64,000 bases of DNA. Source: Hyaloraphidium curvatum SAG 235-1. Its lineage: Eukaryota > Fungi > Monoblepharomycota. The stretch's first letter is position 1, and each line of letters begins with the position of its first letter. The position numbers were made by a program, and so were the translations under genes. This document shows positions 1 to 64,000 of the stretch, piece by piece. The stretch is from assembly GCA_025558095.1 (NCBI GenBank), contig JAIVFI010000001.1, positions 372,001 to 436,000 on the forward strand. Reading direction: 5' to 3'. The notes under the pieces are model-generated. The model did not search any database. It had not been told where the DNA came from and was given only the letters and a program-made list of their open reading frames with translations.

Positions 1-34
1 GTCGGAGTCCCGTACCCACATCCGTTCCCTCCAG

Positions 35-567
35 GCCCTGCAGGTCTTTGACTCCTGGGGCGGCGAGCTCTCCCCCTCCTCCTTCACCGCCTTCTCCCTC
101 CCCTACCTCTCCCAGATCCCCGAGCGCGTCCGCGCCCTCCTCGCCGCCGAGGGCCTCCCCTCGGTCCCCATCGTGGTCTTCGCCAAGGGCGCGCACTTTG
201 CCGTCGCCGAGCTGTCGGCGACGGGGTACGACGTGATCGGGCTGGACTGGACCATGCGCCCCTCCGAGGTGCGGAAGCAGCTCGAAGGGAAGGGCAAGGC
301 GGTGCAAGGCAACCTGGACCCGTGCGCGCTGTACGGCGACGCCGAGGGGATCAGGAGGGAGGCCGAGGCGATGTTCCGCGCGTTCTGCGGCGGGCAGGGG
401 GGGAGCGCGGGGTGGATCGCCAATTTGGGGCACGGGATATACCCGGACCACGACCCGGAGAAGCTGAGGGCGTACCTCGAGGCGGTGGTAAGTTGGCCGG
501 TGCGGCCGTCGCCATCGGACGCTCACGCTCCATGCAGCATGATCTCTCGAAGGAGTACTGCAAATAG
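35..567 (+). CDS. HEM12: Uroporphyrinogen decarboxylase, 3' part (gene starts before the window; last intron ~488-537)
   Basis: Motifs LQVFDSW, VFAKGAH, GYDVIGLDW, VQGNLDP and IANLGHGI; GT-AG intron before the terminal exon HDLSKEYCK*. Confidence 0.93.
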
Positions 568-727
568 ATTGGGCTGCCGTGTATTTCCCGGGGGACAGGT
601 TGCGGCGCAGGCGGCCTTGAATGATCGAGCGCGACGCCTTCTCAACTAGATTCGCCGCCGAAGAGTCCCCTCCGCGACCTCGCCGCCGCGCCGTGCCGAA
701 CATTCTACAGCATCGGCTGCGCCAACG

Positions 728-1765
728 ATGCCGCAAGACAGCAACGGACCCGCCGTCCCCGTCTCCGGGGTGCCCGAGGTTGCGATGGCGGCGGCTCGGG
801 CCCCCGGAGGGGCCGAAGCGCGGACGGACGGCGGTGCTGCGCCGGAACTCGACCCGATGGCCGTTGGAAAGGACGGGATTCGTCCGGTTTCGGTTGGGGA
901 AGGCGCGAACGGGGTTGCGGGAGGGTCGGGGACGCCACATCTCGGAGGCCCGCAACCACGGCCGGGGAGCGATGCGGGGACGGAAAGGACGTTTGCCGCC
1001 GGCGATGCGGTGGCATCGAAGCCCGAAACCGGGAACGGGGCGGTTCCTTCCGGCCCTGCTGAGGCCGGCAGCGGGCAGCCAGTGCGAAGGAAGCGGACAT
1101 TGTCGCGGACGTCGGCTGCCGCGAAAGAGCCGGTTATGACGTCCGATGATGCCGCAAGGGATCGAATGGACTCGAGGGAAGCATTGGAGGAAAGGGCCGT
1201 GGAGCCCGGGGACCCGGAGGAGGCGGGATCTGGCCTGGAGGAGGGATCAGGAGCAGATTCCGGGCCCGAGGCGGACGGGGAGGCTGCCGAAGACTCGCAG
1301 GCGGAGGAGTCGGAAGAAGAGGATGGCGATGGGAACGACTCCGCGGCCGAAGCCGACCCGGAAGAGCCGGAGGAGCGCGAACCGGGCTCCATCATGGAGG
1401 AGATCTGGCGCTCCGTCATGACCCCCGGCGTGCCCAACTCGCGGGTGCAGATGTTCTTCAACTTCATCTTCGTCCTGCTGTTCCTCTCCCTGGGCGCGCT
1501 GTTCGTCGTCAGCGGGTACAGCCTGCACGTGGTGGTGCTGATCGCCGCGGCGGTGGGGCTGTTCGGGAGCGTGCAGTGGTGGGTCACGTCGGTGCGACGG
1601 TGGTTTCGGGGGCTGATCTTTGCCTGAAGGTTCCTGCAGGAAGCTGCTATGGTCGAAGAGGCGGCGAAGGAGGCAGAGAGGAGGAAGAGATCCGCGGCCA
1701 AGGATGCTGAAGACAAGGAGGGAGGGGAATCTCACGGGGCCGCGGAGGGAAAGAAGACGCGATGA
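728..1765 (+). CDS. PKR1: ER V-ATPase assembly factor Pkr1-like membrane protein with long acidic N-terminus (intron ~1580-1629)
   Basis: IWRSVMTPGVPN followed by two hydrophobic helices ending SVQWF, then a charged tail; matches the Pkr1 pattern from memory. Confidence 0.7.
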
Positions 1766-1791
1766 GACACAGGTGTCTTCCTCACTACACC

Positions 1792-2691
1792 TTAGGGTAT
1801 CTCCACTATAATCGAGGCCCCTCCTGCTCCGTCCGGCACGGCGTAATCGAAGAGATACCGGCCCGGCGAGTCGTCCGGCAGGGTGGAGGCCATCAACGTG
1901 GCGTACTGCCTCGGGTTCAAATGGAACACCTCGTGGCTTCCGGGCGAGGGGCGGGCCCCGGTCGGACGGCACTTGGCGCTCTGGGCTGCCATTTCGCACG
2001 CCAGGGCGGAGCACCACGGAGATTGATCGACTGCCATTGGGTGAGAACAGATGTGAAAGGAGCGGACAAGTCAGACCCACAGGAAAAGTAGTCCTCGAAG
2101 ATCTCCGCGCCCTCGGGGATGTCCGTGGCAGCAACCGACGCAGTCTCGCCGTGGACGAGCCCCAGAGCTTCGTAGGAGCCGTAAACGTCCGCAGCACCGG
2201 CCGAATTGGGCGACGGCGAATGGTTGACGTAGCGGGCGTCGTCGAGGCAGAAGATGAACTTGTCGCTGTCGGCTGTTGCCAGGGGGCGAGCAAAGTGTCA
2301 GCGCGGTCCGACCGAACGGGAGCCGACGGCAACCTTCGTAGTAGCCGTAGATGTGCAGAGCGTCCAGAAGCTTTTGGTACCTCGACGGAGAAAGCTCCGC
2401 GGCCCAAACAACCAGGCCGTGCTGTGTCTGCCCCACCCGCAGCACCCTCCCCTCGTCCATGGCCCACCACACGTAGCCGCTTGGAATGCGCTCGACCGCA
2501 AAGAGTCCGTAGCCATGCACGCCGCTCCGCACGGCGCGATGGACGTTTGCGCGGGCGAGCGCGCCGGCGGGGGGCACAGCGGCCGGCGGGCTCGGACCCC
2601 CGGCAGGAAGCGCTGGCCGAGGCGCCGGAGGGGCAGACGGGGGAGTGGCGGCATTGGGCGACACCGCGGGCCCCGCCGCGGCGTCGGGCAT
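1792..2691 (-). CDS. Small SET-domain protein (multi-exon)
   Basis: RSGVHGYGLFAVERIPSG, DDARYVNHSPSPN and DIPEGAEIFEDY SET motifs across spliced exons. Confidence 0.8.
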
Positions 2692-3005
2692 CGGTGTTGG
2701 CGGCACCGCCGGGCCGGTCAGGGCGCTCGTTAGGCAGGGACGAGCGACCCGGCGGACGGATGCAACCGCGGGGCATCATCTCATCTACGCGGGAGGCTGG
2801 GCATTCAGTCCGGTGATGGTCTGATCAGCCGCAGCACGGGTTTGCAGATCCATAGGGATCGATTGGTGAGCGTGGGTATGCGCCGCGGGCCAGGCGCGAG
2901 TAGCAGCAGGTGAGTCGGGCTTCCCTTCCCTGCAACCCCGCGTTCAGGGTCCAAGCACTCCGCCGTCCACGGTCCCTCCCGCCCATCGCGGGACGCGGCG
3001 GGACG

Positions 3006-6000
3006 ATGGACGCGCCCGTCAACTTCCAGCTCATCGGTCTCGAGGCGCTCCTCCTGCTGTACAAAAAGTGCGGTCCGCGTGAACCGTCGTGACGCCCCCT
3101 GACTCCGGGCCCGTCTCCCCGCTCCATCACGCGTCTTTCGCGCCGCAGGGGCGTCCTCTCGCACTCCAAAGATGTCGAGGTACGTCGCCCGCTCGCGATG
3201 GCCCATCGCCCGGCCTTCCGGGGGTTGCCGTGCTCCCGTGGGCTCCCAGCTCACCGCCAGGGCCCGCTCCCAGGCTCAAGTCGAGCAGGCTTACACCTCG
3301 CTTCCCAAGTCGTGGAAGAAGAAGCTTCGCGACGCCATGGACGAGCTCATCAAGGCGGGCCTCGTGCTCAAGGTAGGCGGGGGAATGATCTGCTTCCCGC
3401 TGCCGCCGACGCCTGCCACGCCAGGAAATCGAAGACACCGAGGAGTACTACGGCGTCACCGATGCCATGAAGTCCGACATCCGCAGCATCCTCCGCTACG
3501 ACCCGAACCGGAGCGAATGGGATCACGCGGTGCTCGAGCAGCTGCTGGGCCTCAAGCCGACCCGCGCCGAGCTGACGACCCGCGCGCGCCCCGAGGCCGA
3601 GGCGGAAGCCGACGACCCGGGCAAGAAGCGCCGCAGGGGCACGCCGGCCAAGCGCGGCGACAAGTCGGCTTCGCTGGTGACGCCCCCGGCGACCCCGGCC
3701 GACGCTGCAGCGCCCCGCGTGGGCAAGTCCAAGGCGACCGTGCCCCGTTCCAGGCAGAAGGCCTCGCGGGTCGAGGAGGAGGCCGAGGAAGCCGAGGAGT
3801 TCTTCGAGGAGGAGGCTGCGGCCGAGGAGGAGGCCGAGTACGACGAGGAAGCCGCCGCGGACGAAGACTACGAGGAGGAAAGCCCCGCGGCCAAGAGGGC
3901 TCGGACGGACGATGCTCAGTTCGAGGAGGACATCGAGGACGAGATGGCCGAGGAGGAGGATGAACTGGAATCGCCCGAGCCGGAGGCCCCCAAGCGCAGC
4001 GGTGAGGTTCCGTTGGATGCGGTGGCAAGCAGATACTGAATGGCTTCTGCAGGCTGGTTTGGCGTGATCAGGAACCTGATGGGATCGCGGCCCAAGGAGG
4101 TTGCCCAACCGTCCGCCGGAGAGTCCCAGGACACGCAGCTCAGCGCTCCGACCGCGGTCGACGATGCGGAGGAAGTGGACGGGGAAGAGCCTGCGGAGCA
4201 AGCCGTGGTCCCGGCCCCTAAGCAGTCGGCGGGATTCCTCGGCGGGCTCTTTGGCCGCAAGACGACCGAGACAACGGAGACGGTGCAGATGACGGTCGAC
4301 GAGTCGTCCGACTCGGCCGCCGAGCTCGAGAGGATCAAGAGGGAGGCTGCCGAGGCCGCGGGCCGACTGGACGTGATCGAGAGCCTCTTGGAGGGCATGA
4401 GCGCCTCAACCAAGCAGCAGGTGACGACGATCACGCGCAGGTTCGAGACCGAGAGGCTCGATGCGCAGGTGGGTTTCGTCGTGAACCAACGCCGCCAATC
4501 GAACTAATGGTCACAAATGGCATTGCAGCACCGAATCGGCGATCTGGAGAATCAGCTGGCCAACTCCCGCGTGCGCGTCCGGGAGCTCACAGTCCAGCTC
4601 CGCGACCTCGAAGAGCGGGAACGCGGGGCAGTCGATGCGCTTGGGCAGCTCGCAGCTCCCCGGGAGGCGCCGACCGACCTCGAGAACCTGCTTCGGCGCT
4701 ACGAGGAGGAATCGGAGAAGCTCGGCGGCGTCATTTCCCGGCTTTCGGACGCCGACGACCAGAAGCAGCAGGATGCGGTCGACAAGCTGCGGAAGGACCT
4801 GCAGGCTGCGCGGGACAAGAGCAAAGCCGACCTTGCCAAGGCGACGAAGAAGTTCGAGGACGAGAAGGCGGATCTACTCGTGCGTGCCTTTTCCGCGCGT
4901 CACTAGCTGCTCTTGACGTGGCTTTACTCAGCGTCGCATCGCTGAGCTCGAAAAGGCGGCCCCGGCCACGCGGGCCGCCAAGGGAGCGGAGTCCCAGGCC
5001 CCTGTGGCTTCCAAGCAGCGCGAGCAGGAGCAGCAGAAGCTGGTGGAAGAGAAGCAAGGGCTCGAGAACAGGGTCGCGGAGCTGGAGAAGCGGCTTTCGG
5101 ATTCCAAGGCCCGCATCGGTGCGCTCAACGGGGAGCTGGGCGCGGCCAAGGACAAGCTCAAGTCGGAGGTGCGCGCCATCAAGGATGCCGCGGAGAAGGA
5201 AAAGGCGGAGCTTCTCGTGGGTTCCTCCGCTGGGATGGATTGCTTCGTGGAGACTCATTACCAATTGAGCAGGGCATCAACACGGATCTTTCGACCCAGG
5301 TCACGGCAGCGGCGGCGCGGATCCTTTCCATGGAAACCGATCTCCTCGCCACGCGGCGCGAGAAGGACGGGCTGCAGGCGAGGGTGCTCTCGCTCTTGAG
5401 GGAGCTCAAGGAGAAGGAAGATGCCGGTCAGCGTTCCAGTGCCGACGCCCGTAAGCAAGCTGCAGAAGCAACGGACCTCAAGCGTCAGCTCGCGGCGAAA
5501 GAAGCCGCCCTGCAGAAGCTGCAGGACCGCATTGGAGGGCTGGAAAAGGAGCTTTCGGCGGGCGCCTCAGGCCGCATGGGGCTGGAGTCCGAGCTTGCCA
5601 TCGTCAACAAGGAGAAGGAGGCGCTACTCACGCGTCTCGAACGGTTGTTCGCTACGAGCACCGATCATGATGAGCGTTTGGAAAGGGCGCAGTCGGAGCT
5701 TCGTGAGCGCTCCATGGAACTCGTTACGCTGAAGCGCGAGTTGTCATTGCGCGATGTGAGCCGAGACCCTTCGTGTTTGTAGAACCGGTTCTAACACCGA
5801 TCTTAGGGGCCTACCAGCGCGCTGCAAACGCAGATTGCCGGGCTTCAGCGCGACCTGGACCGCACGAGACTCGAAAAGACGAGGATCGAGTCGCGCGCTG
5901 CCGAGCTGGGGGCGCAGGTTGCGCAGCTTCAAGGGGAGCTGAGCGCCAAGGCGGCTGAATTGGAGGATGTCAATGGAGTTCGTCGGCGGGACGCGGACCG

Positions 6001-7538
6001 TTTCAAGGCCGAGCTCGAAGAGAAGAACGATGCTTTGCGGGCGCTTCGCAAGGCCGCCGAGCAGAAAGATGCACGGATCGAGGCGTTGGAAGCGGCTCGA
6101 TTGGCAGCTGCGGAACGCCTCCGTGGTCTCGAAGAACAGGCTGCGGACGTTTTGGCCAAGAGCCTGACATCAGAGGTATGTCAGGTCCTCTTTCGCAACT
6201 TTGGCGGAGCTGATCGGGTGCAACGACCAACCTCAGACGAATGCAATGGTTCAAATCCAGGACCTCTCGTTGCAACTCGAGGATGCTCGTGCGGCGTTGG
6301 CCCGGGCTGAAGATGACAAGGCGGAACAAGCGTCGCAGATCGAAAGTGCGAACGCCCGAGACGTTGAGCTCATCAAGGACCAGCACAAGGTTGCGTTGGA
6401 TGGTCTGGAGGCAGCGCTGGCCCTGCGTGGGAGGGAGCTTGAGGACCTGCAAGGGCAGCTCTTGGCAGCCGATGCAAAAGCACAGGAGAAGGAGCGAGAA
6501 GCGGATGAGCTCACCAAGCTCGTCAGACGGCGCAACCAAGAGCTTAAGGACCTGCAGGAGTCTGTGCGCACCAGTGATGACCGCACCGGGGGCCTTCTAT
6601 CGGAGCTGGAGAAGCTGAAGCGTGACCTGGCTGCCAAGGACGTGGGTTTTCTGTTGCGAACCTCGGCCGATCTCGCGGCTGATTATGGATTAGGACGAGC
6701 TCAAGGTGCTCGAAGGAGAGCTCGCGGCAAAAGATGCCGCCGCTTTGCGCGTCCGCGAAGAGCTCACTCGGCTTTCGACGCTCGAGCTGGCAAACAAGGA
6801 GCTCGATCAGCGCGCCCGCCTGCTGCAGAAGGAGCTCGATGACGCGACGAAAGCTTTGGATGCGGCTGCAAGGAGCGCATCGGAGGAGCAGGCAAAGTTG
6901 GCCGACCAAGTCAAGAAGCTGGAGTCTAGGCTGGATCGGACCCGCAAGGAGCTGAACGATGCCGCCGGAGCTCTGGCGGAGCGGGACAACAGGGTGGCCG
7001 AGCTTCAAGGACAGCTTCAGAACCTGGACGCGAAGTGGAAAGATGCTCTCAAGCAGCAGGAGCCGCTCCGCGCAGAGATCGACCGCCACAAGAAGATAGC
7101 AGAGAACGTGGAGCGCCAGCTGACTCAGTCGCTCTCGAAGCTGAAGAAGGCCCAAGATGCTGCCGATGCGAAGCAGAAGGAACTGGACGAAGTAACAAGG
7201 TAGGGAAACGTTCCTGAGTGGAAGATGCATTGATTGGGCTGACTTGCATGATCAGGACGCTTGTGGAGCGCTCAGACGAGGTCACCAACCTTACCGCCGT
7301 GCGTGCAAGGTTGGAGCAGATGCTTGCGCAGCGCGAGGACTTCTACAAGCGCCTGGAGCGCGATGCTGCGGTCGCTAGGCAGGAAGATGCGGCAATGGCG
7401 CAGGCCCTTGATGCGATTCAGGTCACCACGCGGCTCACTGTCACCGAATCCACGGAGAGAACTGCCAGGCAAGGGGCGTCGCCCAGTCGCCGGAGGCGGG
7501 CCAGCCCTGCTGTTCGAGTTGGGGAATCGTCTTCGTAA
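3006..7538 (+). CDS. Very large multi-exon coiled-coil protein with N-terminal globular domain, KKRRR NLS-like motif and acidic tract
   Basis: Successive heptad-rich ORFs (3467-4010, 4052-4469, 4517-4880, 5004-5217, 5271-5755, 5960-6176, 6235-6641, 6706-7199) joined by short GT-AG introns; 3' end uncertain. Confidence 0.7.
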
Positions 7539-7545
7539 TCGTCAA

Positions 7546-10500
7546 TCAGGCTGTACATCGAAACTCTCTCTTCAGCCGCCGTATCCAGGGTATCGTGCCT
7601 GTAACGTTCAAACACAATGCCTTGCCCAGAGTCCCACGCTGCACCATTGCCCTCCTGTACAACGGTTGCCACCTCGTCGCGGCAGGAGCGGAAGCAGCTG
7701 CCGCTGCGTAATGCCCGTCCGCCTGGTCCTCAACGCCAAGTCCTTCCCAGTACATCCCGATCCACAAATGAAGCAATGAATTGCCGGGCAACTTCTGCAG
7801 ACGCTTCTCGAGATCCTCGTACGTTGCCAAACTCATCTGCGTAATGATGGTCTTGTGGTAATCGACGAGCTCCTCCAGAGGATAATCATTCGGATGCATC
7901 GTCCGCAGCATCGGGACCACCTCGGGATAACGCGTCATGTCCCTCTGCATCGACTTGGACTTGTACCGGTAGTAGAGCAGGAAGTCCGGGATCTTGTGGA
8001 CCCGCACGTCCGGCCGGATCCCTGACAACGAGATCCACATGTTCCAATCCTCGTTGCCCCACGGCAGCACCTCGGTGTAGCCGCCCACGGTTTCCCAATC
8101 CGCTTTCCGGTAGACCGTGTTGACCGGAAATTGTCCCGAGTACAGGGTTCCCTTCCTGGAGAAGTCCGGCGTGTGCCATTTCCAATCCGATTCGTAGAAG
8201 AACTGCTGGTTCGAGTAGATCATAGTGAGGGATGGATCCCTCGCAATGACGGCAGCGACGGAACGCAAGTAGTCCGGATGGAGATAGTCGTCCGCATCCA
8301 AAGCGCAAATCCACTCGCCGATCGCACGTTCGATGCCGTAGTTCCTGGCGGAAGACAGGCCTCCGTTCGGCTTCGTGTAGGTCCGGATGCGGTTCGAGGC
8401 AAATGTTCGCCGGTATTCGTCGGCATCTGCCTTGCATCGGTCCGTGCTGGCGTCATCGACGACGATCATCTCCCAATTCGTGAAAGTCTGCCCGACGACA
8501 CTGTTCAGAGCTTCGTACAGGAAGTGCGCTTGGTTGTAGCACGGTACAATCACGGATATGAAAGGCTGCAGAGATCAGACCAACGTCAGGAACACTGACT
8601 ACGAGGAATGCGCGGGCAACTCGCCTCCGAAGCACCCATGATTCGCGTGTCGGAGTGCGACTGCCCCGCATGGAACACGAACCAGGCGGTAAACACGGCG
8701 AGCGCAGTCGTTTGGATCCATGGCGCCTGAAACCATCGGCGACCTCGCCTGATGAAGCGATGGCGGACGAGAAGGACCCGCACACGCTCGAGAACGAATG
8801 TCAAAAGACTCCACAAGGTTACTCTGCAAGATACCGAGCGAACAATCAAATTCGATGCCGAGGAACGATAGCAGCCGGATAACTTACTGAAGGAGCAGCT
8901 GTCCTGGGGACGATGAGCGGCTGCGGTATGCCACAACCGAACGTGGTTGAAGCGGCAGTGCCAGCCATGGGTTCAACCCCGATTCACGGCACGACTTGCG
9001 CCACACGAGATTGAGAGAGCCGTCGTCCGTACTGAGAAAGATCCGAGTGGATCCACTCGTCCAGCAGAGGTGCCGTACGCGGAAAACCGTGCCTCGTTCT
9101 GTTGGTATCCTCTCGACGGCAATGGAGTACACGACAGACGTGTTCTCAATCAGGTTGCCAAGCCTAGACTCGTCTATGTGGTGCTCAAACGCGAACTCGA
9201 GAGTTTCGGAAGCCTCGTCGACTGCCAGCTCGGAATTCGGGGCCAGGGGCTCGAACCTGTTCCCTTTGCGCACGGAGACGCCTTTCGGCACGAAAGGCTG
9301 CGGGCGGTCCCACACTTCGACGAAGCTAAGCGCGTAGTTCCAAAGCCGCAGTCGCCGTGCGATTGCTCCTTGACCCGCCGCAGGAGCGTGAGCAGATACG
9401 GGAACCAAATCGAATTGAACGCTGTGCGCCGCAACATAACGGCCATCGATGAACACCGTGCCGATCGAAAACGTCCGTGATAGAACAAGCGTCAGGCGCA
9501 CCGTAGCACCGGCACGACTTTGGCCATCAATGGAAACAAGTGTTTGGCTCGAACCGAACTCGTGAAGAACAACAGTCAACAAGAACAGGCCATGCGCGCT
9601 TGGCCGCAAAGAAACGGCGATCGCTCTCGAGGGCGAAAACAAGATCTGGAAACTGCAAGGCTGCCGGGCGGATAAGTGGTCCGTGCACTGAATGTCTGCT
9701 GATATAGCGTCGAAACTGATGTGGCCGGGTTGATCACGCTGAGCCATCCCTATCCCGACCCACAGACAGGGCACTCCGCTCGTCTCATACCCGCTGTCAC
9801 AAACGGCAGAAAATCCGGTGCGAAGCACCTTCTCCAGTGCGACGCGAGTAGCGCGGAAAGCTCCCTCATCCCAAACAAGATCGACCAGGAGCTGATCACT
9901 TGATCCGAACACAGAAGAGGCGGGTGCTGGTGCGCCAAGTGCAAGGTTGGACACAGCCTCGACCGTCAACGGAGCTGCCGGGGACAAGTCAATCAACGCG
10001 GAGCGGATAAGAGAACATACTCACTTTCAAAGGTGCGATTCGCCAGCCAGGCCTCTGGCGGGGTCTTGGAAAAGATAAGCAGAGCTCCCAGGGTCATCCG
10101 TGTTTTTGCAAAGCGCTGCCGATCTTCCCCAAAGAGGACCGCGGTTCGTGTCCCAATCCAAAGCCCGAGCACACCTTCCGTTCGATCCAAAGGCGTGTGC
10201 GCTCTTCGAGAACCATGCACCCAAAGAGCCACTTCGTTGGCGCTGGCATCCATGGTCACGGCAACCGTAATCCAACCATTTTCATAGCTTCGAAGGCACC
10301 AATCAGAGCACGTGGCGCACGTGTAAAGCATGCACCAACCCATCGCGATCCAGCGGAGTGGAAGAGATGGGCTGAAACATTGACGGAAGCCCGAACTTGC
10401 CGAAAGCTCGATACTCGAGCTCCAGCGCAGAACCTGTCTTCAGCTTCCGGTATGCTGTAGACAAGCAGAGGAATGAATTGGTGGTTTCAACCGTCGCGAG

Positions 10501-11744
10501 ATCCTGGCCGGCTTCGACCCCATATGGCAGCTTTATCCTAAGGGCGATCCCCAGAGTGCCTGTTGTAAGCTCCATGTGGTCCAAGGGGACGAAGGCGTAC
10601 GAGGTTGAGCCGTTGAACGCCATCCCATGGCCATGGAGGGCGATATCTGCCAGCTCCGGCCTTGTTCCTTGTAGGATGCCTCTCGAAAAGAAGCCCTCTT
10701 CATAGTCGCCGCGGCCAACCATCCACAGACCGCCTGCGCGAAGATGAGACATGCACAATCAGCGGGATGCCAGCGGACTTACCGATTAGCGGACTGCGGT
10801 CTGAATTGACGGGGCTGTCCGTTGCACATGGCACGGCATCCTGGAAAAGCTCTCGTCCATCAACGGAGAGCAAGGTTCTCAAAAAGCAAGCAAGTGCCGT
10901 TGGTACGCTCCTCAAGCGCTTCAGAGTCAGCGAGGGAAATCCGAAGCTTTGCGCCTTGTGATCCCAAAGCTTCACGGCGTACTGATTGTCTGGGCACCAG
11001 GACAGCCCAAAATTGAGGACGGAGAGGTCGTTGTGCCTAAACTCCGGCCACAGCAGGGTCCCCGCCTTCAGGATAGTGACGTCCGCTCTCTTGCGCCGGA
11101 AAAGTTGCTTCGACACCTCGTCCACTTTCATGTCCGGCTTCTTCAGGAGCGCGACCCACTCGGAAGCAAAACGGGAGGACCGCTCGGACATGAGCAGCGC
11201 CGTTGGGTAACCGGTCCCTCCGTCTGACAAGGCAAGGTCGTGAACGGCCGCCCCGTGCCATCTGCAAGAGGTACCTACCATCCGACGCGACGAAGGACTC
11301 GGCCAGCAATGGTCGCACATCCTTGGTGAGGACCACATCGCTGTCAAGCACCAGTCCCCCGTCCCTCTGCAGGACCGCGAGCTTCAAGGCAACGAGCTTC
11401 CTCTGCCGGATCTCGTCGTCCCAGTCTCCTCTCCACGTCGGGACCGAGATCAGTTTGGTGACATGGGTGGCAGCCTTGTCCCAGAAAGATCCGGAGGGAG
11501 TTCCGCCGGGCACGTAGACGCGGATGTCCTGCACGTTCGCGAAGGCAACCAGGCTGACAACGCACGCGTAATGAATCAAATCGAACTGAAGGTCATCGTG
11601 GTGCGGCGTCCCCGGAGCCTCGAATCCGTGGAAGATCGCGGCTATCCCGGGAACGCGAATTCTCCCCGCTTCCGTCCCTTCGGCGGCGCGGCATGACAGT
11701 CCGGCGAAGGCGACGATAATCGCGAGAATAAGGCAATTCCGCAT
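7546..11744 (-). CDS. Secretory multi-domain glycosyltransferase: signal peptide + DXD (GT32-like) + LamG/ConA-like modules + GT2
   Basis: Signal MRNCLILAIIVAFAG; GGLVLDSDVVL; GMAFNGSTSYA, WITVAVTMD and LRLWNYALS (LamG-like); VIVPCYNQ...VVDDASTD...NGGLSSARN...LDADD...EDW (GT2); introns at ~11224-11278, 10734-10782, 10288-10339, 9977-10026 and 8824-8887; the link through 8568-8823 is less certain. Confidence 0.7.
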
Positions 11745-11865
11745 CGATTCATCGCGCCCGGGCCCTCAACCACGTTTGGCCATTGTGGGAAAGGCCCTCG
11801 CACCGGCGAGTTTGGCTAGAGTGTGAAAGCCCGCGCGTTCGTAATCTAATTAAACCCTACAAAAA

Positions 11866-14032
11866 TCAATCATCGTCTCCGAAGGACGTCTTCTTGCCAG
11901 CCGGAGCCGGCTGCGACGGCTTGAAGCCTCCACGGCCGCCGCGGCCACCACGGCCACCACGTCCACCGCGATCGCCGCCGAACCCTCCGCGTCCGCGCCC
12001 GCCGCCGCGCCCACCGAAGCCTGGAGATCCGTCGATAAGACAGACAAAGATAAGAACCCGCTATAACTCACCACCACCACCGGCATCTCCATTCGGCGTC
12101 CTCTCTTGGGCAAAGTCCAGCCGCACGTTGCGGCCCCCGATCTCGGCTTCTTGCAGGTTCTCTAGCGCAGCCTTGGCCTCGTCGACCGACGAAAACTCCA
12201 CGTATGCGAACCTTCCATGACGTTAGTCGCAGTCACAGCAGGCAAAACACGAATCCTCACCCCTTGACCCGGCCGGTCTCCCTGTCGGTGGGGATCCGAA
12301 CCCTCTGCACCTCGCCATACTTGGAAAACGGCTCGTACAGAGCATCTTCGGTGGCGTCGAAGCTCATATTGCCGACAAAGAGCGTCTTGGTCGGGGTTCC
12401 CTGAACGGGGCAACAGCGTCAGCCTGCGTCGATCTCGGCCTGCGCACGTGATGCTGCAACCAACCTGTGCGGACGGGCTCCTGCCAAAGGAGGACGCGCC
12501 ACCCCTGGCGCCACGGCCGCCGCGATCGCCGCGGCCCCTCCCGCGTGCGGAGCCGCCGTCGTTGCTCCGCGGCTCCGCAAAGTTGACGTTGAGCTCGCGT
12601 CCACCAACTTCCTTGCCGTTCATCGCCTCCACAGCAGCCGCCGCCCCTTCAGCGTCTTCAAACTCAACGTATCCGAACCTGGCGCCGAGAACCGAGCGTC
12701 AGCTATGTCGAGAGCGATCAAGCTCCGGCACCGACCCTTTGGACTTCCCAGTCTCGCGGTCCGTGATGATCCGGACGCTCTTGACCGTTCCGTGGGCCCC
12801 GAATTCCTCGTAAAGCATGTCCTCGTCGAGGTTCCACGAAATGTTGCCGACAAAGAGCGTCGTCTTGCCGGGATCAGCGGTCTTGGCCTTCTTGGCAGCC
12901 GGGGTGGTCTCCTCCGCGGCCTTCCGCTTTGCCGCACGGGGTTTTTTCTCCTCGGCGTCCGACATCTTCTCGTCGTCGTCGGAGCTGTCCGAGCTGCTCT
13001 CGGACGACGATGAAGAGTCGCTGGATGAAGCGGCTTTCTTTGCCGCCTTTGCGGGCGCGGCCTTGGTGGCGGCAGGTTTCGCCTGAGCCGATGGCTTGTC
13101 ATCCTCGTCGCTGCTGCTGTCAGACGACGAGTCGTCCGAGCTCTCGGAAGAAGAATCAGCCTTCTTGGCGGGGGCTTTAGCCGGGGCCGCTTTCGTGGTC
13201 TTGGCAGGAACCGCCTTCGCCGGAGCCTTGTCATCCTCGCTACTGCTGTCATCAGAAGAGCCGGAGCTCTCCGACGAAGACGATGCCGCTTTCTTCGCGG
13301 GGGCAGCCGCGGGCTTGGCAGCGGCCGGTTTCGCCGGTGCCTTCGCAGGCGCTGGTTTGGCGGCCGCAGCCTTTGGCTTCTTGTCGCTGTCCGAATCGGA
13401 GTCCGAACTGTCAGAGTCCGACGAGCTGTCGGAGCTGTCCTTCGGCGGCGGGGTGTTTTTCGACTCCTTCTTCGCCTCAGCCTTAGCGACCGGCTTCTTG
13501 GCCTCCGTCTTTTTGGTCTGAAAAGTCTCAAGTAAGGATCGCAAGTCCCACAGGAAGAGGGGATGGCAAGTACCTCAGGGGCGGGGGCCTTGGCCTTTGC
13601 CTTCGGAGCCGGCTCGCTGTCCGAGCTAGAGCTGTCATCCGACGAATCATCGCTCGACGACGAATCCTTCTGAGCCGGAGCTGCCGGCTTTTTGGAAGGC
13701 GGGTTGGCCTTGGCGCTCTTGGCCGGCTTGGTCTTGACCTCCTTCTCCGACTCCGAGTCCGAAGAGTCGCTCGAAGACGACGACGACTCGACTGCCTTCG
13801 TCAGCTTCTTCGTCGAGGCAGCCGGCAGGACGAGCTTCTTGGACACGACGACGGGCGGGGCGCTTTTCTCGTCTTCCGACGAGGAGCTGTCCGACGACGA
13901 GCTCGACGGCGGGGGAGCGGCCTTCTTCTTTCCCACTTCGGGTGGAAGGCAAAATCAGTACGAGGACGTTGCAATGCGGCCGAGGACCCTACTGTTGGCG
14001 TTTGCGGGGCTCTCGTAGACAGCTTTCCCCAT
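11866..14032 (-). CDS. NSR1: Nucleolin / Nsr1 / Gar2 (Ser-Asp/Lys-Ala-Pro N-terminus, 2 RRMs, RGG tail)
   Basis: TLFVGNISWN...TDRETGKSKG; TLFVGNMSFD; RGG repeats; C-terminal KKTSFGDDD; start codon uncertain. Confidence 0.9.
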
Positions 14033-14231
14033 GTTTTTGTTTGGTTGATGGGCGTGGCGGAATCATCAGCATCACACCACACGCGCCGCCCCCAGGGTGC
14101 CGCGGCTGCTCACGCGGCAACTTTGCCGTACGAAATCGATCTTGTACACGGCCCGCCCGCCCATGCGCGGCTCAACGGATCAGTTCAGGTGAAGTCTAAT
14201 CGAGGTATGCAGAAGCCTTTACATTTCGTTG

Positions 14232-16413
14232 TCAGGCCTCCATTGAAGCGGCCATGATCGCACCGATCTGCTGCGAGAGCTGGCCAGAGAGCGCCAACAC
14301 GGAGAGAACGGGCTCCTCCAGAATGGTGGCATGGTGCTCGGAATCCTGGGCCGCCAGGGCCGCCAGCAAAGATGCACACAGGATCGCCAGCTGGGGCGGC
14401 TTGGCTCCGGGGTTCGGAGGGGGTTGCGCCGGAGCCGGCGCCTGCGCAGGGGCTGCCGGAGGAGCGGAGCCGGGTTCCGAGGCAGCCGCAGGCGCTTTGA
14501 CGTCCATCCAAGGATCATGTGTCTTCACGTGCGCTACCAAGGCGCGACGATCGGTGGCCGGCCGCTCCACGGGATAGCGGGAACACGTCTTCCAGTGGCA
14601 AGCAAAAGGCTCCGAGCTGGGACCAACGTGCGAGGACATGACGTGCGCGCGCAGCGCTTGGCGATCCTCCGCGGCATGCCCACACCCTCGCCACTGACAC
14701 CGGTTGACATCCTGCGACGTGCTCACGGCGGCATCATCGCGAACGGATAAGAGGCCGCCAACGGTCATCGTTTCCACGAGACCCGGTGACGCCCCAGCCA
14801 GAGGAGCCGGCGTCGGCCCTGTGGCCTCCCCGCCCTGAGCCTGGTCCTTCACAGCCGCCTTGCTCGGATCATCGACTGCCATTGGGTCGTCGACGGGAGC
14901 CGCCACGGTGGTTGATGGAGGTGCCTCGGCAGCCTGCTCCGGTGGCTTGAGCCGGATTCCATGAATGACAAGGCCGAATGTTGGGTCGCCTCCGGCAGAG
15001 GTGTTGAAGTGTTTCACAACACGATCGACGAGATCATGCTGCGCGACTGGGTTGATTCCTCGGCGCGCACAGAATTGGGCGTACGCGGCATAAACGCGTG
15101 CGACCGGCAGGGGCTCGGGTCCTTTCTCCAGATGGTTGGCAATCCTGTGGCCAAGAAGTCAGACCAAAACGCCTCGCTCACGAGGGAGGGCAACGCTAAC
15201 CATTCCGCCGCCACAGATTGCACATCCGCTACCTGTCCCTGCCCTTCCACCGCACCAGGAGGAGCCGCGCCGGACGGCACAAACGGCCTCGCAGGGGATT
15301 GGAGATCGGGCTGGCTAGCATTGGTCTTGAGCTTCTCCGCGAGCTGAGATGGCGGTACGTAAGGCGCCGTGGGATTGAGCGGATCTCCGAGGAGCCGGTT
15401 GGCGGTGTCGCGGAGCAAGTGAACGAGCTCGCGGATGACGGAAGACCGTCCACAGTCCAGAATCCGTTTCGCGCCTCCGTAGCCGCCCTGCGCTATGCGG
15501 TTCAGGAGCTCGACCACGTAGTATGCGAGCTCGGGGTCTTGCGCTCGAACGAGCAGCAGAGACGTGAGCCGCTCCACGACCTCGTCCGTGTTGGCCAACG
15601 GAAGAACGATCTTTGAGTTCTGATCCCGGTGGCAAAGGCGAAGCAGCGATCGAATGGCCGATACGACCTCCCGGCGGTCCAGCTCCTGGAGCGACTTGCA
15701 CAAGGAGTACACGAGGTGGTTGTCCCGCGAATCAATGATCACGGTGTTGGCAATGTTGTCCAACAGGTCCAGGGCGTACTGGTGCACCTCCCAAAACAGG
15801 TCCCGGTCGGCTTTGCCGAGCCGCAACGCGAGCTCCACCGCCGACAGGATAGTGGGGTCCCTTGCCAATGTGTCGGCGTTGGTTTCCGCCCACGAGAAGT
15901 TGTACAGGACGTGCAGGGATCCCAACGCGAGCTCCCGGTCCGCAAACACGCTGTCGCTGGGCAACAGGCCGGTTGCCTTGGCGATAAGCAGCCCATCTTC
16001 GCGAACAGGCGACTGCCCATCGATGCCAGTCCCGGTAACGGAAACGCGATCCCAGAGAGACTCCAATTTGGACTCCAAGAGGTTGACAACCGAGTCCTGC
16101 AGCGGGGGAACGTGGTGCAGAGGCGGCTGAGGCCCTTCCCGCGCGGAAAGGGCAATCAGGCTGTTCAGAGCCCAGGTCATCTCGTTGAAGAGACCGGATT
16201 CGAGGGCGAGCAGGATGCGGTTCGAGAATCCGCCGGACCAATGGACGCTGACTGCGCGATCCGGCGCGTCAGTTCCGCGCAACACCAGGAGACGCGTCGC
16301 TCACCTGGATTGGGGCCGCCCTGCGCCCTCACGGCGGGATTGCCGCCGACGGTCAACGACACCCTGTTGACCGGCCTCGGCGCCGCGGAACCCGGGGGCG
16401 GTTGGAACTGCAT
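14232..16413 (-). CDS. RSC9/ARID2-like chromatin-remodelling subunit (ARM-like region, C-terminal C2H2 fingers)
   Basis: NRILLALESGLFNEMTWALNSL; CQWRGC...LRAHVMSSH and FACHWKTC...LVAHVKTH. Confidence 0.7.
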
Positions 16414-16602
16414 CGGAAGAGCGACTTCCTCGGTCCGCGCGCGCCCGCCGCGGTCCCTCTTCAGCAGGACGTATGAAAGGTGCTGCTACGCCGTGGGACG
16501 GTGGGTGCGGGCCAGCAACGAAAACGCGGTGGCTCGCGGCGACGCGCGCGCGTCGTCACGCACGAAAAGTTCCGCACCTCCGTGCTGCCTCCCCCAACGA
16601 CG

Positions 16603-18760
16603 ATGGCCGCAAGGGCCGGTCCATTGCTCCTTCGTCTTGCCGCAAGGCAGAATGCTGCCTTCAGGCCTCTGGCCGGTGCCGCGCTTCGGTGATTGGCCGT
16701 GCAAGATGTTGTTCCGGAGACACGAGACCGATTCCCGGTATCCCGCCAGGCCGTTCTCCGCCACGACGGCCTCCATGAACGTGATGCCGTCGCTGTACAC
16801 TTTCACGGAGGAGGAGACCATGCTGAAGGAAGCTGGTGGGACCCTGCGTCTGGACGACGACATGCGAACGCCCCTGAACCTGTCAAATCCGATCGCTGGT
16901 TACGCTAGTGGCCCGCTTCGCCAAGGAAGTGGTCGGTCCCAAAGTCGCTGAGGTGTGGAGTTTCTGTGCAGGAGGCGGCACCGGCTGACCGCGTGCCATA
17001 GATGGACGAGAAGGAACTTCTAGACAAGGAGGTCCTGAAGGGGCTGTTCGACAACGGGGTGCGTGGGGACGGTGCTCCCTTTGTTCAGCCTGCTGAGGCA
17101 CCATCTGCAACTCTCTTTCTGCCTTCTACATAGCTCATGGCCATTGAGGCGGAAGCCGACTACGGTGGCGCGCAGTCATCATTCACTTCGGCGATTCTTG
17201 TGGTGGAGGGTTGGTCTTGCGCTCATTTCCCCCTGCCTTTTCGAACCGCCGGCCTGACGCTGGATGCTGGCAGAGTTGGCCAAAGTGGATCCGTCTGTCA
17301 GCGTGGTGTGCGACGTCCAGAACACCCTGGTGGGCACGCTGTTCAACAAGCTTGCAACGCCTGAGCAGAAGCAGAAGTACCTGACTCGCCTGGCCTCCAA
17401 TACTGTGGGGCGTCCACTTCCGTTCCGTTGGTAATGACTGATGGCCGTCCTTGGAAAGGTTGGCTGTTTCTGCCTGTCGGAGGCCGGCTCCGGGAGCGAC
17501 GCCTTCGCGCTGGCCACGCGTGCCGAGAAGCACGGCGACTATTGTACGTCCTACGTCACTGATTGCGGCTGCGGCTGGCCGCTAACTTCTATCCAGACAC
17601 CCTGAGCGGCACCAAGATGTGGATCACAAACTCCTACGAATCAGACATCTTCCTCGTCTTTGCGAACGTAGACCCTTCGAAAGGCTACAAGGGCATTGTA
17701 CGTGTGGCGCGCTAGCACCAGTGCCGGCTCCTCATGGATTCCGCGCAGACGTGCTTCATCGTCGAGAAGGAAATGGGAGTGCAGGTTGCCAAGAAGGAGT
17801 CCAAGCTTGGCATCCGGGCTTCCTCGACATGCTCGCTCACCTTTGATGAGATCAAGGCATGTTCTCGCAAACGGCTTATTGGGCTTTGCTAACGCATCCT
17901 TCCAGGTTCCGGCTTCCAACGTCCTTGGCCAGGTCGGGCAAGGGTACCGCTACGCCATCGAGATTCTCAACGAGGGCCGGATTGGGATTGGTGCGTATTG
18001 CTGATGCGCCACGAGTCCGGTCCCGCTGACTGTTGGGTAGCCGCGCAGATGATCGGTCTGGCACAAGGTGTCTATGACCAGACCATCCCGTACCTTTTCC
18101 AGGTTTGCATCCTCATCCTTGGCTTGCATGCATGGCATCTAACGCCTTTCATCGTACAGCGCAAGCAGTTTGGCAAAGCAATTGGCGAGTTCCAGGGGAT
18201 GCAGTTCCAATACGCCAGCGTTGCGACAGAAATCGAGGCTGCAAGGTTGCTCACGTACAAGTGAGCAGCTCGGTGTTGGCAGGTGGCAGATTGCGGAGTT
18301 GATCGGACGTGTTTTGCAGTGCTGCTCGCCTAAAGGAGCAGGGGCGGCCATTCGTCAAAGAGGCAGCAATGGCCAAGCTCTACTCGTCCCAGGTGGCGGA
18401 AAGGGCGGCGTCAAAGTGTGTTGAGGTAAGTTGATGCGACCCCAACTTTGATCGGGCCTCACTGGGGGCCTTACAGTGGTTGGGTGGGATTGGTTTCACC
18501 CGAGATTTCCCTGCCGAAAAGTACTACCGGGACTGCAAGATCGGCGCAAGTGGGTTGCTTGCCTTCATCTGCTTTCCTGCTTCTAATGATAGGCCCCTCT
18601 TACGAACGCTTCTCACGTGTGGTCTTGCAGTCTATGAGGGCACATCCAACATCCAACTGCAAACCATTGCAAAGGTTGGCTTCCTTGCATGAGCGTAGTG
18701 ACTATGCACAATGCCTGAGTGCCCTCCTTCCAACAGCTTGTTCAGCAGGAGTACAAGTAG
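16603..18760 (+). CDS. ACADSB: Mitochondrial short/branched-chain acyl-CoA dehydrogenase (many introns)
   Basis: [78 protein letters not shown] and YEGTSNIQL. Confidence 0.93.
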
Positions 18761-18889
18761 ATCCTGGTCCTGTTTTGCTTGCTACAGCAATAGAGTTTGG
18801 ATACGCAGCATTATGCAATGACACATTGGGAGATGGTGAGCCAGGAAGGAACTTGAAAAAGGCAGCTGCTTCAGCTCCTGCCAGAATCA

Positions 18890-21168
18890 GAATAGTATTG
18901 GTGACCCGGACCTGCCCCTGGCTTGGCCGCCGTTACACCATGAGTTTGCTGCTAATTGCAAATTTCATCGTCGTCGTGTGTCTTTTTCATTTTCCCAGTT
19001 TTCCTGTCCTTCATGGACTTTGAGATGAAGCTGGCAATGGAGTTGAGGGCCTTCTCCTTCTGCCGCCTCGCTTTGATCGTGGGCTCGAACTCCTTGATGC
19101 TAAGAGCCCAGAGCCAGGTCTCCATGTTCCACTCGCGGCCTAGTGCTTCCAATCTAGTCTGCAGCTTCTGGCGCCGCTCGGCATTTGCTGAACAGTGAAA
19201 CAGAAAGTGTTGTTCGTCTCCAATGTGCTCAGGGTCATGCTTGCACGTTCTCTGCTGCACCTCAAGTCCTTGGTGCCTGCCTGTCTCCACCTCCAGGTCG
19301 TGGGTAGAGCACAGCAACTTTTGGACATCCCTCCGGTGCTTCTCCACCCGGATCAGGGATGGTCCGATGTGGCCAAAGGTCATGTCACACATCCTCCAAA
19401 AGTGCAGTTTGTCGTTGTCCTTGAGCCTCTGGGCATTGATCTCCCTGAACTTGCCCTTCACAAGATTCTCCACAGTCTCCTTGGGCCATGAGAAAGTGTC
19501 CTTCTCCCACATCTCCCTCCCATCTTCGCCGCCATAGTATACAAGTAGTTCCCTCAGGAAGGCAGCCCAGTTCCAGGACCCCTTCAGTGCCTCGATCTTG
19601 AGCTCTTTGTAAAGTAGGTACAGCGCAGGATCCGCTGTTTTGATGCGCATGAGGAACTTGAGTGCCGACTCATGGTCATGAACTGCAAGGGGGTACTGGC
19701 CAGTGATCGCATACAGACAGGCCAGGGAGGTAGACTTGGGCAGATGAGTGACGGCACGAAGAGCCATGCATGTCACTTTGTCCCTGGTGCTTTCCCCGGG
19801 AAGGTACTCCTCCTTCGGCATCTCAACAATGAACGTGTTCCCATGTTGGCCCACCGCCTTGACCTTTGTGTTGTAGAGCTTGAGCTGGAGGTCAGGACTC
19901 ATCCCAGGCTGCTCCCTGATGTCACGGAGCCAGAGCCCATAAGCAGCGTTCATCTTGGCCTCTCTGCCATGCACATGGTCCTTGCTCCGGCCGGTTGAGG
20001 TCAGCTGATACCCCAGAAGCTTGAAGCTGTCAACCCTCTTCAGCTCCTGGTCCCTGTACATGAGCTTTACACGGTGAGGTATCCTCCTGGCCATCCACTC
20101 TGTCTTGCTGACGTTGATCTCCAGCCCATTGGCACTGGCATATGCAGACAGAAGATCCAGCTGCATCTTGGCATCCTTCACCGTCTTCGAGATCAAAGTG
20201 GTGTCGTCTGCAAAGAACAGAGCTAGCAAGCTGACCATCCTCTCCTGATCCTCTTCCTCCTCAGACACCATGCCCAGATCCATCCCTTTGGCACCATTGG
20301 CCTCCATGAAAGCAGTGATGTCGTTGATGAACAAGATGAAGAACAGCGATGAGAGAGGGTCCCCCTGCTTCACTCCGGTCAGGAACTTGATGAAGTCTGA
20401 CTTGGTCCCGTCTTCATCCCGGAGCCGTCCCCACACATGCCCGAACGCCATCTCGAACATGTCAACAACCTGTTTGGGTACACCCATCTCCTCCAGCTTC
20501 TGCCATAACCTGGGGCGCTCCACCGTGTCAAAAGCCTTTGTGAAATCTGCAAAGACCATGATCAGCTTCTCCTTGCGTGCCTTGGCCAGGGAGAAGAGTG
20601 CCTCGGCAAGGAACACTGCATGAAGGGTCGATCTCCGTGCACGGAATCCAAACTGCGAGCCTTCCAGCAGCTTGTTGCACTCAGCCCAGGGAACTAGCCG
20701 AGCGTTCCAGACCAGGGAGAAGACCTTCTCCAGCGTCCTCTCTATGCTGATGCCTCGGTAGTTGCCAGCCACGTTCTTGGGCCCCTTCTTGTGCAACATC
20801 ACCAGCAGTGTCTGGCCCCAGTCATCCATCTTGATGCCATTGAGCACGTCGTTGAGGAGGTTGACAACAGCTTGCTTCAGTACTGCAGTCCCGTACTTGA
20901 CGAACTCGAGCCAGATCCCATCCTCGTCCTTTGCCTTGCCGTTGGGGGCCTTCTTCAAGACCCTCTCCAGCTCCTTGAGGGTGATGGGGCGCAGCAGGTC
21001 TCCAGAAGGCGTGATCGTGGCCTTGGGAAGTGGTGGAAACGTGAGCCTTGGATCCTCCTCGATCTTGGTCACGTATTCGGCGCTGGCGACCATCTCCATG
21101 TGGCGCACCAGCTCTGCAAAGGGCACGGGGTTGCCCTTGCGCCTTGCGTGAGCCTTTCCAAGCAGCTG
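18890..21168 (-). mobile_element. 5'-truncated non-LTR retrotransposon (LINE, RTE/RTEX-like) with (TATTC)n tail
   Basis: Uninterrupted RT ORF with short 3' UTR ending CAATACTATTC; no endonuclease region (truncated). Confidence 0.9.
18952..21168 (-). CDS. LINE reverse transcriptase (partial) with C-terminal Zn-binding-like motif
   Basis: KKGPKNVAGNYRGIS, QFGFRARRST, FADFTKAFDTV, GVKQGDPLS, FFADD and STHDLEVETGR...DEQHFLFHC. Confidence 0.92.
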   Translation of the reverse strand, partial: QLLGKAHARRKGNPVPFAELVRHMEMVASAEYVTKIEEDPRLTFPPLPKATITPSGDLLRPITLKELERVLKKAPNGKAKDEDGIWLEFVKYGTAVLKQAVVNLLNDVLNGIKMDDWGQTLLVMLHKKGPKNVAGNYRGISIERTLEKVFSLVWNARLVPWAECNKLLEGSQFGFRARRSTLHAVFLAEALFSLAKARKEKLIMVFADFTKAFDTVERPRLWQKLEEMGVPKQVVDMFEMAFGHVWGRLRDEDGTKSDFIKFLTGVKQGDPLSSLFFILFINDITAFMEANGAKGMDLGMVSEEEEDQERMVSLLALFFADDTTLISKTVKDAKMQLDLLSAYASANGLEINVSKTEWMARRIPHRVKLMYRDQELKRVDSFKLLGYQLTSTGRSKDHVHGREAKMNAAYGLWLRDIREQPGMSPDLQLKLYNTKVKAVGQHGNTFIVEMPKEEYLPGESTRDKVTCMALRAVTHLPKSTSLACLYAITGQYPLAVHDHESALKFLMRIKTADPALYLLYKELKIEALKGSWNWAAFLRELLVYYGGEDGREMWEKDTFSWPKETVENLVKGKFREINAQRLKDNDKLHFWRMCDMTFGHIGPSLIRVEKHRRDVQKLLCSTHDLEVETGRHQGLEVQQRTCKHDPEHIGDEQHFLFHCSANAERRQKLQTRLEALGREWNMETWLWALSIKEFEPTIKARRQKEKALNSIASFISKSMKDRKTGKMKKTHDDDEICN

Positions 21169-21266
21169 GACACACGACGACGATGAACTTTGCAATTAGC
21201 AGCAAACTCATGGTGTAACAGCGGCCAAGCCAGGGGCAGGTCCGGGTCACCAATACTATTCTATTC
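21169..21266 (+). mobile_element. Short 3'-end fragment of the same LINE, inverted
   Basis: Reverse complement of 18890-18981 except 2 substitutions; ends TATTCTATTC. Confidence 0.92.
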
Positions 21267-21289
21267 GTACTCTTTCACAGCGCCTGGAC

Positions 21290-21484
21290 GAATAGAATAG
21301 TATTGGTGACCCGGACCTGCCCCTGGCTTGGCCGCTGTTACACCATGAGTTTGCTGCTAATTGCAAAGTTCATCGTCGTCGTGTGTCTTTTTCATTTTCC
21401 CAGTTTTCCTGTCCTTCATGGACTTTGAGATGAAGCTGGCAATGGAGTTGAGGGCCTTCTCCTTCTGCCGCCTCGCTTTGATCG
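21290..21484 (-). mobile_element. 3'-end fragment (~195 bp) of the same LINE
   Basis: Near-identical direct copy of 18890-19079. Confidence 0.92.
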
Positions 21485-21960
21485 GATAGCATCCGCAGCT
21501 TACTCGAATTCTACTTCAAGGAGGAGGGAACGCGAGCATGGGATGAGGGGAAGTCGTTCTGGTCAACCGAGGACATCGAGACCGTGATCAAGAGACGATT
21601 CCGGGAGATCTGGCGCTACACAGGTGGTGGATAATGGGAAACTACAGTTCCGGGGATGGGCTTTGGACTGTGCGAGACCCTGCTCATGGATCGCATCGAC
21701 CTGCACACCTCTTTGAACCGACTGCTTACCAGCACCCACGTGCTCAACGTGGAAACGCAGCGACAACAAGGCATCAGATTCTGTGAGTGGACTTGCCCCC
21801 ACCATTTGGATCAGATTGAGGATGACGAGATGCACCTTCTGTTTCACTGCTCTGCGTACGACGACGAACGAGAGATTCTTCAAACCAGAGCTTGGGCAAC
21901 GCTGGAACCTGGAGACGGTCATATGGATGTTGAGGAACGACAAGAGGTGCCTTTTGACTA
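21485..21960 (+). pseudogene. Degenerate C-terminal fragment of a diverged relative of the LINE
   Basis: LLTSTHVLNVETQRQQG...IEDDEMHLLFHC aligns with LLCSTHDLEVETGRHQG...IGDEQHFLFHC; frameshifted upstream. Confidence 0.8.
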
Positions 21961-22375
21961 TAGATTTTGGTACAAAATCGATTCAAAAGGTTGGGGAAAA
22001 AGTGTGTGGCAAGTGGGGAGGGGGGGAAGACGAATGTCACTCAGCAAGGGATTATCACCGTGGCGGGGCCAACACCGAACCAGAGAGCGTGCCTCTCTGC
22101 TCAGGCAGCATCGGCGTCTGCCCGGGGGCGCTTTCCGTGTCGCTTGCTGCGCCCCGTTGTGTGCCGGCGGGTGCTGCAGTTCAGTGCGGACCAGGGTCTC
22201 CGCCTGCGGTCGCTTGGTGGCCTTCTGCGCCGCGGTCGCCGTTCTGCACCTAGCATTCACGAGGGCGACTTCTTTTGGCGGTTCTGGTGCAGTGGTTTAC
22301 GGGGTAAGGCGGTACGAAGCTTACACCGACCGCGTTGACCCCTCCCGGCCGTAGTGGCTCCCGGACAACAGCGCG

Positions 22376-23700
22376 ATGAGCGCGCCGTCGGGTCAGCTCC
22401 CTGGCTCGTTGTTGCCTGTTCTCCCGACCGTTGGCACGCCGCCAGAAACCGCGATTCCGAAACAGAGCCCCGCGGCCGCGGCCAAGGCCGCAGTGGCGGA
22501 CGCGGTACGACGCACTCCATCCCTTTCCGCAGCTCAACAAAGGACGATCTACAACCGCCTGCTCCAAAGCGTCAAAGTAGCGTCTATGTCGGAAGAGGAA
22601 CGCGCCGAACTTCGGGCACGGAATGCCGTTGCGAAGAACAAGTCTCGGCGTCGTGCACGGTCAGGTGCGTTGAGCGCGGCGTCACAGCACCCGTTGCCGC
22701 CGCTCACACGGTCGTTATCTACGCGCGCGAAGAGGACGTTTCTTTTGCCGTTGCAGAGTCGTGGCATGACGACGGATGTGTTAGTTCTGAATGTGGGGAA
22801 GGTTGGACACGGTCGTGCGCAGCGCCGCCGGGTGTTCTGATTGCGAATCGCGTGCAGCGCGTTCCGAAACCTTCGAGGTGGAAAAGACCAATCTCGGATC
22901 CGAGGCCTGCTCCCGGCACTGTGGGCGGACGCCGATTTGGGCGCAATGCGTTGCACCTTTTGACCCTCCCTTCCAGCGTCACCCACCAAACGCCGGGCCA
23001 CGCAACCCACGGACGCGCCGATTGCGGGCACTACGTTGGGTGGGTTTGAGAGGCGCTTGATGTGCAAGGGCAGATCATGATTGCTGTGCCTTGCAGGATC
23101 CACCAAGAAGCGTGATCGGGTAGCGGGAGCGGCAAGTCCGGTGACCGTTGACCCGATACTGGGTGCGTTGTCTGTTTACACGGCCGGCCGGACGGAGCCC
23201 GTCCCTTTTGCGCCCGGCCGCGGCACTTCTGCGTCAGCAAGTGGCAACAGTTCGTGGCAGGCGGCTTCGCTTCGTGGTAGTGATCTCACAGGCCGCGCTC
23301 GGCAGATTCGGCAGCCTCCTCGGTGGACCCCCTTGTCGATCCCGCCTACTCAACTACCAAGGGCTTTGCCCGCGCTTGGTTCGTCAAGACCGTTCGGGAT
23401 CTGTGTGCCAGCGTCCGTGTCGACCCCTGTAACGTTCCACACGGGTTTGCTTGTCCTCCAGAAAACAATGCGGAACGAATGAAGTGCATGGAAGCCTGGT
23501 TGGATGCAGTCAATGAGGAAGCCATGGAGCAGGAAGTCTGCGGGTCGTGTGCGCGTCTGTGCTTCAAGCGTCATTCCACCACCGTCAACTACGTGGACGT
23601 GGAAAAAAGCGGACTCTTCACGGCGCCTGCCGACCTTTTGCTTCACCCAACCGTCGCGGATAACCCCGAGTTGCGCGCCGAGTTTTTCGCGGATGACATC
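22376..23700 (+). mobile_element. Possible Helitron-like N-terminal relic
   Basis: EEERAELRARNAVAKNKSRRR and AMEQEVCGSCARLC resemble N-terminal segments of fungal Helitron ORFs; no Rep or helicase motifs seen. Confidence 0.3.
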
Positions 23701-24612
23701 CGCCAAAGACAACGGCCGCGGTGCATCCCACAACAAGAAGACCACACAACTGGACTGCTCCCATGACGAGATTGCCAGCTACAAACCACTGGCCACCAAA
23801 GTTGACTATGGCAAGCTCATCATTGACGACAACCCGATCCTTCAGGAGGCCATTGCCAAGATTCTTGCTGCCCAATCTGCCACCACCAGCAAGGGAGATG
23901 CGGCCCCGGCCTCTTCTGAACGCAGGAAGCTGAAGCGCCACCGGGTGACCACTTCCACGGATTCCTGGAACTCCTAGCTCCCCTTGCCAAACGTGGCCAT
24001 TAGGGGCCGCCGAGCTTGCCCTCTTACGTGACATTGTAAACTTGTGCCGTTGAATACAACCTTCCGTTTTGTCAAAAGGCACTGTGCAGCAAGAAGCTTG
24101 CTTCTTGCACCATGCACTCATTTTACATCTACATCTACATGCTCTTTGTCCACTTCCAGGGACTCCAGGAGCCCTGCAAGCCGTTTAGAACGGGTATAGG
24201 AGCTTCCACCATGGGCCTCGGATTCAGTAAGAAAGGGCTGCACATAATGTTGGCCCAAAGTGACCCATGACACAAGTGTGGGGGACAGCAAGCCAGGCAG
24301 CAACAAAATGGCATGGAATGAAGCCCCTGCATGCTTGTCAACCAGTCCATGAGCAGCCGTGCAGGCTTGGGCAAAGACGCAATAGTGGTCAGCATTAGAT
24401 GCAGTCACCTTCCACAAGTGGCAAGCAGAGGTAGGTCCGGAAGCTGATGACAAGGAAATGATGAGCTGATCATGCAGGGGCAGTGGTTCTTTGGCTGGGG
24501 GCATGCGGAGGTTTGGGTCATCTTTCTGTATTTACGTTTTGCATTTGGTGGGGAAATAGTCGTTCATCTGCTGCAGAGGCCTGATCGGGCCTGATCCCAG
24601 GTGATCCATTCT

Positions 24613-24742
24613 CACACGACGACGATGAACTTTGTTAAAAAGACACACGACGACGATGAACTTTGCAATTAGCAGCAAACTCATGGTGTAACAGCGGCCA
24701 AGCCAGGGGCAGGTCCGGGTCACCAATACTATTCTTCTTCTT
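24613..24742 (+). mobile_element. Short LINE 3'-end insertion with internal duplication and CATTCT TSD
   Basis: CACACGACGACGATGAACTTTG occurs twice, followed by the LINE 3' UTR and TATTCTTCTTC tail; CATTCT at 24607-24612 and 24743-24748. Confidence 0.85.
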
Positions 24743-24913
24743 CATTCTGATTCCCGCTGATCTCGGCCGATCCGGGATCAGATCCTGGATCAGGTTTCCC
24801 GGGATAGAAAAGGCCCACCAAATGTACTGCCAAGTAGTCGTCAATCACCGCAGTTCGTCAGTGTTTACATTTGTCCTCGCCGTGCGGAATTTGTCTTCGG
24901 CGGGGTCCGAATC

Positions 24914-25124
24914 TGTTATTGGGGACGGATGGATGTGTTTGGAGTCTCTGGATCGAGTTGGAGTTGATCTTGGCATTGGAGCTGGACTTGGATGGGCGGA
25001 TAGTTTCTGGCTAGCAATTACCTAGGGACGTGGCCTCTTAGAAGGGAATAACGCAACAAACACCAGGAACGCCACCTGCCTCATTCGCACCTGTCTCTGG
25101 GCGCCTGTGACCAGGGGTCTTTGA
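24914..25124 (+). repeat. 5' LTR (TGTT...TTGA)
   Basis: Identical by eye to 31197-31407. Confidence 0.97.
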
Positions 25125-25138
25125 GATTAAGAGTCTCA
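25125..25138 (+). promoter_or_regulatory. Primer-binding site complementary to the tRNA-Lys(CUU) anticodon arm
   Basis: GATTAAGAGTCTCA is the reverse complement of TGAGACTCTTAATC. Confidence 0.85.
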
Positions 25139-25186
25139 ACTGCTCTGACACGTACCTGCTACCCCTGGAAGCCCGCCCGTGACAGG

Positions 25187-26563
25187 ATGACAGCCACCGA
25201 TGCCGACAAGCCCATCCTGCTCAACTCCGGTGAAAACATGGTCCAGTGGGACCGCAAGGCCCCCATCTACCTTAACAAGATTGGAGTGTACGAGTACGTC
25301 GTCAACGACGTCCTCAGCCTCGACTGGCAGCTCGAGCAAGCCCGCAAGAGAGCTGCTGAGCGGAGCACCGGTCCGGGGATGACCGACCAAGAGAAGGCAA
25401 CCATCCTTGCCGAGGAAGAGAAGACCGCGCGTACGATTCTTTCCGACTCCAAGTTTAGGGAGAAGGTCCAAAAGGCCTATGGCGAGCTCATGCTCATGCT
25501 CGACGACGTCCTCCAGGAGGCATTCGACGAGCCCAAGACGGCCCATGACCTCTGGAACGCGATTCACACCAAGTTCCGGGTCGGGAAAGCGCGTTTGGTA
25601 CACGCGTCCCAGATCCGCGTAAACAACTGGCAGTGGGATGCTTCAAAGACGGTGGACCAGAACTTCAACGAGTTGCTTAGTATCAAGTCAGAGAGGGCTG
25701 CGCACAAGAAGCCGCTCACAGACTACGAAGTGGCAATGATGGTGACGTTCTGCAAGGGTTTCCCGTTCGCAGAACTCCAGGGCTACTGGGGACGGGTGAT
25801 TGACGGTGCCAAGCACTTTGATGACAAGGGCAGCAGCAAGACGGATACATTTTCGTTCAACGGCATGCGTGATGCCGCTAACACAGCCCAAGCAAATGCA
25901 CCCCCGGCCGCGCCTGTCAAACTGACAGCTCCCGTTAATATCCCGGTACCTCCTGGATTCGGCCCCGGGTTCGCTGCGTATGGCACCGACTACCAGCAGC
26001 ACCAAGTTCCCCGTGGTGGTGGCAACCCCAGTCGGCCTCCGCAGCGCCCCTGGTACGAGCCCGGTCGCTACGCTCCGTACCCCAGCTACAGGCCGAGCGG
26101 CATGGCTCCTATACCAGGCCAGGGCCATGATACTCGGATGCGCGGCCGCGGGTTGGCACGTGGCGGCATGCGCGGAGGCCGCGGCTACTACCCCGCACTG
26201 AGGCCGATGGGCGGCCCAAGCTACCGCCCGGCTGGCGCTGCCGTTTGGAGGCCGGCTCCGGTGACCAGTGAGATCACCTGCCGCGAATGCGGCAAGCCGG
26301 GGCACGTGGCATCGGCGTGCCCCGACAAAAGGTGCCACAATTGCAACGGCAAGGGGCACGTACAGCGCGAGTGCCCGTCACCGCCCCAGCAGCCGTACGC
26401 CATGCTGGCAGATGCCCAGATGGAACACAGCGAGGGTGAGCATCGGGTGGTGATGTCTGGGCCGAGGTGCCCGCGCCGCGAAGGGGCCGCGGTGCTCGGC
26501 GCTTGGTTGAAGAGGAGGGCCGCGGGCCCCGCGTCGCGAAGGGCCGAGGTGCTAGACGCTTGA
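25187..26563 (+). CDS. gag: Gag (unspliced reading frame) with RGG-rich region and two CCHC zinc knuckles
   Basis: KTAHDLWNAIHTKF copia-gag motif; CRECGKPGHVASAC and CHNCNGKGHVQREC. Confidence 0.9.
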   Translation: MTATDADKPILLNSGENMVQWDRKAPIYLNKIGVYEYVVNDVLSLDWQLEQARKRAAERSTGPGMTDQEKATILAEEEKTARTILSDSKFREKVQKAYGELMLMLDDVLQEAFDEPKTAHDLWNAIHTKFRVGKARLVHASQIRVNNWQWDASKTVDQNFNELLSIKSERAAHKKPLTDYEVAMMVTFCKGFPFAELQGYWGRVIDGAKHFDDKGSSKTDTFSFNGMRDAANTAQANAPPAAPVKLTAPVNIPVPPGFGPGFAAYGTDYQQHQVPRGGGNPSRPPQRPWYEPGRYAPYPSYRPSGMAPIPGQGHDTRMRGRGLARGGMRGGRGYYPALRPMGGPSYRPAGAAVWRPAPVTSEITCRECGKPGHVASACPDKRCHNCNGKGHVQRECPSPPQQPYAMLADAQMEHSEGEHRVVMSGPRCPRREGAAVLGAWLKRRAAGPASRRAEVLDA

Positions 26564-26790
26564 AGAAGGGGGCCGCGGGCCCCGCGTCGCGAAGGGCCGA
26601 GGTGCCAGACGCTTGAGAGGAGGGCCGCGGGCCCAGCGCCGCGAAGGGGCCGCGGGCCCGGCGCGTGGAGTGTGGGCCGCGGGCTCCGCGTCGCGAGGGG
26701 CCGAGGGCCAGACGCTTGAAGAAGAGGGCTGCGGGCCCAGCGCCGCGAAGGGGCCGCGGGCCCGGCGCGTGGAGTGTGGGGCGCGGGTTA
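26458..26790 (+). repeat. GC-rich degenerate tandem repeat (~50-55 bp unit, ~6 copies) inside the copia element
   Basis: Recurring GCTTGAAGAAGGGGGCCGCGGGCCCCGCGTCGCGAAGGGCCGAGGTGCCAGAC and variants. Confidence 0.9.
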
Positions 26791-27225
26791 CTGGGGACCG
26801 ACGGTTGAGGTTCGCGCCCCTCGGCGCGTCGGCACGCGATCGGCTGATCGAACGTGCGTGCCGACGCGGGTGTAGCGCGCGCCCAACAGTCCAAACACTC
26901 TCGGAATTCCTCGCTTGACAAACACTAACTTCCGCCTCTCCTCTTTCGCTATCTAATTTCAATCTGCTTCGTACACTCTTCGTACACTCTCTGTTCATTT
27001 CGGTAAGGCGATACTGCTACCGAAGGTAACTCACCCGCTCCGCACCCAGCTCGCCCTTCATCGCAGCGTTGCCTGACAGCCTTCGGCTTCCTGGGATACG
27101 GCTCAATGCCCGGTGACAGTGAAGGAGCCGATTTCGGCTATGTCGGCTACGACCACGAGTCCGGCGGGGGAGCGACTTATGGCGAAGCTTTCGGAGCAAC
27201 CTACGGCGACGGCTTCGACAACTGA

Positions 27226-30200
27226 CTACGGAGCGGCGGGGAGGCCGCTGCGATCCCAGCCGTGACGGCCAATGCCGTTCCGGGGGAGGCTCTCGACGGC
27301 GGCATGGTTCAAGCTCAACATGCTCGGGCGTACATCAACCATGTCCGGGCAAACACCTGTGATTTCTTCTTCGATTCTGGCGCAAGTCGCATCTCTACGA
27401 ACATCCTCGACGACCTGGACAACGTTCGTTCGATACCCAAGTTCTCGGTGCATGGATTGACCGGACCTGTGGAGGTGTCAAAGGCCGGCACCATGTACAT
27501 TCGCCTCCGCGGTGACGGACCCATTGTTCGCCTTGATAACGTCCTCTTCATGCCAAGCACGCCTTGCCGCCTGTTCTCAGAAACGGCATTGGCCGCCGCC
27601 GGCGTTCGTTCAAAGAACCGCTACCTTGCTGACAAGCAGATGGAGAAGCAGCTGTACCTTGCGGACGGGACGGAGCTGTGCACTCTTTCGCAGCAAAACG
27701 GCGTGTTCCCGATGCCGATCGAGGTCGTCAAGCCGGGGTCAACGTCGCAGGCCATGTGGGGACTCACCGACGCGGATTTAATCCGACTGCGCGGGGTACG
27801 CATGTCACGTCTCTACGACCGTCACCTGTGGCATGCCCGGTGTGCGCACGCTCACATTGAGCGCATCCGGATAGCGCAGAGGTCGGGCGCAGTGCTTGGC
27901 CTTGAGAACGTCGATCTGGGCCCCGAGTCGGAGGTTATCGAGTGCGACGTCTGCCTGCGCGCCAAGCTGACGACTGCGCCGTTCCGCCCTTCGATGCGCG
28001 AGCACGTCAAGGACGTCATGGATCTCTGGCACGTCGATCTCAAGGGACCGGTTGACGTCACATCTGTTCATGGCCACCGCTACTGGATGGATGTCAAGGA
28101 CGAATGGAGCCAGCAGCTCTGGTCGATCCCGCTCGAGACCAAGGATCAAGCAGCGCCACTCCTTCAACAGCTCATTGTGTACGCAGAGACGCAGACGGGC
28201 AAGCGCCTCAAGCACCTCCAGTCTGACCAGGGCACTGAGCTCGGGCGGTGGGACGCAAGGGAGCTTGGCTGGTTCCAGACCTGGCTCCGCAAACGAGGCA
28301 CTCACTTCCGGGTCTCAATAGCCGATACGCCTCAACAGAATGCGGTACCCGAACGCGAGCATCGCTCGCAGGTCGAAGGGGTGCTTGCGCTCTGCATCCA
28401 GGCTGCCGTCGACAAGCGCTTCTGGAACTACGCTCTCGCATACAAGACTGAGGTCCGCAACATGCTTCCAACGGTGAAGACGATGCAACGGGGCGCCAAC
28501 GGAGCGGTCACCACGCCGCATGAGCTGTGGACAGGGACTAAACCCGACCTGTCACGTCTCCGCACGTTCGGGTCAGAGTGCTGGTATGGCATCCTCCCCA
28601 GCCAGCGCAAGGCTCTGGACGACCGTGCACACCGTGCAATCTTCCTCGGTTTCCCGAAGCACCTGAAGGCGTACACCTTGCTGGATCTGACCACAGGCAA
28701 GATTGTCCATGCGCGCTCAGTGGTCTTCAACGAGCGCTACTCTAAACGCTCGCCCGGCTCCTTCCACGAGATTGATGCGCTGGGAAGGCATCGTCCTTTT
28801 GCTCTCGTGCCTCCCCGGTTTCCTCCTTGGCTCTCCAAGCCGGTAGATGCAGCGCCCGATGAAGACAGCGATGACGATCAGCAGACACCACCAAGGGATG
28901 CGGGGACGGACATTCAGGAACCTGCTCAGCGCAACGAGGCCCCAGAGGCGTACGAGTGGGAGCTTCTCGAGGAGGAGATTGAGTATCCTGAGGCTGCGCA
29001 AGGGGAGGGAGCACACGGCAACGATGATGATGATGGGGTGCAATGGCATGCCGAGCACCCTTGGCCAGATGACGGTCTCCAGGACCCCCTTGCCATGCCT
29101 TCGACTGTCACCCCGTTGACATTCTCTCCTCCTTTCCGCTTCCCAGCCTTCGAGACGTGGCGCATACCAGGTACCAGCGCCCCGCACCCGGCGAGCCCAG
29201 TGACACTGCTGTCGGTGCACGATGTCACCGTTCCGCGCACATACAACGAATCGCAGAGATCACCGCATGCGGCTCAGTGGGAGGAAGCGCGGCAGGAGGA
29301 GAACAAGTCGATTCTTGAGATGGGTGTGGTCGAGGAGACGGAACTCCCTGCTGGTGACGAGGACAAGGTGGTGCCCTCGCACTACGTCTACGACGTCAAG
29401 AAGGACCAGAACAACAACGTTACGCGCTTCAAGGCACGCTTGGTGGCGGATGGAAACCGCCAATCCGAGCAAACATACTACGATACGTTCGCTGCCGTTC
29501 CTAACCAAGTCGTTTTCCGCCTCTTCCTTCTTCTTGTTGCCACGCTGGGACTCCTCTGTGATCACTGGGACATCAAGACGGCGTTTCTGCATGCTCCGCT
29601 GGACTACAGTGTCTACATCAGGCCGCCTCCGGGATGGCGGTTCCTCAAGGAGTCTTCCTCGCGCACGGTGCTTCGGCTGCTGAAGAGTCTCTATGGATTA
29701 CGGCAAGCGATGCGCTTGTTCCTTGCAATGCTTGATCATTTCCTTCGCCAGGCTGGATTCGTGAAGCTGGCCTCCGAAAGCTGTCTCTACGTGCGCTTCA
29801 CGGCCGGCCGCTTTATGATCGTCTTTGTCTACGTGGACGACTTACTGGTTGCTGCCACCTCACAGCTGGAGATCGATGAGTTGTTTGCCAGCCTCAAGCA
29901 GCATTTCAACATCAACTCCCTGGGCCCTGTCACTTACTGCTTGGGCGTGCACATCCGTCGCGACACCGGCACCGGTACAATCACGTTGTCGCAGACGGCG
30001 TACATCGACCGCGTCCTCCGCGAATTTGCATTCACGCGTGATGTTCCCAGCAAGGAGACAAAGTCTGCTCTCACGCCAATGCGACCGGATGCCCTCCAGG
30101 GGCTGCGCCCATTCGACCCCGCGGTGTTTGACAGCCTGCCAACGAAGATCCAAGACGACGTCAAAAGTTTCAACTACAAGGGCCTGATTGGCTCTCTACT

Positions 30201-30873
30201 TTGGATTGCCATCACAACGCGACCAGACATTGCTTTTGCGGTTATCTTTCTTTCTCGCTTTGCCAACAGCTTTGGGCCTCTTCACATCAAGGCGCTTCGC
30301 GATGTTTTGCGCTACCTGCGCCGCACCCGTACCTATGGACTTGTTCTTGGTCGTCGTCCTGCGTCTGGTGATCGCTTGGATCTCTGCGCATATGCGGATG
30401 CCGACTTTGCTGGTTGTGTGATGACCCGCAAGTCGACAACCGGTCTTGTCATCCTCATGGGTGCCTCCAGCATTGCCTGGCTGACCAAGAGGCAATCCGT
30501 GGTTGCACAGTCTACTACTGAAGCCGAGTATGTTGCTATGGCTCACGCAGTGCGCAACATCCTCTGGCTCCGCTCCATCTTGCAGGAACTTGGCCTTCCG
30601 CGGACCACACCGACCCGGCTCTTCGAGGACAACAAGTCTGCCGAGCAGCTGGCTCGCGACCCCAAGTTCCATGAGCGGACGAAGCACATCGACATCAAGT
30701 ATCATTTGGTTCGTGACACCGTGCAGGCTGGAGTCATTGAGCCTGCACGGGTTGTGTCTGAGGACAACTTTGGGGACGGCCTCACTAAGCCCCTGCCTCC
30801 GGCCCCTTTTGAACTCTTCCGTGAACGTGTTGGTGTTGTTGATCTGGATCCGGGTTCGGTTTCCAGTGCGTGA
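27226..30873 (+). CDS. pol: Pol polyprotein (PR-IN-RT-RNase H), open from the codon after TGA 27223-27225
   Basis: FFFDSGAS; LWHARCAH...CDVC; HVDLKGP/QSDQGTE/PEREHR; RFKARLVA, WDIKTAFL, YVDDLL; YADADFAG, STTEAEY, RTKHIDIKYH. Confidence 0.97.
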   Translation, partial: LRSGGEAAAIPAVTANAVPGEALDGGMVQAQHARAYINHVRANTCDFFFDSGASRISTNILDDLDNVRSIPKFSVHGLTGPVEVSKAGTMYIRLRGDGPIVRLDNVLFMPSTPCRLFSETALAAAGVRSKNRYLADKQMEKQLYLADGTELCTLSQQNGVFPMPIEVVKPGSTSQAMWGLTDADLIRLRGVRMSRLYDRHLWHARCAHAHIERIRIAQRSGAVLGLENVDLGPESEVIECDVCLRAKLTTAPFRPSMREHVKDVMDLWHVDLKGPVDVTSVHGHRYWMDVKDEWSQQLWSIPLETKDQAAPLLQQLIVYAETQTGKRLKHLQSDQGTELGRWDARELGWFQTWLRKRGTHFRVSIADTPQQNAVPEREHRSQVEGVLALCIQAAVDKRFWNYALAYKTEVRNMLPTVKTMQRGANGAVTTPHELWTGTKPDLSRLRTFGSECWYGILPSQRKALDDRAHRAIFLGFPKHLKAYTLLDLTTGKIVHARSVVFNERYSKRSPGSFHEIDALGRHRPFALVPPRFPPWLSKPVDAAPDEDSDDDQQTPPRDAGTDIQEPAQRNEAPEAYEWELLEEEIEYPEAAQGEGAHGNDDDDGVQWHAEHPWPDDGLQDPLAMPSTVTPLTFSPPFRFPAFETWRIPGTSAPHPASPVTLLSVHDVTVPRTYNESQRSPHAAQWEEARQEENKSILEMGVVEETELPAGDEDKVVPSHYVYDVKKDQNNNVTRFKARLVADGNRQSEQTYYDTFAAVPNQVVFRLFLLLVATLGLLCDHWDIKTAFLHAPLDYSVYIRPPPGWRFLKESSSRTVLRLLKSLYGLRQAMRLFLAMLDHFLRQAGFVKLASESCLYVRFTAGRFMIVFVYVDDLLVAATSQLEIDELFASLKQHFNINSLGPVTYCLGVHIRRDTGTGTITLSQTAYIDRVLREFAFTRDVPSKETKSALTPMRPDALQGLRPFDPAVFDSLPTKIQDDVKSFNYKGLIGSLLWIAITTRPDIAFAVIFLSRFANSFGPLHIKALRDVLRYLRRTRTYGLVLGRRPASGDRLDLCAYADADFAGCVMTRKSTTGLVILMGASSIAWLTKRQSVVAQSTTEAEYVAMAHAVRNILWLRSILQELGLPRTTPTRLFEDNKSAEQLARDPKFHERTKHIDIKYHLVRDTVQAGVIEPARVVSEDNFGDGLTKPLPPAPFELFRERVGVVDLDPGSVSSA

Positions 30874-31185
30874 TGGGCCTGAGGCCAGCGTGCTGCGAGC
30901 TGGACCCTACCAGGAATCTCTGCCCATGATGAGCCGGAGGCTAGTGGGCGGCCATTCCTTGGTTTCTGGGGGAGGATGCTTACCTGTATGTCTTTCTGGG
31001 GGAGCTTTGGATTTTTCTTGTATGTTGTGTTTGTGGGGGAGTTTTCTTTATGTATGGCGATTGGATCGCCCGGTCTTGGGGGGAGGAGTGAGTGAGTGAT
31101 GGGAGCCTGGGTAGGCTACCTGGGGAGCAATCCCGGGGCGTGGAGGAGCATGCGATGGGGGACTCCACTCGATCCACTCGCCTCC

Positions 31186-31196
31186 AAATGGGGGAG
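31186..31196 (+). promoter_or_regulatory. Polypurine tract
   Basis: AAATGGGGGAG abutting the 3' LTR. Confidence 0.85.
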
Positions 31197-31407
31197 TGTT
31201 ATTGGGGACGGATGGATGTGTTTGGAGTCTCTGGATCGAGTTGGAGTTGATCTTGGCATTGGAGCTGGACTTGGATGGGCGGATAGTTTCTGGCTAGCAA
31301 TTACCTAGGGACGTGGCCTCTTAGAAGGGAATAACGCAACAAACACCAGGAACGCCACCTGCCTCATTCGCACCTGTCTCTGGGCGCCTGTGACCAGGGG
31401 TCTTTGA
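31197..31407 (+). repeat. 3' LTR
   Basis: Identical to the 5' LTR; followed by the GAATC TSD. Confidence 0.97.
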
Positions 31408-31599
31408 GAATCCATCAAGTCCGATCCTTCTGAGATGTCCCCCTCGGGAGACAGTCTCCCTCAAGCGAATCTCAAGGTCAAACCCAGGCTACAACTAACT
31501 CTACTTCGGACCTTCCGAGTCCTGTAAGATTGAACCACTTGTGCAGCAGGTTAAAGCGCTAGGCCCGGCTTGACCTGGTCCGGCATACTGTCCCCTGCC

Positions 31600-31905
31600 G
31601 CAACACAGAGCAACGCCAGAAGCTGCAGACTAGACTGGAAGCACTGAGCCGCGAGTGGAACTTGGAGACCTGGCTCTGGACTCTCAGCATCAAGGAGTTC
31701 GAGCCCACGATCAAAGTGAGGCGGCAAAAGGAGAAGGCCCTCAACTCCATTGCCAGCTTCATCTCAAAGTCCATGAAGGACAGAAAACGGGGAAAATGAA
31801 AAAGATGCACGACGACAAACTTCAAATTAGCAGCAAACTTATGGTGTAACGGCGGCCAAGCCAGGGGCAGGTCCGCCGGGTCACCAATACTATTCTATTC
31901 TATTC
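31600..31905 (+). mobile_element. Older 3'-end fragment (~300 bp) of the LINE with (TATTC)3 tail
   Basis: Inverted, moderately diverged copy of ~18890-19190. Confidence 0.9.
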
Positions 31906-31962
31906 ACCTCCAGGTCATGATAGAGCAGAGCGGCTTCTGGATGTATGGTCATTGCAGGTGCT

Positions 31963-34425
31963 CTATTGCACCATGCGGTGGTCTAAGCTGTACAGGTAGC
32001 TCTTGAATGTCAGGTGCAGAGCAAGTTCAGATCCATCATCATCAGCCCCATTCGCCTTCTTCGGCCCGCCTTTTTTTGCAAGGGAATCAACCACATGTTC
32101 CGGTACACCTTGCCTGAAGCGCACTTTGTACTTCCCACTCTGTCCGAAGGAGCCTTCCAGGACTCCCTTGACACCTACAGCCCCGGAGAAATGAATCATC
32201 ACGGCAGAGGCTTCACAAAACGGCCCACAGAGAGGCTTACCGTTACTGGTCGTAACAAACATGCCAATGAAGGGTTGCAAGACCGTTTCTCTCTTGAATA
32301 GACCCTTTCCAATGACAGAGTATCCATCCACAACCTGGAGGAATGATCAGCACAGAACAGCAGCACAGCAAGCTGGATTCGTACCCGTTCAATTGCACCA
32401 GTCCGCTGCTTCCATTTGAAAACCTTCAACCTCGGGAGTTCCTGCATTCTGTAGTCTTTAGACGAGTAAACTTGAAGAAGGTGTCCGTGGAAAGCCAGAC
32501 GGCAGGTCTTGTCGGCTGTGGCCAGAGTCAATGACCATAGCATGCAAACCATTGCCACTGGGCCCACTGATGTCGGAGTCAAGTTTTGAGGCAATGTAGA
32601 GAGATCCTGGCAATGCCAGCACCGGAACCTCAAGCTCAACCAAAGCAAAGCAAGAATCCGCATCGGGAGATGCCAAGTACAGGTACTCGTTCAGAATATG
32701 GAAGCTCTGGGGCTCCAACGGCTGTTGCTCTGGGTCTGTGACAAATGAGTGAGTTGCGTGATAGATCCCCACCAGGTCGACGCAGCTCACCCTGTTTGGA
32801 TGGATCTTGACCAAAGAACGTCACTAATCCAAGGACTGTCTCGTGCCCAAGACTAAAATGAAACTTTGCCTTTGATGCAACTGGCCCCTTGAAGTACTTG
32901 ACCTTCTGCACACTGACAATGGCTGCGTGGATTGTTGTCACTGCTCCCACGGATGCAGCCAGCCCCTTTTCCATGACATCAGGGTCAAGCTGGCTGACAC
33001 AGAGGCCCACTCGGTCCCCCTGGCAGATAGTGACCTATCAGCACGGGGACAATTCACGCTGCTTGCCCCCCACCTGTGCTGCAACAGTGACGGGCTTGCG
33101 GAACATCTGCATCGACTTGATCTTCTTGGTAACCTTTGCAGAGGGCAGCTCGATGGTCTGAGGAGGAAAGTGAGACGAGCAAGCCCACGTCGGCGTGTCG
33201 ACACGTGCCTCTCCAACTGCTACCTTGCCCCGAAGGACAGTGCCCGTCCTGCACGTGGTCAGCTAAATGTGCAAAGGCCAGGAGACAACAAGCCTACATA
33301 ACCGTGCCTTGTCCCTTGATGGCAAAGCAGTGGTCCACAGCAAACACAAACGAGCCATCCGTTGTCCTTGCAGGCACCTTCAGTGCGTTGCTGATTGTCG
33401 AAATGAGCTGCTCTAGGCCTATGCTAGTGACGGTATCCGACGTATCCGACTCCGCGCCAACATTCGCGGCCTGCAACTGGGACATGAGCGAGCTAAACAA
33501 CCAGCCAGCATCTGAATGCCCACCACAGGTACGATTGGGCAGAAGGCAAACGGGGTGTCCGCAAGCGTCTTCCGGAGCTTTGCAACGACCTGAGCACAGC
33601 TCATTCTTCAACGATCCCGAACGGCAATGTCCGTCCCTTTCACCTTGGAGATCTTGACGTCTCGGTCGGCCTCCTCAAATATGTCAACCTTGTTCAGTGC
33701 AATGACAAGGTCCTTCCCCGTGATCTCGGCCAGCACCAGGGACTGGCACCAATCAGCGTTGCTGCGTGAACGTGGAAGAAAGGCCTCACCTCCGCTGTTT
33801 GCGTTTGAATGCCTAAAGGAAAGGTGGGTCAGAACTCGCCTTGGTGGACTACCAGTGCCCGTTCCCACCTTTTCCAGCGTCGATCACGAGCAGCATGAGA
33901 TCAATGATTTGCGATCCTAGGTGTCTGTTGAACCGGACAACCCACTCTGTAGCAGGAACAGCCTTACCTCCGATCACCGTTCGAACGAAAGCGGCATGTC
34001 CTGGGCAATCGACCAAGGTAACCTTGCACCGCAGCCCGTAAAGCCAGGAAACGGAATGGAGTGCCACAAACGATCACCTGCAGATCATCGATACCGGCAT
34101 CACGAAACACTGGTGGAGGGTCCAAGTAGAAGGCGGAGAATCCCAGGTCAAGCGTGATCCCGCGACGACGGGACTCTTCCGCCAGAATGAGCAACTACGT
34201 CATCTTGGACACGATGACGTTCCATTCCCACCGGGATGCTTGTCGAACGCAGCGGTCGACGCGACAGTGCTAAGCGCCCTTGCTGGCGACGCATTCAAAC
34301 TGTGCCCGCCTCGGCTGGACCACGTCCAACTAACCAAGACTCGTCTTCCCGCTGTCAACGTGTCCCATGATTCCGATCGAGACATTGAACGGAGGCTTGG
34401 ACCCTCCGCCCGAAGCTGGCGGCAT
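31963..34425 (-). CDS. EEFSEC: Selenocysteine-specific translation elongation factor (multi-exon)
   Basis: FNVSIGIMGHVDSGKTSL|ARALSTVASTAAFDKHP|ESRRRGITLDLGFSAF; TLVDCPGHA; SQIIDLMLLVIDAGK; FAVDHCFAIKGQGTVM; C-terminal GVLEGSFGQSGKYKV and LHLTFKSYLY. Confidence 0.93.
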
Positions 34426-34615
34426 CTCGACGACGGGTGGAGTGGGGGACGATTTTTGAGGCCCTTTTGAGACGCCGCTCCGTCGCGGGGGATCCCAGCT
34501 CGGCCCTCCACTTCTGACTTCCATAGAGCCTACTACAACGCGACGCGCTTCACGGTTAACGGTAGCAGATCGTGCGTTGTATCATTGGCGTGCAGTTAAT
34601 ACGACAGCTCTCGTG

Positions 34616-35964
34616 CTATAGGACCCCAGGGGAGTCGTACCCATCCGAATCCTCATCGTCATCCGCCATTCCCGCCGCCTGCGATGACTTTCGCGCCGCG
34701 CCGCCTTGCTGTCGTTGCGATTGCGAAGGCTGCGAAAGCGACGGCCGCTCGCTCTCCTGCGTTGGCCTGCCTCGAGCTCTGCGGTCAGGCTCGGGTTCCA
34801 CCGCCATGGCATCTTCGTCATCGTCCGATTCGCTGTCTGCCACCCTTCGGCGCGCCTGTCTGGGCTGGGTCCGAGTCGGAGCAACCCGTTGCGTTCCAGG
34901 GGCACCGCGGCTGCTGACCGACTGCGACTGCGGTTGCGAAGGCCGGGATCTCCCCACGCTCACGCTTGGTCGCGATCGCGCTTGTGACGGTGCCTCCGGC
35001 TCAGATTCCTCCGACTCCTCTTCGTCGTGCTCGGCGTTGCCTGTGAACGGGTGCCATCAAGGACGAGTCAAGAGCATCGTTGTCGCACCAACGCAAGGAG
35101 TCCAACTGGTCCATCAAGAGCCTTATCTTTCTCTTCTTGGAGTTCAGCACTTCCCTGAACTAGGCCACCCGAAATCAGAGGAGGATAGAGTGCCCGACAA
35201 CCGCCACCGTACCTTCAGGTACAAGACGTCTTCGTGCTCTGCCTTGGTCCGCCTCATCGATTCCACTTCCTTCAATGCTTTGTCCCGCAAAGATTCCGCC
35301 CCTTCCAGCTTTCGGGACGCACCAGCGTTGTGCGACTAGTCGGTCCAAGTCAGGCAGGACCGTTGTGTTTCCAAGCACTGATACGCACCACCAGTCGCTT
35401 CTGCATGCCGACAGCGTCCGACATCATTCTGACCCAAAGGACGTCGGCCTCCGGATGCGCCACACCGCTCAAGTCGAGCTCGCCGAGAACCACCTGGGAA
35501 GGAAGCGACGTTGAACGCCGAGCTCCTGGCATTCCACGGAGGGCAGCACCTCGAAATCGTCCCCCAGGTTCACGAGCCAGACCAGCTTCACGGACCCCGT
35601 GCTCGAGCCTCCGTTCTCCCCATGGTCCGAAGGAAACGTGATCCGCAGGGTCAACACCTGTCCGTCCACGGGCGCGCCGTTCATCAAGGCCAGCTTCGTA
35701 TGTCTCCACCACCCGTCCCTCGGGACGATTCGGTCGGCGGGCCGCTTGTTTGCCAAATTGCGTGCATAGACTGCGGAGAGGGTGTCAGGCACCCCCTTGA
35801 CGCGTGACCGGTCCGGGCGGACCTTGGCCCGACCACGTTCTCCGGGGGTCAAGCGCGAGGACGATCTGGAACAGGGGGGCGTCCGAGTCCTCCACGAAAG
35901 CGGTGTCCTCTGACAGGTCGGTCCACAGAAAGGAGCGCTTCGGCTCCGGAATCTCAAAGATCAT
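34616..35964 (-). CDS. XRCC4: XRCC4/Lif1-like non-homologous end-joining protein
   Basis: Beta-rich head, coiled coil, spliced motif EDVLYLK|FREVLNSKKRKIRLL (cf. XRCC4 LYKRFILVLNEKKTKIR), acidic SQ-rich tail. Confidence 0.75.
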
Positions 35965-36078
35965 TTTGGCGGAGCTTTCGCAGCAGGTATTGCGTTACGG
36001 TCGCGCTGTGTTCGCGGGGTTCTGGCGGCGGGCCGGCCCGCGCGACCTTTATCAACAACCAACGGGACGCGCGGGGAG

Positions 36079-39000
36079 ATGGAAAACGATGCGACGCTCT
36101 CCGTGCGCGTGGAGCTCATAAGAGACCCGCCGGATCGAACCATCGTCGGGGTCAACCGCGCGCTGTGGGATGCGCTGGGCCGCCAGCGCGGACGCCGCTT
36201 CGCCCCGCCCGGCGGGAAGCTCGGCCCGCGGGTGCTCGTCGTGCTCGGGCTCGACGCGCTGCGCGGCGCATCGCCGGCCCAGCAGAGCGACGGACCGGCC
36301 CCGGCCGTCAGCAGGGGCCTGACGCTGCGCCGGAAGAACGTCGCGCGTGCCCTCGTCCCGCGGCAGGCCTGGGGGACAGTCTCTCCCTGCGGCACGGACT
36401 CGGACGGCGAGGTCGCGCCAAACTCGGCCGCCTCCATCGGCCACGTCGTCTCCTATGCCGTCCTGCGCGACGTGCCCGGCGAGGCCGCGACGCTGTGGGT
36501 CTCGCAGGAATGGCTCGAGGACAACAAGATCCCCGTCTCCCTCCTGTTTCCGGATTACAACGAGCGGCTGCGGAACGGGGAATTGCCCGTGGGCACATGC
36601 ACGGTCTCGACGTGTGGTTTCGTTGAGTTGTCCGAGGTCATCTTGGAGTGTGATGGCGGCGACGACCATTCCGGGGAACCTGCTTCGACGGAAGGCACTA
36701 TCGGCGGCGAGGTTTCGCCGAATTGGACACCCTACGGCGTCGCCAGCCATCAGAACTCGCGGGCATTGATCCAGGCGCTGAAGTCGAACCTGCTGCCCAT
36801 TCTCCGCCAGAAGAGCGATGTCGTCATGCAGCTACCCATTCCGGACTCGGCGGCTGACGGCCTATCGCCCAAGCTGATGGACATTCGCGTGCACGTCCTC
36901 ATGTGCGGCCCAACTGTGCAGGGTGTCGTAGGGGATCGTACCGTCGTGGTGGTCGTCAAGAGCCCGCGGGAGCCCGCGGTCTCGGATCACGGGGAGTCTG
37001 GCCGGAAATCGGACAAGGTGGTCCTTTCTGTAGACGCCGTCGCTCCGGATTCCACAAACGGGACCGAACGGAGCGATGCCGCTCCGATTAATGGTTTGAA
37101 GCTGAAGTCGGACGACCTTCTTTCGCCGGACGATGATTGGGAATCCGCCTCGGTTGATTCATCGGACTCCACTGCTTGGCTTGACACCCTGGTGCCCGAG
37201 TTTGGCCAGGGAACGGGAGAACGAGAGGTACAAGTCGACGGCCTGAGCCTCCCCGTCCCCCTGAGCCAGGCTACGGAGGCCCTCGCTGGTTTGCCCCACG
37301 AGAGCATGCTTAGGACCAAGAGCTTCCTTGCGGTGCCGCTTGCAGCACCTTTCCCGAGCGCAGGTCTCCATCCCCCCGTGCAGCCAGGGGATGACACGGG
37401 CAACATCGTTCTGGTGGATTGGAAACAGATGGCTTCGGCCAGATGGGGCAACGTCGTTTCCGGGGACTGGGTGCTGTTGCGAAGTCTGCCTGCCGAAGGC
37501 GAGGACGACACTCCGGATGACGGTCGGATGGCGCGCATCTTCGGGATCGAGGTGGACGCGGCCGTCGGGGCGTTCTGGAAGCGTCAGCTGGCAGCCACCC
37601 CGAACTTGCCCGGCGCATGCTGCTGGATGTCCCCGCTTCTCCATTACAACCTTCGGTCCGGTGCGGCAGGCTTGGGGAACTACGAGATCAAGATCTCGAT
37701 CCTGCCGAGCCCCTACAACCGGCAACCGCCGCACGAAGCAGCGGATGTCGTACTCACCCGGATAGCGAGCCCCAGCTTGAACAAGAGGGACGTGCTCGAC
37801 GCTGCGTTGGACGGATTGAAGGCCTGGTTCGAGGCCGGTGCCCGCGTCGTGAGCGCGGGGGATTTCCTTCCGATCGTGGTGGACTTGGAAGACGCCCGCG
37901 TCAAGGCCAAAGTGGTCGAACCCACGGCGAAGGTCGTGAGCCTGGCCAATGCGCGGAACGATTCGGATGCCGCTGCGACGAAGGACATTGTCTACTTCAA
38001 AGTCGTCTCGATCAAACCGCCCGCGGTGCGTGCGCCGCAGTACGGACGGTCTTTCATCGTCAACCCCCTGAAGAGCACCATGACCGAATCCGGTGTCGAG
38101 TTTGCTCGCTATCCGCCGGGCATCCGTGACTACCTTCACGGAGCAGCGCGGAGTCAACCAAAGCGGGGTGAGTAGATCCTTGCACGTCATCCAGGGATGC
38201 TCATGCGTTCATCAGCTTCGGATGAGCCTCTGGCTGCCGATCCCTCTCGCTTCGTCACCTCCCTGATTTCGACAACCCTGCTCCCCTCTGCACCGGGACT
38301 AAACCTGTCTTTGACGTTGCTCTTGCACGGGCCAAAGGGCGGGGGTAAGCGCCACCTCATCAAGCAATGCTGCGCCGCGACGCGCGTGAATTACTTGGAG
38401 ATCAATTGCTACGACATTGCCGGCGATTCCGAGGCAAAGACAGAGACGAATTTGAGGGACGAATGGAAGTTGTGGGAGGATGCATGCCCCGTGGTGGTCG
38501 TGATGCGGAACCTGGAAGCCCTCAGCAAGATGGACAAAGGGGAAGAGGTCGCCGGAAAACGTGGGTCCTTCGCCGCCGGCGCGGCGGGATACTGACGCCG
38601 GTCTGCAGAGCCGCATCTCGCCACAGTGCTCCAGGACCTGTTCAAGCGCCTCCCAAACATTCAGCTGGAGCATAATCTCTGCCCTCTAATCTGTGTCGGC
38701 ACGACCTCCGATCCGGAGAAATTGCCGCAAGCGGTGCGCGGGTGCTTCCGCCACGAGCTTCGCATCGATGCGCCCGACGAGGACCAGCGCCGCGGGATCC
38801 TGCAGGGCCTTACTGAGCGTATGCCGCTGGCGCCCGACGTTCGCATCGAAAACCTTGCTCTGCAGACCGCTGCCTTGAGCGCTCGGGACTTGCGCGACAT
38901 GGTGGGGCGCGCTGCGCTGGAGTCCTTGAAGCGAGCGAGCCTGCAGCTTGCCAAGTGGGTGCCCATTCCTGCACTGACGAGGTCCAGCTAACGGACGTAC

Positions 39001-40301
39001 TTAAAGACCGGGGGAAGAAGCATCCGAGTCGGATACGGCCGCTTTGGAGCACGACATTTTGGCGGCTGGGGTGTGCTTGACTGCAAAGGACTTTGAGATG
39101 GCTCTTGAAAAGTCGCGCAAGGAGCACGCCGACAGCATCGGAGCGCCAAAGGTGTGTGCCTCAATGCCTGCCTGGCACAGTGACACTCACTCGGAGCAAA
39201 GATTCCAACGGTGACCTGGGACGATGTCGGAGGCTTGGCCAGCGTGAAGTCACAGATCATGGATACGATCCAACTTCCTTTGGAGCATCCGGAGCTCTTT
39301 GCAGGCGGCATGAAGAAGCGGTCCGGTATTCTGCTTTACGGACCGCCTGGAACCGGTGCGTCTCTCGAAGCCTCTACTTTGCCCCCGCCTGACCGTCCGT
39401 ACTCAGGCAAAACCCTGCTTGCCAAGGCGGTCGCCACGGAGTTCACCCTGAACTTCCTGTCCGTCAAGGGCCCGGAGCTTCTGAACATGTACATTGGCGA
39501 GTCGGAAGCGAATGTGCGCAAGGTCTTTCAGCGTGCCCGGGACGCGCGACCTTGTGTCATCTTTTTCGACGAGCTGGATTCGGTCGCTCCGAAGAGGGGC
39601 GACAAGGGCGACTCTGGAGGCGTCATGGACCGCATCGTGTCGCAGCTGCTTGCCGAACTGGACGGCATGAGCTCTGCCGGCGGCTCTGGGAAGGGGGATG
39701 TGTTTGTCATTGGGGCGACCAATCGTCCTGACCTGCTGGACAGCGCACTGTTGCGACCCGGCCGGTTCGATAAGCTCCTCTACCTGGGCGTGTCGGACGA
39801 TCACGATTCCCAGCTGAAGATTATTGAGGCCTTGACCAGGAAATTCCGGCTGCACCCGGATCTGGACCTCCGCAAGGTGGCCGAGAAGTGCCCCTTCAAC
39901 TACACGGGCGCCGACTTCTATGCCCTTTGCTCGGACGCGATGCTTAAAGCCATGGTTCGGAAGATCGCGGAGGTCGATGAGAAGATTGGTGGGTGTCTGG
40001 CGGGTTCCTTTTCTCAACCTTCTTGCCCCTCAACCGCTTCGCAGAGGCAATGAACAAAGCCGGGCCGCGCGAGGGTGCCCCGTACCCGATCACTCCGTCT
40101 TACTACTTGGAGCACATGGCGGCTCCCTCGGACTACCTCGTGGAAGTCCAGGAGGTTGACTTTGACGCTGCCCAGCGAGAGCTGGTGCCTAGTGTCCCGA
40201 TGGCCGAGCTCGAGCGCTACTTGCGCATCAGACAGAGGTTCGAGACGGCAACGGCGAAAAAGGAGGAGAAGGGGGTCGAGGAGGTTGCTGATGTCGAGTA
40301 G
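36079..40301 (+). CDS. PEX6: Peroxisomal AAA ATPase Pex6
   Basis: Degenerate D1 ([10 protein letters not shown]); D2 VTWDDVGGL...[24 protein letters not shown]...[18 protein letters not shown]...[19 protein letters not shown]. Confidence 0.95.
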
Positions 40302-40402
40302 ACCGATAGAAGATGCCGATCGATCTCTCGGCGTTGGGGACGCACGTGCACCGCCTGCGATGAGTGACGCGGGCGGAGACGCCAACAAACCAACGGTTCG
40401 CA

Positions 40403-41024
40403 ATGGCCATGGAAGCCGACGAGGCGACAACCCGCTTCTACAAAAGGATTCTGCTAGCCGGTGCCTCCATCACGTCGCTGACCACGATGGTGGTCACGAT
40501 TCGGCGGCAGATAGACGCCACGAACCGGATACCGATGAAGGAGCTGATGCGGGGGCGGGACCCCCGGGCCGTTGCGTACCTCTACTCCACCGGGGCTTTG
40601 GGGACGGCAACTATCCTGACGGGTCTGGCGGGTGTCGGCGTCATGACGGGCATTTGGAGCTACATGGGCGTGACGAATGTGGGTGTCCGCCTCGCACCTC
40701 CGGCAGGTCCCTGACGCTCCCAACCAGTTCCGCGAGTTCAACATCGCCGTTCGTGCCGCCGTTCAGCGGCGCTTTCCCAGTCTGGTGAAGACGCGGGACA
40801 CGGACATCAATTCTGTGCCAGAGGGCATCGTGGAGAGCGTCGACCCCACGGCTGACAAGGACCTCCGGGAAATGGTGGAGGCCGTCCTGAAGGAGATGAG
40901 GACTCTGGACAAGCAAGAGGACGTTCAAAAGGAGCAAAAGGACTCGCAGTTGCGGACCATCTTCCGCAAGGCTTTCCCGTGGTCGCAGCCAACGGCTGGG
41001 GGGGGCGGTTCGAGCGGTTCGTAG
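40403..41024 (+). CDS. Small two-TM mitochondrial protein, Aim11/TMEM242-like
   Basis: Two hydrophobic segments, ALGTATILT...MGVTN|FREF; one intron. Confidence 0.55.
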
Positions 41025-41061
41025 TCCAGCAATCGAATTGGCGACATGTGGCCGTCGAGAA

Positions 41062-44000
41062 CTAATCGATTTTCAACACTTTCTTCAACTGTGTTTGGGG
41101 AGATGATTAGCACGTCGCGCTCGCCATGGACCGGAAAGCCGCGTACCTTGACGACTGTTGCCCATTCCTCCTTGGACAAGTCGTCCCGGAACGTGCTCTT
41201 CAGAACATCAATCGATTGCCGGGTAATATGGCTGACGATCGTGTCCTTCTCCGTGAAGTGCCTTGAGACGGCGGGAGTGCGTGAGCCCAGAGGTGACAGG
41301 ATCTTGGCCATCTCCTCACCTTCCCACAAACTTGGGCGTCTCGTACTGGGGACAGTCGATCTTGATGGCAACGGCCGGTTCACCTTTCTTGACCACCTCC
41401 TTGGCTTTGTGGTTGAGCTCGATGGATGTCACCTTGCCCAGCGGCACAATTCCCCTCTGCAGAATGCGAATCAGCGCTTGTGCCCACCACAGCGCGAGTT
41501 ACCCACGTCTGCCGTGACCGCCGCCAGCGGTGTTCCGAGTCGAAGCTGCCCCTCGGTCACGTCGACGCCGATGACGATGGGGTTCCTCTTGTTGAAGACC
41601 GCACCGGGCACTATCCGCAGCACCGCCGGGAACACGGCCTGGGGAGCCTGATCTTTGCGTTTCGCCTCGGTCATTTCCTGCGGAGAGAGGCATTAGACTT
41701 TGCGTCATTCGGCCTCCTTGAAGGCGTCTCACGTTCATGTACGCGGTGAACTGGTCGAAGAGCCTGTAGATGACGTCGGCCTGGAAGATCTTGACGCCCA
41801 CTTCCTCCGCCAAATCCTCCGCGTCCTTGTCGATCTTGACGTCGAACGCGAGGATCTGCGCGTACTCGCGTGCGCGCTCCAGCATGACGCTGGCCCGGAT
41901 GACGTCCTTCTTGTGGACGGGTCCGATGTTGATCCCGCTGACGGGGATCTTCGAGTCCTGCAGGAAGCTCAACAGGGCTTCCAAAGATCCCAGCGTCGAG
42001 GCCTGGACGCAGACGCCCTTGCCGCTCTTGTCCAGCGCACCCATGAGCCCAACAAGGTCCTGCTGCACTTCCTCCATCAGGTCCTCTTCGTCGTCGTCGG
42101 GACCGACAACGAGCAACCGCGACCCCGCAATGGCCTTGTCCAGGTCGTTGGCGGCGATCTTCACACCCAATGCCGCCTTGACCTGTTTGTGGTGCACGTA
42201 TGCAGACTTGACGCGGATCTCCCGCATCGGCTGAGGTGTCAGCAGGGCCCGGATGTTGGTGACGATCGGTCCATTGAGCCCGCAGACCACTATCCGGTCT
42301 CCCTCGTTCAGCACGCCGTTGGAAAGGATGACATCGATGGTCGTTCCGAAGCCCTCGACAACTTTAACCTCGAGCACCGTCGCCTCAAGCTTGGACAGGT
42401 ACATGAGCGACTTGGTCATGCGCTCTTGAGTGAGCTTCACGACCAGGTTGAGCAGGTCCGGGATGCCTTCGCCGGTCTGCGCCGACGTGGGCACAAGGGA
42501 AACGTTGCGCGCAAAGTTGGTGTTCTCGTAGTAGAGGACGGCGTTGAGGCCCTGCTCGGCAAACTGGGTGACGATCCGCTGGATCCGCGTTTCGAACTCC
42601 TGCATGACGTTGATGCCCTGGTCCTTGAGGGATTCGCGCACGCTGTTGTCGGGCGTGGACTTCCAGCCGTAGAGACGGTCGATCTTGTTGACCGCGACGA
42701 CGAAAGGCGTCTTGCCCCGCTTCAACAGGTTGAGCGATTCGATCGTCTGGGGCTCGAGTCCGTTGAAAATGTCCACGACGAGGATGGCGATGTTGCAAAG
42801 ACTCGAGCCTCGGGACCGGAGGTTGGTGAAGCTCTCGTGGCCAGGGGTATCGATGCCCAGGAGGCCGGGCACCTTGTACTCGTAGCCGTCCGTGCGGAGA
42901 TTCGCCGTCTTTGCCTTGATGGCATCGATCGGGAAGTAGGTCGCGCCGATCTGCTGCGTGATGCCGCCGGCCTCGCCCTCCTGCACGTTGGTCTGCCGGA
43001 TCTTGTCGAGGAGCTTTGTCTTTCCCGCATCGACGTGGCCCAGGACGACAAAGATCGGCGACCGCAGCTCCCGGTTCTCCTCCTCGGCCCGCGCGGCCGC
43101 CGCAGCGGCGGCCTTGGCCTCCGCAGCCGAGGTTTTAGCCACCTCCTGTGCCGGTGCGGATGGTTTCCCATCGACGGCGCCTGCAAAAGCAGCAAGCTTG
43201 ATCAGGTGCGTCGCGCCTCCTCGCTGCGACGGAACACCGACCTTTGGCAGGAGACTTTGCCTCTGGCGTCGTCTTCTCCTCCTCCTCGTCGTCCTCATCG
43301 TCCTCGTCGGACCCATCCTCGGCTTCGTTCACCGCCGTGCCCTCGCCCTGCTCCGACTCCTTCTCGTCCGCCGACTCGTCGTCCCAGCTGGCCTTGACCG
43401 GGGCGGATTCGGGCTCCGACTCCTCGTCCCAGCTCGCCTTGACGGGAGCTTCCTCCGCGGGAGCGGCTTCTGCGGCCGGCTCGGAAGAGGACGGCGCGGG
43501 CTTCTCCTCCGCGGCCTCGACCGGCGTCGCCTCCTCGGACGCCGGGGGCACGGGGCTCGATGCTGCGGGAGCCGCCTTGTCCTGGGGCTTGCGCCGGCGG
43601 TTGTCGTAGACCACCTTGGTCTTCTTCGGCTTTTCCGCCGCAGCCTCGGAGGAAGGCGAAACACCTTCTTCCCCTTCCGCGAGGGCAGCCACCTTGACAC
43701 CTGCGCGCGGCAAAGTAAGCGCCATACCGATTGACGCGGGCACGGACAACCCCACCTTGAAGCTGCAGCATCTGCTGGTTTCGGATCTGCTGCTTCTGCT
43801 GCGCTTCCTTTTGTGCCTTGGTCAGGTATTTGCCCTGCTTCTTGAGCTCCTCCTTCTTGGCCTGCGATGTGGATTGGGTGTCAGCACCCGCCTTTCATGG
43901 CGATCCTGCCAAGGGCACCTTTTCCTTCTCCTTCTTCAAGCGCTTGGCCTCCTGGATGCGCTTCTCCTCTTCCTCCCGCTGGCGCTCCTCCTCCTCGATC

Positions 44001-44834
44001 CGTTTCCTCTCCTCTTCCTCGAGCCGCCTCGCCTCCTCCTCGGCCTTCTTTTGCAGCTCCAGCAGCTGCTTCAGCTGCCCCAGGCCCGCGGGACCCTTCC
44101 GCTTCTTCTTTGCGGCGTCGTCCTTTTCGTCCGCCGCCCCCGCCGACGGCTGCGCATCCTCCGCTGCAGCCTCGGCAGCGGGCTTCTCCTGGGCCTTGGC
44201 CGCCGCCGGCTTCTTGGCGGCCGCCTGCCGCGCCTTCCGCTCCTTCTCCTTCTGCTTCTTGGACTTTGGCCCAGAAGCGCCCTCCCCCTCGTCCTCAGAC
44301 CCCGAATCCGCCGCCGGCGCCGGCGCAGCAGGCGCCTTCGCCGCCGGCTTCTTCTTGGCGGCCTCCTTGGCGCTCAGTGCGCTCGCCTCGAGCTGCGCCG
44401 CGAGCTTCCGGATCTCCTCCTCGGGGTCCTCGGCCGCCTGCTTCCCCTTTGCCCCGCCCTTGCCCTTGGCCCCCTTCTTCTGGGCCGGCGGTTCATCCTC
44501 TTCCTGCGGCGGCGGGGTGGCCTCCTGCTGCGCGGCCAGCGGCTCCACGTCGTACTCTGCGCCCGGGTCAGCCCGGCCCGCCCCCGCAACGGATCCACGC
44601 ACCGTCGTCGTCCACCTGCTTCTTCTTCTTCCCCTTGGCGCCCTTGCGCGATGCGGCGGCGACCAGCGACATCAGCCCGCCGAGGTCGTTGCCCTCCTCG
44701 TCCATGTTGAACTGCGCGTCGCCGCTGGCGGCGGCCGCGGCCTCGGGCTCGGCGGGCGCCGGGGCGGGCGCGGCGTCGTACTCATCGTCGCTGGCCTGCT
44801 TCTTGCCGCCCGCTCCCTTCTTTTTCGGCGGCAT
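41062..44834 (-). CDS. FUN12: Translation initiation factor eIF5B
   Basis: [82 protein letters not shown]; charged N-terminus. Confidence 0.97.
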
Positions 44835-44928
44835 CGTGGCTACTCGGGGAGCTGGCTTGCTTGGTTAGTCGCTCGTTTTCTTATTTGCGTCTCAGAGGTG
44901 GAGTTGACAGCCCGAGCTGGTCACCGCG

Positions 44929-45766
44929 ATGCAGGCTTCCGGTGCCGAAAGCGGCGATTCGGCACCGTCTCGGGAGCGGGCAATCCGCATCGGCGTCCTA
45001 GGTGTGCCGGGACCCGGCGTGGCCGCGGCCGGAGCTGACTTCCGGGCAGCCCTGCAGGGCGCTTTCCGGGAACACATAAACATGCTCCGGCGGCTCAAGG
45101 GGGACGTCGCAGTGGAAGCGGTGGAGATCCGCACCCGGGAGCAGCTAGAGAGGTCGGACCTGGACGGCCTGATCATTCCCGGCGGGGAGTCGACGACGAT
45201 GGGGATCGTTGCCGAGCGGAGCGGGCTGCTGGAGCCGCTGCGGAAATGGGTCAACGTGGACAAGAAGCCGGTTTGGGTGAGGCGGCCTCCGAGCTAGCCA
45301 TAGCGGTGTGGCAGGCAGCTGATGCCAAGGTTTCCAGGGGACGTGCGCGGGCCTGATCTTGCTGGCGAACCAGGCGTCGCACATGAAGCTAGGGGGCCAG
45401 GCGCTCATCGGCGGGCTTGCGGTGACGGTCGAGAGGAACGCCTTCGGCTCCCAGATCGACTCGTTCGCGGCGCCGCTGTCTTCGCCGGCGATCCAGAACG
45501 GGGAATCGGACCCTTTCCAGGCGGTGTTCATCCGCGCGCCGCTGATCGAGACGATTGACGACGAGTCGGTGGAGACCCTGGCCAAGATCCGCCACGAGTA
45601 CCACGAGAACCGGGACGTGGGCGAGAAGGTCGTGGCCGTGCGGCAGGGACACATCGTCGGGACGGCGTTCCATCCCGAGCTGACGCCGGACCTGCGCTGG
45701 CACCGGTTCTTTGTCGATTTGGTGGCATCGAGACGGGCGGATGCGAGCGCTGCGGCTAGACAATAG
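44929..45766 (+). CDS. PDX2: PLP synthase glutaminase subunit (Pdx2/Sno)
   Basis: GVL|[21 protein letters not shown]|[27 protein letters not shown] and GTAFHPELT. Confidence 0.95.
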
Positions 45767-45938
45767 TTTGCTGAGGTGTCCCTTCTTTGGAGAAGTGGCG
45801 GTGCGCCTTGCGCTTCGGACCCAGCAGCCAGCAGGCCGCGCACGCGCCCACCGCTGCCAAACACGCTAACACCTGCCCGGCCCGCCCGAGCGTTCCTGTG
45901 CCCGCCCCGCCCCGAATCAGACCCATTCAACCGCCGAC

Positions 45939-47772
<1,834 letters not shown>

Positions 47773-47871
47773 TAGATAGCTCTTAGTTCGGGGGAGGGTC
47801 CGGCATCCGGCCCGTGTGATGTAACGCTGGGATACCCCAAACATGGTGTCATCGTCGAACTACGTAGCCAG

Positions 47872-47947
47872 TACATCAAGCTCCGGTACCTCTCAGGACC
47901 GGCTTTCCATTACATCAAGCTCGGGTGCCTCCCGGGACCGGCTTTCC
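47872..47947. repeat. Two-copy 39-bp-period tandem duplication
   Basis: TACATCAAGCTCCGGTACCTCTCAGGACCGGCTTTCC / TACATCAAGCTCGGGTGCCTCCCGGGACCGGCTTTCC. Confidence 0.8.
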
Positions 47948-48189
47948 TCTGCCAAGTGTTGTGTGTTGTAGTGGGGAGTTCGGAGGTGATTCCGGCCCGC
48001 CGCCGCGCACCCGCGCCAGCCACTCCCGTCACTCCAGAAGGACTTCCTGCGCCCACCCGCTGATGCCGCCGAATTGGCCCAACGACCGCGTCAAAGCTAT
48101 GGAGATATTACTTAGGAAGGAGCCCTGCCAACGATTGGGAAGGCTCGCCTGGTAGTCGGTCTCCGGACGTTGCCCCAGCTCGCCGCCAA

Positions 48190-49341
48190 TTGGGCATCGT
48201 CGCCGTTCTCGCCGTGCTCCTGGTTCTTTCCTTTGCCTTCATTACCCGCGGGCGGCGACCGTCGCTGTTGTCTGGACCCCACGCCGTCTCACCGTCGGCG
48301 GCCGTTCCGCGCCTCTCCCGAACCTGTGACGTTGTTTTTGCGCGGTGGCCGACCAAAGACGGTGCCGGTTCCCTCTCCATTAGGAGGGTCATCCTCTACT
48401 TCCTGGCGCGCATCCTCGGGGTCGGGTACCTGGCGCGGGAGCCCTCGCCCGAGCAGTACGACAAGCACGGCAACGACACGGACGATACGGGCGTGCGATG
48501 GAACAAACTCATTAAGCTGCCTGATTATGAGACAGCAGGATGCACGCTGGACCCCGAGGGGCCATGCCTCCACTACTTGAAGTTGTTCCAGCCGGCATCT
48601 TTCGCCGAACTGGAGGCCGGCGTCTCGGAGGCATGTTCACTTGCCAAGGAAGCGTGGAAAAAGGCCGCGGTTATGGTCATGGCCATTGCGATGAAGATCG
48701 TGACGCCGGTCATGCTTGACCGTGCGCCACCGATGTTGCCAGTGTTTCCTAGGCTCTTGGAACATCCGTGCGGGCCGCCAACCGCGCGTCTGACCGCAGA
48801 GTGCAACGAACAGGAGGTCTTTGTTGCTATGCACGTGCGTAGGGGAGATGTCATTCAGAAGAGCAATCACGAGTTCCGGCTAACCCACAATCAATACTTT
48901 ATTGGACTCGCCGCGAACTTGTCGACAATCCTCGCCGAGCTGGACCTCAGACCGCACTTCTACGTGTTCTACGACAGCGATGTAAAGCCCGAGCTCCGAC
49001 ACCTGTTGAAACTGGACGAGTTTGGAGCTATCCGGACGCACTCGGCCCTGACGATGATTGGAGGCGGGGATCCAATCTCCGCCTTCCAGGCACTTTCACG
49101 ATCCGACATTTTGGTCACGTCGGTCTCAACCTTTTCGCACCTAGCTGGGCTGTTGCACGGCCAGGGACGGGGAATAGTCATTTACCATCGACGTCATGTG
49201 CTGTTGGAGCCGCGATCGGACTGGTTCGTCGCAGACCCCAACCTGAGCAACTACCACGGACTGAGGGACCACGTCTTGTCTCATGCTGGCGCGCTGCGGA
49301 GGTCATTGGATCGACGGAAAGCGGCGCCGGCACGGCTGTGA
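48190..49341 (+). CDS. Type II membrane fucosyltransferase-like protein (GT11/GT23-type motifs); true start probably upstream
   Basis: N-terminal TM; VAMHVRRGD; FYVFYD; AFQALSRSDILVTSVSTFSHLAGLL. Confidence 0.65.
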   Translation: MGIVAVLAVLLVLSFAFITRGRRPSLLSGPHAVSPSAAVPRLSRTCDVVFARWPTKDGAGSLSIRRVILYFLARILGVGYLAREPSPEQYDKHGNDTDDTGVRWNKLIKLPDYETAGCTLDPEGPCLHYLKLFQPASFAELEAGVSEACSLAKEAWKKAAVMVMAIAMKIVTPVMLDRAPPMLPVFPRLLEHPCGPPTARLTAECNEQEVFVAMHVRRGDVIQKSNHEFRLTHNQYFIGLAANLSTILAELDLRPHFYVFYDSDVKPELRHLLKLDEFGAIRTHSALTMIGGGDPISAFQALSRSDILVTSVSTFSHLAGLLHGQGRGIVIYHRRHVLLEPRSDWFVADPNLSNYHGLRDHVLSHAGALRRSLDRRKAAPARL

Positions 49342-49954
49342 CGCTAGCGCCGCAGCGGCCGAGCTGCCAGAGAGACGAGCGGACGAATGCGCTGGAGAGG
49401 CGGGAAGAGGCGCCGCAGATGCTCGCCGAGGCCGAGGCTTCCCTCACTGAAGTCGGAGGCAGCGCCGGCGACCGATCGGGGAGCCTTCGGCGCGACCAGC
49501 ATGGACAGCCTGCTGGGTGGCTTCTCGACTCCCGACGGGCAAAAGCTACCGCGCAGCCCAAAACCACGTAGTGGCGAGCAGACCATGTCAACAGAAGGGC
49601 GTGGCGCTCTCATATAGCACGGTACAGATTTGGAACCAGTTTGAGAAATTTCCTTCGCGATCGGGCTCGAGCCCGTCCAACTTGCGCCAATACCCCCACC
49701 ATGATGGCAGCCACCACGCCCTCCTGGAGCACCTGCTCCATCTGCTTGCAGCATATGCTGCCGAGCTGGACCCTCGTCTTCCTCGCCTCATGGGGATGTT
49801 GGTCGGGAGCCCAACACGCCCTCGATCACGCGCCAACCTCGACGATCGATCGCGTAAACATCAGACGCCACTTCGCGAATCTCCTCCATCAAACCGAGCG
49901 AACGACGCATCTGTCATCGGGTCACTTCCGTCTCCAGAGAAAACGCGCACAAAG

Positions 49955-50746
49955 ATGCCCAGCAGCCTCTGGGACCTCTACCGCGACCACCTCGCCGACG
50001 CCGAGTATACGGACCTCACGCACTCCTTCTTCCCGGGGATGCCGCACTTCCACATGCTCCCTGACGAGGAGCGCAACGTGGTCTTCGACTTTCCCGCCGC
50101 GGAATTCCGCGTGCACAAGTTTTCCCACGTCGGACAATGGGGCACCCACGTGGATCCGCCGTCCCACTTCGTCGCCGACGGCCGGCCGGCGGACCAGATC
50201 CCCGTCAGCGAGATGCTGCTCCCCCTCGTCGTCATCGACATCTCCTCGCGCGTCGTCGAGGACCCCGACGCGGTCCCCACGATCGCCGACGTCGAAAAGT
50301 GGGAATCCAAGCACGGCCGCATCCCAAAGGGGGCCTTCGTCGCGCTGCGCACGGATTGGTACAAGCGCTGGCCAGACGCCGCGGCGTTCGACAATAAGGA
50401 CGCGAAGGGGAGGAACCATGCCCCCGGGTGGTCGCTCGATGTGCTGAAGCTGCTGCTGGAGGAGCGGGGGGCGACTGCGTTTGGGCACGAGGGCACGGAT
50501 ACCGACCCCGGGTCCGCGACATCGGCCGGGGACTACTCGCTCGAGAGGTGGGTTCGCCGACGTCGGGCTCCCGCAGCTGACGATGATCGGGGCAGGTACA
50601 TCCTGGCCAAGGACAGGTGGCAAATTGAGCTGATGGCGAACCTGGACAAGGTGCCCGAGGCGGGAGCACTTGTGATGGCGACGTGGCCAAAGCCAAAGGA
50701 CGGCTCGGGGTTCCCGGCGCGCGTGATTGCCATCCACTCCAAGTAG
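49955..50746 (+). CDS. Cyclase / kynurenine-formamidase (KynB) family metal hydrolase; one 48-nt intron 50548-50595
   Basis: YTDLTHSF, HVGQWGTHVDPPSHF, FVALRTDW, GHEGTDTD, QIELMANLDKVP and GSGFPARVIAI. Confidence 0.9.
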   Translation: MPSSLWDLYRDHLADAEYTDLTHSFFPGMPHFHMLPDEERNVVFDFPAAEFRVHKFSHVGQWGTHVDPPSHFVADGRPADQIPVSEMLLPLVVIDISSRVVEDPDAVPTIADVEKWESKHGRIPKGAFVALRTDWYKRWPDAAAFDNKDAKGRNHAPGWSLDVLKLLLEERGATAFGHEGTDTDPGSATSAGDYSLERWVRRRRAPAADDDRGRYILAKDRWQIELMANLDKVPEAGALVMATWPKPKDGSGFPARVIAIHSK

Positions 50747-51028
50747 AACTTGGAGGCGGCTCGGAGAGCGTTCGGCGCGTTCAGGGTACTTCTCCGACGA
50801 ATGCTCTGGACGAGGACGGATCCGAGAAAGGCGCGGACGACGACTCGAAGTTTCTTGCGGAGTGCGAACTGGTTGTCACGAGGCCTTCCGTCCTGAAATC
50901 GGTTGGATCGTTCTCTAGTTCGGGGAAAGGTCGTACGTGTTATTTATTGTACTCGATACCCACACATGGTCTCATAGTCGATGTTTGTGCCCATTTGTCT
51001 CGGGGAAGTCAGTGTGTTGCGGGGAGCA

Positions 51029-51790
51029 ATGAGTCATCACAAAGGAGCTCCAGACTCAGACTCCTGCGCCAATTCCTCGCCTTGCGGCAACCGTATTCGA
51101 TGAAGCAGCCGCCCAGACCGGCTTCTTCCGCACCGGCGCGTTCGTCCCGTTCCTGGAGTCGGGCGAGCACTCTGACCTCAGCGTCGTCGCTGCGGACGGA
51201 ACCAGACGCCGGCTCCACCGCATCGTGCTCTGTGCCCATTCGGGATTCTTTCGGGCTGCACTGAAGCACGGGTTCAATGAGGCGGCGGAGGGCGAGGTCC
51301 GGTTGGGCTTCCCCGACCCCCGCGGCGTCTGGCCAGCTGTCCTCCGCTGGATGTACGGCGGCAAGATCACCATCGATTCTGGCAACTTTGCAGCACTGTT
51401 CGCCATGGCTTCGCAGCTGGACATCACGCGGCTGGCGGCGCACTGCGAGGCGTGGATGACCGTGTTGCAGCGCTTCTGCTGTTCCTCGATCTCGCCGACT
51501 TTCCCGAAGCCAAAGACCTTGTGATGCCCTTCGCCGCGAAAACGTTCGGCACCAGTCAGCCACTTCTTCAAGGAGCTCGGACGTTCATCACCACCAGTTC
51601 GATTCGTGCAATTGCGGCCGTTCGGCACTCAGGAAAAGGGGAACGCTACCAGCATCAACATCGCGGAGCTGAACATGGTGTTCATATCTCACGAAGAGGA
51701 GTTCCTGGAACAGTGGGCGGAGCGCAGTCTGCGGCAGACCCAGTCAAGGTCTGCAAGGACGCATCACGTGGGATAGCTCAGGGAGCCTGA
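51029..51790 (+). CDS. BTB/POZ domain protein (exon structure and ends uncertain)
   Basis: HRIVLCAHSGFFRAALKHGFNEAAEGEVRL...VLRWMYGGKITI...LFAMASQLDITRLAAHC. Confidence 0.75.
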
Positions 51791-51928
51791 TGGACTCATG
51801 GGTCGGAAATGACGGGCTGCATCTGACGCCTCGGCAAGACAGCTTCTCTTTTTTCAGTCACCCTACAACGCTATCTCCGGCCGCCGCGTCTGTCAAAGCG
51901 TCGAAGGGAATGCGGAACAGGACAATGG

Positions 51929-52555
51929 TTACGACTGGCAGTGAACGGGGAGCGAGGCGACCCACCTCCGGCCCCGCCCGCCCCGGTCCGCGCTGCCGCC
52001 TGCCGGTCCCCTCACGAACGCCCAGTTGACGTTCACCACGTTCCCCAGCATCTCCGTTCCGTTCGCGCCCTCGATGGCGGACTTGGCTTCGCCGTTGGTC
52101 TCGTACTCGATCAGCGCGTAGCCCTTGACGTAGCCCGTCCGCCGGTCCAGGTTCAGGTGCAGGTTCTTGATCTCGCCAAACTCGGAGAACTTGTCCCGCA
52201 CGTCGTCCTCGGACGCCTCCTCGTGCACGCCCGACACGATGACGATCCAGCCCTCGACGGCTGTCCAGAACGACCCCATGAGAATGGTTCTCCTGCGTGC
52301 CCGCCCTTTTCCACCCACATCGCTGGGCCGAGCCGGTCGAGTCGCCCTCCAGCGTGTCGAATCGCTGGTTCCCAAAGTCGCGGTCGCGCTGCGCGTCGTC
52401 GCCGCCGAAGCCGCGGCCCTTTCGCTTTGTCGCTGCCGACTTGACGCGCTCGGCGGCGTCTGCGGGGCGTCAGCGGCGCCGCGCCGGCCGCGAAAGGGCG
52501 CACCGTCGTCGACCTGCATGCCCTCCTCGGCAACCTCGTCCGCTGCGTCCGCCAT
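51929..52555 (-). CDS. RBM8A: Exon-junction complex protein Y14
   Basis: [52 protein letters not shown]. Confidence 0.95.
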
Positions 52556-52653
52556 CTCTCCTCTTTCGTGGAAATGTGTCTGTTCGGACCGCACCAAGGG
52601 AATTGCGCCTTCCCAGTTCTCGTGCAGCAGCGGGCCTCTCCGGGCTGCGACCG

Positions 52654-54691
52654 ATGAGGCCGCCAAAGGCCCTGCGGCACAGCTGCTGGGCGCCTTTGCA
52701 CCCGCTGCCGCCGCCGGTTGCCCGCGATGGCGCGTGCAGGCCGCTCCGTGCGCCTTCCAAGCGGCGGCTCGCCACCGCCGCCGCGAACACCGCAAACGCC
52801 CCGGAATCGGCCGCTCCCGAGTTTGCTTCCCTCTTTTCGCGCGTCTCGCGGCCCGTGCCGCCCGCTCCCGGGGACGTGGCCGAGGAACGACGCCGCCTCG
52901 CGCCCCTGGGCCCGATCGGGCAACCGACGTTCCTGTCCCACCCGCACCTCTTGCAAGCGGGCGAAATCACCACCGGAATCAGCAGGCAGGAGTACCGGGA
53001 GAGGCGGAGCAACCTGATGAAGGCGGTTCCGGAGGGCTCGATCGCGATCGTGGGGGGCTACGGGGTCAGATACATGACCGGCGGCATCTTGTGAGTCGGC
53101 CCTCCTTCGTGCCGCGGAAGGCGCCTAAAGCCCCGTGCAGCTATCCATTCAGACAGAATTCCGATCTGCTGTACCTGACGGGGTGCGAGGAGCCCGACTG
53201 CGCGGTTGTCCTGCTCAAGGACTCCTCGGCGCCCAACGGGCACCGCTTCGTCATGTTTGTGCGGCCAAAGGAGCGGAACGTGGAGCTGTGGGATGGTCCG
53301 CGGATCGGCCTCGACGGGTGCCGACACTTTTTCGAGGCCGATGAGGTGCTTTTGGTTGTCGGCGCCTCTTATCTTCACCTCACCCTTGCTCCCCAACCAG
53401 GCCCACCCGATCAGCAACCTCCAATCCTACCTCCGTGACCTGGTGGCCGACAAGATTCGGACATCGTCTGACGGCAGCGCCCACATCTACACGGACCTGC
53501 CCATCTCCATCCTGGATCCTGGGGACACCAATGGCCCAGCTCCGCGCCCTCCCTCCTTTCACAGCAGCTACAGCGTCACGGATCCCCCGCGCGAGGACCG
53601 CGAGGCGTGTTTTTCCAGCTTCGTTCGCCGCCTCACGCTGCAGGAGCCCGAGGAGGCGGCCGCTCCGGCGTCGGACGATTCCAAATCCTCCGGATGGTGG
53701 TCCTTCTCCTCCTCCCGCTCCACCCGCCGCTCCCGCCGGGCCATCCTCCTCCGCCCCCTCAAGATGCACCTCCAGGAGCTCCGCGCGATCAAATCCCCAG
53801 CCGAATGCGACCTGATGCTCCGCGCCGGCCGCATCACCGGCCTCGGCTTCCGCCACCTCATGTCCGCCTGCCGCCCCGGCGCGACGGAGCACCAGCTGTG
53901 CGCAGCCTTCGACGGACACGTCCGCACCGCCGGCGCGTCGCGGATGGCCTACGTGCCCGTGGTGGCGGGGGGGAGGAACGCGCTGACGCTGCACTACGTG
54001 CACAACCGGGCCAGGCTCGAGGCGGGGGATCTGGTGCTCGTGGACGCGGGGGTGGAGTACGGGGGGTACGTGAGCGACGTGACGAGGACGCTGCCCGTGA
54101 GCGGGCGGTTCTCGGAGCCCCAGAGGAAGCTTTACGAGGCGTTGCTGCGGGTCCAGAAAGCTGCGGTCGAGGTGGTTTCGCCGCGCGGTCCGTTTCTGTC
54201 TGTACTCTGACGCACGCCAACGCCACAGCAATGCACCGAGTCCGCCAAGCTCTCCCTCGACGACATCCACTCCGCCTCCCACCAGGCCCTGCGCCGCGAG
54301 CTCGAGGCCCTCTTTGGCCGCATGGTCACGGCGCGCGAGATGGACCGGCTGTACCCGCACCACATCGGGCACTGGCTCGGCATGGACGTGCACGACGGGG
54401 ACGGGATACCGAGGTCGAGGAAGCTCAAGAAGGGCATGGTGGTGACCATTGGTGGGGAGGGCGATCGTCTCTTCCGTCGGGCCGCGCTCAACCGCCTGCC
54501 GTTTGCCAGAACCCGGGGTCTACGTGCCTCCAAGCCCCGAATACCCCCCCGAATACCAGAACATCGGCATCAGGATAGAGGACGACGTCCTGGTCGGCCT
54601 GAAGGGCAGCCTGGCGCTGAGCGCATCGGCGCCCAAGGACGTGGACGAGATCGAGGAGCTGATGACCACGACACGAGGAGTGCAACCTTGA
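52654..54691 (+). CDS. ICP55: Mitochondrial intermediate cleaving peptidase 55 / XPNPEP3 (M24B)
   Basis: [73 protein letters not shown] and GIRIEDDV. Confidence 0.92.
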
Positions 54692-54779
54692 AACACCCAA
54701 TACACCGCAACGACTACCCTTGTCTCCGTCTAGCTGTCTGAAGGTATAGAACACCGATACTGAACACGGATGAATTGCA

Positions 54780-57028
54780 TCAAAGCTTCGCCTGCGGCTT
54801 GTGCACCAGGTCGATGATGGCCGGCACCACGCCCGGGTCCGAGAGCGTCGACAGGTCGCCCAGCTCGCCGATATCGTCCTGCGACTTCACGTCCCCGTCG
54901 GCGATCTTGCGCAGGATGCGGCGCATGATCTTGCCGGACCGCGTCTTGGGCAGGTCGGCGACGGCGTAAACCCGCTTCGGCGCGCTGAACGGCCCGAGGG
55001 TCTGCCGCACGTGGTCGATCATCTCCTTCTGCACCTCCTGCGGGGAGGTCCGCGCCGAGGTCTGCTTGGTCACGACGAAGGCAACCACCGCCTGGCCCTG
55101 CGATCGCACGCGGGTCAGCCGAGCGTCCCGCCGCCGAACCGGGCAAACCAACCGTGATCTCGTCCTTGATCCCCACCGACGCCGCCTCGGCGCACGCGGG
55201 GTGCTGCGCCAGCGCCGCCTCCACCTCCGAGGTGGAGATGCGGTGCCCCGAAACGTTCACGACGTCGTCCACCCGCCCGCGGATCCAGTAGTACCCGTCC
55301 TTGTCCCTCGCCGCGCCGTCGCCGGTGAAGTAGTATCCCGGGTAGGCCTTGAAGTACGTCTCGTGGTACCGCGGGTGGTTCTGGAGGACGGTGCGCGCGA
55401 TCGAGGGCCAGGCGCCCTTGTTGAGCTTGATCGCGAGGATGCCGGTGACGCCGTTGCCGCGAAGCTCCTTGCCCGTGGCCACGTCGAGGATGACGGGCTC
55501 GATGCCGAAGAAGGGGAGGGTACAGGAGCCGGGTTTCATGGCGTGCGCGCCGGGGAGGGGGGTGAGGAGGATGGAGCCGGATTCCGACTGCCAGCTGCGT
55601 GGGGGCGTTCAGCAAAGGCGCGTGCCGGGGCCGGGCGGGAACGCACTAGGTGTCAACGACGGAGCACTTCGAGTCCCCGCAGACCTCGAAGAACCATTTC
55701 CACGCCTCGGGGCTGATGGGCTCGCCGACGGAGCCGAGGATGCGCAGCGAGGTGCGGTCGTGCTTCCTGACGAAGCTGTCGCCGGCCTTTTGCAGCGTGC
55801 GGATCGCCGTCGGGGCGGTGTAGAGGTGCGTGAGGCGGTGCGTCTCGACGATCTGCCAGAAGCGGCCTGCATCCGGGAAGGTCGGAATGCCCTCGAACAT
55901 CAGCGTGGTCGCGCCCATGGCGAGGGGTCCGTAGACGAGGTACGAGTGGCCCGTGATCCACCCGACGTCGGCGGTGCAGCCAAAGATGTCGCCCTCGTGG
56001 AAGTCAAAGACGTACTTGAAGCTGACCATGGCCTGGAGGAGGTACCCTGCCGACCCGTGGATCAGGCCCTTGGCTGGACACCGCAGGTCATCAGACAACT
56101 CCAACGGACGGATTCCGGCGAAACCTACGTTTCCCGGTAGAGCCCGAGGTGTACATGTTGAAGAGGTGGTCCTCGGAACTGACAGGAACGGGGTCGCAGT
56201 ACGGCCTCTGGATGTCGACGGCATCGTGCCACCACACGTCCCGCGGCGCGTGCATCGGCGTGCCGAACGCCCCCGTGCGGCGCAGCACGACGCAGTGCTT
56301 CACGCCGGGGCACTCGAGCAGCGCCTGGTCCACGAGCCCCTTGAGCTTGATGCTCTTTCCGCCGCGGCGCGACTCGTCGACCGTGAAGACCACAGTGGAG
56401 CCCGAGTCGTTGATGCGGTCGCGGAGGGCGTCGGCGGAGAAGCCGGCAAAGACGACGCAGTGCACGAGGCCGAGGCGGGCGCAGGCGAGCATGGCGTAGG
56501 CGGCCTCGGGGACCTGATATCGGGAGGATCAGCGGGCGAAGAGCGAGCAAACGGGCAGAGGCGCACCATGGGCATGTAGATGGCGACGTAGTCGCCCTTC
56601 TTGAGGCCGTAGCCGGCGAGCAGGTTGGCGACCTGGCACACGTTGGCCAGCAGCTCGGCGTACGAGATGTACTTGTGCTCCCCGGGCTCGTCCGCCTCCC
56701 AGATGATTGCGGTCTTGTCCGGGTTGGCCAGGGCGTGGCGGTCGATGCAGTTGTAGGCCACGTTGAGGGTGCCGCCGTGGAACCAGCTGAAGTCGCCCCG
56801 CTCGTGGCCGCCGGCGGCGACGCTCCTGAACGGCGTGTCCCAGGTGATCATGTTGCGTGCCAGGTCGCCCCAGAAGCCCTCGGGGTCGGCCAGCGAGCGG
56901 GCGTGCATGTCCTTGTACTGCTCGACCGCGTAGATGTGCGGGCGCGGCGAGCGCTTCTGTGCCGGCGGCGGGATGACGGTGTCGAGGCCCGCGGGCGCTT
57001 GGGACATCTGGGAAGCGTCGATTTCCAT
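54780..57028 (-). CDS. ACS: Acetyl-CoA synthetase
   Basis: [62 protein letters not shown] and [12 protein letters not shown]. Confidence 0.97.
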
Positions 57029-57181
57029 CGTGCGGGCGGGGCGGGCTGCCGGCAGGAGGTGGAGAGGGCGGAGAGTCTGCGAGGAGTCGCCGTGACGGAG
57101 CGACGATCCGGCATGAGGTCACGGCTCCGTCGCGCTGAGGTAAGCAAACAAGGGGTTTCCTCGGTCGGGGTCCTTCGCCGT

Positions 57182-58600
57182 ATGCGCTTTTCGCGAATGT
57201 CGCTCCTCGAGGAGAGCCCGCCGTGGGACGACGGCGGCGACGGCGACAGTGCGGAAGACGGGGGCGCTGCACCGGGCGCCGATGGCGATGGCGGGGCGCG
57301 GAAGGCCGGCCAGGAGGCAATTGCCGAAACGGCCGCGGGCGACACTTCTCGGGACAAGCCCGCCGCGTCTCTCCAGCCGTCGCGGCTGCCGCTGCCGGTG
57401 CATGTGCCGAACGGGGCATTCCGGCTGGGGTTTGCTCCCCCTGCGGGCCCTCCCGCCCCGCGACGACCCGTCAACGGTCTCCCGACCCCACCGACGACGC
57501 CGGCAAAGCGGCCTCCCGAGCACTCGCCTCACAAGAAACCCTTTCCGACCTATCCGACCCTGATGGACATCAATTCGACCACGACGCACGTCGTTGTCAA
57601 GGAGGTCTCGCGCGTCACGGGGCTGTCTCAGCGGCTCGACCCGGACGTGCCCCGCATCCTGCGGACATCGGTCGTCGGCGTCTTTTTCGACGCCGAGCAG
57701 GCGGCAGCCGATGCCCTGGAACGCCTGCTCGTCGACGTGGAGCTCGCCTGCGGCGACTTCGCCGCCGTTTCCGAGCTGCGCGAGGCCGCCCTGACAGGCG
57801 GCCGGCCGTTCGCAGCGCGCCTCCAGGACGCGCAGGCGTGGCTCGCGCGTCACGCCCCATTCGCCGCGCGCGGTGAGGACACGGTGGTCTACCGCGTCGA
57901 GCGGACAGAGTTCCAGGAACCGCGGCCGGTCACCGACGCCGGCTTCCGCGCGCGGTTCCGCTCGCCCTCTCCAGCAAACCGCTCGACCCCCCCGCGGACA
58001 CCGAGCCCCTCCGCGCGACGCCCCGCGCCGCCACCCGCACCCATCGACGACCCCTCCTCCCTCGCCGCCCCCGTCCTGGACCCCTCTTCCGGCCTCCCAG
58101 TGATCCTCCCCCTCCCGCTCCACCCCGTCCCCCCTCTGCCCGCCTTCTCGGGGCGGTACCACCCCACCCACATCACCCACCCCCGCCCGCGCCCGCTGCT
58201 CGATTCGGAGCTCCCCCTCGCCGCGCTGGACCTGTCGCTCGACAGGCCAAGGGGGAGGGAATGGGGATCGTGCTACCTCGTCGAGGGGATCAGCTGCCGC
58301 CTCTCCGGGCCGTGTACGCTCGGGGAACCCGAGCTGGAGGGGTGGGACCTCGACCCCGACATCGTTCCCCGTCGCGATCCCGCGCAGGTGCTCAGGATGT
58401 CATGGGCGCCCACGAGCGTCATGGCCTCGCGGCTCACCCCCGCACAGCGCGCGTTCTACGCCAAGGGAACGGCAAGGGCGGAGCTGAGGCTGCTGAAGGG
58501 TGGGTGGGCGGTGTTGGTGCTGGAGTTCCCGGAGAGGTGCTGGGTGGGGTTGGACAGGGTCGTGGCGCTGTGTCGGAGGGATCATCCTACAGCTGCATGA
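57182..58600 (+). CDS. Hypothetical protein, intronless, with Pro-rich linkers and two globular-looking regions
   Basis: Long ORF with GC3-rich codon use, divergent from ACS; no family recognised. Confidence 0.6.
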   Translation: MRFSRMSLLEESPPWDDGGDGDSAEDGGAAPGADGDGGARKAGQEAIAETAAGDTSRDKPAASLQPSRLPLPVHVPNGAFRLGFAPPAGPPAPRRPVNGLPTPPTTPAKRPPEHSPHKKPFPTYPTLMDINSTTTHVVVKEVSRVTGLSQRLDPDVPRILRTSVVGVFFDAEQAAADALERLLVDVELACGDFAAVSELREAALTGGRPFAARLQDAQAWLARHAPFAARGEDTVVYRVERTEFQEPRPVTDAGFRARFRSPSPANRSTPPRTPSPSARRPAPPPAPIDDPSSLAAPVLDPSSGLPVILPLPLHPVPPLPAFSGRYHPTHITHPRPRPLLDSELPLAALDLSLDRPRGREWGSCYLVEGISCRLSGPCTLGEPELEGWDLDPDIVPRRDPAQVLRMSWAPTSVMASRLTPAQRAFYAKGTARAELRLLKGGWAVLVLEFPERCWVGLDRVVALCRRDHPTAA

Positions 58601-59766
58601 CGGGCAGGTGGTCGCGGAGGCTGCGTTCCGTCGATAATGTAGCATTAGGATCGACCATGGACGGCGTACAGCCTGCTGCGTGTCGCGGGGCTCGATCGGC
58701 ATTCCGACTGTAATCTGGTCAAGCTCAGTCAAACTCCAAGAGGCCCCTTGTTTGCCACTCTCCTCAGCACCTGACCCGCTTCGGCCTCTTTGGCTGTTCG
58801 ACCTTCTTGCTCTTGTACCTCTTGCGGCTCGCAGTTTGCCCGGAGCACCACTCCGATGGACATCCGGACCGAACCCCCCTCGAGATCAGCTTCTGCCTCG
58901 GCGAGCATCCGAAACGCCTCCTCCCGCCTCTCCAGCGCATACCACGCTTCTTCTCCGAGCCCCGACCATCAGGAGGTTCCGCATCAAGTGCGGGAGACCG
59001 AGGGAACGAGAAGTTCCGGGCGGAGGGCTCGCAATCTTCTGTCCCCCGCTGCTGCGGCGCGGGTCTGGGCAACGATTCCTGAGTAGTCTCGGAGCCCCTG
59101 CAAACGATGCCGGTGCCTCGAAAATCGGCCAGGGGGCCGAACCTGCCCGGATGGCTCGGCTGGGATTGGAACGCCCGTGACGGTAACGACACGTTGTCCA
59201 TCTGCCAACGCGAAGACCGGGGGCGGCGGAGACACATCAATACAGCGCATCCGATCCGACTGCTGCTTTCTCCTCCTTCCTCCTTCGGTTCTGTTAGAGT
59301 GCCGCCATAGATGAGACGGAGGACTTGCACGATGCTGCAGTGCGCGGGAATCGTCTCTCCCTTGAAAGTTAGTCCCCGACGGACACGGCACCCCGGTTTC
59401 TACTCTCAAGATCGTACGAGAAGCTGCTCCCTGTCGTCGCCCGGAAGGACTGCCGGACGTTTGGAAGTCTGTCAGTCAGTCAATCAAGGTCGTAGTTCGC
59501 GGCTTCCGACCTCCAGCTTCCGACGCATGCCTCGGGCCGCGCGTGCATCGGCAGAGAAACAAAGTGGCTGACTAAAACGGAGCTCGGACGCAGGATCCGA
59601 TCCGTGTGCGGCGCGGCCGACTGCCGGGGTTGTCCTCCTGTCCCTCTTGCCTTCTAGGGAAGACACCTGAAGTCAAAATGGACAGGGTCCCGCATCCATC
59701 AGGGACTCCCGACCACCGAAATTGCTCGCTCTCGCGTCTCCTCCTGCCTCTTAAGATCCACAAACC

Positions 59767-60844
59767 ATGGCGCGTCGCGGCCTCGTGGCTTTCGCTGTTG
59801 CCTTGGCCATCCTGCTGAGCGCCACCACGGTCTCCGCCGCCCCGGCCGTCTCCGTCAACGGAGTCCTCGATGGCACCACCTCAAGCCCCGATAACACCGA
59901 ACACGATCTTGACAAGCGCCAGTGGACGGGCTTCAACGGCATTCAGAGGTGCATTCAGAGCTGCGCTGACGGGGGGGCGTACTTCATCGGCATGATGAAC
60001 CGCGCTATGGTCTACTGCGCGGGATCGCAGGGGGCGTGCGCCTGGTACAGCGACCCGAGCTGTACCCAGCCGCGCCCCCTCGCCGTTTCGCCTTACGGTG
60101 ACCCGGTGCCCTGCCCCGGTACGTGGCGCGCCCTCCCTCGCTCTCCGACGCACTTACATGTCCGTTCATCATCTCCAGCGAACCCTACAGGAGGATGGTG
60201 CAAGGCCGCCGCCGACGTGCTGCAGAACGGCGCCCCGCTTCCCTCCTGCGGCACCGGCGGCGGCGACAACGCCAACTGCCCGTCGACCCCCGTCAGCTAC
60301 CCCCACCTCCCCGTTGATATGGCGCCCTACTACTCGTGCGTCGCGCCGACCAACGGGCCGAGCTACCCCGGCGGATCGTGGTTCTGCCTGCAGGATGCAT
60401 CGGGCCGCGACAGCTGGGTCCCCGTCAAACGCACCGGCGTGGGTGATCCGGGCAGCGCTTTGTGGGAGGGCGCGATCGTTGACCTCGTGCGTTTGCCGTG
60501 TAGTCCGGCCAGATCGGCTGCATGTCTACCAACTCCTGGGACTGTGGGACACTTTCCGACGGCCGCACGCCCCTCGGTGCCCATCGCTTCGGCCGCGACA
60601 GGCATCTGGACCCCGCGCGACTGCTGCCTCCGACTCGCGGCCACCGGCACCGACCGCTCCCCGTACTTTGAGGTTGGTCTCGATGCGTTTGATGACGATG
60701 CTGCATGCTAACTGTCTGATCAAGTGCGGGCCCCTTCATTACCGGCTGTGGAAGACCTCGGGCTACTCAGACGCCTCACACTGGTGCTACAGGGGCTGGC
60801 AGCTCGTCAACGCGGGCGTGCCGGTGCCCAATCTCGGGTGCTAG
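59767..60844 (+). CDS. Secreted cysteine-rich protein (multi-exon)
   Basis: Signal peptide MARRGLVAFAVALAILLSATTVSA, DKR|Q Kex2-like site, many Cys/Trp/Gly. Confidence 0.75.
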
Positions 60845-61073
60845 CCGAATCCTCGCAATTCAAGCCTTTCGCATTCAACTGTCAACTACATAGCTATTGT
60901 ATTGCCGACTTCTTTCGTCTATGCCCAAGAAAGTTCGGGACTTGGTCAGCACTTTAAGCCGTAGTCTGTGGCGAGATGTTCTTTACGGTTCGCCCGGCCT
61001 TGTACTGTTCAATGAATCAACGGGGTTTCGCATTTGCCTCGCTCAACCGCAAAGCCATGCAGAAGTCAGGCGC

Positions 61074-61714
61074 ATGAACGCCAAGGAGCTGGCCGTATTG
61101 GTCGCCAACATCACGGGTAGCGAGGACGCGCTCACGCACATCAAGGAAACCCTGGGTTCGACCGCACTTTCGAAGCTCCACGTCACCGATGCGACGGGCC
61201 TCGTCATCGACAGTTTGCGGGACCTGGCCAGGCTCCAGGCGCAGCAGAACCTGGACGGCACCGTCACCTACGACCATGCTCTGCTGCGGCACACCCTGAA
61301 GCTTCTCCCGTGCTGGAAGAAGCCCAGATCCGGTCCCTGACGGACAAACAGGTGCTCGGCGAGGCGCTGGAGGTGCTGATTTCGATTACTTCATGGACGT
61401 CCACGATCTCGGGGTCGAAGAGCTGCGCAAGCTTCAGCACCTTCAAGTTCGGTGATCCTTATGGCGACGTCGAGTTCATCTGGCCGGGAAGGCCGGCGAA
61501 CGGGGGACCGCGCTCAGAGGAGGAGATCGAAGAGGACGAGCTGGAGTGGCTCGCCATCGTCGAGACCGAGTACGCCGCTACGAAGATGCACCCGAAGTGG
61601 GGTTCGCAGTACAGAGTCGACCGGTGGGACACTATTCGCTTGCAGTACGTCGCTCCCGTCTGCAGACGGGTTGCCCGTGCTAAGCGGACTTCCGTGGCCA
61701 GCTGCGTCCGATAA
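61074..61714 (+). pseudogene. Unknown ORF pair split by an apparent frameshift near 61305-61312
   Basis: Two protein-like ORFs overlap by ~30 nt in different frames, with no room for an intron. Confidence 0.4.
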
Positions 61715-61797
61715 TCTCGAAGGCCCTCGAAGGCCCCCGATGTTGGTGGTACGTCATGATTGTACTAGATGATAACCGTGTAAGTGCATCTCTCGTT

Positions 61798-63138
61798 CTA
61801 ATTCACATCGCGTACGGATTGGTCCCATGCTGTAAGAAACTCGAGGCTTTCGTACTCCGTCAATTCCGTCATGCCTGTAAACACATTGCTCAGCGACCAG
61901 CACTCCCCCATCATCCACTGCCCGAACCCCTGCCTGTCCCTCGGCGCATCGATCGCCTCGCTCCCGCATGCGGGCCTGTGCCGGTCCCAATCTCGTTCCT
62001 GGTGTTCCCTGCAGCAGTACCTTGCCGACCTGCACGCCGTGCAGCCCAGCCAGGGCAGCGCACCGGGAGGCGGCCCCGCGAGGCAGAAGGAGCACAGCCG
62101 CGCGGCGCGGAGGTACCTCCGCTCGATCGATGGCATGCATCCCGCCAGCCTGCCAAGCGCGCGCTGGCCGTCCGAGAGGGCGCGCTGCAGCGCGGCTTCC
62201 TTGCTCATGGGCAGGCCGGGCAGGCCGGGTTGCAGCCCTGGGGACGTGCAGGCCGGCACGGCGAAGACGCCCACGGCGGCGACCACCGGGAACGCCCCCC
62301 CGGGGTTCAGCTCCGTCGAGGGGTACGCCGCCTCCCGCGCCAGGAAATGCCAGCATTCCCCGCCGCAGTGGTAGCAGCGGAGGTCGCGCCGCCGCAGGAG
62401 CTCGTCAACGCCCCAGATGTCCACCTGCTCCGATGAAGCTTCGAGGGCGAAGGACTCGACGGCGAGGGTCCCCGATCCGGCTTGCGCGGCGATTTCGTCC
62501 GGAACGGCATGAACGAGCACGTAGTCCGACAGCGTTGCGGGGGCCGCGTCCGCCGAGGGACCCAGGTCGAGGAAGCGCACGAAGCAGAGCGCAATGGGGC
62601 CGGGGCCGCGGGCGGTGACCTCGGCGGCAAAGAACCCGAGCGACGCGTCCTCGTCGTTGATCGTGAGCACGTCGTCGTTACATATCGCCGCCCTGTTCGC
62701 GTGGTCGAGGGACGACGTGTCGAGCGGTGTCCCGTAGTCGCTTTTCTGGACGTCGAAGAACGCCTCGGCCTTTGCGGCGAACGCATCGCCGATGGCGCGC
62801 TCGCAGTCCTCCCGCTGGCAGTCAGGCGCCGCCAGCGCCAGCACGACGTGCGGCGCGCCCTCCCCGGCGCCCCTGACGTCCAGCGCCAGGATCGCCGCCA
62901 CGGCCCCGCAGCGCGCGCACGGCACGGCGGCGCCGCGGAGGGCGGCGGGCAGCTCGCACTCGAACGCGGCCGCCGCCACGGCGCGCGTCCACGCGGCGTC
63001 GCCTTCGGGCGCCGCGGGCACGAAGCGGTCCGCGGAGAACGCGAGCTCGTCGGCGGCCCCGCAAAGGTCCGCCATGCGCGAGAAGCACCGCATCGCAAGC
63101 AGCACGGTGCCGCTCGGCGGCAGCTCGGGCGCGGACAT
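61798..63138 (-). CDS. MYND zinc-finger protein
   Basis: CSFC...CTACRSARYCCREHQERDWDRHRPAC; extra CxxC pairs upstream. Confidence 0.85.
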   Translation of the reverse strand: MSAPELPPSGTVLLAMRCFSRMADLCGAADELAFSADRFVPAAPEGDAAWTRAVAAAAFECELPAALRGAAVPCARCGAVAAILALDVRGAGEGAPHVVLALAAPDCQREDCERAIGDAFAAKAEAFFDVQKSDYGTPLDTSSLDHANRAAICNDDVLTINDEDASLGFFAAEVTARGPGPIALCFVRFLDLGPSADAAPATLSDYVLVHAVPDEIAAQAGSGTLAVESFALEASSEQVDIWGVDELLRRRDLRCYHCGGECWHFLAREAAYPSTELNPGGAFPVVAAVGVFAVPACTSPGLQPGLPGLPMSKEAALQRALSDGQRALGRLAGCMPSIERRYLRAARLCSFCLAGPPPGALPWLGCTACRSARYCCREHQERDWDRHRPACGSEAIDAPRDRQGFGQWMMGECWSLSNVFTGMTELTEYESLEFLTAWDQSVRDVN

Positions 63139-63379
63139 GCTGCTCAGAATGTTTTGCTTTGGCGCGGCGGCGGATTGCGAGTCTAGCGGCAATGTGGCTG
63201 GGTGGCTGTGCTCGCCGAGAAGCCGCCGAGATCTTGCGATTTTGCGCAAACCACTCAAACCAGCGACTCGCTGCAGATGCCCGGAGCCCGCACGACGGCG
63301 AGCTTCCACAGGGGCCCCCCTCTAGACCGCATTCTCCCCCTCCGCGCCCCCACGCCCTACAGCTTTCGTCAGGATTCGG

Positions 63380-63748
63380 GTGTCAGCTTTCTCCGCTCAG
63401 TTTCCACCGCGACAGGCCGACTTGCACGCCAAAGCAGACCGGGTCGCTGCGGAAGCCCGCGGAAGCCCGGCGGAGGAATTCCGGCGCAGCTGCGCTCCCG
63501 CGTCTCCGTTCAACGGGCCGAACGCGATCCAGGTTGATGGCAGGGATTCGGTCGGCTCCATGCACGGGCCGTACTCTTGCGGCGGGGTTGCGGAGGTGCT
63601 CGGGGGCGAGATCTGGGAGAAGTTGGCGCGGCGCGCCGTGATCGGCAACGGGGTCACGGGGTTCGTGCCGATGGTATTCTGCGGGACCGTGAAGTTGGCC
63701 GTGTGGACGGTGGACGGCATGCTCAGGGTCGTGGGCCTTCATCTTTAG
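63380..63748 (+). CDS. Possible small hypothetical protein (5' end uncertain)
   Basis: Protein-like ORF convergent with the MYND paralogue; no homology recognised. Confidence 0.25.
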   Translation: MSAFSAQFPPRQADLHAKADRVAAEARGSPAEEFRRSCAPASPFNGPNAIQVDGRDSVGSMHGPYSCGGVAEVLGGEIWEKLARRAVIGNGVTGFVPMVFCGTVKLAVWTVDGMLRVVGLHL

Positions 63749-63798
63749 GCTCTCGGCCCCTTGGCTCGCACTTCTCTGCCACAGAGGGACAGTGGGCA

Positions 63799-64000
63799 TC
63801 AGCTCTCTCCCATCATCCACCGCCTGAACCCTTCCCTGTCCCTCGGAGGCTCCGGCGCCTCGCCCCCGCATGCCGGCTTGTGCCTGTCCCAATCTCGTTC
63901 CTGGTGTTCCCTGCAGCAGTACTTTGCCGACCTGCACGCCGTACACCCCGGCCAAGGCTGCGATCCGGCCGGCGGGCCCGCGAGGCAGCCCGGGAACGCA
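63799..64000 (-). CDS. 3' end of a tandem paralogue of the MYND protein
   Basis: GCLAGPPAGSQPWPGCTACRSAKYCCREHQERDWDRHKPAC...WMMGES*; DNA similar to ~61905-62090. Confidence 0.85.
   Translation of the reverse strand, partial: AFPGCLAGPPAGSQPWPGCTACRSAKYCCREHQERDWDRHKPACGGEAPEPPRDREGFRRWMMGES

What the first reader, a model, noticed from the sequence alone, without database searches (positions are those of the whole stretch)
24914..31407. Young intact copia element that appears to need both splicing and stop-codon readthrough to make Gag-Pol
Seen: identical LTRs, a perfect TSD and an uninterrupted 1200-aa pol, so the element is recent and not decayed. Yet gag (frame 2, stop 26563) and pol (frame 1, open from 27226) are ~660 nt apart. 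Splice signals rejoin gag to a 48-codon frame-1 extension ending in UGA-CUA directly in frame with pol. The element also has a half-tRNA-Lys PBS and TG...GA ends. Known: most copia elements have a single gag-pol ORF or a frameshift; Drosophila copia and Arabidopsis EVD splice to make Gag only; Ogre (gypsy) splices to make Pol; Candida Tca2 uses UGA readthrough. Inference: unspliced RNA is the genome and Gag template, while spliced RNA gives Gag' and, by readthrough, Gag-Pol. I do not know of this combination being described.
Basis: partly seen in the sequence, partly recalled or inferred. Interest (0 to 1): 0.9.

Follow-up and report, generated by a model that had tools for sequence, protein, structure and literature searches.

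The report
Copia element with intron-split gag-pol
A recently inserted copia-type jumping gene keeps an intron-like spacer and then a stop codon between its coat gene and its enzyme gene, so making the enzymes seems to need RNA splicing plus reading through the stop; copy comparison supports this unusual layout, but no RNA data do.

Summary
Window 24914-31407 is an intact Ty1/copia element with identical 211-nt LTRs and a GAATC target duplication. Its primer site matches the genome's own tRNA-Lys(CUU) anticodon arm. It has a 458-codon gag and an open 1215-codon pol that starts 662 nt after the gag stop.

Ten copies in three sublineages share the layout, and four full copies have 99.5-100% identical LTR pairs. 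Spacer length varies (564-713 nt, not in threes), yet the donor and acceptor phases always restore one frame. The donor hexamer GTGAGC and the branch motif AACTCAC are identical to those of native introns next door. The in-frame stop is TGA in five copies and TAA in five, always followed by CTAC.

Three in-frame acceptors fit (27007, 27049, 27079), and I could not decide between them. Native introns are only 47-60 nt long. The single public run showed no junction. An RNA hairpin after the stop has no statistical support. Pol made from an internal start or promoter, as suggested by work on Tca2, remains a live rival.

This scan already followed up the same family on another copy, with the same reading.

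Verdict: the architecture is real, conserved and recently active; the mechanism is inferred (about 0.5). It is a new variant of known retroelement expression strategies.

The parts
24909..24913 (+). Left target-site duplication, GAATC
   Evidence: The same 5 nt lie at 31408-31412.
24914..25124 (+). 5' LTR, 211 nt, with termini TGTT...TTTGA (TG...GA rather than TG...CA)
   Evidence: 100% identical to 31197-31407. The ends are shown. Sublineage C copies end in AACA instead.
25125..25138 (+). Primer-binding site, complementary to the anticodon stem-loop of mature tRNA-Lys(CUU). Complementarity runs to 17 nt from 25122.
   Evidence: The tRNA gene carries a 15-nt intron (L065 1481-1569). The 13-nt core pattern was found only at copies of this element.
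25187..26435 (+). gag exon: 416 codons plus 1 nt, with two CCHC knuckles
   Evidence: Translation, Pfam. Exon length modulo 3 is 1 in all four full copies.
26436..26441 (+). Candidate 5' splice site, GTGAGC (context GAG G|GTGAGC)
   Evidence: Kept in all 10 copies and in the diverged relic L043. The hexamer is identical to the donor of a native eEFSec intron.
26436..26563 (+). Gag tail read from unspliced RNA: 42 codons, then TGA
   Evidence: The tail is 24, 42 or 59 codons long and lies in different frames in other copies, so it is not conserved as protein.
26436..27079 (+). Intron-like spacer at its largest extent. It is 572 nt if the acceptor is 27007 and 614 nt if it is 27049.
   Evidence: Hypervariable, with indels of any length. 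Measured from the donor to the first acceptor candidate it is 564-713 nt, and 137 nt in L043.
26459..26787 (+). GC-rich tandem array with a 52-nt unit (about 6 copies) inside the spacer
   Evidence: TRF. Copy number differs between copies; L043 has one unit.
26891..27005 (+). Pyrimidine-rich tract without AG, containing CACTAAC and TTCAT branch-like motifs
   Evidence: The AG-free run is 116-166 nt with 66-72% pyrimidine in three sequence-diverged versions. It is not uniquely long within the element.
27006..27007 (+). In-frame acceptor candidate 1, in the context TTCATTTCGGTAAG|G
   Evidence: The pol-frame ORF opens exactly here in all 11 copies. AAG acceptors occur in 2 of 14 native introns.
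27048..27049 (+). In-frame acceptor candidate 2, in the context AACTCAC-N12-CAG|
   Evidence: The same AACTCAC motif precedes the CAG acceptor of a native intron, which has 10 nt between them. The AG is absent in sublineage B.
27078..27079 (+).
   Evidence: Kept in all copies and in L043. A contig of run X1 ends exactly at 27079, which is anecdotal.
27080..27222 (+). Gly/Tyr/Asp-rich extension in the pol frame. The frame is already open from 27007.
   Evidence: Open in all copies. Within the family the indels are +3 and -24 nt. Variable sites by codon position are 10/4/14.
27223..27228 (+). In-frame stop with its context, TGA CTA
   Evidence: TGA in 5 copies and TAA in 5, at the same codon, always followed by CTAC. 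The TGACTACG motif is kept in L043.
27232..27249 (+). GC hairpin AGCGGC-GGGGAG-GCCGCT, starting 6 nt after the stop
   Evidence: Invariant in the 10 copies. There is no covariation, and folding is no better than for shuffled sequence (z = -0.53).
27226..30873 (+). pol ORF of 1215 codons (PR, IN, RT/RH). Strong protein constraint starts near the conserved AUG at 27304.
   Evidence: Pfam. Intact ORFs of 1185-1231 codons occur in at least 5 other copies. Codon-position pattern is 3/6/15 from 27304.
31186..31196 (+). Polypurine tract, AAATGGGGGAG
   Evidence: It abuts the 3' LTR and is identical in four copies.
31197..31407 (+). 3' LTR
31408..31412 (+). Right target-site duplication, GAATC

Best explanation
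This is an autonomous, recently active Ty1/copia retrotransposon of a chytrid-like fungus. Earlier notes of this scan name the fungus Hyaloraphidium curvatum.

Proposed mechanism (inferred, not shown):
- The full-length unspliced RNA is the replication template. It can be translated only into Gag, which then carries a short, unconserved tail read from the intron.
- A fraction of transcripts is spliced from the donor at 26436 to one of three in-frame acceptors (27007, 27049 or 27079). This removes 572-644 nt and fuses gag to a Gly/Tyr/Asp-rich linker in the pol frame.
- That linker ends in a leaky stop (UGA-CUA, or UAA-CUA in sister lineages). Occasional readthrough gives Gag-Pol.

Shown: the anatomy, its conservation in young copies, the phase logic and the match of the signals to native introns.
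Inferred: splicing itself, which acceptor is used, and readthrough.
For: 1. At least three sublineages, 13-18% apart in DNA, keep the layout and have LTR pairs 99.5-100% identical. Intact pol ORFs occur in at least 5 further copies.

2. Spacer length modulo 3 is 2, 0, 2, 2 in four full copies. The exon-1 phase is always 1 and the acceptor-to-stop phase always 2. Only removal of the spacer gives one frame in every copy.

3. The spacer is hypervariable, with indels of any size, and the Gag tail is not conserved. From 27008 onward, indels within the family are multiples of three (+3, -24).

4. The donor GTGAGC and the branch motif AACTCAC are identical to those of native eEFSec introns. TTCAT and CTAAC motifs and CAG or AAG acceptors fit native usage (gene identity).

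5. The donor, GGTAAG, AACTCAC, the CAG acceptor and TGACTACG all survive in the much more diverged relic L043.

6. The stop is kept as TGA or TAA, with CTAC after it, in 10 of 10 copies. UGA-CU(A) alone drives readthrough in Ustilago maydis and in human cells (PMC4207609).

7. Splicing restores a normal copia spacing of about 120-145 residues between the zinc knuckle and the DSG active site.
Against: - No spliced junction was seen. The only run holding the element gave no joints, and one of its contigs crosses the donor unspliced.
- All 14 native introns examined are 47-60 nt, so this intron would be about 10 times longer.
- No intron-less copy exists among the copies that hold both flanks, so there is no fossil of the spliced RNA.
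- Donor conservation among the 10 copies is not independent evidence. It lies in a 96-99% identity block that looks recombinational.
- The 26 codons between the stop and AUG 27304 show no codon-position bias (6/4/6). Strong constraint begins at that AUG.
- UAA, found in half the copies, reduced readthrough in the U. maydis assay (PMC4207609).
- The hairpin has no covariation or stability support.
- In Tca2, the junction sequence alone did not give readthrough in S. cerevisiae, and it had promoter activity (PMC2194720).
Confidence: 0.5

Rival explanations
1. Pol is made independently of Gag. Either a subgenomic transcript starts in the CT-rich 3' part of the spacer (about 26890-27000), possibly with the native-sized 47-nt unit 27003-27049 as a 5'-UTR intron, or ribosomes enter internally. 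Translation would start at the conserved AUG 27304, or at 27106 followed by readthrough.
For: - Strong codon-position constraint begins at AUG 27304, which is conserved in all copies and in L043.
- GTAAGG (27003) ... AACTCAC ... CAG (27049) is a 47-nt unit that matches native intron size, donor and branch.
- The Tca2 gag-pol junction has promoter activity (PMC2194720).
- Spacer length is free to vary.
Against: - It does not explain why the gag-end donor survives in L043. It also does not explain why the donor and acceptor phases always match, or why the pol frame stays open for about 100 codons upstream of AUG 27304 with only 3n indels and one conserved stop.
- A Pol made apart from Gag would lack the usual route into particles. 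In Tca2 itself, Pol followed the LTR promoter (PMC2194720).
- Sublineage B lacks the AG at 27049.
Confidence: 0.22
2. Splicing occurs, but the stop is passed by something other than near-cognate readthrough. Candidates are selenocysteine insertion at UGA, RNA editing of the stop, termination followed by reinitiation at AUG 27304, or a second small intron.
For: - The genome carries an eEFSec gene right next to the element.
- AUG 27304 lies 78 nt after the stop.
- Earlier scan notes list other in-frame stops in retroelements of this genome (unchecked).
Against: - Half the copies have TAA, which selenocysteine insertion cannot decode.
- No SECIS or other Rfam match lies in the element.
- No conserved GT...AG pair brackets the stop.
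- By general knowledge of eukaryotic translation, reinitiation after an ORF of about 470 codons is not expected. This was not tested here.
Confidence: 0.08
3. The layout is a tolerated defect. These copies make no Pol themselves and are moved in trans by another element.
For: There are no RNA or protein data. A second, unrelated copia family exists in the genome.
Against: - Long intact pol ORFs with strong synonymous bias are kept in several sublineages with identical LTRs.
- The nearest other copia family is only about 25% identical in pol, so trans-mobilisation is unlikely to preserve these ORFs.
Confidence: 0.04

Closest known systems
Ogre (Ty3/gypsy, legumes)
   Same: An intron is retained in all genomic copies, and its removal is needed to join coding regions of the polyprotein. 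Only unspliced RNA is copied back into DNA. (Cited through PMC12786077; the original paper, PMC2596294, was not held.)
   Different: Ogre is a gypsy element and its intron lies inside pol. Here the element is copia, the intron sits at the gag/PR boundary, and a stop codon follows.
Drosophila copia and Arabidopsis EVD/Evade (Ty1/copia)
   Same: Same superfamily, with a 5' splice site at the end of gag. Splicing is used to set the Gag to Pol ratio (PMC5580714).
   Different: In those elements the unspliced RNA encodes Gag-Pol in one ORF, and splicing (with early termination in EVD) makes a Gag-only RNA. Here the logic is reversed: unspliced RNA can give only Gag, and the spliced RNA would be the only route to Pol.
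Candida albicans Tca2 (Ty1/copia)
   Same: gag and pol lie in one frame separated by a UGA, and Pol is translated from the LTR-driven RNA (PMC2194720). By my recollection, not checked here, Tca2 is also primed by a tRNA fragment.
   Different: Tca2 has no intron. Its junction alone did not support readthrough in S. cerevisiae, and its bypass mechanism is unresolved.
UGA-CU(A) cellular readthrough motif (Ustilago maydis, human MDH1/LDHB)
   Same: The same stop plus three nucleotides, which is sufficient for readthrough in a fungus (PMC4207609, PMC4359377).
   Different: There it adds a peroxisomal signal to enzymes. Here it would gate Gag-Pol, and half the copies use UAA.
Gammaretrovirus (MLV) gag-UAG-pol readthrough
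   Same: An in-frame stop between gag and pol with a GC-rich structure a few nucleotides downstream (my knowledge of the family).
   Different: The MLV pseudoknot is experimentally required. Here the hairpin has no statistical or covariation support, and no intron is involved in MLV Gag-Pol.

Membership tests
Ty1/copia LTR retrotransposon (Pseudoviridae-like) | pol domain order: protease, then integrase, then reverse transcriptase/RNase H | tested here: met
   Pol_BBD at residues 48-126, rve at 266-366, SH3_retrovirus at 436-505 and RVT_2 at 712-939 of the pol ORF.
Ty1/copia LTR retrotransposon (Pseudoviridae-like) | Direct LTRs with a 5-bp target duplication, a PBS next to the 5' LTR and a PPT next to the 3' LTR | tested here: met
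   LTRs 100% identical, TSD GAATC, PBS complementary to tRNA-Lys(CUU), PPT AAATGGGGGAG. The termini are TG...GA, not TG...CA.
Ty1/copia LTR retrotransposon (Pseudoviridae-like) | Copia-type Gag with a CCHC knuckle | tested here: met
   zf-CCHC at 37.2 bits with two knuckles. Retrotran_gag_2 scores 24.2 bits, just under its cut-off of 27.
Spliceosomal intron | GT...AG boundaries with a branch motif like those of the host's own introns | tested here: met
   The GTGAGC donor and the AACTCAC branch motif are identical to native eEFSec introns. Candidates for the acceptor are CAG and AAG.
Spliceosomal intron | Length within the host's range | tested here: not met
   572-644 nt against 47-60 nt for 14 native introns of one neighbouring gene. 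The sample is small.
Spliceosomal intron | The exon-exon junction is seen in RNA | tested here: inconclusive
   One run (contigs only, kind guessed) showed no joint. One contig crosses the donor unspliced and another ends at 27079.
Programmed stop-codon readthrough site | An in-frame stop in a leaky context, conserved among relatives, with an open frame beyond it | tested here: met
   TGA or TAA plus CTAC in 10 of 10 copies, with the frame open into PR. The context is known to be leaky (PMC4207609).
Programmed stop-codon readthrough site | A stimulatory downstream RNA structure supported by covariation | tested here: inconclusive
   The hairpin at 27232-27249 is invariant. None of 33 predicted pairs shows a compensatory change, and z = -0.53.
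Programmed stop-codon readthrough site | The readthrough product is detected | not testable with these tools
   This needs a reporter assay, ribosome profiling or proteomics.
Half-tRNA-primed copia elements (copia, Ty5, Tca2 type) | The PBS is complementary to an internal part of a tRNA rather than its 3' CCA end | tested here: met
   14-17 nt are complementary to the anticodon stem-loop of the spliced tRNA-Lys(CUU) of this genome.

The most novel reading that the evidence does not exclude
A copia lineage in an early-diverging fungus has split the two jobs of its RNA. The intron-bearing RNA is the genome and the Gag message. Only a spliced, non-replicating RNA can yield Gag-Pol, and then only by stop-codon readthrough. 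That makes two attenuators in series. I found this combination described for no LTR retroelement in three full-text literature searches.
Probability: 0.45. Interest if true: 0.75.

Novelty: new variant of a known kind. Interest (0 to 1): 0.6.

Why it matters
Retroelements must make much more Gag than Pol and must also keep some RNA for packaging. The known solutions are frameshifting, readthrough, and splicing that yields a Gag-only RNA. Ogre is the one described case where splicing is needed for the polyprotein.

A copia family in which the replicating RNA cannot encode Pol at all would be a new arrangement, with Pol needing splicing plus readthrough. It would bear on three questions:
- how translation and packaging pools of RNA are kept apart;
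- how an intron is kept through reverse transcription;
- how leaky stops are used in early-diverging fungi.

Primers across 26300-27400 would test it directly.

Tried and rejected
- RNA evidence. One run (X1) holds the element, and laying it gave no joints. Its kind is only guessed. Its total of 27 Mb of contigs fits either a transcriptome or low-coverage DNA.
- The contig ending at 27079. I do not count it as evidence of splicing. It is a single contig with an adapter at its other end.
- Relatives elsewhere. The nearest pol in two very large protein libraries is only 34-37% identical, and the gag C-terminus finds nothing. The layout could therefore not be compared across species.
- Readthrough structure. 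There is no covariation and no excess stability. Rfam shows nothing and no SECIS.
- L043 as proof that the stop was once a sense codon. I rejected this. The better alignment keeps TGACTACG followed by a 7-nt insertion, and L043 is a truncated relic.
- Donor conservation among the 10 copies as independent evidence. I down-weighted it because the region lies in a 96-99% identity block that looks recombinational.
- The AG-free tract as a statistical signal. Comparably long AG-free runs occur elsewhere in the element.
- A second intron around the stop. No conserved GT...AG pair brackets it.
- Further copies.
- Joined model. Only phases were computed and exons were searched by reference.


Full report
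**1. What is there**

Window 24914-31407 is a complete LTR retrotransposon.
- The two 211-nt LTRs are identical.
- Both ends are flanked by GAATC. The termini read TGTT...TTTGA.
- gag starts at 25187 and has two CCHC knuckles. In unspliced sequence it stops at 26561-26563.
- pol is open for 1215 codons from 27226 to 30873. Its domain order is the copia order: protease-like barrel, integrase, SH3, RVT_2.
- The 662 nt between the gag stop and the pol frame hold a GC-rich tandem array with a 52-nt unit.
- The purine tract AAATGGGGGAG abuts the 3' LTR.

**2. Primer site**

The 14 nt after the 5' LTR (17 nt if the last three LTR bases are counted) are the exact complement of TGAGA-CTCTTAA-TCTCA. 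That is the anticodon stem-loop of a tRNA-Lys(CUU). The tRNA gene lies on contig 26 of the same genome and carries a 15-nt intron after position 37. The match is therefore to the spliced tRNA. The 13-nt core pattern occurs in the genome only at copies of this element. This confirms the 'half-tRNA' reading.

**3. The family**

The genome (31.9 Mb, 55 contigs) holds at least ten copies with the gag-pol junction, plus a much more diverged, truncated relic, L043.

The copies fall into three sublineages that differ by 13-18% in DNA.
- Four full copies have LTR pairs 99.5-100% identical: contigs C1, C30, C24 and C37.
- At least five further copies keep pol ORFs of 1185-1231 codons.

The layout therefore belongs to lineages that have moved recently. 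It is not decay.

Identity along the element is mosaic. Blocks of 96-99% alternate with blocks of 50-85%, which suggests recombination between lineages. One such block, 25994-26653, covers the donor. For that reason, conservation of the donor among the ten copies is not independent evidence.

**4. Evidence that the spacer is an intron**

(a) *Phase.* In all four full copies the gag exon length is 1 modulo 3, and the distance from the first acceptor candidate to the stop is 2 modulo 3. The spacer length itself is 2, 0, 2, 2 modulo 3. In unspliced RNA, gag and pol are therefore in different relative frames in different active copies. Only removing the spacer gives the same frame everywhere.

(b) *Variability.* The spacer is hypervariable: 564-713 nt, with indels of any size and a variable repeat number. 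The Gag tail read from it is 24, 42 or 59 codons long, in different frames. From 27008 onward, the only indels within the family are +3 and -24 nt.

(c) *Native signals.* I derived 14 introns of the neighbouring gene from reading-frame continuity. That gene is an eEFSec homologue (Pfam euk_SelB_III, eEFSec_4th and GTP_EFTU; alignment to human eEFSec).
- Donors are GTGAGC, GTGAGG, GTAAGG, GTGGGA and similar.
- Branch motifs are CTGAC, CTGAT, CTCAT, AACTCAC and TTGAA, 9-20 nt before the acceptor.
- Acceptors are mostly CAG, twice TAG and twice AAG.
- The element's donor G|GTGAGC is identical to a native one. Its AACTCAC is identical to a native branch motif.

These intron boundaries are my inference from protein continuity. 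They are not annotation.

(d) *The relic.* L043 is only about 72-79% identical in DNA here. It still has GTGAGCATC, a spacer with a single repeat unit, GGTAAGG, GTAACTCACC, CTGCCAG|CTTTCGG and TGACTACG.

(e) *Spacing.* Removing the spacer leaves about 120-145 residues between the last zinc knuckle and the DSG active site. By my own knowledge of copia polyproteins this is an ordinary distance.

**5. Which acceptor**

Three AGs give an in-frame join.
- *27007* (TTCAT-N-GGTAAG|G). This is the first AG after a pyrimidine-rich, AG-free tract of 116-166 nt in three diverged versions of the spacer. The pol-frame ORF opens exactly there in all eleven copies.
- *27049* (AACTCAC-N12-CAG|). Its geometry looks native, but the AG is missing in sublineage B, which includes a copy with identical LTRs.
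- *27079* (TTCAT CGCAG ... TGACAG|). It is kept in all copies and sits just before the well-conserved AFGFLGYG motif.

Codon-position patterns do not settle whether 27010-27078 is coding (5/5/7).

In run X1, one contig runs from an adapter at 26908 through 27007 and 27049 and ends exactly at 27079. If X1 is RNA this hints at 27079. It is a single contig, and I give it little weight.

My rough odds are 27079 about 0.45, 27007 about 0.3, 27049 about 0.1. The acceptors may be used in alternation. All three lead to the same downstream frame.

**6. The stop**

After the linker comes one stop at the same codon in all ten copies. It is TGA in five and TAA in five, always followed by CTAC. The frame then runs into the protease without further stops or indels.

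UGA followed by CU(A) is sufficient for efficient readthrough in Ustilago maydis and in human cells. In the same assay UAA was weaker (PMC4207609).

Other routes past the stop look less likely.
- Selenocysteine is unlikely, although the genome has eEFSec. TAA cannot be decoded that way, and no SECIS-like match was found.
- No conserved GT...AG pair brackets the stop.
- A frameshift would be counterproductive, because the linker and pol share a frame.

The GC hairpin that starts 6 nt after the stop is invariant, so it carries no covariation signal. It folds no better than shuffled sequence.

**7. What weakens the model**

- No junction was seen. X1 gave no joints, and one contig of a sublineage-B copy crosses the donor unspliced. 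Whether X1 is RNA is a guess by the tool.
- The intron would be about ten times the native length.
- The 26 codons between the stop and the conserved AUG 27304 evolve without codon-position bias (6/4/6). Constraint is strong from that AUG on (3/6/15).
- The unit GTAAGG(27003)...AACTCAC...CAG(27049) is a perfect native-sized 47-nt intron. It could belong to a transcript that starts in the CT-rich end of the spacer.
- For Tca2, the closest copia with gag-UGA-pol, the junction alone gave no readthrough in S. cerevisiae and showed promoter activity, although Pol followed the LTR promoter (PMC2194720).

Independent initiation of pol therefore stays a serious rival, at about 0.2.

**8. Comparison with what is known**

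- Plant LTR elements are said generally to lack introns, with Ogre and EVD as the exceptions (PMC12786077).
- In EVD and in Drosophila copia, splicing produces a Gag-only RNA, and the unspliced RNA encodes Gag-Pol (PMC5580714). Here the logic is the reverse.
- Ogre needs splicing for its polyprotein, but it is a gypsy element with the intron inside pol.
- Tca2 has the in-frame UGA but no intron.

I found no description of the combination in three full-text searches. The nearest pol in two very large protein libraries is only 34-37% identical. The gag C-terminus finds nothing. The layout could therefore not be traced in other species.

This scan had already followed up another copy of the same family in this genome and reached the same reading, also without RNA data.

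**9. Verdict**

The architecture is real, conserved and recently active, and the comparative evidence favours 'splice, then read through'. I give the joint mechanism about 0.5.
- It is a new variant of known retroelement expression strategies.
Exons were handled by reference and only phases were computed.

Noticed in passing
L065 1481-1569 (G000 C26 about 487480-487570), with a second gene on the opposite strand near C26 486993-487013: There is a divergent pair of tRNA-Lys(CUU) genes. The one read here (L065) carries a 15-nt intron after position 37; the second diverges right after the anticodon, so it probably has one too. ARAGORN in bacterial mode missed both.
   Followed up: partly
L045 (G000 C29 308828-312691), locus positions 8-1500: A second, unrelated copia family is present (about 25% identity in pol). 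Its gag is split over two frames at locus positions 643-646. Gag and pol lie in one frame, separated by TGA and TAA five codons apart. This may be another recoding or intron case, or a decayed copy.
   Followed up: partly
L043 (G000 C23 about 350470-351100, minus strand): This is a truncated relic of a diverged sister lineage. Its spacer has only one repeat unit (137 nt from GT to the first acceptor candidate), which suggests the family's long spacer grew by minisatellite expansion. A 7-nt insertion after TGACTACG and a deletion in the linker leave a chance open frame.
   Followed up: yes
window 24667-24717 and 31825-31875: A 51-nt direct repeat (96% identical) lies about 200 nt before and about 420 nt after the element. 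The insertion site may lie in a locally duplicated or repeated sequence.
   Followed up: no
window 31963-34400, minus strand: The neighbouring gene is an eEFSec homologue (Pfam euk_SelB_III, eEFSec_4th). It has at least 14 very short introns (47-60 nt). One appears to be GC-AG (GCACGT...CAG, about 33204-33154). Two use AAG acceptors.
   Followed up: partly
window 24914-31407 compared with L002, L003 and L004: Identity between sublineages is mosaic. Blocks of several hundred nucleotides at 96-99% alternate with blocks at 50-85%. This pattern is expected from recombination between co-packaged RNAs of different lineages.
   Followed up: partly
L002 locus 1501-1715 and 7830-8044, compared with window 25118-25124: Sublineage C LTRs end in ...GGGGAACA AAG, which gives canonical TGTT...AACA inverted termini. 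This copy and sublineage B end in ...GGGGTCTTTGA (TG...GA). The last 7 nt of the LTR were therefore replaced between lineages. Copies L002, L003 and L004 show no recognisable target duplication.
   Followed up: partly
G000 C15 423857-429436 and C2 near 663739: Two copies break at the same element position (window equivalent about 27258-27260). In the C15 copy the element sequence resumes about 5.6 kb upstream, which suggests a nested insertion. The C2 copy may be a duplicate of the same event.
   Followed up: no

What the first reader, a model, noticed from the sequence alone, without database searches (positions are those of the whole stretch)
26436..27079. Phase-compatible spliceosomal intron(s) retained inside the retrotransposon gag gene
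Seen: donor G|GTGAGC at 26436 (phase 1, after ...MEHSE); branch-like CACTAAC at 26923-26929; pyrimidine-rich, AG-free tract 26890-27005; acceptor TAAG| at 27007; an 18-nt exon 27008-27025; then a host-style 54-nt intron GTAACT...TGACAG at 27026-27079. Both the two-intron path (HSE-GDTATE-AFGFLGY) and the skip path 26436-27079 (HSE-AFGFLGY) restore the frame that leads into pol. Inference: a distal branch point makes splicing inefficient, preserving unspliced genomic RNA. An intron surviving reverse transcription implies selection for packaging of the unspliced form.
Basis: partly seen in the sequence, partly recalled or inferred. Interest (0 to 1): 0.8.

Follow-up and report, generated by a model that had tools for sequence, protein, structure and literature searches.

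The report
Copia retrotransposon with intron-split gag
A young copia-type jumping gene in a small, GC-rich, fungus-like genome carries an intron-like 644-base spacer in its coat-protein gene; every copy keeps it, so the element seems to need splicing to make its enzymes while copying itself from unspliced RNA, though no RNA data confirm this yet.

Summary
Observation confirmed.

Interpretation supported by comparison of copies only. There is no RNA evidence.

- All nine copies in which both flanks matched keep the spacer. No spliced-out copy was found.
- Spacer length varies (636-785 nt; remainder on division by 3 is 0 or 2). So only splicing puts gag in one common frame with the conserved tail and pol.
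- The phase-1 donor fits host donors. A branch-like motif and an AG-free tract of 116-166 nt persist although the interior is unalignable between subfamilies.
- Third-position (coding) substitution bias resumes exactly at 27080.
- A divergent subfamily (contigs C15, C2) has the same layout with a different tandem array. Between its donor and second acceptor, the only AGs are at or inside the predicted micro-exon and acceptors.

Which path is used stays open: two introns with an 18-nt micro-exon, or one 644-nt intron. Reading the 54-nt piece as coding is less likely. The second donor (GTAACT) and first acceptor (AAG) are unlike host sites.

The only public run gave no junctions and may be DNA.

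Closest precedent is the plant gypsy element Ogre, so this is a new variant of a known kind.

This scan already reported the same family on other contigs of this genome.

The parts
24909..24913 (+). Target-site duplication GAATC, 5' side (3' copy at 31408-31412)
   Evidence: the same 5 bases flank the element on both sides
24914..25124 (+). 5' LTR (211 bp, TG...GA)
   Evidence: 100% identical to 31197-31407
25187..26435 (+). gag exon 1 (416 codons plus the first base of a split codon); two CCHC zinc knuckles near the end
   Evidence: PF00098, 2.2e-9; PF14223, 24.4 bits, below its 27-bit cut-off; differences from other copies by codon position 153/152/318
26436..26441 (+). Donor 1, GTGAGC, phase 1
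   Evidence: kept as GTGAG[C/A] in all copies including the 75%-identical C23 copy; identical to a host donor
26436..27007 (+). Candidate intron 1 (572 nt)
   Evidence: 564-713 nt in other copies, length not held to multiples of 3; interior 50-70% identical between subfamilies
26459..26787 (+). GC-rich tandem array inside intron 1 (period 52-53 / 104)
   Evidence: copy number differs between copies; folding no better than shuffles (z -1.84)
26561..26563 (+). First stop (TGA) in the gag frame if unspliced, 42 codons past the donor
   Evidence: the extension is 24-69 codons in other copies and not conserved
26923..26929 (+). Branch-point-like CACTAAC, 79 nt before acceptor 1
   Evidence: a CTRAY motif at the matching place in other subfamilies (CTGAT at 99 nt, CTGAC at 72 nt)
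26890..27005 (+). AG-free, pyrimidine-rich tract
   Evidence: 116-166 nt in all copies; P 0.05 / 0.04 / 0.003 given composition
27004..27007 (+). Acceptor 1, TAAG|, within the conserved CGGTAAG; its TAA closes the tail frame upstream
   Evidence: CGGTAAG also ends both candidate introns in the C15/C2 subfamily
27008..27025 (+). Candidate micro-exon, 18 nt (21 nt in two other subfamilies)
   Evidence: length always a multiple of 3, always ends GAAG; weakly conserved (61-78%)
27026..27079 (+). Candidate intron 2 (54 nt, GTAACT...CTGACAG), or the 3' end of a single 644-nt intron
   Evidence: always 54 nt in this subfamily, 89-91% identical, differences by codon position 8/8/5 (no coding pattern); 114 and 100 nt with in-frame stops in C15/C2
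27080..27222 (+). Gag C-terminal tail exon (A)FGFLGY...DGFDN
   Evidence: differences 13/8/33 by codon position; the four changes in the 27 nt before the first in-frame ATG are all third-position; a 24-nt indel in other copies
27223..27225 (+). In-frame stop TGA (TAA in other subfamilies) followed by CTA, between gag and pol
27226..30873 (+). pol frame (protease, integrase, RT, RNase H region), 1215 codons open
   Evidence: PF22936, PF00665, PF25597, PF07727; differences 308/218/992 by codon position
31197..31407 (+). 3' LTR, preceded by a purine tract AAATGGGGGAG

Best explanation
The segment 26436-27079 is spliceosomal intron sequence that this Ty1/copia family has carried for a long time, at one fixed phase-1 position just after the nucleocapsid zinc knuckles.

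Proposed mechanism:
- Unspliced RNA can be translated only into a Gag that runs into the intron and stops after a short, non-conserved extension (42 codons here).
- Splicing joins gag to a conserved aromatic/acidic tail. It goes from GTGAGC at 26436 either to TAAG at 27007 with a second splice 27026-27079, or directly to CAG at 27079.
- The tail ends at an in-frame TGA/TAA followed by CTA.
- Passing that stop gives Gag-Pol.

So the spliced RNA is the messenger for complete Gag and for Pol. The unspliced RNA is the template that is reverse-transcribed, since every new copy keeps the intron.

Shown: the anatomy, its conservation across subfamilies, the coding signature that resumes at the acceptor, and retention of the intron through recent transposition.

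Inferred: that splicing occurs, which path it takes, that it is partial, and that unspliced RNA is preferentially packaged.
For: 1. The element is intact and recent. LTRs are identical, the target duplication is GAATC, and gag exon 1 (416 codons) and pol (1215 codons) are open.

2. The distance from the end of exon 1 to the tail start is 644, 687, 662 (four copies), 636, 660 and 785 nt in nine copies. Remainders on division by 3 are 2, 0, 2, 0, 0, 2, so no fixed translational trick links the frames. The same splice sites restore one frame in all copies.

3. No copy lacks the segment. The segment is found nowhere else in the genome.

4. Conservation is intron-like. The donor and the acceptor block are conserved, while the interior is 50-70% identical between subfamilies. 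Flanking coding DNA is 87-90% identical.

5. Differences by codon position (first/second/third) are 13/8/33 in the tail and 308/218/992 in pol, against 8/8/5 in the 54-nt piece. The four changes in the first 27 nt after 27080, upstream of any in-frame ATG, are all at third positions.

6. A CTRAY motif is followed by an AG-free tract of 116-166 nt in all three subfamilies.

7. The divergent C15/C2 subfamily places a phase-1 donor (GTACGT) at the homologous gag position. It is followed by an unrelated 18-nt-unit array, CGGTAAG|, a 21-nt micro-exon ending GAAG, GTGACT, and a 114- or 100-nt second intron with in-frame stops, then a homologous tail.
   - In C15 the only AGs in the 438 nt from donor to second acceptor are the two acceptors and the micro-exon end.
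   - That is 0 AG in 301 nt against 7.8 expected (P 4e-5), and 0 in 112 nt against 3.0 expected (P 0.027).

8. Donor GTGAGC matches host donors sampled from actin and HSP70 genes. Those genes have introns of 31-88 nt.

9. Distant relatives (37% identity or less) are ordinary single-frame gag-pol polyproteins, so the split is specific to this lineage.
Against: - No RNA evidence. The only run holding the sequence is of uncertain kind, is stored as contigs, and showed no joints. One contig from a sister copy crosses the donor unspliced.
- Acceptor 1 is AAG with a branch-like motif 72-99 nt away, and donor 2 (GTAACT) lacks G at +5. Both are unlike the 14 host introns sampled.
- The shuffling P values treat tandem-repeat units as independent, and the tracts are pyrimidine-rich.
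- Only the C1 and C43 copies have a clean target duplication. Several copies are broken or rearranged.
- The C15/C2 evidence rests on two old, interrupted copies.
Confidence: 0.7

Rival explanations
1. The spacer is never spliced. It is a non-coding gap between a gag gene that ends at 26563 and a separate downstream frame. Ribosomes enter that frame by internal entry, re-initiation or non-AUG initiation, for example near the conserved in-frame ATG at 27106.
For: - No junctions were seen in the only run.
- A conserved in-frame Met lies at 27106-27108.
- Acceptor 1 and donor 2 are weak by host standards.
- The plant copia lineage Bianca also has two frames separated by about 172 bp, with no mechanism established (PMC6317226).
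Against: - The coding signature starts at 27080, upstream of the ATG. All four changes there are third-position, and FGF.GY is kept even in the C23 copy.
- The tail frame is closed just upstream by the TAA of GGTAAG in every copy, with no in-frame ATG between.
- This rival would still need passage of the TGA/TAA stop to reach pol.
- It does not explain the conserved phase-1 GTGAG donor, the AG exclusion, or micro-exon lengths held to multiples of 3.
Confidence: 0.13
2. The family is defective for its own Pol expression. The spacer is junk (a minisatellite that grew in a dead gag-pol linker), and the copies are moved in trans by proteins from another element. The intron-like signals are coincidental.
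For: - Several copies are truncated, rearranged or carry stops.
- The array varies in copy number like a minisatellite.
- Non-autonomous LTR elements are common (general knowledge).
Against: - pol, tail and gag show strong third-position bias between subfamilies that differ by 10-13% (308/218/992, 13/8/33, 153/152/318). So these frames have been translated and selected within the family.
- No intron-less close relative that could act as helper was found in the genome.
- The layout recurs with an unrelated array in the C15/C2 subfamily.
Confidence: 0.1
3. The segment is an independent nested insertion (another mobile element) inside gag.
For: It interrupts a frame and contains repeats.
Against: - No duplication or terminal repeats at its ends.
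- No copies outside this family.
- Present at the same phase-1 site in every subfamily, including the 75%-identical C23 copy and the C15/C2 lineage.
- Rfam finds nothing in it.
Confidence: 0.02

Closest known systems
[quoted passage not shown]
   Same: A stop-rich spacer carried in all genomic copies. It is an intron removed from only part of the transcripts so that the whole polyprotein can be translated (PMC6317226 citing Neumann 2003 and Steinbauerova 2008; PMC3735527). The logic proposed here is the same: splicing is needed for Pol, and unspliced RNA is what gets copied.
   Different: - Different superfamily (copia, not gypsy) and host (a fungus-like microbe, not a plant).
- The intron lies inside gag, between the zinc knuckles and the C-terminal tail, rather than after protease.
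- It has a tandem array and a possible micro-exon.
- An in-frame stop must also be passed before pol.
- Splicing of Ogre is shown by experiment; here it is not.
Drosophila copia, barley BARE1 and Arabidopsis Ty1/copia (EVD): alternative splicing that makes a gag-only RNA
   Same: Same superfamily. Splicing is used to set the balance of Gag and Pol, introns are longer than typical host introns, and the unspliced RNA is the genomic RNA (PMC5580714; PMC3735527).
   Different: The direction is reversed. In those elements the unspliced RNA encodes the full Gag-Pol, and splicing removes or frameshifts pol to give Gag alone. Here the unspliced frame stops 42 codons into the spacer, and splicing is needed to reach the tail and pol.
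Bianca lineage of plant Ty1/copia
   Same: Copia elements with two frames separated by a spacer of about 172 bp (PMC6317226).
   Different: No mechanism is reported for Bianca in that paper. No sequence relationship was tested here.
In-frame stop readthrough between gag and pol (gammaretroviruses; Candida Tca2)
   Same: gag and pol share a frame and are separated by one stop, which is followed by a conserved context (CTA) and a hairpin. The comparison with those elements is from my own knowledge, not from a tool.
   Different: Here it is combined with an upstream intron. Readthrough was not tested.

Membership tests
Ty1/copia LTR retrotransposon | Two LTRs flanked by a 5-bp target-site duplication | tested here: met
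   LTRs 24914-25124 and 31197-31407 are identical; GAATC lies on both sides
Ty1/copia LTR retrotransposon | pol domain order protease, integrase, then reverse transcriptase (RVT_2 type) | tested here: met
   Pol_BBD at residues 48-126, rve 266-366, SH3_retrovirus 436-505, RVT_2 712-939 of the pol frame
Ty1/copia LTR retrotransposon | copia-type Gag with a zinc knuckle | tested here: met
   zf-CCHC twice (E 2.2e-9). Retrotran_gag_2 scores 24.4 bits, just under its 27-bit cut-off
Spliceosomal GT-AG intron | GT...AG ends with a donor like the host's | tested here: met
   Holds for intron 1: GTGAGC is identical to a host donor, and 14 of 14 host donors have G at +5. The second donor GTAACT does not fit
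Spliceosomal GT-AG intron | Branch-point motif followed by a tract without AG up to the acceptor | tested here: met
   CTRAY motif followed by 116-166 AG-free nt in three subfamilies. In C15 there is no AG in 301 nt or in 112 nt. The spacing of 72-99 nt is far above the host's roughly 10-30 nt read from the print-out
Spliceosomal GT-AG intron | Non-coding evolution inside, coding evolution outside, length free of the triplet rule | tested here: met
Spliceosomal GT-AG intron | Actually removed from RNA | tested here: inconclusive
   One run of uncertain kind, stored as contigs, showed no joints. No raw RNA reads were available
Ogre-type obligatory intron (splicing needed to translate the whole polyprotein) | The unspliced frame is closed and splicing restores a frame leading to pol | tested here: met
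   The unspliced frame stops after 24-69 codons. The same sites restore the frame in all copies
Ogre-type obligatory intron (splicing needed to translate the whole polyprotein) | Only part of the transcripts is spliced | not testable with these tools
   Needs RNA data
copia/BARE/EVD-type splicing that yields a gag-only RNA | Unspliced RNA encodes the complete Gag-Pol; splicing removes or frameshifts pol | tested here: not met
   The unspliced gag frame ends at 26563. The spacer length differs in its remainder on division by 3 between copies
Nested transposon insertion | Own target duplication and free-standing copies elsewhere | tested here: not met

The most novel reading that the evidence does not exclude
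The intron divides labour between two RNA pools.
- Its conserved 5' part, the tandem array, would be the packaging or dimerisation signal. Only unspliced RNA would then enter particles and be reverse-transcribed.
- Only spliced RNA would be translated into complete Gag and, past the stop, Gag-Pol.

That would be the retroviral 'packaging signal inside the intron' logic, arising independently in a copia element of an early-diverging fungus. Its coding logic is the reverse of every copia element studied so far.

Hints:
- The array aligns at 94-95% between subfamilies, above the 87-90% of coding DNA, though alignment of repeats inflates this.
- The leader between the LTR and the gag ATG is only 62 nt.
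- A second subfamily carries a different array at the same place.
Probability: 0.25. Interest if true: 0.8.

Novelty: new variant of a known kind. Interest (0 to 1): 0.6.

Why it matters
LTR retrotransposons must use one transcript both as messenger and as genome, and must make far more Gag than Pol. The known answers are frameshifting, stop readthrough, protein turnover, and splicing that yields a gag-only RNA in copia-type elements. Only Ogre, a plant gypsy element, is known to need splicing to make Pol.

A copia family in a fungus-like microbe that needs splicing and also has to pass a stop would show that the Ogre solution arose more than once. It would also be the reverse of the splicing strategy described as conserved in the copia elements studied so far.

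It gives a compact natural system for asking how an intron escapes loss during reverse transcription, and what marks an RNA for packaging rather than translation.

It also matters for annotation: gene finders will mis-call such elements as broken.

Tried and rejected
- RNA support: the look-up of sequencing runs returned a single run of uncertain kind, and read laying on 24914-30900 gave no joints. This neither supports nor refutes splicing.
- Close relatives outside this genome:
  - The gag word search found nothing.
  - pol found only relatives at 37% identity or less, all single-frame polyproteins.
  - A metagenome scan gave the same result.
  - No exact record exists of the unspliced gag product.
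- RNA structure or a known RNA in the spacer: folding of the array (z -1.84) and of the acceptor block (z +0.31) is unremarkable. Rfam found nothing relevant. The bacterial promoter/terminator scan is irrelevant here.
- Alternative acceptor at 27049 (CCCAG|): it is in frame in the window, but the AG is absent in the C24/C37/C31 subfamily, so it is not a family feature.
- Reading GGTAAG (27002-27007) as a donor: no upstream acceptor is available, and the frame closes.
- A 7-bp hairpin around the micro-exon is not kept in the other subfamily (read by eye from the sequences; no pair count was run).
Exons were searched separately by reference. Only the split codons at the junctions of the micro-exon were read in a script.
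- The large representative-protein search, structure prediction and complex prediction were not used. They would not bear on the question.
Full report
**What is there**

The finding lies inside a complete Ty1/copia retrotransposon at 24914-31407.
- Its two 211-bp LTRs (24914-25124 and 31197-31407) are identical, and GAATC flanks both ends. This is therefore a very recent insertion.
- gag starts at ATG 25187. Pfam finds a copia-type Gag signal just under its cut-off and two CCHC zinc knuckles.
- The frame downstream of 27226 holds protease, integrase and RVT_2 reverse transcriptase in the copia order, and is open for 1215 codons.

**The observation**

- donor G|GTGAGC with GT at 26436, in phase 1 after ...MEHSE
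- CACTAAC at 26923-26929
- no AG from 26890 to 27005
- TAAG ending at 27007
- an 18-nt piece at 27008-27025
- a 54-nt GTAACT...TGACAG piece at 27026-27079

If unspliced, the gag frame runs 42 codons into the segment and stops at 26561-26563.

From 27080 the sequence reads (A)FGFLGY...DGFDN in the pol frame. It is separated from pol by one in-frame TGA at 27223-25.

The segment also holds a GC-rich tandem array of 52/104-nt units at 26459-26787.

**Copies in the same genome**

The assembly has 32 Mb in 55 contigs. Searching exon 1, the spacer and the tail separately gave about a dozen copies.
- In the nine copies where both flanks matched, the distance from the end of exon 1 to the start of the tail is 644, 687, 662 (four copies), 636, 660 and 785 nt.
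- No copy lacks the spacer. The spacer occurs nowhere outside this family.
- These lengths leave remainders of 2, 0, 2, 0, 0 and 2 on division by 3. No fixed frameshift or readthrough could link gag to the tail in all copies.
- The same donor and acceptor positions restore one common frame in every copy.

**Pattern of conservation**

Compared with four other full-length copies:

| Region | Identity to window copy | Differences by codon position (1st/2nd/3rd) |
|---|---|---|
| gag exon 1 | 87-88% | 153/152/318 |
| pol | 89-90% | 308/218/992 |
| tail | 88-91% | 13/8/33 |
| 54-nt piece | 89-91% | 8/8/5 |
| middle of spacer and tract before acceptor 1 (two subfamilies) | 50-70% | none |

- These frames are clearly translated and under selection.
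- The four changes in the 27 nt between 27080 and the first in-frame ATG are all at third positions. The coding signal therefore begins at the proposed acceptor, not at that ATG.
- The tail also carries a 24-nt indel.
- The donor GAGG|GTGAG and the block CGGTAAG-(18 or 21 nt)-GAAG|GTAACTCACC...CCTGACAG are kept in all copies. This includes an old copy on contig C23 that is about 75% identical.
- The 54-nt piece shows no coding pattern.

**Splice-signal details**

- Each subfamily has a CTRAY motif at the matching place (CTAAC, CTGAT, CTGAC), 72-99 nt before TAAG.
- The tract before TAAG is free of AG for 116-166 nt.
- This is the longest or second-longest AG-free run in each full-length element. 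Its probability given base composition is 0.05, 0.04 and 0.003.

**A second, independent version**

A divergent subfamily on contigs C15 and C2 has a different gag C-terminus with one zinc knuckle, but the same layout:
- a phase-1 donor (...HGMH G|GTACGT) at the homologous place
- an unrelated array of 18-nt units (12.8 copies)
- a pyrimidine tract, then ACGGTAAG|
- a 21-nt micro-exon ending GAAG
- GTGACT, then a second spacer of 114 nt (C15) or 100 nt (C2) that contains in-frame stops and ends CCGGTAAG|
- a homologous tail (...AFGYIGYDYD...DGF..), which in C15 runs on to TAA-CTA and the same hairpin; the C2 copy is cut by another insertion before the stop

In C15 the only AG dinucleotides in the 438 nt from the donor to the second acceptor are the two acceptors and the end of the micro-exon.
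- That is 0 AG in 301 nt where 7.8 are expected (P 4e-5), and 0 in 112 nt where 3.0 are expected (P 0.027).
- Repeat units are not independent, so the first value is too optimistic.
- The C2 copy, 84% identical, shows the same pattern with one further AG inside the micro-exon.

This is the strongest argument that the layout is selected as an intron.

**Host introns**

Actin- and HSP70-family genes in the same genome give 14 gaps of 31-88 nt between consecutive matched exons. The signals below were read by eye from the printed sequences.
- Donors are GTGGGT, GTGAGT, GTGCGT, GTGAGC and the like. G is at +5 in 14 of 14 and G at +3 in 13 of 14.
- Branch motifs are CTGAC, CTGAT, CTCAC or CTAAT, mostly about 10-22 nt before the acceptor (about 30 nt in one).
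- Acceptors are mostly CAG, one TAG and no AAG.

Against this sample:
- Donor 1 is a perfect host donor, and 54 nt is a typical host length.
- Acceptor 1 (AAG, distant branch motif) and donor 2 (GTAACT) are not host-like.
- Acceptor 2 (CAG at 27079, with TTCAT 19 nt upstream) looks ordinary.

**Which path**

Three paths keep the frame in the window's subfamily:
- A: two introns with the micro-exon.
- B: one 644-nt intron, 26436-27079.
- D: only 26436-27007 is removed and the 54 nt are translated.

Path D is the least likely. The 54 nt show no coding pattern, and their counterpart in C15/C2 carries stops and changes length by 14 nt.

A and B cannot be separated without RNA. The long AG-free tract favours use of TAAG (A). 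The quality of the sites favours B.

**RNA evidence**

Only one public run holds the sequence. Its kind is a guess, it is stored as contigs, and it totals 27 million letters.

Laid on 24914-30900 (5987 letters, within the operators' limit), it gave no joints. One contig from a sister copy crosses the donor unspliced. This fits either DNA or unspliced RNA and decides nothing.

**Relatives elsewhere**

- gag has no detectable relatives by word search.
- pol finds only relatives at 37% identity or less. All are ordinary single-frame gag-pol polyproteins.
- A metagenome scan gives the same result.
- The split layout is thus known only from this genome.

**Comparison with what is known**

- Ogre is the closest precedent. 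[quoted passage not shown]
- In Drosophila copia, BARE1 and Arabidopsis copia elements, splicing does the opposite: it produces a gag-only RNA from an element whose unspliced RNA encodes everything (PMC5580714; PMC3735527).
- The plant copia lineage Bianca has two separated frames with no mechanism given.

The present family is therefore a new variant of a known kind. It has Ogre-like logic in a copia element of a fungus-like microbe. The intron sits inside gag, carries a tandem array and perhaps a micro-exon, and is followed by an in-frame stop.

**Earlier notes of this scan**

Notes s1-701802 and s1-718253 reached the same reading for other copies of this family and name the organism Hyaloraphidium curvatum. 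I did not check the name. I re-derived the comparative evidence independently. I added the C15/C2 AG-exclusion result, the host-intron comparison and the third frame-compatible path.

**Limits**

Exons were handled separately by reference.
- Several copies are broken or rearranged, and I describe them only.

**Verdict**

The intron reading is well supported by comparison (about 0.7) but unproven at the RNA level.

Noticed in passing
window 26788-27007 versus contig C30 copy (L027): The window copy and the C30 copy share the 3' half of intron 1 at 98.5% identity, although their flanking gag and pol are only 88-89% identical. This looks like a mosaic, as expected from template switching between co-packaged RNAs.
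   Followed up: partly
window 26908-27079: In run X1 a 185-letter contig covers exactly 26908-27079. It ends on the last base of the proposed intron and has sequencing-adapter letters at the other end. Contig ends are not evidence, but the coincidence with the acceptor is unexplained.
   Followed up: no
window 27223-27260: The stop between gag and pol is TGA or TAA but is always followed by CTA, then a 5-6-bp GC hairpin (GCGGC..GCCGC). The old C23 copy has GTGGC..GCCAC, a change on both sides of one pair. This fits programmed passage of the stop and is the subject of another note (s1-712411).
   Followed up: partly
L025 8780-9008 (contig C15): The divergent subfamily carries a different tandem array (18-nt unit, 12.8 copies) at the same place in its intron. 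An array of some kind may therefore be the selected feature, rather than its sequence.
   Followed up: partly
window 26459-26787: The array aligns at 94-95% identity between subfamilies, above the 87-90% of coding regions. Alignment of repeats inflates this. It may reflect constraint or homogenisation.
   Followed up: no
contig C35 copy (L010) and contig C31 (L032): The C35 copy has an internal deletion that joins the intron array directly to the RT region. C31 holds two copies and an inverted partial copy that shares an LTR.
   Followed up: no
window 18872-21484, 24637-24741, 31608-31901: Pieces of another repeat family, in both orientations, flank the element.
   Followed up: no
window 25125-25186: The leader between the 5' LTR and the gag ATG is only 62 nt and is 92-97% conserved between subfamilies. 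That leaves little room for packaging signals upstream of gag.
   Followed up: no
window 46189-47726 (contig C1 418189-419726): An actin-family gene with three short introns (47, 55 and 59 nt) lies in the same window. It was used here as a sample of host introns.
   Followed up: partly
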